Of a DNA stretch of 64,000 nucleotides, positions 1-64,000 are shown in pieces. Source of the stretch: the human T2T-CHM13v2.0 reference genome, Homo sapiens; assembly GCF_009914755.1 (NCBI RefSeq), contig NC_060929.1; one strand, given 5' to 3'. Under the pieces are notes generated by a model. The model was given only the letters and a program-made list of their open reading frames with translations. It did not search any database and was not told the origin of the DNA. Position 1 is the stretch's first letter; every line of letters starts with the position of its first letter. The position numbers and the translations under genes were made by a program.

Positions 1-27
1 TTTCACTTCTTTGGTTAAATTAATTCC

Positions 28-352
28 AGCTGGTCACAGGGGCTCACTCCTGTAATCTCATCACTTTGGGAGGCTGAGGAGGGCAGATCACATGAGGCCA
101 AGAGTTCAAGATCACCCTAGCCAGCATGGTGAAACCCCGTCTCTATTAAAAATACAAAAAAATTAGCCAGGCATGGTGGTGTGCACCTGTAGTCCTAGCT
201 ACTCGTGAGACTGAGGCGTGAGAATCGCTTGAACCCGGGAGGCAGAGGCTGCAGTGAACCAAGATTGGTGCCACTGCACTCCAGCCTGGGCAACAGAGTG
301 AGACTTTGTCTCAAAAATAAATAAATAAATAAATAAATAAATATAATAATAA
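28..352 (+). mobile_element. Alu (AluS) with (AAAT)n tail
   Basis: Dimeric Alu; TSD-like aattaattc on both sides. Confidence 0.93.
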
Positions 353-978
353 TAATTAATTCTGGATTTTTTCTGTTCTTCGTAGCTATTGTAATGGGAT
401 TGCTTTCTGATTTCTTTGTAAGATTGCTCGCCATTGGTGAGCATACAATGGTGTATGCTATTCTATACACCATTGATGTATAGAAATGCTGCTGATTTTT
501 GTATGTTGATTTTGCATCCTGGAATTTTACTGAATTTGTTCATCCGTTCTAACAGGTTTTTTTGGTGCAATCTTAAGGCTGTTCTGAGTATACAATCATA
601 TCATTTGTGAACAAGGCTAATTTGACTTCTTCCTTTCCAATTTGGTTACCCTTTATTTTTTTCTCTTGCTTAACTGCTCTGGCCAGGACTTCTAGTACTA
701 TACTGAATAAAAGTGGTGAAAGTCGGCATTCTTGTTCCATATCTTAGAGGAAAAATCTTCAGTTTTTCCCTATTTAGAATGACGTTAGCTATGGGTTTTT
801 CATAAATAATCTTTATTATTGTGAGGAATGTTCCTCCTATGCCCAGTTTGTTGAGGGTTTTTATCATAAAGGGATGTTGAATTTTATCAAATGCTTTTCC
901 AGGATCTATTGAAACTATCATATGGTTTTTGTTCTTGGTTCTGTTAAGGTGATATATCACGTTTATTGATTTACATAT

Positions 979-1335
979 TGTATTAGTCTCTTCATGCTGC
1001 TGATAAAGACATACCCAAGACTGAGCAAGTTACAAAAGAGGTTTATTGGACTTAGAGTTCCATATGACTGGGGAGGCCTCACAATCATGGCTGAAGGTGA
1101 AAGGCACATCTCACATGGCAATGGCAAGAGAGAGAATGAGAGCCAAGCAAAATGGGTTTCCCCTTATGAAACCATCAGATCTCGTGAGACTTATTCACTA
1201 CCGTGAAAACAGTATGGGGTAAACCGCCCCCATGATTCAATTATCTCCCACCTGGTCCCTTCCACAACACATGGAAATTATGGGAGTACCATTCAAGATG
1301 AGATTTGGGTGGGGACACAGAGCCAAACCATATCA
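979..1335 (-). mobile_element. THE1 (MaLR) solo LTR inserted in L1 ORF2
   Basis: TG...CA ends; reverse complement starts TGATATGGTTTGGCTCTGTGTCCCCACCCAAATCTC; 5-bp TSD CATAT at 974-978 and 1336-1340. Confidence 0.95.
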
Positions 1336-1569
1336 CATATGTTGAACCATCCTTGGGTCCCTGGGATGAATGCCACTTTATCATGGTGAATGATCTTTTA
1401 ATGTGTTGTTCAATTTGGTTTGCAGGTATTTTATTGAGAATTTTTGTATCTGTCTTCATGTGTGATATGGGCTTGTAGTTTTTTGTTGTTGTTGTTGCTT
1501 TGTCTGGTTTTGGTGTCAGGATAATGCTGGTCTCATAGGATGAGTTTGGAAGTCTTCCTTTCTCTTCAG

Positions 1570-1882
1570 TTTTTTTGAAGAGTTTGAGTAGAATTGGTGT
1601 TAGTTCTTCTTTAAATGTTTGATAGAATTCAGCAGTGAAACCATCAGGTCCTGAGCTTTTCTTTGATAAAATACTTTTTATTATGGCTTCCATCTCATTA
1701 CTCATTATTGATTTGTTGAGGTTTTGAATTTTTTTTGAAGAGTTTGAGTAGAGTTGGTATTAGTTCTTTAAATGTTTGATAGAATTCAGCAGTGAAGCCA
1801 TAGGTCCTGAGCTTTTCTTTGATAAGATACTTTTTATTATGGCTTCCATCTCATTACTCATTATTGATTTGGTGAGGTTTTC
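1570..1882. repeat. ~160-bp direct tandem duplication within L1 ORF2
   Basis: ttttttgaagagtttgagtag...ctcattattgattt occurs at ~1570-1725 and again at ~1730-1882. Confidence 0.93.
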
Positions 1883-2668
1883 TATTTCCTTATGGTTCAA
1901 TCTTGGTAGGTTGTATGTGTCCAGGAATTTATCCACTCACTTCTGGATTTTATTGAATTTGCTGGTATATGGTTGTTCATAAGGATTCTTTTTAGTTCTT
2001 TGATCTAGTTGTTTTGTCTTCTATTTAATTTGTTACTTACTTGGGTCTTCTCTTTTTTGCTTAGTCAAGCCACAGTTTTGTTGATTGTAACTTTTCATTA
2101 AAAAGTTTCATTTCATTGATCTTTTTTTTTGTCTCTATTTCATTTATTTATGCTCTGATCTTTATTTTTTCTTCATACAAATTTGGGTTTGATTTGTTCT
2201 TGTTTTTCAAGTTCCTTGAGGTGCATTATTAGGTTATTTGAAGTCTTTCTACTTTTTTTCTTTTTTCTGCTTTTTTAATGTAAGCATTTATTGCTTTCAA
2301 CTTTTCTTAGTACTGCTTTTGCTGTATCCTATAGATTCTGTTATGTTGTATTCCCATTTTCATTTGTTTTAAGAAAGTTTTAATTTCCTTCTTAATTTTG
2401 TTATTGATCCATTGGTCATTCAGGAGCATATTTGTGAAGTTTCCAAGGGTTTTCTTACTGATTTCTAGTTTTATTCCATTGTAGTGAGAAAAGGTACTTG
2501 ATATAATTTCTGTTTTTCAAAAAATTGTTCAGACTTGTTTTGTGACCTCAGATATGTCTATTCTTGGGAATAGTCTATGTGCTGATGAAAATAATGTATA
2601 TTCTGCAGCGGTTAGGTGGGTGTTCTTTAAATGTCAGGCCTATTAGATCTAGTGTATCGTTTAACTGA

Positions 2669-3078
<410 letters not shown>

Positions 3079-4156
3079 GTGTTTGCTTTATATGCTTGAG
3101 AGCTCTGGTGTTGGGCGATAGAGATATTTATAATTGTTTATACTATTTCTGGATTGACTGCTTTATCGTTATATAGTAATCTTTGTCTCTTTATAGTCTG
3201 TCTTTGATTTGTAGCGTATTTTATCTGATGTAAGTATAGCTAGTCAAGCTATTTTTTGGTTTTCAGTTGCATGGAATATCTTCTTCCACCCCTTTACTTT
3301 CAGTCTGTGTATGCTTTTGTTGGTAAGGTGGGTTTCTTGTGGGCAGTATAGAGTTGGTTCTTTTTTCTTCATTTATTCAGCCACTCTGTGCCTTCTAATG
3401 GGAGAATAAAGCCCCTTTACATTGTGTTGTTAGGTTGCTGCAAAAGTAATTGTGAGTTTTGCCTTTAAAAAAGTATTATTGGTAAGTAAGGATTTACTAC
3501 TAGCGTTTTGTTGTTTTTCTGGTTGTTTTTCTAGTCCTCTCTTCCTTTCTTACTGTTATCCTTTGTGGTTAAATGCTCTTCTCTGTTAGTGTGTTTTACT
3601 TTGTTACTGTTTATTTTTAAAGTATTTATTATTGGTTTTGGCACTGTGGCTACCATGAGGCTCACATAAAACATCTTATTGAAGTGCGTTATTATCTTAA
3701 AGGTATGACAGCTTATATCTCAAAGAATAGAAACAAATAAAAATAAAATGCTATACTCACATTTTTGGCTTTCAGTTGTCTTAATTTGCCTGTTTTTATA
3801 TTGCCTGTCTCTTAAAAAGTTATTGTAGATATTGTTTTTGATAGATTTGTCTTTTGGGCTTCATAATAGAGTTATGAATAGGTTACACACCACAATTACA
3901 GTATTCTTCTAGATTTGTCTGTGACTTAATTTTTCCAGTGAGTTTTATATCTTCCAAAACAATTTTTTTTTTGCATATTAGTGGTTTTTTTAATTTCATG
4001 TTGAAGAACTCCCTTTAGCATTTTTGCAAGTCTTAATGGTGGTGAATTTCGTCACCCTTTGTCTGGGAAATACTTTATCTCTCCTTCATATTAGAAGGAT
4101 AACTTTGCTGGCTACAATATTTATAGAAGACAACATTTTGTCTTTTAGCATTTTGA

Positions 4157-5843
<1,687 letters not shown>

Positions 5844-6184
5844 AGTCCTCTGTGTGTTTTTAAATAGCCTGTCTTTGAGCTCACTGATTCTTTCTTCTGC
5901 TTGATCCATTCTTCTATGGAGAGCCTCTAATGAATTTTTCAGTTCAGCAAATGTATTTCTCAGTTCCAAGATTTCTGTTTGATTTTTTAAAAATATTTCA
6001 ATCTGTTTATTAACTTTTTCTGATAAATTTCTGAATTGCTTTTTGTCTTATCTTAGAGATGACTGAATAGTTGTTTCCTTAAAACTATTTTGAATTCTTG
6101 GTCAGAGAGCTCACATATCGCCTACTGGTTGGGGTCAGGTTCCTTGCTTTGTTTGGTGAGATCATGGTTCCCTGTTTGCTGCAT

Positions 6185-6490
6185 TTATTTATTTATTTAT
6201 TTATTTGACAGTGTCTTGCTCTGTTGCCCAGGCTGGAGTGCAGTGGTGAGATCACAGCTCACTGCAGCCTTAATTTACCAGCTCAAGTTGTCCTCCCATC
6301 TCAGCCTCCTTGGTAGCTGGGACTACAGGCACATGCCACCACACCCAGCTAATGTTTTTATTTTTGTTTTTTTGTAGAGGCAAGTCTTGCTGTGCTGCCC
6401 AGCCTGGTTTCAAACTCCTAGGCTCAAGGGATCCTCCTGTTTTGGCCTCCCAGTGTTGGGATTACAGGCGTGATCCACTGTGCTTGGCCT
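6185..6490 (-). mobile_element. Alu (AluJ-like)
   Basis: Diverged antisense dimer with (TTTA)n tail. Confidence 0.9.
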
Positions 6491-7254
6491 GCTGTTTCTT
6501 GTGGATGCACACCTATGTCTTTGCATTTATGGATTAGTTATTTATTCTAGTCTTTGGCTTGTTTTGGTTTATATTGGATATCTTTACTTGGAGATTCTTC
6601 ACTGCTAAGCCACTGCCCCTTTTTAGGCTCCAGGTGTTGCCTTAAGTCCAGGTTCACCTTGGCTCTAGTAAACCATCAAAGGGCTGCCGTTCCTAAAGTG
6701 AGGAGATCCCACAGGAGGTATCTCAGCAGAGGGGGAATGCTGGCTAAGGGTTCATGTGCTGGAAACCTGTGGGACAAACCTCCTACAGGGTGGTGTTACT
6801 ACTGAACAGCCTCTCTCATGTGGCATCTCCTTTGGCTGAGTTATGGAGCACTATTTTCAGGGATGCAGATAATAATACTGCCTGCCCTCTTTGTTTCTCC
6901 CTGTCCTCAGAGATATTTCTTTAGGCACTTGTGATGCTTCTTATGGGTTAGGGCTGGGACAGATATTCTGCTAGAGAACCCAATATGGTGGGGAAGCTGG
7001 CTGTTCACCATAATCTCCCTTTTTCCAGTGTAGAAACAATGTTTGGGGAAATTTTCTGTGCCCTAAGTGCTGGGCAGAATTGGGGGAGGGGTGTTGTGAA
7101 TGTGGAAGTCTCTTTGTCTTTTTTCATTTCTGAAAATTGTCTTTTTTCATTCCTGTGGCCCCAGGAACTGTCTTGTCTTCATATGTGAGTTCTGGGTTAT
7201 TTCTGGTGATACTTTCAGCACTGTATATTTGTTTTGGGTTTTCTTTTTCTTTTA

Positions 7255-7380
7255 TTTAAGAAAAATTCTTTTTCTTTTTTTTTCACATAGGGTCTTGCTG
7301 TGTTGCCCAGGCTGATCTCAAACTCCTGGGCTCAAGCGATCTTTTCTCCTTAGCCTCCTGATTCGGTGGGATTACAGGTG
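7255..7380 (-). mobile_element. FLAM / Alu monomer
   Basis: ggtcttgctgtgttgcccaggctg...gggattacaggtg. Confidence 0.8.
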
Positions 7381-7454
7381 CAATGTTGTATGAATCTGTT
7401 TTTCATTTTCTTTGGAGGCAAGTGAAACACCACCTTTTTGGAGCCACAGTTATT

Positions 7455-9822
<2,368 letters not shown>

Positions 9823-9831
9823 TGCACAATC

Positions 9832-10135
9832 TTTTTTTTTTTTTTTTTTAATTTTTTATTTTTAGACAAGGTCTCACTCTGTTGCCTGGGCTGGAGTGTA
9901 GTGATGCTCACCACAGCCTTGACCTTCTAGGCTCAGGTTATCCTCCCACCTCAGCCTTTTGGGTAGCTGGGACTACAGGCGTACGCCACTGCAACCAGCT
10001 AATTTTTTGTGTTTTCTGTAGAGCTGGTTTTGCCATGTTGCCCAAGCTAGTCTTTAACTCCTGGACCCAAGCGACTCACCTGTCTTGGCCTCCCAAGGTT
10101 CTGGGATTACAGATGTGAGCCACCATGCTCAGCCA
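9832..10135 (-). mobile_element. Alu (AluJ-like)
   Basis: Diverged antisense dimer. Confidence 0.9.
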
Positions 10136-11157
10136 AGTTCAATAATTTTATTTGATTTAAAATTTACCAAGACTACGGAGACAGCTTTGTTAACTTCTAG
10201 TACCATCGCTGAGAAAAAGTCAAATAGTAGTAGTATGATGCAGCAGCAGCAAAAGAACAAGGGTAATTCAGAACTAGATAAGTCATTGAATGATGAAGTG
10301 GTAATTGTTATTAGTTGGTATTTTCCTCTGTATAGTACTAAGTGTTTATTTCTGGGATTACTTTACATTTCTCAACTCTGCAAGTGTAATATTTGTATTA
10401 AGTAGTAATTTGTGTGGGCTTCAAAATTAGTATAGACTTGATGTGGGAAAATTTTGGGTCATGTTTGACAAAATACTTGCAACGTAATATCTGAAATTAG
10501 GTAGATAATTTCAGGTACAACAAAGGTGAAGTTGTGAAGACATGAGTTTTTTTATTCCACTGAAAGGAAACTGAAAATGTTGTTTAGAAGGGAGCAAATC
10601 TAAATTGTAAACATGTAAAATTCAACACAATATTTTGAGAAACAGTGACAATCAGTATTCTCAAAATTTAATATCAAGGAGAAAAATTAGTTTCTAAATT
10701 ATTTGAAAGACAACTTCTCTTAAAATTAGCCTTTGGAATTTATTCTTGCTAATGGTCTTATGACAAGCCTTATGATCCCATCATGGATATTTATATAGGA
10801 GAGGAGATCATCATGTGATTTTTTTGTTTGTTTGAGCCAGTTCTTTTCACTTTGTGAAACTAGTGGAATCATAATTGATTATTCTTTCTAATTTTTAGGT
10901 AAAATTCCAGGCAAGCATGTTAACTAGGGAAGCCCCTGTTGGTACCATGGAAATAGCAGGAGACCAAAAATCAAGAGATCAGGTTCTGAAGCCTCACTCT
11001 GCCACTAAGATGTTATCAACTTATTTGGGCCTTGATTTTCTTTTCCATATAGCACATTCATTTGTATGTTCTCTCAAGTCCCATTTTTAATATTTTTTGA
11101 TAGAGTATACAGAATAATTTTGGTTTTGGTAGGAATTAAGGTGTATATGAAGTATAA

Positions 11158-11455
<298 letters not shown>

Positions 11456-11799
11456 GAAGTATAATTTTTAAATATATGTGCGTGTGCAAAAATGAGGAGC
11501 AAGTAGAGAGTTGATAAAAACTTTATGAACTCAGGTTGGAAAACAGTTTGTGTTAGATGTCTTATTGTTGTAACGTGTGCCAGTCTATAATATGAATCCT
11601 AGGAGAACAACCATGTACCCTGTAATGGAAAAAACTCCCGTGATCAAAGAAGGTGGTAGGGAAAAGGACACACAAAAGAAGAGTTCTAGTTGGGAGAGTT
11701 ATGCTAACTGTTGTAAAATTGAAAAAGAGCTATGAAATGCTTGGCAACAAGTCTTGAGCTATGTATACTTTCTTTTGTTGTGATGACTGTTTTTGTGAA

Positions 11800-12810
11800 A
11801 TTAAATGCTTCATTTATTCCACTTATAAATTATTAGCTGCATTCTAGGCCCTTGTGTTAGAATTGAGGACTAGAGTAGAGAACAAGATAAACTTGAATCC
11901 TTCCTTTTTGGAATTTAACTTTTAATAATAGATAGGGACAAAAGACATTTAAAAATTGTGATATATGCCGTGAAGAAAATAAACAGTAATGTGATAGAAA
12001 GTAATGGGAGAGATAGTGGTTGGGAATTGTAGCCTGAATGCTGGAAAGCAGCTAACTAGAAAAGACCAGGCAGATAAAAGGCAGATAAACACCTTGAGAT
12101 GTAAAAAGGAACAGAAACAAGAGCCAGCTGAGAGAAGGAAAGAATAGCCTGAGATGGGTTTATAGAAGGACCACCATTTAGGATATTGACCATGGTAAGG
12201 TGTTGAGATTTTATTCCAAGTGCAGTGGAAAACTGTTGAGGGGTTTAAGCAGGGAAAATAACTTGGTGCAGTAAACATTCTTCAAATATCACTCTTTGTG
12301 GAAATGCATTAGAGGGAGGCAAGAATGGAAGTTTGCTATTAGTAGAATAGGAGAGAGATGATCATGGTTCAGTTTAGACAAGGGTGGTAGCATTCACTGG
12401 AGATGAAAAAAGTGAGCCGGGCGCGGTGGCTCACGCCTGTAATCCCAGCACTTTGGGAGGCCGAGACGGGTGGATCACGAGGTCAGGAGATCAAGACCAT
12501 CCTGGCTAACACGGTGAAACCCCATCTCTACTAAAAATACAAAAAACTAGCCGGGCGTGGTGGTGGGCACCTGTAGTCTCAGCTACTCAGGAAATTGAGG
12601 CAGGAGAATGGCGTGAACCTGGGAGGCGGAACTTGGAGTGAGCCGAGATTGCGCCACTGCACTCCAGCCTGGGCGACAGAGTGAGACTCCATCTCAAAAG
12701 AAAAAATAAAAAAGTGGACAGAGTTCAGAGTTGATGCATATTTTGCAGAAAGGACTGACAGAATTTGCTAATAGGCTGTATATGGGGAGGTAAGGGAAAT
12801 AGTGCCAAAT
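11800..12810 (-). mobile_element. L2 fragment(s), interrupted by AluY
   Basis: accatggtaagg...gattttattccaagtgcagtggaaaactgttgaggggtttaagcaggg is typical L2. Confidence 0.65.
12416..12706 (+). mobile_element. AluY
   Basis: Diagnostic cctggctaacacggtgaaac and gaatggcgtgaacc; TSD aaaaaagtg. Confidence 0.93.
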
Positions 12811-12957
12811 GTAGATTTTTTTTTTAAGAAAACACCTAAAATTGGTCTTTTAAAACATTTATTCTCCCTGCCTTAAAACATGATAGTTAATACTAGTATT
12901 CTACATGGTAAATGTTTCCTTGACACTTTTATCATTTTTATTTATTTATTTTTTTAG

Positions 12958-13083
12958 GCTTATGCATCTGGATGTGACATTGTAATACTGGGAAGCGATT
13001 TTGAAAGATTACAGATAATCCCAGGAGCTAAACATGGAAATATTCAAGTGGGATGTGTAGACTGTTCAATGCAACAAGGCAAG
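12958..13083 (+). CDS. DMXL1: DMXL1 coding exon (probably exon 2), 126 nt, phase 0-0
   Basis: tttttag|GCT...AAG|gtttgt; encodes AYASGCDIVILGSDFERLQIIPGAKHGNIQVGCVDCSMQQGK, recognised as the DMXL1 N-terminal WD40 region. Confidence 0.96.
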
Positions 13084-13995
13084 GTTTGTAATCTTCTTCT
13101 AATATACAAATTTGTTTGGAATATGGTTTTTGTCAGGATAATCTCTGAAGTGTGTATTTCCTATTGAATTAGAGACTTGGCTTTGTTTCAAAGATAGTGT
13201 AGCTAGAAGAATTTTTGGCTGTCTAAGATGCATTCTATAGAGTGCCAGAAATTCTCTTCTTATATAATTTTAAATTATAGCATCATCTTCTCTGAGAAAG
13301 AAATACAATACTTACTGATATAGAATGAGTCTAAAGCTTACGTATTTAAAAGGTGATTGGACTGGGGGAAAGGAGTAACAATGAATCTTCAATATTTACA
13401 AATAAACTAAAGGAAATGATTTAGAATATTTTTTTTTTTTGTCTGTGAACAGGTAGTTATCTCCTTGTAACTTCTATGTAACAAGGGCTGTGTAACTTTT
13501 TGTGGAAATGAAAAACTCTTTGAGAGTTTATAATATTCTAAGCCCATAAGAAAAGTGAAAAACTTTATCTGGACTTCTATTTGCATATGAAAAGTAGAAA
13601 GGTAACCTTGAAAGTAAAATAGCAACAACATAAACAAAAGTAACAAAGTATAAAATTCTTCTAGATCAGGTTAAATACAGTTCCTGTAGTACCAGAATGA
13701 GAAAGTCATACTACTAGGCAAGGCAGCATAATATATAGCTTAAAATAACTCCATATAGGCATAGGTGGTAAGGCCTATATATAGTTGTAGCTAGACTGGA
13801 CTGAACTTCGCAAATACACTCATATGATTCCACTAGAACATTTTGTGTAAGGAATCAAAATGGTCATATTAAGAGTCCATGGACCCAATCATTTGTTTTT
13901 AAATCTAATCTTCATTTGAGGTAAACTTTCTAGGATTAAAAGTTGCCATCTGGGACTTAAAGATATTAATTATAAAACGAGTTTCTGTTTTCTGA

Positions 13996-14486
<491 letters not shown>

Positions 14487-14701
14487 TATCCTTGAGATTT
14501 TTATTTTCATTCTCTTCATGTTTGTTTGATCTTCTAGCTCTTTTGTTCTGTAATCTTTCTTAACTGTATAAAAACTTGCTTAATACCATCTGGACTCACA
14601 TGGAGCTGGTTAATGTTAAAAATCTAATTTAATACTTTCCAATATGAGCTATCTTTTTGTGATAGACTATATGACAGTCCAGGTTAGAATGAAGAAATCA
14701 T

Positions 14702-15000
<299 letters not shown>

Positions 15001-15166
15001 GAGGAATTAAGAAGTCATTTGGTTTTATAATCATTTAATGAAGAAATATTTTCTTCATTTACAGATATCAGTATTATCATAGTGGTTCCTTAAAGTATCA
15101 GGAAGAAAATTGGCAGGTTCTGGTACCTGGGGACTTCTGACTGTTTACATTTAAGAAGGAAATGTT

Positions 15167-15500
<334 letters not shown>

Positions 15501-15647
15501 CTAATTCATTTTTCTGAGAAAATTAATCCTCATTTATCCTTTTATTCATCAGCTTCAAAGTATTCTTAGCCCATTACCTTGGAAAAGTTCAAATTGTTCA
15601 CCTTGGTGTGAGGCCTTTTACAACCTGGCTCAGATCTGCCTTTTTAG

Positions 15648-16060
<413 letters not shown>

Positions 16061-16574
16061 TTACACCTGTTTTCATACTATGCCCTATTTATAAAGTTGA
16101 ATACTCACTGCTTTTTGAAATCCCACCCATAATTAAAGGCCCAAACTAAACACTTCCTCCAGATCAATGCAGCACAAGTGATATCTATATCCTAAGAATT
16201 CAGAAGCCTTAAAATATCCATTCACAGTTTTTTCTCCATGTTTGTTGTGTCCTCATTTCTTACCTTCTCTTTACTACATCATATGTTTTTTTTTCTATCC
16301 CTGATTCATTCATTTAATCTCTCTCTGTGTTTGATTTCCAATATTTTGATGTTCTTTATATGAGACTCACTCAAGTTATAGTAGTAGTTACCTTATAAAA
16401 CAGAGCCAGGAAAGGTTATGATCCATCAATTTAAAGAGTAAATTCAAAGGATAAAATAGAATATGTTTTAAAATGTACTCAGGGAGTTTCCAGAGGAATA
16501 GACCTAAGTTATATTTTTGAAAAGTTAATGTACACTGACAGAATTGTCAATTTAGAGGATGGATGACGACAATT

Positions 16575-16790
16575 AACATTTACTGTGCATATTGTATGTC
16601 ACTTATTATATGTTAGGTGTTTTACAAATGTTATTTCAACCCTCAATGCTGTTAGGAAGGTAGTGTTGTACATATTATGAACACTGTAATGGAAACTAAC
16701 GTTTGGAGAGATTAAGTTGCTAGTTAACGTAGTAAGTTGCAGTTCTAGGATTCTAATGCAGATGTGATAGTCTTCAAAACTGACATTCTT
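16575..16790 (-). mobile_element. MIR fragment
   Basis: gaaactaacgtttggagagattaagttgc core-like. Confidence 0.55.
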
Positions 16791-16914
16791 AAGCATCAGT
16801 GAATGAAATTGTGTGTATTGGCATATTTAAAGTTATAGTATTCATTTCTTTGCTTTTTTTGATTCATAAGTAAGTTAACATATCCCTAATAAATTCTTTT
16901 TTTCTTTTTAAAAG

Positions 16915-16986
16915 ATTGCAGCGTCTTATGGAAATGTTATCTCCATTTTTGAACCAGTTAACCTACCAAAACAAAAGAAAAATTTG
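16915..16986 (+). CDS. DMXL1: DMXL1 exon 3, 72 nt, phase 0-0
   Basis: ttttaaaag|ATT...TTG|gtcagt; IAASYGNVISIFEPVNLPKQKKNL, continues the frame. Confidence 0.95.
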
Positions 16987-17524
16987 GTCAGTAATTTATG
17001 ATTTCTTCTTTTAGGAATTGAAATGTTTTAAGTATTGAAAGAGTGTAAAATCAGAGTGATCATTGAGTAAATCGGTATTACTTATATACTGTAATTGAAC
17101 CTACATGTTAAATTCCATTTTGATGTTAAAAATATATTTAAATTTTTCATTGGAATAGAACTAAAATAAATTGTGCCAATGAATTGTTGAAATGCTTTAT
17201 TATTTTATTTCTGACATTTTTAATTTTATAATATTTCAAGAGTCAGTAACCTAAAGTTTGGCACTACTTTATTGCTAGTATCAAATACCGTTGTCCAGCC
17301 ATATGTGGTACTCTTTCCTTTGTTTTATAATCTACCTTTATACAGGTTTTCTGCCTCTTCAGGGCTTAACTTTCTTGCATTATTTAGATCATGTAATACA
17401 GTCGTTAACAGGTCAATGAATGTTTTTCTTTATAAGCAAGCTGTACTCAGAAATAGTTCTGAAAACTGGTTACCCAATAATTTATAAATATTCGAATCAT
17501 GTTAGCAGATTTTATAGGTTCTTT

Positions 17525-17791
17525 AATGCTTGTGCCTGTAATCCTCTCTATTTGGGAGGCTGAGGCAGGAGGATTGCATAAGGCCAGGAGTTTGAAACCA
17601 GCCTGGGCAAGATTTTAAAAAAAGTTTAGCCAGGCATGGTGGCACATGCCTATAGTCTCACCTGCTCAGGAGGCTGAGATGGGAGGATCGTTTGAGCCCA
17701 AAAATTTGAGGTTGTGGTGAGCAATGATGGCACCACTGCATTCCAGCCAGGGTGACACAGTGAGACCCTGTCTCTAAAAATAAAAATAAAA
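17525..17791 (+). mobile_element. Alu (AluJ-like, partial)
   Basis: Diverged dimer. Confidence 0.88.
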
Positions 17792-17841
17792 GCAAACCGT
17801 CTGAAAGAAGATAAGTGTAGTGTCATTGAAAGAGCAGTGTA

Positions 17842-18085
17842 AGGGAGCTAAATGATGAGAAATTATGAACACAAGGAAACAACAGACACTGAGGTCTACT
17901 TGAGGGTGGAGTGTGGCAGAAGGGAGGGGAGCAGAAAAGATAACTATTGGGTACTGGGCTTAATACCTGGGTGATGAAATAATTTGTACAAGAAAATCCC
18001 TTGACACGAATTTACCTATGTAACAAATCTTCACAGGTACTCCCAAACCTAAAATTAAAAGATTTTTTTTTTTTTTAAAAAAAAA
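17842..18085 (+). mobile_element. 5'-truncated L1PA (older primate) 3' end
   Basis: gggagctaaatgatgag...acctatgtaacaaa...cctaaaattaaaa; 14-bp TSD gaaagagcagtgta at 17828-17841 and 18086-18099. Confidence 0.92.
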
Positions 18086-19289
18086 GAAAGAGCAGTGTAT
18101 TGGGAGTCATAGGACTGGTTTCTATTTCTGGGTCTATCTAGCTAGTTGGTCTTAGGTAAGTCAGCCTTAAGAAATTCTTTGCTTAACTCTCAAATTGATT
18201 ACTATCTATTCAGTCTTGATGGGAATATTATTAGGCTAACATGTCAAAGATGGTTTAGGAATGTATTAATTATAAAGGACTAAACTGTTTTAATAGCAGA
18301 CATACCTTTATATATCTTTTGATAGTTTTCATGTCATCTTCACTTAGCTCATTAGTATTTTACAAATTACTTCAAACCTAGTTTGTGCAGCCATTATTTC
18401 TTCTTTTTATGAATAAGGCAGTAGAGTAGGCTCAAAGAATATAGTGACTTGACAAGTGAAGCAGCTGTTAAGCCACAGAACTAAGAGTAAAACCATCTGT
18501 ATTGATTCCTAGGTGTGAGTGTTCTTTCCTTACCTTGTGTTAATGAAAACTATTTTCTGAGTTAATTGATATTTATCTTTAAATTTCATAGAAATAGTGT
18601 TCACACTTCTGATTTCTATTTGTTTTTATAGATTGCCTAGTGAATCCACTATTTGAGCCTCTTAAAGCCTTAAGAATTAGTAATTGGCAGTACTAAAAAG
18701 AATTTTTTAAGGCGATTACCCCACCCAGCCCAGAACAGTGTATTTCAGTACTCAATAAATATTTATTAAATAAAATAAGTAGCTTTTGAAAATCAGTATG
18801 TTATGTTAAAATGCCTTTATTGGGAAGGATAGAATAGAGAATTTCAATGTTTGCCCATTTTCTCCTTTCCTAATTATAATTGATGAATGTAATGTATAAA
18901 ACTCAAAAAGAGGCTGGTTTATTGGCTTATCAGCACTGACTTTGCAGAAAGGACAATAAAAAACTTGATGAAGAAGGGCAAAAGTGGATCAAATGGTGAA
19001 GTTATAGACTTGAAAGATGTATAAAATCTATGATTCTAAAATATAGTTTCAGAATGTTTAGATCCTTGTAAAAATATATTCTTTCCTTTTCTTTGTATAT
19101 TATGGAGTATTCTTGTGAGGTGGTGGTCTTCATGAGAGTTGCACATCACAACTACCATTGGATACATGTGCCCAAATCCTGCTCTGGGAATTTCTACATC
19201 TGTAGCTGTGGGATTGTGTCTATGCACTTATATGTCTTGTTCTAGAGAGGGTTCTGGTATGTACTGTGATTGAAAGACATTCCTGCAAG

Positions 19290-19478
19290 GCAGTGTTTCA
19301 TGAAAGCATATTCTGTAGGTCACCTATGTCAAAATCACCTGGGGTGTTAAAGTACAGGTTTCTGTGCCCCATCCTGAAGCTTTTGAACCTGAATTTTTGG
19401 GCACAGGTCTCGGAAATTTGAATTTTTAGTAACATCTCAGGCTATTATTTGTTGTACCAAAGTTTGAGAGCCACCACA
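19290..19478. mobile_element. MER5-like hAT-Charlie MITE
   Basis: cagtgtttc...aatcacctgggg...aaagtttgagagccac. Confidence 0.7.
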
Positions 19479-20159
19479 TTAAGAGAGTATGAATCTCAAT
19501 CTGTAATTGGGCTGTGAACTCAACTTAGTGTAGGCCACAACCCGAATTTAAAAAGAGAATGAAATAGAGAAAATATCAGAGTATGTCACATGTAATAAGG
19601 ACAAACATAGGTTATATTTATTTGTATGTGTGTGTGTTCTGGGTCAGCATACATTGTGTATTTCTTACTGATTTGCAGGCAGAAAAAAAGGGAAAAATTT
19701 CGCTTTAAGAAGTTGTAAGGCCATAAATTATATAGTAGTATCAAAATGTTACATCTTTTATTCTGAATTTTCCCACATACTATTATGATCTCAGATGGGG
19801 ACAAAACAGTAAAAGAGAAGGAAATGTCAAATAGTAAAGCCACAGACACATTTAAAATTAACTTTTTAACTGTAATAATAAAGTAATAATTAAATCTGAG
19901 GCTATTAAGACTGTTATCCAAGGTAGCGTATGGTTATTGATTGTTTATACTAAAGATAGAATTTTGACCACCAGTTATGGATATTCTCTCACATACCTTC
20001 TTTATCATGTGTTCTCTATTTTTGTTGACTGAACTGAACATTTTGTTATCTTTAAAATTGACTGCCTGTGTTATTGTAAGAATAACAAGCATAAACGTAC
20101 ACATTTGACAGAGAAAATATGCCAATCATAATGGGCTAAATGACTTTTCTTAATTTTAG

Positions 20160-20238
20160 GAATTATATAGTCAGTGGCAGAAAAGTGGCCAATTTTTTCT
20201 GGAATCAATAGCACACAATATAACCTGGGATCCCACAG
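20160..20238 (+). CDS. DMXL1: DMXL1 exon 4, 79 nt, phase 0-1
   Basis: aattttag|GAA...ACAG|gtaaga; ELYSQWQKSGQFFLESIAHNITWDPT(G). Confidence 0.95.
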
Positions 20239-20595
20239 GTAAGAAAATAAGCAGGATTAACTAAAATGAAATATCACTTGCCTAGTTGTTCTTATTTTTA
20301 TTACTCTTATGTATTTCACTTCTGCTGGGTGTGAGGTTGTGGGGAATACCAAAGAAGTAAAATGGATTATGCCCTTTTAGAGTTTATACTGAAATGAAGA
20401 CAGATATGCACTGTAAGAAATGAGAGAATGTTCTAAGTGCCATAATAGGATACCCATTGTTTTTGGAAAGAGATATTTCTCTGGAGAATTAACGTTTCAT
20501 TGAAAAGGAGCCTTTGGACCTGAGAGTAAACAGACTTTAGCAATGAGAGTTGGGTAGATGGAACAGGAAAAAAGTGAAATTTAAGAAAATATATG

Positions 20596-21415
<820 letters not shown>

Positions 21416-22034
21416 CGAAAGTGAGGGAAGGCACAGAGAGAGAAAGCATAAGATACATTATAATAAGGATTAGTATTTCACTGGGCTGAGTCTCAGTGGT
21501 GGTAAGGAGATAAGACCTTACCATGTTATAGGAGACCTTTAAAGTCATGCTAAAAATTTGAATTTAATTCTTTATGGTTGTCTAAAAACTATAGGTTTTC
21601 AAAAGAGGCTAGTCATACAAGATTTATGGTTTTGCGAGATTTGTCTGCTAGCAGTGAGTTAGAAGGGTCAGTGGCAAATGGAACAGGAGAAGGAGTGACC
21701 TTTGGAGAGGTTGTATTCTCATTAGTCTGGATGAGAAATAAGAACTTATTTCAATGCCTTTTCCATAGTAGGTGTTCAATTAATATTAAATGAATTAATG
21801 AATAGTGAAAGGTATACATGGATATGAAATGTGTTTAGGCAGTAGAATTGACATTACTTAACAACTGGATTTGAAATTACTTTGAGAGTATCTATGACCA
21901 CACAAAGAGTAATATGTAGGAGTTAGAGGTAGTGGAACATAAGGTATTAATTGGATATGTGGACCTTGAGAAGCTTGTATATCATAAAGCAATATATAGA
22001 CATTTGAATCTAGAACATAAAAAGTTATCTTTGG

Positions 22035-22333
22035 GGCTGGGCACGGTGGTTCAAACCTGTAATATCAGCACTTTAGGAGGCTGAGTGGGGAGAATTGCTT
22101 GAGCCCAGGAGTTTGAGACCAGCCTGGGCAACATAGGGAGACTCCATCTCTACAAAAAAATTTTTGAAAAGTTAGTCAGGCTTGGTGGCTGGCACCTGAG
22201 GTCTCAGCTATTCAGGAGGCTGAGGTGGGAGGCTTGTTTGAGCCCAGGAGGTTGAGGCTGCAGTGAGCCATGATTGTGCTACTGCTTTCTAGCCTGGGTG
22301 ACAGAGCAAGAACTTGTCTCAGAAAAAAAAAAA
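22035..22333 (+). mobile_element. Alu (AluJ-like)
   Basis: TSD aaaagttatctttg. Confidence 0.92.
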
Positions 22334-22809
22334 GAAAAGTTATCTTTGAGACATAGAAGTCATCAGAGAGAGATATAAAACTATTGGTAAACTGATTAAT
22401 GCCTTTCTTTTGTGTCCAAATTTAATATTTTATGTTGCCTAATTCATAAGATTTTCTGTTTTAGACTTTTTATGCTTTTTTCCTGCTTTACTATCCATAA
22501 TATCCTGCTTTAATATCTGTAATTTAATATCTGTAATATCTAATTCTTAGAGTTTGAAATCAGTATACCATATTATATCTTACCTACTTTTGTTCCATTC
22601 CATACCTGGGATTAAGTTTATATTCTGTATTAAATTCTTAATCTTTTATGGGATATCTTAATGTTATCTTCAGTTTATATTAAGCAAAAGAAAAGTTGTA
22701 TCTGTTGGTAAGTTCAAAAGTGGAATAATCAACATATTTAAATGGAATGTTTCATTACTTCTTGTGCTTTTTTTTGGCCCCTGTCTATGAAACCTTCTGT
22801 CTAGTTGCT

Positions 22810-23203
<394 letters not shown>

Positions 23204-23403
23204 CTAGAAATACACAAATCTATAGTCTTAAATTGCCAAGGTGAATGCCATCTTTATTGTCAGCTTTTTTGCCAAAATTGCTTGTCTTTTGTATGGATGA
23301 TAGCACGGCCTTCTACTTAATTCCCAAGTCATAGAGTTGGAATCTGTCCTTTAACCCTCTTGTTTTTTCTCTGTATTTATTTGGTGTCAAATCTTGACAA
23401 TTC

Positions 23404-23700
<297 letters not shown>

Positions 23701-23779
23701 TGACAATACTTTTTGAAACGGCTTTCAAATGCTTGCTTTTTAAATATTTGGTTGAGATCCTCATTATTTACCATCTGAA

Positions 23780-24080
<301 letters not shown>

Positions 24081-24599
24081 TACCATCTGAATTTCTATAG
24101 TTAATTAACCAGGTTTAATAGTTTAATAGTTGGTTAACCACACACTTATGGTTTCCCTGATGTTGTCTGTCTCTGGAGTTGTTTTCTAAAAAGTATTTTT
24201 AACCTTCTTTGTATACTAGAGTCTTTGAAATTTCGATGTAAGTTACATATTATCTTTCTGGAAAAATGCACATATTGTATGTGTGATTTTTGTATGTTAT
24301 CTCAATAGAGGGAGACTCACAGGCCTCTCCATCTGTTGACTGCCCCTCTTCCAGTTAAGCCCTCTTGTTCTGAAATACAGATCCAATTTTGTAACAACTC
24401 CCCCACAATCCCCCACTGCCACTTGAAAATCTTTTACTCCCAACTACCTATAACAAAGTCCAAACGCTGTGAACTTGAAAAACTCTTCACAGTCTCACCT
24501 TGGCATTTTTTCCGTAGTAATTTTTTTTCTAGCCTATCTGTGTACGTTATTCGTTAACCTATACCAGATTAAGAGGCATTCTTGGGAAAATACATAAAT

Positions 24600-24935
24600 T
24601 TATATGTCTTCATGCCTTTGTTCATGTTAGGTTTCCTTTCTGAAATGCCTGTCTCTTCTGCTTATTCATCCATTAAGGACCAGGTTTCATTTCCTCACTT
24701 TTCCTGGCACTTTTACTACAGGTACACATTAATGTCTCCTTCCTGTGGGCTTCCATAAAGCTTTGCATGCATTTCTATCATGTATGTAACACTTCCACAT
24801 GGTATCATATTTCCATGTCTTTCTGCTGAAATATGAACTCATGAAAAACGACAATGTTTTGTTTGTCATTGTATTTCCAATGTCTAGCACAGTGCCCGGG
24901 ACAAAGAAGATGCTCATTAAATACTTGTTAAGTGA
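24600..24935 (+). mobile_element. L2 3' end fragment
   Basis: tgtctagcacagtgcccgggacaaagaagatgctcattaaatacttgttaagtga. Confidence 0.65.
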
Positions 24936-25130
24936 GAGATTATAAGATTTCTTCCTTTCTATCTCAAGCTATTTTAACGAAATTAAAATACAGCCTTCTC
25001 CTCCGTTCTTCAAAATTTTTTTTGATATTTGACTTTTTTTTAGAAGTTGTTTTATATGAAATTCTTGAGCATGTAAATTAAGTCACTATTAAATACCTAA
25101 ATAATAAATGAGGAATAATATTTTTTTTAG

Positions 25131-25263
25131 GCAGTCGTCTTTTAACTGGTTCCAGCTATTTGCAACTCTGGTCCAATACTAACTTGGAGAAGCCAACTGA
25201 AGATGAAAATTTAAATAAAACAGATCTTAACTTTGGAGATTGGAAATGCATTTGGCATTGCAA
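25131..25263 (+). CDS. DMXL1: DMXL1 exon 5, 133 nt, phase 1-2
   Basis: ttttttttag|GCAGT...TGCAA|gtaagc; SRLLTGSSYLQLWSNTNLEKPTEDENLNKTDLNFGDWKCIWHC(K). Confidence 0.95.
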
Positions 25264-25817
25264 GTAAGCAATTAATCAGGGGAGTAAACTGATAAACCTG
25301 TTGTTCTATGTGGTTTTATTATAAATGTATTTTAGTTGTGTAAAACCACACTGACATAAAAAGTATTGATTTTTAGTCTATGATATGCTTTTTCTTATAC
25401 ACAGATAATTCTCTATTTCCCGTGTTCTACAAATACATTTTTTAAAAATGTCAATTAAAATAGGAAGAAACAAATGTGTAAGGCTTACATGAAGACCATT
25501 AAATACAAACTTGCCAAATTATATGAAAAGATAGATGACTTTCATGCTTTTGAATGGAAGACTTCCTATTCTGAAGAAATCTATTTTTCCCACATAATCT
25601 ATATATTGAACATAATCCTTGCCAAAATCTGAGTGGAATTTCTATTAAGCATAGTTCTAAACTCTACTTAAAAGGACAAATATGGGAAAGTCAGAGAAAT
25701 TCTGAAAGAAAAGAAGAATGAAGATTTGCAGTATAGTAAAATGAATTCTAATGCCACAGATGATCAAGCATTTTGTTATTGATGTAGGAACAGACAGATT
25801 AGGATCCAGGATTAGAC

Positions 25818-26069
<252 letters not shown>

Positions 26070-26227
26070 TAAGATAGTCTTTTATAGCAGGGAAAACTAG
26101 CTAGCTCTGTAGACGGGAAATTAAATTAGAGTCTTTCATACCTGATACCAAAACAAATGTGAGATGGAAAAAATTTCTATAAAATGAAACAATATTAGAG
26201 GAAAATACAGGTGAAATTTTATATTTT

Positions 26228-26520
26228 AGAGCTACATTGTCCAGTATGGTAGCCACTAATTACATGTTATTATTGAGCACTTGAAATGCAACTAGTCCAA
26301 ATTGAGATGTGCTGGACTTCAAAAATTTAGTATTAAAAATAGTGTAAAATATCTCTAACATTTTAAAAAATATGTTGAAATGATGTTTTTATATATTAGG
26401 TTAAATAAAAAATATTAATTTTGCCTGTTTTAACTTTTTTTAAAAATGTGGCTGATAGGAAATTTAAAATTACATATTTGGCTAACATTTGTCATTTATG
26501 TTATATTGCTGTTCGACAAG
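26228..26520. mobile_element. MER3/MER33-like hAT-Charlie element
   Basis: tgtccagtatggtagccactaattacatg...ttgagcacttgaaatg...aaatgtggctgataggaaatttaaaattacat. Confidence 0.75.
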
Positions 26521-26932
26521 AAATGCTGCTTTAGAGTTAGGGAAAGACTAAGAATGACACCCAAACTGGAAATGGATAGGATAGGAAAAATTAATAGTTC
26601 TAACCGTATCAATAAAACATTTCTATAAAGCAAATTGTCCATAAGGGAAGAAACACAAACATGAGGAGAAATATGTGCAGTTTTGGGCAAATGCGTTTTT
26701 AAAAGTAGGCCTTAAATTAGTTAGAAAAGAACAGGTATAACAATAGTAAGCAACATTGGGCAATGGAGAGAAAATTTTAACAAGATATAGCACATATTAA
26801 AAATAAGTGCAATAAGAGGTGATCTCACTTGAAATCAAGAATGTGAAATGTTCAGAAAAAGGATGAATGTTATCTAATAGTGTTTAGAGAAATAGGTGCT
26901 CTTGTATACTGTCAATAAAGCAGTACAGTTGA

Positions 26933-27237
<305 letters not shown>

Positions 27238-27651
27238 TGATAATATCTTTCTAGAGCACATTTTGGAAGTATGATTCAACAGGCTTAATTTTTTTCATAC
27301 CCTTTAAATAAGATTGCCAGGTTTCATTCCTTCATTCAACAAATATTTGTTGAATGGTTCCAGTCAGCTTTAAAGATGCTTAGAATATTGCTATGAACAG
27401 ATAGGGGTAGATAGAAAATAAACCAGTAAACTGGTGTAACAGGATTTAAGTGAAACTGACTAGGTTTATATGAAGTGGTGATAGCATAAATATCACATAC
27501 CAAAGTAAGGCAGACGTCCCATATGTAGAATTTACAGAGGAGATTTCAAAGGAGCTCGTTCCATGTATTTTGCACCCCTCAGATAGGTAATGGGTTAACA
27601 TGTAGAAAGGGAACAGAATTTTGCATAAATAATTCTTTAGAAAGAGCTGTA

Positions 27652-27950
27652 GGCTGGGCTCGGTGGCTCACGCCTGTAATCTGAACACTTTGGGAGGCCG
27701 AGGTGGGTGGATCACCTGAGGTCGGCAATTCAAGACCAGCCTGGCCACCATGGCGAAACCCCGTCTCTACTAAAAATACAAAAATTAGCCAGGCGTGGTG
27801 GTGCATGCCTGTAATCCCAGCTACTTGGGAGGCTGAGGCATGAGAATAGCTTGAACCCGGTGGTGGAGGTTACAATGAGCCGAGATCACACCACTGCACT
27901 CCAGCCTGGGCAATAGAGTGAGACTCCATCTCAGTAAAAAAAAGAAAAAA
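27652..27950 (+). mobile_element. Alu (AluSx-like)
   Basis: Full dimer. Confidence 0.92.
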
Positions 27951-28153
27951 ATAATAATAGTATTTTGTCTTAAGGATATCCTTAGGATTAACCAGATGTT
28001 CTAAAAATGTGTGTACAGGCATGTTCACTTCTCTTTTTTGTTCTTGTTGCAGCAAAAATTAGAAAACAGCAGTGAAAAATTATTTGAAATCATTGTATGT
28101 ATATATATGTAAACATATACAGTGGAATATAAGCCAGTAAAGTAATAATGTAG

Positions 28154-28517
<364 letters not shown>

Positions 28518-29451
28518 CATGACATATTTTTTTAGTGGGTGATAAGTGTGACTTCAGTTTCTAGCCCTACTTTTCCCACCTTTTCCTGCAGAAAGTAGAG
28601 AGAGTGGAGAGAAGGATTTGGAAGTTTATGTATTAAAATGTTAACATTGGCTTTGTCTGAGGAAAGGATGTGGTGGTACTGGTGAAAAATGTAAATGATT
28701 TCATTTGGTTTTTATCTACCTGTATCAACTTTTCTGTAATGTATTATGCTTAAAATCAGAAAAAAAAGTTATTTGTATCTGAAATGAAATGTGACAGAAT
28801 TCCTCTTTGGATATCTTTATAAATAAATTTAGAATTGACCTATCTAATCATGCATTTGAGCAAAGAAAAGGAAAGCAGTGATAGTGGTGAGTGTCTTGAG
28901 ATCAGTATATATGAGTAGCTGTAAGGGAAGGCAATGAAGAGAAATGAACCAAAGTTCCTTTGAGAAGAAAAGGCAAGTATCTAACAAGTATATAGGTGAA
29001 GCTGGTAGGCTGAATTCCTAATTGTTGCAAGTCCCCTGTTAACCCACACATAATCTTTAATTAGGTAAGTATTACCCTAAGGCAAACTTATTATATATTA
29101 TCCATGAAAATGTATGTTGGCATATAGGGATCCATGGTTCTGGAAACTAGATTTTCAGATTTAAAAAATGAAACCATTCTCTCTCATTCTAAGGGAATGA
29201 AAGTTACAACTTTTGTTTTAGGCTTTAAAGATTTTGACAAGCCATTCCTTCCATGAGTCTATGGGTGTATGTTTTTATATTTAAAATTTATCTTACTAAC
29301 TAGTTCATTTTTCAGGTACACAAAGATGTGGGTGTGAAACTTATAACATTTTCTGTCTTTTGAACCAATTGCTGATTTATAATTTTGAGAATATTGAACT
29401 TTTTCTTTTTAGTTTTCATTGCAAATTATTCCTTATCTGTTTAATTTACAG

Positions 29452-29518
29452 AACTGCTTCCCAAGTTCATTTAATGAAATTTTCACCAGATGGAGAATTT
29501 TTTGCCACTGCTGGGAAG
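29452..29518 (+). CDS. DMXL1: DMXL1 exon 6, 67 nt, phase 2-0
   Basis: tttacag|AACT...AAG|gtaaat; TASQVHLMKFSPDGEFFATAGK (WD40 signature). Confidence 0.95.
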
Positions 29519-29636
29519 GTAAATTGTGAAAATGCTATTGCCAAATTATGTGTTTATAGTTTACTTTGAAACTTTAAAAACATCAACTGGCTTCATTCTT
29601 TTATTTATTTAACTTGAAAATAATAGTTTCCATTAA

Positions 29637-29944
<308 letters not shown>

Positions 29945-30014
29945 ATTAAAAATTTTAAATAGCAAAAATTGACTCCATTATTGTGGTGTTAAAAGACTGT
30001 GTGATATAATTGAA

Positions 30015-30250
30015 ATTACATAGACTTAGGGGCAGATCTGGATATAAATCTGCCATTTACCAGCTTTATCACCTTGGGCAAGTTAATCTTATTGAGCCTT
30101 TCTTTTCTCATGTGTAATATGAAGATAAAAACACCTACCTCATAGGTCATTAATCGTAGGATTAATTTAGACAATATATGCAGTATAGAGTGACCGGCAC
30201 AGTGCCTTTCATGTAGTATACAATCAATAAAGCATAGCTTCAATTTATAT
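30015..30250 (+). mobile_element. MIR
   Basis: ccttgggcaagttaatcttattgagcctttcttttctcatgtgtaatatgaagataaaaacacctacctcatagg. Confidence 0.8.
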
Positions 30251-31134
30251 TACCTTTTAGCTGATGTGTATTAGGCTGTTTTTAATATATAAGACTTCAT
30301 AGGCTTTCTAGAAAGATACTAGTAACCATTTCTTTAGTGTGTATACTTTATTACCTGTCTATTTTAAAGCAATGTATTTCTTTGAAGTTATTTTTATTCA
30401 TTGGTTCATAGAGCATTTCACGAGCTGCTAATAAGTCAAATTATTGTTCTCATGGCTCAAAGCATTCTGCAAACTAAGAGTGTAAGTTACTCTAAAACCA
30501 CAGTAAGGTTTTTGTTTTTTAGGAGAGAAGTTGAGCTGTTTATTCTGATTGACTTTACAGGTGGGAACTCAGTTATAGCTTAAAAGCAGTACCTGGTACA
30601 TTCTAGTCCCCTTTGCTTTTCCTTTATTTCCCAAATTATGACTATAAATTTGATTGTACAAAGAATATTTTATATAGTATTTATATATTAACTCATTTTT
30701 TTCACCATCAACATTTTCTTTGAAAAGTCACATGAAAATTCATGAAAAGTATCTCTTTTTTTCAATAATTAGCAGTCTTCATAAGTCTGCTAGTGGTGTT
30801 GATTACTTATTTAATATTTGGCTTACTGGAAAAGACGTCCTTAATTTTATCTTTCAGTGTTTCCTGAATGACTCCATTCCCCTTACTCTAGTAATTAGCA
30901 AGCATTTTTCTTGAACACAGAATACACACATTCACACACTTCAGTTTTTAAAGCACAGTTAGGCAATGCTAATAGAAAAGTGCCAGAATCAGAATTTTCT
31001 TAATTCCTCTGTGCTCAACGTCTCTTCCCATCCCCAAGTTCTTGCCATTGGGGAGAAAATTCTTACTTTTGCTATTTGATTTAATCTTTAATTCTGATCT
31101 CCATGATTTTCTGTTTTGTTTTTTTTTTCCTTAG

Positions 31135-31313
31135 GATGACTGTCTTTTGAAGGTTTGGTATAATGTAGAAAACTGGCGGACAGCTGTTACTTCTCCAGAT
31201 GGAAGTTCAGAAAAACAATCCCAAGGAGAAATTGACTTTTCTTTTGTGTATCTGGCCCATCCTCGAGCAGTAAATGGATTTTCCTGGCGTAAAACAAGCA
31301 AATATATGCCTAG
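31135..31313 (+). CDS. DMXL1: DMXL1 exon 7, 179 nt, phase 0-2
   Basis: ttccttag|GAT...CCTAG|gtcagt; DDCLLKVWY...LAHPRAVNGFSWRKTSKYMP(R). Confidence 0.96.
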
Positions 31314-31940
31314 GTCAGTGGATTGGTCATTTCCCTCCACATATTAAGGGAGCATCATCTTTGTTACTTTGATTGCTTCTCTCACTTTTGAGAGTCCATA
31401 GTTACAGGACTTCTGAGCCTATGAAGATTAGAGTAATATTAAATCGTCTCTGGCCTGCACATCTCTGGCTGTGGCTCAACTATGTTTGATGCTTAGGATA
31501 AGAGCCGTATTAAAGGAGTTTAAGCTGGGATAGTTTACTCCATATCAGATGTCTTTAAGTCACAGAGTTGTACATATTTTCTTTTTCTTTGTGTTTTGTG
31601 TCTAATTCTGTCATCTATTTTCTCCAGATTGTTGTTTGTTTATATTTTTACATAAATACTCTGTCGTCTTGTACCTTCTAGTATGTCTTCCCTGGTTTTC
31701 TTCTTTTAAAAAATAGCTTTATTAAGAGGATATATCATGAGTTCTTGTATGTTTATTTGACTACACCCAGCATATGTGAGGAAAAGAGAGAGTAGGTTAA
31801 TACCCTACCTTATTCTTCTTTGAAACAGCTATAAGTTTAACCACAAAAGCACACAGTGACACACACATACATATCCTCAGTATCTTCTTTTTTTTTTCTG
31901 TAGTTCTGGAAAGAGTTAATGTAATACTGAATTTTAGTAG

Positions 31941-32408
<468 letters not shown>

Positions 32409-32444
32409 TGACTAGATGTTTTGAGCTATAGTGTAGCTATAGCC

Positions 32445-32755
32445 AGGACAGGGATAGAGAAAAGAGAGTGAGAAAAAATGGAGGGAGATGGGTGTGAGGA
32501 TGGGGAAAGGAGGAGAAACAAGGGGTTGGGGAAGGAAAGGAAAAAGATGCTAGGAAGGGAGAGGTAGGGGACAGAAGGAGAGAGGTAGAAAGGGAAGGTG
32601 GCCTGGAAAGGCTGTGAAAGCAAAGAATGGTGGGAGAGAGAAGCCCGGAGAGGAGGTAGAAAGGGAGAAGAAAACAAGGAAGTAGACAGAAAGAGGAGAG
32701 GGCGCCAGAGGGAGAGAGATGCAAGAATGGAGGAGGGAAGGAGAAGGAGAGAGCA
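32445..32755 (+). repeat. GA-rich low-complexity polypurine tract
   Basis: ~310 nt, mostly G/A on the + strand. Confidence 0.9.
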
Positions 32756-33440
32756 ACCAATACAAATTATGCTGTTCTCCCTTCTGTTCTGCAACTTCTT
32801 TTTTAGTCAGTTAGGTAAGTTTAACAAAGTGGCTACTAGACAATATTTTGATTTCTCATTTACTTTAACTCACTGAGTTACTGATAAAACCTGCTGATTG
32901 TTCCGTTTTTAAAAATCAGATATGTATGCTGGAACAAGTTACTACTACAAAATATTGTGACTTTTTCTTTCTTTCTTCTAAACTTACTGAATTCCCTGAT
33001 GGAAGGTAGTCCTTGCTGATAGGGTTTCAGGCTTTGAGCTCTTGTTGCTTGTGGGACTTATTAACATATATGTAATTGATTTTTGCTTTTATTTTAAGGA
33101 GGTGGCAAAAAGGAAATTAACTGAAAGTCAAGGATGACTAAGGAGGGGGAAGTGTTTAGTACTTTATCATGAATATTCAATTCTTGCATTTCACTGCTTT
33201 GGGCATCTGTTAGGTAAGGAGAGAATAAGTGTACTCAGTAGTTACTGTAGCTTTTTGTGACAGTGTGCAGGTGCCTTTATAGGAAGTAGAAATGAAGCAT
33301 ATGATATAATTCAAAGAACTATCCACTCAATAAATCAGAAAATCTTATTAGAAGATGTGGTTATTTCTTATGTGTCAACTGAGAGATTGTGGCTTAATCT
33401 CAGTCTTTGTTTTTTTAGATGTAAAAAGAATCTTATTGAG

Positions 33441-33575
33441 TGCTGGGATGGTGGCACACACCTGTAATCCCAGGATGAGGCGGGAGGATTACTTGAGCCA
33501 GAGGATTGCTTGAATCCAGGAGTTTGAGAGCACCCTGGGCAACATAGTGAGACCACATCTCTTAAAAAAAAGAAA
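33441..33575 (+). mobile_element. FLAM / Alu monomer with a short internal duplication
   Basis: gaggattacttgagcca-gaggattgcttgaatcca. Confidence 0.8.
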
Positions 33576-33791
33576 GAACGTTTGGCAACATTATTGAAAC
33601 AAGAACTACTGAATTCTAGGCAGAAAAGAAATAGGTTGGCAAGCATTTGCTGTGATGAAATCTGTACATATTGATATTTTCTTCATTGGTACCTTAGTTG
33701 GTACATTTAAGTAATTACAGAAACATCGTAGAATTTCTGTGATACTATGTGAAATTTGTATTTTTGCTTCTAAAATCTTTTCATTCCTTAG

Positions 33792-33981
33792 GGCTTCTGT
33801 ATGTAATGTACTGTTGACTTGCTGCAAAGATAATGTGTGTCGTCTTTGGGTAGAGACATTTTTACCAAATGATTGTTTGCTATACGGAGGTGACTGCAGC
33901 CATTGGACTGAATCAATTAATTTAACAAATAACTTCAAGAGAAATGCTTCCAGTAAAGAACGAGTTCAAAATGCTTTAGAA
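33792..33981 (+). CDS. DMXL1: DMXL1 exon 8, 190 nt, phase 2-0
   Basis: ttccttag|GGCT...GAA|gtgagt; ASVCNVLLTCCKDNVCRLWVET...VQNALE. Confidence 0.96.
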
Positions 33982-34511
33982 GTGAGTGTTTTTGTTACAT
34001 TACTTACTACAAGTTTTAAAACCTTTGGTACATTGCCTTTTTGGTAACACAGTAATGTTATAAAAAAACTATATCCTAGGAAAATAATTCTTAGAAAATT
34101 TTCAGTTCTATTTGGTTCAAAAAACATATTTTTATCTAGATTTTGTCTGGAACACAAAACTACCTATAATTATGAAGTTACTCTTAGGTTTACTGATGAT
34201 GATAAAAGGATGATTACATTTGACTTGGCTGAAGTAACATGAAGTAAAATCTGAGAATGCAGAGATTTAACTCTGAAAATAACTTATTTTTTCTTTCTTA
34301 GAGCTTGAGTAGTTTGTCCTATTCTGTTCTTCTACCATTTTATCTTTAGAAAACCCACCCCACCCCCAGAACTTGGGGTCTTTACAAATTAATATTGAAA
34401 GTAAAAGTCAATTTTTGATTTTTGGACATGCTAAAGGTAGAATAGTAATACATTTGATCGTAGCCTAAAGGCTGAGAAACAATAGTAGAATAGTAATACA
34501 GATTCTTCCAA

Positions 34512-34788
34512 TTTTTTTTTTTTTTTTTCTGAGACAGATTCTCACTCTGTCAACCAGGCTGGAGTGCAGTGGCATGATCTTGGCTCACTGTATTCCTGGC
34601 CTTAGACTCCTGAGTAGCTGGAATTACAGGTGTGCATCACCACGCCCAGCTAATTTTTGTATTTTTAGTAGGGAGAGGGCTTTACCATGTTTGCCAGGGC
34701 TGGTCTCGAACTCTTGACCTCAAGTGATCTACCTGCCTCGGCCTCCCAAAGGACTGGGATTACAGGCATAAGCCATGGCGCTCGGCCT
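34512..34788 (-). mobile_element. Alu (AluS) with internal deletion
   Basis: Antisense dimer; right arm shortened. Confidence 0.88.
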
Positions 34789-34807
34789 ATTATTTTCTTA
34801 ATATTGA

Positions 34808-35176
<369 letters not shown>

Positions 35177-35319
35177 TGAAAACAGAAGTGATTTTGAAAC
35201 AATTTATCTTTGAATGCTTTGTATGATTATGCAGCAACAATTTTTCTAATTTGAATAGTATTCTGATGCCTCAGAATATAATAAATTCTGTATTGATTCA
35301 ACAACGAATAGAATGGTTA

Positions 35320-35540
35320 CATGTAGTAATAGCTGAAAGAAGTTACTGACCAGGAATCTGAAGACTTGTTCTACCTTTTGCCCTGCCTCTTCTTAGCTAG
35401 ATGATCTTGGGTTCTATATAGACCATTTTATCATATGAAAGATGGGAATAACAATATTTGCACTGCCTGCCTCATGGCATCAAATGGGATGATCTCTATG
35501 AAAATGCTTTGTAAATTATGAAATGTTCCATGTGCAGTGG
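35320..35540 (+). mobile_element. MIR fragment
   Basis: tcatatgaaagatgggaataacaatatttgcactgcctgcctcatgg...aaaatgctttgtaaa. Confidence 0.6.
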
Positions 35541-35947
35541 TAATATTATTTAATACTGTGTGGTCACAAGGAGTTAGCTATAGACAAAAGACAGTGTATG
35601 TAGAGATATCAGTCACAAACAATAGTATTGGGAAAAAAATTTTTAACATTTGATTTTAGGAAATACATTTTAAGAAAATAAGCCTAATAAAAATTGCAAA
35701 ACACTGTGTGAGGATTAAGAGAACAGCCAGGTACTTTAAGTCATAACTTTATTCTTCAGGATTCAAATTTGCTATACCAAAATATTGAAAGGTGTTTTTA
35801 CATATAAAATGTTAAAAGGCGTTTTTACATATAAAACATGTAAAATGTTCTGAGCTAGGATATATGTAACTTCTGACAATCATTATATAACCTATACGTG
35901 TATGACTTTTGACAATATAGGTATTAGTTTTGTTTCTATTCACACAG

Positions 35948-36116
35948 GTAAATCTGAGACATTTTCGTAGAGGTCGGAGGAGATCACTTGCTCTTGTAGC
36001 ACATACGGGATATCTACCACATCAGCAGGATCCTCATCATGTTCACAGGAACACTCCACTGCATGCCAATGCACTTTGCCACTTTCATATTGCAGCCAGC
36101 ATCAACCCAGCCACAG
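35948..36116 (+). CDS. DMXL1: DMXL1 exon 9, 169 nt, phase 0-1
   Basis: cacacag|GTA...ACAG|gtaatg; VNLRHFRRGRRRSLALVAH...FHIAASINPAT(D). Confidence 0.96.
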
Positions 36117-36239
36117 GTAATGAAACATTGTTCAAAACATGTTTCTGAAATTGAATAGATTGATTTTATAACAACTAAGTTATACTTTTAGTTTTCAAAT
36201 AAGTAAAATATTGGAGGTGACTGTCTTAGCCTATTTTTC

Positions 36240-38487
36240 TTTTTTTTTTCTTTTTTTTAAATTTATTATTTATTTTTATTGATCATTCTTGGGTGTTTCT
36301 TGCAGAGGGAGGTTTGGCACGGTCATAGGACAATAGTGGAGGGAAGGTCAGCAGATCAACAAGTGAACAAAGGTCTCTGGTTTTCCTAGGCAGAGGACCC
36401 TGCGGCCTTCCGCTGTGTTTGTGTCCCTGGGTACTTGAGATTAGGGAGTGGTGATGACTCTTAACGAGCATGCTGCCTTCAGGCATCTGTTTAACAAAGC
36501 ACATCTTGCACCGCCCTTAATCCATTTAACCCTGAGTGGACACAGCACATGTTTCAGAGAGCACAGGGTTGGGGGTAAGGTCACAGATCAACAGGATCCC
36601 AAGGCAGAAGAATTTTTCTTAGTACAGAACAACATGAAAAGTCTCCCATGTCTACTTCTCTCTACACAGACACGGCAACCATCCGATTTCTCAATCTTTT
36701 CCCCACCTTTCCACCCTTTCTGTTCCACAAAACCGCCATTGTCATCCTGGCCCGTTCTCAATGAGCTGTTGGGTACACCTCCCAGACGGGGTGGTGGCCG
36801 GGCAGAGGGGCTCCTCACTTCCCAGTAGGGGTGGCCGGGCAGAGGCGCCCCTCACCTCCTGGACGGGGCGGCTGGCCGGGCGGGGGGCTGACCCCCCCCA
36901 CCTCCCTCCCGGACGGGGCGGCTGTCCGGGCAGAGTGGCTCCTCACTTCCCAGTAGGGGCGGCCGGGCAGAGGCGCCCCTCACCTCCCGGACGGGGCGGC
37001 TGGCCGGGCAGGGGGCTGACCCCCCAACCTCCCTCCCGGTCGGGGCGGCTGGCCGGGCGGGGGGCTGACCCCCCCACCTCCCTCCCGGACGGGGCGGCTG
37101 GCCGGGCGGGGGGCTGACCCCCCCACCTCCCTCCCAGACGGGGCGGCTGGCCGGGCAGAGTGGCTCCTCACTTCCCAGTAGGGGCGGCCGGGCAGAGGCG
37201 CCCCTCACCTCCCGGACGGGGCGGCTGGCTGGGCGGGGGGCCGACCACCCCACCTCCCTCCCGGACGGGGCGGCTGGCCGGGCGGGGGGCTGACCCCCCC
37301 ACCTCCCTCCCGGAGGGGGCGGCTGGCCGGGCAGAGGGGCTCCTCACTTCCCAGTAGGGGCGACCGGGCAGAGGCGCCCCTCACCTCCCGGATGGGGCAG
37401 CTGGCCGGGCGGGGGGCTAACCCTCCCCACCTCCCTCCCAGACGGGGTGGCTGCCAGGCGGAGATGCTCCTCACTTCCCAGACGGGGTGGCTGCCGGGCG
37501 GAGAGGCTCCTCACTTCTCAGATGGGGCAGCTGCCGGGCGGAGGGGCTCCTCACTTCTCTGACGGGTCGGTTGCCAGGCAGAGGGTCTCCTCACTTCTCA
37601 GACGGGGCGGCCGGGCAGAGACGCTCTTCCCCTCCCAGACGGGGTCGCTGCCGGGCAGAGGCGCTCCTCACATCCCAGACGGGGCGGCGGGGCAGAGACG
37701 CTCCTCACTTCCTAGATGTGATGGTGGCCGGGAAGAGGCGCTCCTCACTTACTAGATGGGATGGCGGCCGGGCAGAGATGCTCCTCACTTTCCAGACCGG
37801 GCAGCCAGGCAGAGGGGCTCCTCACATCCCAGACGATGGGCGGCCAGGCAGAGACGCTCCTTACTTCCCAGATGGGGTGGCGGCCGGGCAGAGGCTGCAA
37901 TCTCGGCACTTTGGGAGGCCAAGGCAGGCAGCTGGGAGGTGGAGGTTGTAGCGAGCGGAGATCACGCCACTGCACTCCAGCCTGGGCACCATTGAGCACT
38001 GAGTGAACAAGACTCCATCTGCAGTCCCGGCACCTGGGAGGCCGAGGCTGGTGGATCACTCGTGGTTAGGAGCTGGAGACCGGCCCGGCCAACACAGCGA
38101 AATCCCGTCTCCACCAAAAAAATACGAAAACCAGTCAGGCGTAGCGGCGCGCGCCTGCAATCGCAGGCACTCGGCAGGCTGAGGCAGGAGAATCAGGCAG
38201 GGAGGCTGCAGTGAGCCGAGATGGCGGCAGTACAGTCCAGCTTTGGCTCGGCATCAGAGGGAGAGCGTGGAAAGAGGGAGAGGGGAGACCGTGGAAAGGG
38301 GAGAGGGAGAGGAGGGAGAGGGAGAGGAGGGAGAGGGAGAGGAGGGAGAGGGAGAGGAGGGAGAGGGAGAGGGAGAGGAGGGAGAGGAGGGGGAGGGAGA
38401 GGGAGAGGAGGGAGAAGGAGAGGAGGGAGAGGGAGAGGAGGGAGAGGGAGAGGAGGGAGAGGAGGAGAGGTAGAGGGAGAGGGAGAG
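36240..38487 (-). mobile_element. Full-length SVA retrotransposon (probably SVA_C/D-type): hexamer, Alu-like, VNTR, SINE-R, poly(A)
   Basis: Poly-T ~36240-36280; SINE-R ~36281-36775; GC-rich VNTR ~36775-37895; Alu-like ~37895-38270; (AGAGGG)-type tract to 38487; 11-bp TSD gcctatttttc at 36229-36239 and 38488-38498. Confidence 0.97.
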
Positions 38488-38663
38488 GCCTATTTTTCAT
38501 TGTAGCAAGCTCACTGATTTCTGTTTGTTTGCCCTTTAAGGCCATGACTTGACTTGTGATTTAGGATCTTGATAAGGCATTGAAGTTCATTATTAGTTTA
38601 TTCAAAAATTGATATTTGAACTGTTACTTAATAAAGGTTAGTACTACAGATATAGTATTGTAT

Positions 38664-38804
38664 TTTTTTAATTTTTATTTTTTATAGGCATGGAGTCTCA
38701 CTGTTTTGCCCAGGCTGGTGTCAAACTCTTGGCCTCAAGCAATCTTCTTGCCTTGGCCTCCCAAAATGCTGGGACATTACCAGCATGAGCCACCATGCCC
38801 AACC
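38664..38804 (-). mobile_element. FLAM / Alu left monomer
   Basis: gcccaggctggtgtcaaactcttggcctcaagc...catgagccaccatgccc. Confidence 0.82.
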
Positions 38805-39017
38805 TCTAAAAGTAGTATTTTATAATTATCGTATAGTTCTTAAAATCTTTGTGTTTGGTACTTGATCTTTGGAGCCAATTCCATAAAGAGGGCAGAAATA
38901 TGTAAAAGTTATTACTGGGAGAATTAAGAAACTTATCTCTGTAGTCAAATATGTACTATTAGACTAAGAGATCTAGAATATCTGGGTCTGCCTATGAATT
39001 TGAAGATTTAAGTACTT

Positions 39018-39310
<293 letters not shown>

Positions 39311-39329
39311 AGGACTTATTATTTTAGTA

Positions 39330-46058
<6,729 letters not shown>

Positions 46059-46289
46059 GAGTAAATAATTTTTATGAGTATAAAAACTAGTTGTCACAAT
46101 TGAAGCATTTAAAGTAGAGCCTGGAATATTACTTGAGGAAAACATTAAAGGCAATATTTGCATAAGGCGTTATTTGCACAAAAAGTGAAAAGTGAAAGCC
46201 TCGTTTCACCTCTCCTCCAGCTTTGTCCCTCTCCCTAGAAGACAGCCACTAACAACTATTGATGAATTTTTGTTTATTATGGAATATTC

Positions 46290-46579
46290 TTTTTTTTTTG
46301 AGATGGACTCTTGCTCTGTTGCCCAGGCTGCAGTGCAGTGGTGTGATCTCAGCTCATAGCAACCTCCGCCTCCTGGGTCAAGCGATTCTCCTGCCTCAGC
46401 CTCCTGAGTAGCTGGGATTACAGGCGCCCACCACCACGCCCAGCTAATTTTTTATATTTTTGGTAGAGACCAGGTTTCACCATGTTGGCCAAGCTGGTCT
46501 CAAACTCCTGACCTTGTGATCCGCCTGCCTCTGCCTCCCAAAGTGCTGGGATTACAGGCGGGAGCCACTGTGCCTGGCC
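46290..46579 (-). mobile_element. Alu (AluSg-like)
   Basis: Antisense dimer. Confidence 0.92.
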
Positions 46580-46761
46580 TTTCTTTACCTTTCTTTTAAA
46601 CCATAGATTTGTTTTGGAGAAAATTGTTTACACTCCTTGAGTTCATTCTAGCCTTTACAGTTTAGCAGACACCAACATGATCCAGGTTTGATTTAATGTG
46701 ATACTTAAATTTTTGCTTACTTCTACTAATTAGGGATTATTTGCAGCAACTCACTGGATTA

Positions 46762-47247
<486 letters not shown>

Positions 47248-47346
47248 TCATTAAAGAGGTTGATAGGTCAGTCTATTAAGTAAAAACTAGTTGTTGTTGA
47301 TATTAAGATACATATGTTACTAGTTCCTTTGACATTATGGTGATGA

Positions 47347-47650
<304 letters not shown>

Positions 47651-48342
47651 ACATTTTTCTTTTATTGTGGATCAGTTTAAAATTTGCTTGTTACCAAAAT
47701 TTGTTATAAATTAAGATACTTCTATTAACAGAGCTACAAATTATAGACATTTTATCATGTGAATATTTTTCACTGTTAAACATTTATGGTTAAATAAATT
47801 ATACTGTATGACCTAGGACATATAATTTAATCTCCTTTGCAATAGATACATTAAATTTACCGTTTAAATCTGTTACTGTTAATAATAGTGGCAAACATTA
47901 TGTTGGAAGTCTTCTTTTACATCACAACATTGTTATGTGAATTTTTGACAGTAGAAACAAAAATAGAGAACTACAATATATGAATATAGCTAAATACAGA
48001 ATGGTGACTTTTTTCTCTTCAAGGGTAAAAAGACTTTTTTTCTCTTCTAGTGAATTAGACTGCATAAATAGAAAAAGATTGATTCATTAGCTTTACAGTT
48101 TTGCCTAGGAATGATCTATAAATGCATTTCCCCACCTGCTGCTTACGGAAAGTATAAAAAGGAAGTTAAAGGAAAGTTTCCTTGTTGGTTACTACCATAA
48201 GAAAGGTGCTATATTCTATTTTAGCAGGGCCACTATATGGAAAATATCTAAATTAAATGTTGTTACAAAAATGAATTACTAATGAGATTCTAGCTAAGGA
48301 GGGCACTAAATGTGGATTTTGTGTGTGTATATATATATGTAA

Positions 48343-48646
<304 letters not shown>

Positions 48647-48792
48647 AATATATATTTAAAAAATCCAAAACAAACAAAGGTTGCTATAAAAAAGCTCTGT
48701 ATGTACTGTAAGCATATAGGTTTTTTTCTTTTTTTCATGTGTGTTTTTAAACAATGGAAGAGTCAACTGTGTTAGACTAAATTATGTTATTG

Positions 48793-49096
<304 letters not shown>

Positions 49097-50132
49097 GCAT
49101 TATTGTATGTGCTGCATTGAATGGAACGTTTATATTATAATTATCAAAAAAGTTTGCGTCATAGCAATTTATCCTCATTGAAAACCTTGCAGCATCCTTT
49201 TATTTTGGAATATCCTCTCAACAGTCATACCACCAGGACATGACTGTATAACAATAAAATATTCTCTTGCATTAAATTGGGGATATCTATTCAATAAAAG
49301 ACAAAAAAGAAAATGTAGGAAGTGTACTTAGAGCTGTTACTTTCTAAGTGCCCAACACCGTGGACAATTCAAGCATCGTAATCTCTGTAAATAACAATAA
49401 CAAAAAAAATTTTTGTCCTGCTGTTAAAATCCATCATTATAGACAAAACTGGTGAAGATTGATTAGACAGATTCATCTAACACTGATGTCCAAGCTGGCG
49501 TTGGCAACTAATGCATAACTGGTGGTCAATAGAGATTTTGAAAGATCTTCACTTTCTATTGTTCTTTTCCAGGGGTCTTGAAGAGTTCTGTTCTAAAATA
49601 TGTTGTTGAGTTGAGCTTCTCAGTTTGCTTTTTCATTCTCAAACTGGTGACGTTTTTCCTCTAATTCTTTGTGCTGTGCTTAAATTCCTTTTTGCTCTTG
49701 GCACCGTTGGAGCTCAGTTTCAGAGTCCTTCAGTTTTTGAACTTTTTTTTTTTTGACCTTCATCTTGAACGCCTGCTTCATCTTTGTCCCCATCTTCTTC
49801 ATTTTAGCTACATGCTGTCTTCTTTCCTCTTCCATTTGTGCCAGAGGGCTCTTAGTAAGCTGCCCTTTATTCTTGTTGTTTTCAACTCCATTGTAAGTCA
49901 GGTGCCATTTTTCTGCTTCTGTGGTTTTCGTAATGGGCATTATCAGGAACATCTTTCAAGTCTTGTATGTGTGTTCCTATCAAGATACTCCTTAGAATTG
50001 TAAAATTACAGTGCTCACCATATTCAACATCAGCAACACCCTTAGGATACTGCCTTCCTCTGACTCTCTTGCCATTAACTTCAATGGTAGTATTATTGGC
50101 TACCACAGCAAGTGGTAAACAGTCCTTTATCC

Positions 50133-50520
50133 TTTTTTTTTTTTTTTTTTTGAGACAGAGTCTCGCTCTGTCACCCAGGCAAGCCTGGTGATAGCTGGTT
50201 GTCCAGGATAGAATTTTAGTTCAACTTTAAACTTACCGAATTACTCACAGAATTTTACTTAGTCTGGTAATCTGGAGTGCAGTGACCGATAGCTCACTGC
50301 AACTTCTGCCTCCTGGCTTCAAGTGATTCTTGTGACTCAGCCTCCCAAGTAATTGGGATTACAGGCACATGCCACCATGCCTGGCTAATTTTTGTATTTT
50401 TAGTAGAGATGGGGTTTCGTCATGTTGACCAGGCTGGTCTCGAACCCCTGGCCTCAAGTGATTTGCCTGCTCTGGCCTCCCAGAGTGCTGGGATTACAGA
50501 CATGAGCTGCTGCACCCAGC
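50133..50520 (-). mobile_element. Alu (AluS) in the SEPTIN7 retrocopy CDS, itself interrupted by a NUMT
   Basis: TSD cagtcctttatc at ~50120 and 50521. Confidence 0.93.
50180..50271 (+). other. Micro-NUMT: fragment of mitochondrial 16S rRNA (MT-RNR2)
   Basis: agcctggtgatagctggttgtccaggatagaattttagttcaactttaaa matches recalled mt-16S AGCCTGGTGATAGCTGGTTGTCCAAGATAGAATCTTAGTTCAACTTTAAA; splits Alu cccagg|ctggagtgc. Confidence 0.9.
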
Positions 50521-51319
50521 CAGTCCTTTATCTTTTTAACAAGTTTATTTTCTTCATCATGTGTTTTTGGAAATTCATATATTTAATTTTATGTTCTTAG
50601 ATTTCTTTCATTATCTGTTTTTAAACTATTGGCATTTCTCTGGTATCAGCATGTCTGCTTTGGCAATAAGTGGGAATGATATTCACTTTTTCAAGCAAAA
50701 GCTTCATAAACTTAGTATCAAATGGTTTAAGTCCATGTCCTGAAGGAGAAATGAAGTATAAACAACACTGCACCCTGTTATGAGGCATCTGACATCTGTT
50801 TTATCATGATTCTCCATTTAGGTGGTCCTCAATTTACTATCAGTGTAGTCAGTAACCAACAATTACTATTACCCATTGCAAGTCTAAATCATGGGATATC
50901 AACTCTTGTGAGCAGCAACTGAACACCACCTTCTTTGATTAAAACTTTGCATAGTTCCACCTGCACGGTCTTTTTAATTCTGTGAGAAGAATCTGGATAC
51001 TCTGGAGAATACAGAGTGAAGAATAATGAGTTGATTAATGTAAAGTTTCTGAATCCAGATTTCCCCACTGCCATAAGTATGAATTCCAACCCTCTCTTCA
51101 CTGATTTTCTGGATATTTGATTTGGGAGACTGGAAAATCCCACGTAGACTTCAGGGTTCTTCTGTTGAGCTACCATGCTGCTGTTGATGCTTCTCTCCTC
51201 AGCAGCAGATCTCTTGCTGACTGACATACCCTCCCCACTCCATGACTAGCCCCAGCTGGAAATCTTATTTAGAGGTTAAATAAAATGTGTTCCAGAGATT
51301 TAAAGATAAATGAAATATT

Positions 51320-51555
51320 ATAAATTTGTTCAGACCCGTAGAATGTACAACACCAAGAATGAACCCTAAGGTAAACTGTAGACGTTGGGTGATAGTGATG
51401 TGTCAGTGTAGATTCATCAATTGTAATAAATGTACCACTTTTGGTAGTGGATGTTGATAATGTGGGAGGCTATGCATATGTAGGATGGGGAATATGGCTG
51501 TACCTTTGAATTTTGCTGTGAACTTAAAAATACTCTAAAAAATAGTATTTAAAAA
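51320..51555 (+). mobile_element. L1MC-like 3' end fragment
   Basis: agaatgtacaacaccaagaatgaaccctaaggtaaac...aataaatgtaccact. Confidence 0.8.
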
Positions 51556-51566
51556 ATCTTAAAATA

Positions 51567-51850
51567 GGCCAGGCACGGTGGCTCACGTCTGTAATCCCAG
51601 CACTTTGGGAGGCTGAGGCAGGTAGATCACGAGGTTGGGAGATCGAGACCATCTTGGCCAGCGTGGTGAAACCCTGTCTCTACTGAAAATACAAAAATTA
51701 GCTGGGCGTGGTGGCGTGTGCCTGTAATCACAGCTACTCGGGAGGCTGAGGCAGGAGAATGGCTTGAACCAGGGAGTTTGCAGTAAGCCAAGATCACACC
51801 AGTGCACTCCAGCCTGGCAACAGAGCGAAACTCTGTCTCAAAAAAACAAA
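51567..51850 (+). mobile_element. Alu (AluSc-like)
   Basis: Dimer ending ~140 nt before exon 10. Confidence 0.92.
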
Positions 51851-51993
51851 ATCTCAAAATAAAATTAAAAAGTGAAAGAGAAGGACTTTCAGGCAAACAA
51901 AATATAAATGTAATAGTAATAAAAATATGAAACATGGATGTTTCATATGCTAGAAGGTAAAAATTTTAATTTTATCTTTTTTTTCTCTTATAG

Positions 51994-52206
51994 ACATTCC
52001 ACTTCTTCCATCTATTACATCTCTGAGTCTAAATGAAAATGAAGAGAAGACCGGACCTTTTGTTGTACACTGGCTAAACAATAAAGAACTGCATTTTACT
52101 TTGTCCATGGAAGTTTTTTTACAGCAACTTAGAAAAAGTTTTGAACAACCATCTTCTGAGGCCAGTGTAGAAGATTCTAATCAGGCAGATGTAAAATCTG
52201 ATGAAG
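51994..52206 (+). CDS. DMXL1: DMXL1 exon 10, 213 nt, phase 1-1
   Basis: ctcttatag|ACATT...GAAG|gtaaac; (D)IPLLPSITSLSLNENEEKTGPFVVHWLNNKELHF...KSDE(E). Confidence 0.96.
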
Positions 52207-52454
52207 GTAAACTTTAAGAGGAAAGGAAAATTTAAAGTTTTGCTCAAAATAGCAAACATTTTCATATTAGGGTAAAACTAGCTACTTGTAATAAACTTTA
52301 AAATTGCAATGACATGATCCAAACATGGACTAGCTCATTTAATAATCTAATGTAGATATTTCTGTTATAGGTAGCTTTCTTCCACATGGTTATTTAAGGA
52401 CTGGGGGTTCTCATTCTTCTGGTTTTGTTAGCCCTTAGGACTTTCCTATATAAA

Positions 52455-52605
52455 GGACTATCTGTAGACTAGCAGCATTGGTGTTACCCAGGAGCTTGTT
52501 AGAATGCATGTCTCAAGGTCCACACAGACCCACCAAACCAGAATCTGCAATTTAATGAAATTTCCAGGTGATTTGTATGTACATTAAAGTTTGAGAAGCA
52601 TTGAA
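52455..52605. mobile_element. MER5A-like hAT MITE
   Basis: agcagcattggtgttacccaggagcttgttagaatgca...aaagtttgagaagca. Confidence 0.75.
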
Positions 52606-53101
52606 ACTAGGACATTAAATTTCTCTGCCTTTGGCCTTCAGTTGGTATAGAGAGAGAGTTAGAGAGAAAGAAAGCATAGCTATTTGTCAGCTACCTTGAT
52701 TGACGCATATCACTTACACTGTCATTCAGCTGGCAAGAACATTCAGCTGGAATTCACAGGGCCCGTGTAGTTCCTGACTCTGTAGCCTTTATATGCTGAG
52801 AAATGGAAAGTAAGAAACTGTGGTGTGCAGCTAGCCATCTCTGTGACAGTCTGTGGTTCATAAATGTGTTTGGTTTTTTTTTTTTAAGTTTTGTTTTAAT
52901 TTGTTTAATTTTTAATTTCAAGATGGTTTATGATCATTAGGTAAGAAAAATCAAACAGGTACACAGATAGTTATGAAGTTTCCACATTGTTAAGTTTGAT
53001 AAGTATCCTTCCAGTTTGATTCTTTGCTTATGCTCACACAAACATCTAAATACAGACACTTAAAAGTTGTACTGTGGGTGTGCATTTTTATACAGAAATA
53101 A

Positions 53102-53980
<879 letters not shown>

Positions 53981-54666
53981 TAAATCTGGTAAACAGTCAA
54001 AACTTAAAAAAAATATATCTCTTCAGAGAAAGGCTCTATATTGCTAACCAGGAATTGGGGGAGGGTGAGGGGACTGGGATTTTTGAAAGAGGAAAGAATA
54101 TACATATTTACCTGTATTGATAAGTTGATACACAGTTTATTTTTTGTTACTAAGGTGTTGAAGGAAACCTGGAAATTGGCACCATAAATGCATTTCCTTG
54201 AAATGATTTCTTTAAGATGCCATACCAGTTACAAGTCCATACACCTAGAGGATAACTAATGTAGCATACTGAGGTTTGGATAAACCTGGTACTTTAGAGA
54301 TAAAGTACAAATTACACTCAAATAATGTATTTTAAAAACTCAGTCCCAATTTTAGTTCCAATTCCAATTCCTTCTTTTTACCATGAGCAAAACTGAGGTC
54401 CAGAAAAGTAGTGTGTGTTACTAAAGGTTAACTGAGTGGTTAAATATAGAACATCTGCATTGAGAAGCCAGTTTACTTATTTTCCAGTTTAATATTAGGT
54501 CTTCTACCAGTAATCCACTGACTCAGTCCTGTATGGCTACTGATTACTCAGTGAACTTCAGTGACCTTATATTCCTGGAGCAAAGTTACTTTTAATGCAG
54601 AGCCCATTTCTTATTAATATGAAAACTGTTATGTTTTTCATCTTGAATCCATTTATAAAGATATTT

Positions 54667-55702
<1,036 letters not shown>

Positions 55703-55846
55703 CATTACATTTACTGGTTTACTTAAAGTATATTGCAAAGAATATGGATAAAGAGATGTGTAGGGTGAGGTGTGGCGGAAGGGGTACAGAGCTTCCATGC
55801 TCTCCTTAGGCATGAGATCTCCATGTGTTCAGCTATCCAGAAGCTC
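55703..55846. mobile_element. MER21-like LTR fragment
   Basis: tttactggtttact...gaaggggtacagagcttccatgc...ccatgtgttcagctatccagaagctc. Confidence 0.7.
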
Positions 55847-55913
55847 GGTAATTCTTAATTTATAGTAATAACCTGTTTGTATTTACTTGGTTCATGAACT
55901 CTTTTGCTTATAG

Positions 55914-56167
55914 AAACTGATGATGGTGTTGATGATCTGAAAATAAATCCCGAAAAGAAGGAATTAGGCTGTGATAAAATGGTACCAAACTCAAGTTTTA
56001 CATCATTATCGTCAGCTGCCATTGATCATCAGATTGAAGTACTTCTGTCTGAATGGAGTAAAAATGCAGATATGCTATTTAGTATTCATCCCATGGATGG
56101 TTCTTTGCTAGTTTGGCATGTGGATTGGCTGGATGAATACCAGCCTGGTATGTTTCGTCAAGTACAG
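55914..56167 (+). CDS. DMXL1: DMXL1 exon 11, 254 nt, phase 1-0
   Basis: gcttatag|AAACT...CAG|gtacta; TDDGVDDLK...HPMDGSLLVWHVDWLDEYQPGMFRQVQ. Confidence 0.96.
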
Positions 56168-56275
56168 GTACTACTGTTATTTCTGGAGAGCTACTTCCTT
56201 GTTTATGTGGGTACTATTTTCTAATACCTCTTTATATAATTTTATATGTTCTAACACTTGCTTTCTTGATTCTAG

Positions 56276-56960
56276 GTGTCCTTTGTTTCCAGAATTCCAG
56301 TAGCTTTCCCCACAGGTGATGCAAACTCTCTCTGTAAAAGCATAATGATGTATGCCTGTACCAAGAATGTTGACTTGGCTATTCAGCAGGGGAAACAAAA
56401 ACCTTCTGGCCTCACCCGTTCCACATCAATGCTTATTTCTTCTGGTCACAATAAATCATCTAATAGTTTAAAATTAAGTATTTTTACGCCTAATGTTATG
56501 ATGATATCAAAACATGCTGATGGTTCTCTGAATCAGTGGCTGGTCAGTTTTGCCGAGGAATCTGCTTTTTCTACTGTTCTCAGTATTTCCCACAAATCCA
56601 GATATTGTGGTCATCGTTTTCATCTTAATGATTTAGCTTGCCACTCAGTATTACCATTATTGCTGACAACATCACACCATAATGCATTAAGGACACCAGA
56701 TGTTGATAACCCAGAGCAACCTTTTGATGCTCTAAATATTGAAGAATGCTCTTTGACACAACAAAATAAAAGCACTGTTGACGTGGCATTTCAGGATCCC
56801 AGTGCAGTTTACAGTGAGCTTATTCTGTGGAGGGTTGACCCAGTTGGGCCATTGTCTTTTTCTGGAGGAGTTTCTGAGCTTGCCCGGATTAATTCTCTTC
56901 ATGTTTCTGCCTTTTCCAATGTGGCATGGCTGCCCACTCTTATACCCAGTTATTGTCTGG
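56276..56960 (+). CDS. DMXL1: DMXL1 exon 12, 685 nt, phase 0-1
   Basis: ttctag|GTG...CTGG|gtaagt; VSFVSRIPVAFP...WLPTLIPSYCL(G); matches ORF 56276..57049. Confidence 0.97.
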
Positions 56961-57049
56961 GTAAGTATTCTGGTTTTTATTACAGTAATTTAGATTTGCT
57001 GACATTATCATCAAAGGGTGAAATTTTAATATTTGTAAATACTTTCTAG

Positions 57050-57171
57050 GTGCATACTGCAACTCTCCTAGTGCATGCTTTGTAGCCAGTGATGGACAAT
57101 ATCTGAGATTATATGAAGCAGTTATTGATGCTAAGAAACTTTTATCTGAGCTTTCTAACCCTGAAATTTCT
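57050..57171 (+). CDS. DMXL1: DMXL1 exon 13, 122 nt, phase 1-0
   Basis: tttctag|GTGCA...TCT|gtaagt; AYCNSPSACFVASDGQYLRLYEAVIDAKKLLSELSNPEIS. Confidence 0.95.
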
Positions 57172-57959
57172 GTAAGTAATGTCTTTTAAAACAGCTTAAG
57201 TATATAATATTATGTTTTCAGATAGTTTATATTTATTGGGCATGTTCTACAATTGTGACCTATAATTTGTAATAAGCATTTGTATCTTTGTTTTATTTTT
57301 TCACATTTGTACTCTTGTAATGATTTAAAGCTCCTTTAAAAGGAAACCATTTCTTTCACTCTTTGAAAGAAAGTAGAGTCTCATCTCCTGTAATATGTTT
57401 CTGTAACACTTCTTTACTCATAGATAAATGAGGACTACTGACAGTATAATGTAGAAGTTATATCGGCCCCCCTGCAATTATTTTATAGGCAGGAGGAGCT
57501 GGAACAACAGGAATAGAATTTTAATCTTAAACATGAAAAGAAAGAGCCCTTAGCTTGGTTACAGTTCAGACAAGAGTTCTTTCAGTATTGTTGTAAGGCT
57601 TTTGCCTTATGACAGGCCACATTTGTTCTCATACCCACCTAATAACAACCTTCTAACTGCATTGTCTTGGGACATCCAACAAGCAAGCGTTTCCACTTTT
57701 CTGGTTTTGGCGATTTTTCTTTTGGTATCCCCAGAGGCAGCCTTCAGCTGTACCAAGCTTTCTATTTAGGAGATTCAAGCCATCTCCCTGACTACCAATT
57801 AATGTGTTTGTTAATGCTCGGCTTACAGAGTTGCATAAATGTCAGTGATCTGTTCCAATCCTGTTTTTTTCTGTAAGTTAATTTTAATGCATAATTTTGC
57901 AGAACACAAGGTTTTCCAAAGCATGTATATAGTATTACAGTAGAAATGTATATATTTTG

Positions 57960-60900
57960 GGGGGGGTCTTCTATTTATCAGGCATTTTTAAGTAATGGGA
58001 ATTTAGATGTGAAGAAAACAGGTAAAAATTTGTATCATAGAGCTTATATTCGGGTGAAGGGAGATAGGAAGAAAACAGATAAAAATATATTAATTAAAAA
58101 TACTATGGATAGAAACAGTGTTGCAGAAGAATTAGGAATTGCCAAGTAAGTTGCTGGTCAGGGAAAATTTCACAGAAAAAGTACTATTTGATTAAAGATC
58201 TGAAGGAGATGTGGGAACTAGATACGTAGATATTTATTAAAGAGAATGTGATTTGGGAAAACGGACAGCCAGTTCAGAGATCCCAAGGCCGGAGCATGTT
58301 TGGTATGTGATAAGGTTTGGCTCTGTGTCCCACCCAAATCTCATCTTGAATTATACTTCCCACGTGTTGAGGGAGGGACCTGGTGGGAGGTGATTGGATC
58401 ATGGGGGCAGTTCTCCCATCCTGTTCTCATGATAGTGAGGGAGTTCTCACAAGATCTGATGATCTTAAAAGTGGCAGTTTCCCCTGTGCACGTGCCGTCT
58501 CCTGACACCTGTGAAGAAGGTGCTTGCTTCTCCTTTGCCTTCTGCCATGATTGTAAGTCCTGAGGCCTCCTGAGCCATGTAGAATTATGAATCAATTAAA
58601 CTTATTTATAAATTACCCAGTCTCAGGTATTTCTTCATAGAGTGTAAAAACAGCCTACTACAGATAATTGGTACCAGGAGTGGGGCACTGCTATAAGGAT
58701 AACCCAAAATGTGGAAGCGGTGTTGGAACTGGGTAACAGGCAGAGGTTGGAATAGTTTGGAGGGCTCAGAAGAAGACAGGAAGATGTGGGAAAGTTTGGA
58801 ACTTCCTAGAGACTTGTTGAATGGTTTTGACCAAAATGCTGATAGTGATACGGACAATGAAGTCCCGGCTGAGGTAGTCTCTGATGGAGATGATGAACTT
58901 ACTGGGATCTGGAGCAAAGATCACTCATGTTAATGCTTTAGCAAAGAGACTGGTTGCATTTTGGCCCTGCTCTAGAGATCTGTGGAACTTTGAACTTGAG
59001 AGATGATTTAGGTTATCTGGCAGAAGAAATTTCTAAGCAGCAAAGCATTCAAGAGGTCACCTGGCTTATTCTGAATGCATTCAGTTATATGTGTTTACAA
59101 AGAGATGGTTTGAAATTGAAATTTATGTTAACTTACGTTTAAAAGGGAAGCAGAGCATAAAGGTTTAGAAAATATGCAGCCTGACCATGTGGTAGAAAAG
59201 AAAAACTCATTCCTGGAGAAGAATTCAAGGGCTACAGAAATTTGCATAAGTAACCAGGAGCTGAATGTTAATAGCCAAGGCAATGGGGAAAATGTCTCTG
59301 GGACATGTCAAAGATCTTCATGGCAGCCCCTCCCATCAGAGGTCCAGAGGCCTAAGCGGGAAAATGGTTTCATGGGCCAGGCCCAGGGCCCAGCTGCTCT
59401 GTGCAGCCTTGGGATTCAGTGCCCTGCCTCCCAGCTGCTCTAGCTCCAGCCATGGCTAAAAGGGGCCGTGGTACAGCTCCGGCTGTTGCTTCAGAGAGTG
59501 CAAGCCCCAAGCCTTGGCAGCTGCCACATGGTATTGGGCCTGTGGGTATGCAGAAGATGAGAGTTGAGGCTTGGCAGCAACCACCTAGATTTCAGAGGAT
59601 GTATGGAAACACCTGGATGTTCAGGCAGAGGTCTGCGGCAGGGGCGAAGCCCTCATGGAAAACTTCTACTAGGGCAATGCAGAGGGAGAAAGTGGAGTTG
59701 GAGCGTCCCACAGAGTCCCCACTGGGGCCTCATGGAACTGGGAGAAGAGGACCACCATCATCCTCCAGACCCCAAAAAGGTAGATCCACTGACAGTTTGC
59801 ACCATGTGCCTGGAAAAGCCATAAGCACTCAACACTAGCCTGTGAAAGCAGCCACAGGCACTGTACCCTGCAGAGCCACAGGGGCAGAGTTTCCCAAGGC
59901 CGTGGGAACCCACACCTGTGTCAATGTGCCCTGGATGCAAGACATGTAGTCAAAGGAGATTTTGGAGCTTAAGATTTAATGACTGCCTGGCCAGGTTTCA
60001 GACTTGCATGGGGCTTATGGCCCCTTTGTTTTGGCCAGTTTCTTCTATTTGGAACAGAACATTTACCCAATGCCTGTGCTCGCATTGTATCTTGGAAGTA
60101 ACCAACTTGCTTTTGATTTTACAGGCTCATAGGCAGAAGGGAGTTCCCTTGTCTCAGATGATACTTTGGACTTGGACTTTTGGGTTAATGCTGTAAGGAG
60201 TTAAGACTTTGGGGAACTATTGGGAAGGCATGATTGGTTTTGAAATGTGAAAAGGGGATTTGGGAGGGGCTTGGGTGGATTGATATGGTTTATTGCTGTG
60301 TGCTCACCCAAATCTCATTTCGAATTATAATTGCCACATATCAAGGGAGGCACCTGGTGGGAGGTGATAGGAACATGGTGGCCATTTCCCTTATGCTGTT
60401 TGCATTATAGTGAGCAAGTTCTCACAAGATCTGATGGTTTAAAAAGTGTCAGTTTCCCCTGCATGCTTTCTTTCCTGCCACCTTGTGAAGAAGGTGCTTG
60501 CTTCTCCTTCATCTTCCGCCATGATTGTAAGTTTCCTGAGGGCTCCCCTGCCATGCAGAACTGTGAGTCTGTTAAAATTACCCAGTCTCAGGTATTTATT
60601 TATAGCAGTATGAAAATGGACTAATACAGTATGTAAAGGAACAGCAAAAAGGCCACTGTGGCTGGAGCAGAGCATGTGAGGTGGAAAATAGTCAGGGATA
60701 AAGTCGGAAAGTTAGCCTGGCCAGGTCATATGAAGCCTGATAGGCCATTGTGGTAACTTCAGGTTTTACTCTGAATAACATGGAAACTATAGAAGAGGTA
60801 TGAAATGATTTAGGTTTTAAATGATTCCTCTGGTGGCTATATAGATTAGACGTGGGATGCGGAAGTAGATCCAGAGAGACCAATTTAGGAACCAATTACA

Positions 60901-61330
60901 GTAGTCCAGGAGAGGGAAAAAAGGAGCTTAGAATATAGCAAGTGGTAATGGCAGAGATGATAAAAATGGCCAAATTCAAGATGTTGTTTAGAACATTGAA
61001 TAGCTATGAATGGACTGGATGCGGTATGTGTGAGAAAAAAAGAGGACTCCCAAGGTTTGTGATTGAATATTAGGAAGAACAGAATTGCTGTGAATTGAGA
61101 TGTGGAAGAATGTAGAAGTAGCAGGTTTTGAGGGGCAGGGAAATTCAAGAGTCTGGCTTTGGTCATATTAATTTTGAGATGCCTGTTTGACATCCAAAAG
61201 ACATAGTAGGTTAGTATCTGGAGTTCAGAGAGAGGTCTGGCCTGAAAATATACAGTAGTTGTCAGCATATAAATTTGAAGTTGTGGAAGTGGATGAGATT
61301 GCCAAGGGTGAGACTATAGTTAGAAAACAG
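57960..61330 (-). mobile_element. L2 element split by the THE1 provirus (L2 at ~57960-58302 and ~60634-61330)
   Basis: gagcatgtttgg[gtatg]taaaggaacagcaaaaaggccactgtggctggagcagag...gtagtccagg...gagatgcctgtttgacatccaa typical L2. Confidence 0.75.
58308..60628 (+). mobile_element. Complete THE1D-like MaLR element: 5' LTR 58308-58662, internal 58663-60280, 3' LTR 60281-60628
   Basis: TG...CA LTR ends; internal MaLR ORF remnants WNWVTGRGWNSLEGSEEDRKMWESLELPRDLLNGFDQNADSD; 5-bp TSD GTATG at 58303-58307 and 60629-60633. Confidence 0.95.
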
Positions 61331-61338
61331 AAGTGTTA

Positions 61339-61622
<284 letters not shown>

Positions 61623-61640
61623 AAGTAATAGATTGAATGT

Positions 61641-61747
61641 GTGCTCACTTCAGCAGCACATAAACTGAAATTGGAATAATACTGAGAAGATGAGCATGGC
61701 TCCTGTGCAAGGATGACATGCAAATTCATGAAGTGTTCCATATTTCT
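61641..61747 (+). pseudogene. Full-length U6 snRNA pseudogene (5' part of a U6/L1 chimera)
   Basis: gtgctcacttcagcagcacataaactgaaattggaataatactgagaagatgagcatggctcctgtgcaaggatgacatgcaaattcatgaagtgttccatatttct is collinear with U6; ACAGAGA box mutated to ACTGAGA. Confidence 0.95.
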
Positions 61748-64000
61748 CCAGAAGAGACTGGGGACCTATATTCAACATCCTTAAAGAAAAAAAAGTCTTC
61801 AACCAAGAATTTCATATCTAGTCAAACTAAGCTTCCGAAGTGAAGAAGAAATAAGATCCTTTTTAGATAAACCAATGTTGAGGGAGTTTGCCTTACAAGA
61901 GGTCTTGAAGGGAGTAGTAAATATTGAATGGAAAGATCACTACCACCTAATATAAAAACACACTTAAATATACACAGACCAGTAACACTATAAAGCAACC
62001 ACACAAGCCAGCATAGTAACCAGCTAACAACATAATAACACAATCAGATCCACACATGTCAGTGCTAACCTTGAATGTAAACAGGCTTAATGCCCCACGT
62101 AAAAGGTATAGAGTGGCACACTGGATTTAAAAAAACAATGGTATGTGGTCTTCAAGAGACCCCTCTCACATGTAATGACACCCATAGGCTCAAAATAAAG
62201 GGATGGAGAAAAATCTACCAAGTAAATGGAAATCAGAAAGAAGCCGGGTTGCCATCCTGATTTCAGACAAAGCAGACTCTGAACCAACAAAGATTAGAAA
62301 AAGACAAAGAAGGGCATTACACAATGGTAAAGGGTTCAATTCAACAAGAAGACCTAACTATGGTAAATATATATGCAACCAACACAGGAGCACCCAGATT
62401 CATAAAACAACTTCTTAGAAACCTACAAAGAGACATAGACTCCCACACAATAATAGTGGGAGCCTTCAACACTTCAATGTCAGTATTAGACAGCTCATCG
62501 AGGCAGAAGAGTAACAGAGATATTCCGGACCTGAACTCAACATTGGACCAAATGTATCTGACAGACTGCTGCAGAACTCTCCACCCAAAACAACAGAATA
62601 TATATTCCTCTCATTGCCACGTCACATACTCTAAATTGGACCACATAATTGGACATAAAACAATCCTCAGCAAATGCAGAAGAACCAAAATCATACCAAA
62701 CACACTGTTGGACCACAGTGCAATAAAAATAGAAGTCAGGATTTAAAAAATAGCTTAAACCAGTCAATTACATGGATATTAAAAACATGCTCCTGAATGA
62801 CTTTTGGGTAAATAGTGAAATTAAGACAGAAACCAAGAAGTTCTCTGAAAGTAATGGGAATAAAGATATAACATGCCAGAATCTCTGGGACACAACTAAG
62901 GCAGTGTTAAGATGGAAATTTATAGTACTAAATGCCCACATCAAAAAGTCAGAAAGATCTCAAACTAATAACCTAACATCACTACTGAAAGAACTAGAGA
63001 AGGAAAAACAAATCAACCCCAAAGCTAGCAGAAGATAAGCAATAATCAAAATCAGAGATGAACTGAAGGAAATCGAAACACAAAATACCATTCAAAAGAT
63101 CAGCAATTCCAGGAAATGGCTGTTTGAAAAGATTAATAAGATAAGTACGTTGCTAACTAAGCCAATAGAAAATCCAAATAAACCCAATTAGAAATTACCA
63201 AGGGAATGTTAACCACTGACTCTACAGAAATAAAAACAATAATCAGAAACTACTACGAACACCTCTGTGCACACAGACTACAAAACCTACAAGGGATGGA
63301 TAAATTCCTGGACATATACCCCCTCCTAAGACTGAACCAGGAAGAAATTGATTCCCTAAACAGACTAATACGAGCTCCGAAATTGAGTCAGTAATAAATA
63401 GCCTACCAACCGAAAAACCCAGGATCTGAGGGATTCATAGCTGAATTACACCAGATGCACAAAGAAGAGCTGGTACCATTCCTACTGAAACTATTCCAAA
63501 AAATTGAGGAGGAGGGACTCCTCCCCAACTAATTTTTTGAGGCCAGCATTATCCTGATACCAAAACCTGGCAGACACACACACACAAAAAGAAAACTTTA
63601 GCCCAATATCCTCTATGAATATCAATGCAAAAATCCTTGACAAAATACTGGCAAGCCAAATCCAGCAGCACATTAAAAAGCTAGTTCACAGTGATCAAGT
63701 AGGCTTAATTCCCGGGATGCAAGTTTTGTTCAACATATGAAAATTAAATGTGATTTATCACATAAGGAGAACTGAAGACAAAAAACACATAATTTTTTTG
63801 ATAGATGCAGAAAAGGTTTTTGATAAAATTCAACATTCCTTCATGTTAAAAACTCTCAATAAACTAGGTGTTGAAGGAACATACCTCAGAATAATAAGAG
63901 CTATCTTTGACAGACTCTCAGCCAACATCATACTGAATGGGCAAAAGCTGGAAGCATTCCCCCTGAAAACTGACACAAGGAAAGGATGCCCTGTCTTGCC
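61748..64000 (+). mobile_element. Older primate L1 (late ORF1 through ORF2 EN/RT), fused to U6; continues past the window end
   Basis: ccagaagagactggggacctatattcaacatcc (ORF1 RRDWGPIFNIL); MVKGSIQQEDLTMVNIYATNTGAPRFIKQLL (EN); gatgcagaaaaggtttttgataaaattc (RT). Confidence 0.93.

What the first reader, a model, noticed from the sequence alone, without database searches (positions are those of the whole stretch)
50180..50271. Mitochondrial 16S rRNA micro-NUMT inside an Alu inside a pseudogene inside an intron
Seen: 92 nt split the Alu consensus cccagg|ctggagtgc with no TSD. The first ~52 nt match mt-16S rRNA as recalled (around m.2000-2050) with about two differences. The remainder (acttaccgaattactcacagaattttacttagtctggtaat) looks like a stuttered, diverged continuation. 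Known: NUMTs enter at double-strand breaks by end-joining, often with junction rearrangement. The four-level nesting brackets its age (younger than the AluS) and preserves an ancestral primate mtDNA sequence. It is short and repeat-masked, so it may be missing from NUMT catalogues and could mis-map mitochondrial small-RNA reads.
Basis: partly seen in the sequence, partly recalled or inferred. Interest (0 to 1): 0.7.

Follow-up and report, generated by a model that had tools for sequence, protein, structure and literature searches.

The report
Known mitochondrial scrap patching an Alu
This is a real but already catalogued scrap of mitochondrial ribosomal DNA sitting inside an Alu repeat in a human intron, likely pasted in during repair of a DNA break tens of millions of years ago, and it is likely without function.

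Summary
92 nt interrupt an otherwise complete Alu, which sits in the processed pseudogene SEPTIN7P10, in a DMXL1 intron. The insert is mitochondrial 16S rDNA: it matches 32 other nuclear loci, mostly long rRNA NUMTs.

It is not missing from catalogues. It is HSA_NumtS_224 (m.2003-2058, 56 bp, 92.86%) and CHM13_numt261 (scored present in all six great apes), and it has a row in Tsuji 2012.

(1) The 34-nt tail that catalogues leave out is also 16S-derived: 76 nt of mitochondrial sequence in all, plus an 8-nt local copy, a 2-nt expansion and an 8-nt duplication across the mt-Alu junction, with no Alu base lost. That is likely a polymerase-theta end-joining scar. (2) The sequence differs from the old NUMT class at 2 of 76 sites and from ape-era NUMTs at 13, so the donor looks older than Tsuji's post-rhesus age. 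Monkey orthologues could not be checked, and the rhesus catalogue lists nothing here. A second NUMT (chr4) joins an Alu at the same Alu and 16S position; this may be chance. Verdict: ordinary and known; interest low.

The parts
36117..51993 (+). DMXL1 intron that holds everything; the insert lies 14,064 nt from the upstream exon and 1,723 nt from the downstream exon
   Evidence: hub annotation; distances
49342..51256 (-). SEPTIN7P10 processed pseudogene
   Evidence: hub annotation; a contiguous 733-nt piece matches separate exon-sized blocks at C7:35.94-36.02 Mb, 82-92% (that this is the parent gene is recalled); colinear with L036 and L037
50120..50136 (.). Alu target-site duplication, left copy
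   Evidence: family D5; target present once in L036
50137..50179 (-). Alu 3' end and A tail (left of the insert)
50165..50195 (+). Imperfect foldback across the left junction: Alu flank pairs with the start of the insert (12 pairs, -5.9 kcal/mol)
   Evidence: 175 of 20,000 random Alu x mt junctions are as strong
50180..50237 (+). 16S rDNA core, colinear with mtDNA; the catalogued NUMT is 50182-50237 (m.2003-2058). The first base is shared with the Alu (1-nt microhomology)
50238..50245 (+). 8 extra nt identical to 16S sequence lying 4 nt further on (or the remnant of a 12-nt back-slip)
50246..50259 (+). 16S sequence resumes, old type, with a 2-nt T expansion at 50255-50256
   Evidence: 11 of 12 nt repeat with 50210-50221 (D9)
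50260..50275 (+). 8-nt tandem duplication (50260-50267 / 50268-50275, one mismatch) spanning the mt-Alu junction; 50272-50273 is shared by mtDNA and Alu (2-nt microhomology)
50272..50520 (-). Alu body (5' part), AluS type; non-CpG divergence 8.7% from a local consensus, rank 41 of 53. An AluSz6-like label is recalled, not tested
50521..50537 (.). Alu target-site duplication, right copy

Best explanation
It is a catalogued NUMT: about 76 nt of mitochondrial 16S rDNA inside a complete Alu, likely captured as filler at a double-strand break in an anthropoid ancestor and likely neutral since. Shown: 16S origin, the nesting order (pseudogene, then Alu, then insert), no Alu base lost, 1-nt and 2-nt microhomologies, and three short length changes within 40 nt of the right junction that all copy neighbouring sequence. 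Inferred: the left end joined nearly blunt; the A+T-rich right end had only 2 nt of homology, so synthesis started, slipped and restarted several times, as polymerase theta does, leaving the stutter (about 60%). Inferred: the donor was mtDNA of the old burst class, so the insertion predates the human-rhesus split (about 65%).
For: Identity. Order of nesting. Stutter is not background: insertions of 5 nt or more number 3 in 22,631 aligned bases of 26 NUMT rows, against two 8-nt events in 40 nt here. Short (rarely over 10 nt), A+T-rich, repeated-round direct-repeat insertions at microhomologies under 3 nt are the described polymerase-theta signature (PMC7165422 passages). No target loss occurs in 54% of primate NUMT insertions, and 10 of 90 had an extra insertion over 5 nt (PMC2567098 passages). 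Donor age: 2 of 76 differences from the majority of 15 old-class NUMTs, 7 from 5 intermediate ones, 13 from 3 ape-era ones. All 14 of 14 placements inside the younger clade are rejected, delta lnL 15 or more, p-SH at most 0.015. 13 of the 15 old-class loci could be matched to Tsuji rows and all 13 are age a, before the rhesus split (my cross-assembly matching). No other locus matches the two distinctive stretches.
Against: Tsuji gives age b (after rhesus, before gibbon) and reports that manual checks of the 120 b-f NUMTs found no simple age error. The rhesus catalogue has no entry between chr6:108.6 and 120.1 Mb, though it also lacks two short human age-a NUMTs from that interval. The 76-nt reading was guided by old-class sequence. 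Unedited controls are weaker: raw 66 nt delta lnL 8.4, p-SH 0.10, p-AU 0.019; 56-nt core 6.6, 0.11, 0.028; raw 92 nt not rejected, p-AU 0.11. AU tests on a free 400-column tree did not reject membership of the young clade (p 0.30 and 0.21). True mtDNA of human or monkeys was not available; NUMTs stood in for it. No sequence can show which enzyme acted, and the pre-insertion site was not seen.
Confidence: 0.72

Rival explanations
1. Secondary copy: after the rhesus split, a break in the Alu was patched by copying 76 nt from an older nuclear NUMT, so the sequence looks older than the insertion.
For: It reconciles the old sequence type with Tsuji's age b and the blank in the rhesus list. The best single placement is beside L007 (C2:117.45 Mb), which shares the T at insert position 36.
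Against: That placement is not significant: 32 of 49 placements are not rejected by AU. That T occurs in 9 of 34 loci. The three loci that share both distinctive bases (L022, L029, L034) are far more diverged elsewhere. No donor flank came along. PMC2567098 (passages) found only 1 of 90 recent NUMTs that could have come from a NUMT on the same chromosome. 4 of 38 loci gave no ungapped match and were not scored.
Confidence: 0.2
2. Same capture, but by classical NHEJ with a simple junction; the tail duplications arose later by replication slippage.
For: Microhomologies are only 1 and 2 nt and no target was lost, as described for Ku-dependent NUMT capture. The 12-nt back-slip sits on a short local repeat.
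Against: All length changes lie in the last 40 nt, one spans the junction itself, and the background rate is 3 in 22,631 bases.
Confidence: 0.2
3. Guided capture: this Alu position and this 16S position share a short similarity; the left end folded back, copied itself, and so made the homology that caught the mtDNA. The site would be a recurrent entry point.
For: Foldback at the left junction is matched by 175 of 20,000 random junctions, and by 48 of 5,794 mt starts for this Alu end. A second NUMT (L025, CHM13_numt231) joins an Alu at the same Alu and 16S positions by direct microhomology.
Against: Noticed after the fact; p is only about 0.01. The loop bases also match mtDNA, which snap-back synthesis does not explain. 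The pair is not among the 25 best Alu-versus-rDNA local matches shown. The pattern search found no third case: 1 exact match (L025) and 2 two-mismatch hits that read as plain Alu, not inspected further.
Confidence: 0.12
4. The insert has a function (cryptic exon, small RNA, regulatory element).
For: It lies on the sense strand of a transcribed intron (hub annotation).
Against: No RefSeq exon or element covers it (hub annotation). No RNA family matches the insert. Its junction is scrambled. No expression data were available.
Confidence: 0.03

Closest known systems
HSA_NumtS_224 / CHM13_pri_N257 / CHM13_numt261 / Tsuji hg18 chr5:118490993-118491048
   Same: This very element: T2T coordinates match exactly; 56 bp, 92.86%, m.2003-2058 (2005-2060 in Tsuji), plus strand, intronic; scored present in six great apes.
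   Different: The rows stop at 56 bp and do not record the 34-nt tail, the junction anatomy or the host Alu. Tsuji's age b conflicts with the old donor type found here.
Primate NUMT insertions by end-joining (Hazkani-Covo and Covo 2008, PMC2567098; Wei 2022, PMC9630118)
   Same: No target deletion, 0-2 nt microhomology, extra bases at one junction (passages).
   Different: Here the extra bases are several local copies; the 2008 study set aside junctions with insertions over 5 nt.
Templated insertions of polymerase-theta-mediated end joining (PMC7165422)
   Same: Direct-repeat tracts of 8 nt, A+T-rich, several rounds, short first microhomology.
   Different: Those were measured at Cas9 breaks with genetic controls; here the pattern is read from one fixed ancient allele, and one partner is mtDNA.
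NUMTs straddled by retrotransposons (Tsuji 2012)
   Same: A NUMT inside an intact retrotransposon; 10 of 557 cases (section 50).
   Different: I did not see the list of 10, so whether this is one of them is unknown.

Membership tests
NUMT | Significant similarity to mtDNA | tested here: met
   Indirect: 32 nuclear paralogues, 17 of 20 scanned carry rRNA or tRNA matches; catalogue rows give 92.86% to chrM. chrM itself was not held.
NUMT | Embedded in nuclear flanks with sharp junctions | tested here: met
   Alu on both sides, reading on when the insert is removed.
NUMT | No retrotransposition marks (TSD, poly-A) | tested here: met
   At most 1-2 shared bases at the junctions; no A tail.
Primary NUMT (direct from mtDNA) | No closer nuclear donor | tested here: inconclusive
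   Only self at 1 or fewer mismatches for a 26-mer and at 3 or fewer for the tail 28-mer; L007 cannot be excluded.
Primary NUMT (direct from mtDNA) | Presence pattern in primates fits the donor's age | not testable with these tools
   Great apes present; no monkey genomes available; rhesus list blank.
TMEJ templated insertion | 5 nt or more repeated from flanking DNA at the junction | tested here: met
   Two 8-nt direct repeats.
TMEJ templated insertion | Short tracts, A+T-rich, short first microhomology | tested here: met
   8-nt tracts, 2-nt microhomology; criteria.
TMEJ templated insertion | Dependence on POLQ | not testable with these tools
   Ancient fixed allele.
AluS host (AluSz6-like) | Subfamily diagnostic positions | not tested
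   No repeat library available; label recalled. 7SL similarity, TSD and 8.7% non-CpG divergence show an old full-length Alu.

The most novel reading that the evidence does not exclude
One spot in the Alu right arm and one spot in mitochondrial 16S rDNA form a reused entry point for mtDNA: the chr4 NUMT joined there by direct microhomology, and this one by foldback priming followed by polymerase-theta stuttering. Alu sequence would then steer where and which mtDNA enters the genome, and both junctions of an ancient germline event would be readable base by base.
Probability: 0.12. Interest if true: 0.5.

Novelty: already known. Interest (0 to 1): 0.2.

Why it matters
Little as a discovery: the element is catalogued and likely neutral. 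It is a tidy example of a rare placement (10 of 557 NUMTs lay inside retrotransposons in Tsuji 2012). It shows that BLAST-defined catalogue rows can cut off the part of a short NUMT that carries both the repair scar and most of the dating signal, so ages given to short NUMTs may be too young. It is also a ready presence/absence marker for primate phylogeny.

Tried and rejected
Missing from catalogues: rejected. A first search of the 2012 UCSC tables with hg18 numbers found nothing; hg19 numbers found the row.

Tail from another locus: rejected; only self matched, and no non-self match went beyond query position 66.

Rfam on the insert in place: no rRNA match.

The per-locus mismatch table was faulty (gaps allowed too cheaply) and is not used; one search replaces it. 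The placement runs failed technically; one search is the valid one. The second half crashed and was redone.

Monkey presence data: two paper searches and passages of PMC7605268 and PMC4227756 gave nothing for this locus. The rhesus table searched by 'chr6' and by coordinate prefixes gave no row for it; the chr6 rows were then read directly.

A hot spot of NUMT ends at m.2005-2013: three Tsuji rows start there (part 4 of 4 unread). About one is expected by a rough count, and alignment edges cluster at conserved blocks, so it was rejected as evidence.

No protein, structure or complex tools were used; nothing here codes.

Full report
Observation. The 92 nt at 50180-50271 interrupt a minus-strand Alu (50137-50520). 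With the insert sliced out, the Alu is continuous at the join. The Alu carries a 17-nt target-site duplication, and the processed pseudogene L036 aligns across the site with the target once, so the Alu entered SEPTIN7P10 after the pseudogene formed. A 733-nt piece of the pseudogene matches separate exon-sized blocks on C7, as a processed copy should. The order pseudogene, Alu, insert is therefore shown. All lies in a DMXL1 intron, 1.7 kb from the nearest exon (hub annotation).

Identity. The insert has 33 matches among 33 candidates scored in the own genome, self included. Of 20 such loci scanned, 17 carry rRNA or tRNA matches and 13 have an LSU rRNA match over the homologous position. Mitochondrial DNA itself is not among the 24 contigs, so NUMTs served as stand-ins throughout.

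Already catalogued. [quoted passage not shown] The UCSC compilation has it as HSA_NumtS_224, m.2003-2058 (PMC3314570 supplement 1). Tsuji 2012 has a 56-bp row at the equivalent hg18 place with age b, meaning after rhesus and before gibbon (PMC3467031 supplement 3). The hope that it is uncatalogued fails.

The tail. Against old-type NUMTs the insert reads: 58 nt colinear 16S (50180-50237); 8 extra nt identical to 16S sequence just ahead (50238-50245); 16S resuming (50246-50259) with two extra T; then an 8-nt tandem duplication, one mismatch, that spans the mt-Alu junction (50260-50275). An equally good parse of the first part is a 12-nt back-slip with a 4-nt loss. Microhomology is 1 nt on the left and 2 nt on the right. 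In 26 aligned NUMT rows, insertions of 5 nt or more number 3 in 22,631 bases, so two 8-nt events in 40 nt at a junction are unlikely to be later drift (inference). The rearranged tail occurs nowhere else at 3 or fewer mismatches (the search's reversed control gave 1 match).

Mechanism. Primate NUMTs often enter without target loss, and 10 of 90 recent ones had an extra insertion over 5 nt (PMC2567098 passages); 20.5% of breakpoints in a large human cohort had short insertions (PMC9630118 passages). Polymerase theta leaves short, A+T-rich, locally templated repeats when the first microhomology is under 3 nt, often in several rounds (PMC7165422 passages). The right junction fits this description. 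The enzyme is inferred, not shown; classical NHEJ plus later slippage remains a rival.

Age. A tree of 26 longer NUMT rows separates an old star-like class from a nested younger clade (100/100 support). The 76-nt colinear reading differs from the majority of the 15 old-class rows at 2 sites, from the 5 intermediate rows at 7 and from the 3 ape-era rows at 13. On a fixed backbone, 14 of 14 placements inside the younger clade are rejected; 32 of the other 35 are not, including the stem of that clade. By my matching of chromosome, place, strand and mt span, 13 of the 15 old-class loci have Tsuji rows in the three of four table parts read, all age a; so do L003, L011 and L013 at the base of the younger clade. 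A burst of NUMTs near 54 Mya has been proposed (PMC1925129 passages); equating it with this class is inference. The host Alu is among the more diverged local copies (8.7% non-CpG, rank 41 of 53), which allows an early date.

Against the early date. The 76-nt reading was guided by old-type sequence. Unedited controls point the same way more weakly (raw 66 nt: p-AU 0.019, p-SH 0.10; 56-nt core: 0.028, 0.11; raw 92 nt: 0.11, 0.18). Free-tree AU tests did not reject the young clade. Tsuji reports no simple age error among manually checked b-f NUMTs. The rhesus list has no row between chr6:108.6 and 120.1 Mb, but it also lacks two short human age-a NUMTs from the matching interval, so the blank is weak. 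If rhesus truly lacks it, copying from an older nuclear NUMT is the likely answer; L007 is the best, non-significant, candidate.

The coincidence. The left Alu flank can fold back on the start of the insert (12 pairs); 175 of 20,000 random Alu-by-mtDNA junctions do as well. L025 (C4:131.385 Mb; CHM13_numt231, all six apes) is a separate, younger-type, 378-bp NUMT inside an Alu, joined at the same Alu position and within a few bases of the same 16S position, in direct orientation. No third case turned up, and this pair is not among the 25 best Alu-rDNA local matches shown. I rate guided, recurrent capture at about 12%.

Literature seen. PMC13629686: abstract, outline, most of Methods, passages, two supplement searches; its Supplemental File PDF could not be read. 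PMC3467031: passages, section 50, table parts 1-3 of 4; its supplementary PDF was not read and may list the 10 straddled NUMTs. PMC3314570: part 2 of 4, one human row, rhesus table part 3 of 8. PMC2567098, PMC9630118, PMC7165422, PMC1925129, PMC4227756, PMC7605268: passages only. SD-MMEJ papers: search listing only. A search for the locus names found no paper holding two of four terms; six topic searches showed none on this junction by title or abstract. Subscription papers are not covered, so the tail anatomy may be described elsewhere.

Verdict. Real, already known, likely neutral. Interest 0.2.

Noticed in passing
L025 (G000:C4:131385463-131385841): A 378-bp 16S NUMT inside an Alu, joined by direct microhomology at the same Alu and 16S positions as the window's left junction. 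It replaces about 15 nt of the Alu 3' end and is followed by the A tail and a second Alu.
   Followed up: partly
window 50285-50293: The host Alu has a deletion of about 4 nt, 15-20 nt from the right junction; the result shares a 7-mer with the insert. Probably chance.
   Followed up: no
window 50181: This site varies among 34 paralogues as CA 14, CG 7, TG 4, other 9, the pattern of CpG decay in nuclear copies; the insert has CA.
   Followed up: partly
L033 (G000:C11:103413400-103413643): An old-type 16S NUMT interrupted by about 80 nt of other sequence inside the same 16S segment; it shares the A-to-G change seen in the first copy of the window's junction duplication.
   Followed up: no
L012 (G000:C8:33282909): A short internal deletion just before the matched segment, between two copies of a 6-nt repeat; looks microhomology-mediated.
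   Followed up: no
L016, L022, L029, L034: The most diverged NUMTs share some states with the younger clade and others with the insert, so these 16S sites changed more than once; the root differed between the 1004- and 400-column trees.
   Followed up: partly
window 50120-50136 and 50521-50539: The Alu target begins at a TT/AAAA-type site on the pseudogene strand, the usual L1 endonuclease site (motif recalled).
   Followed up: no
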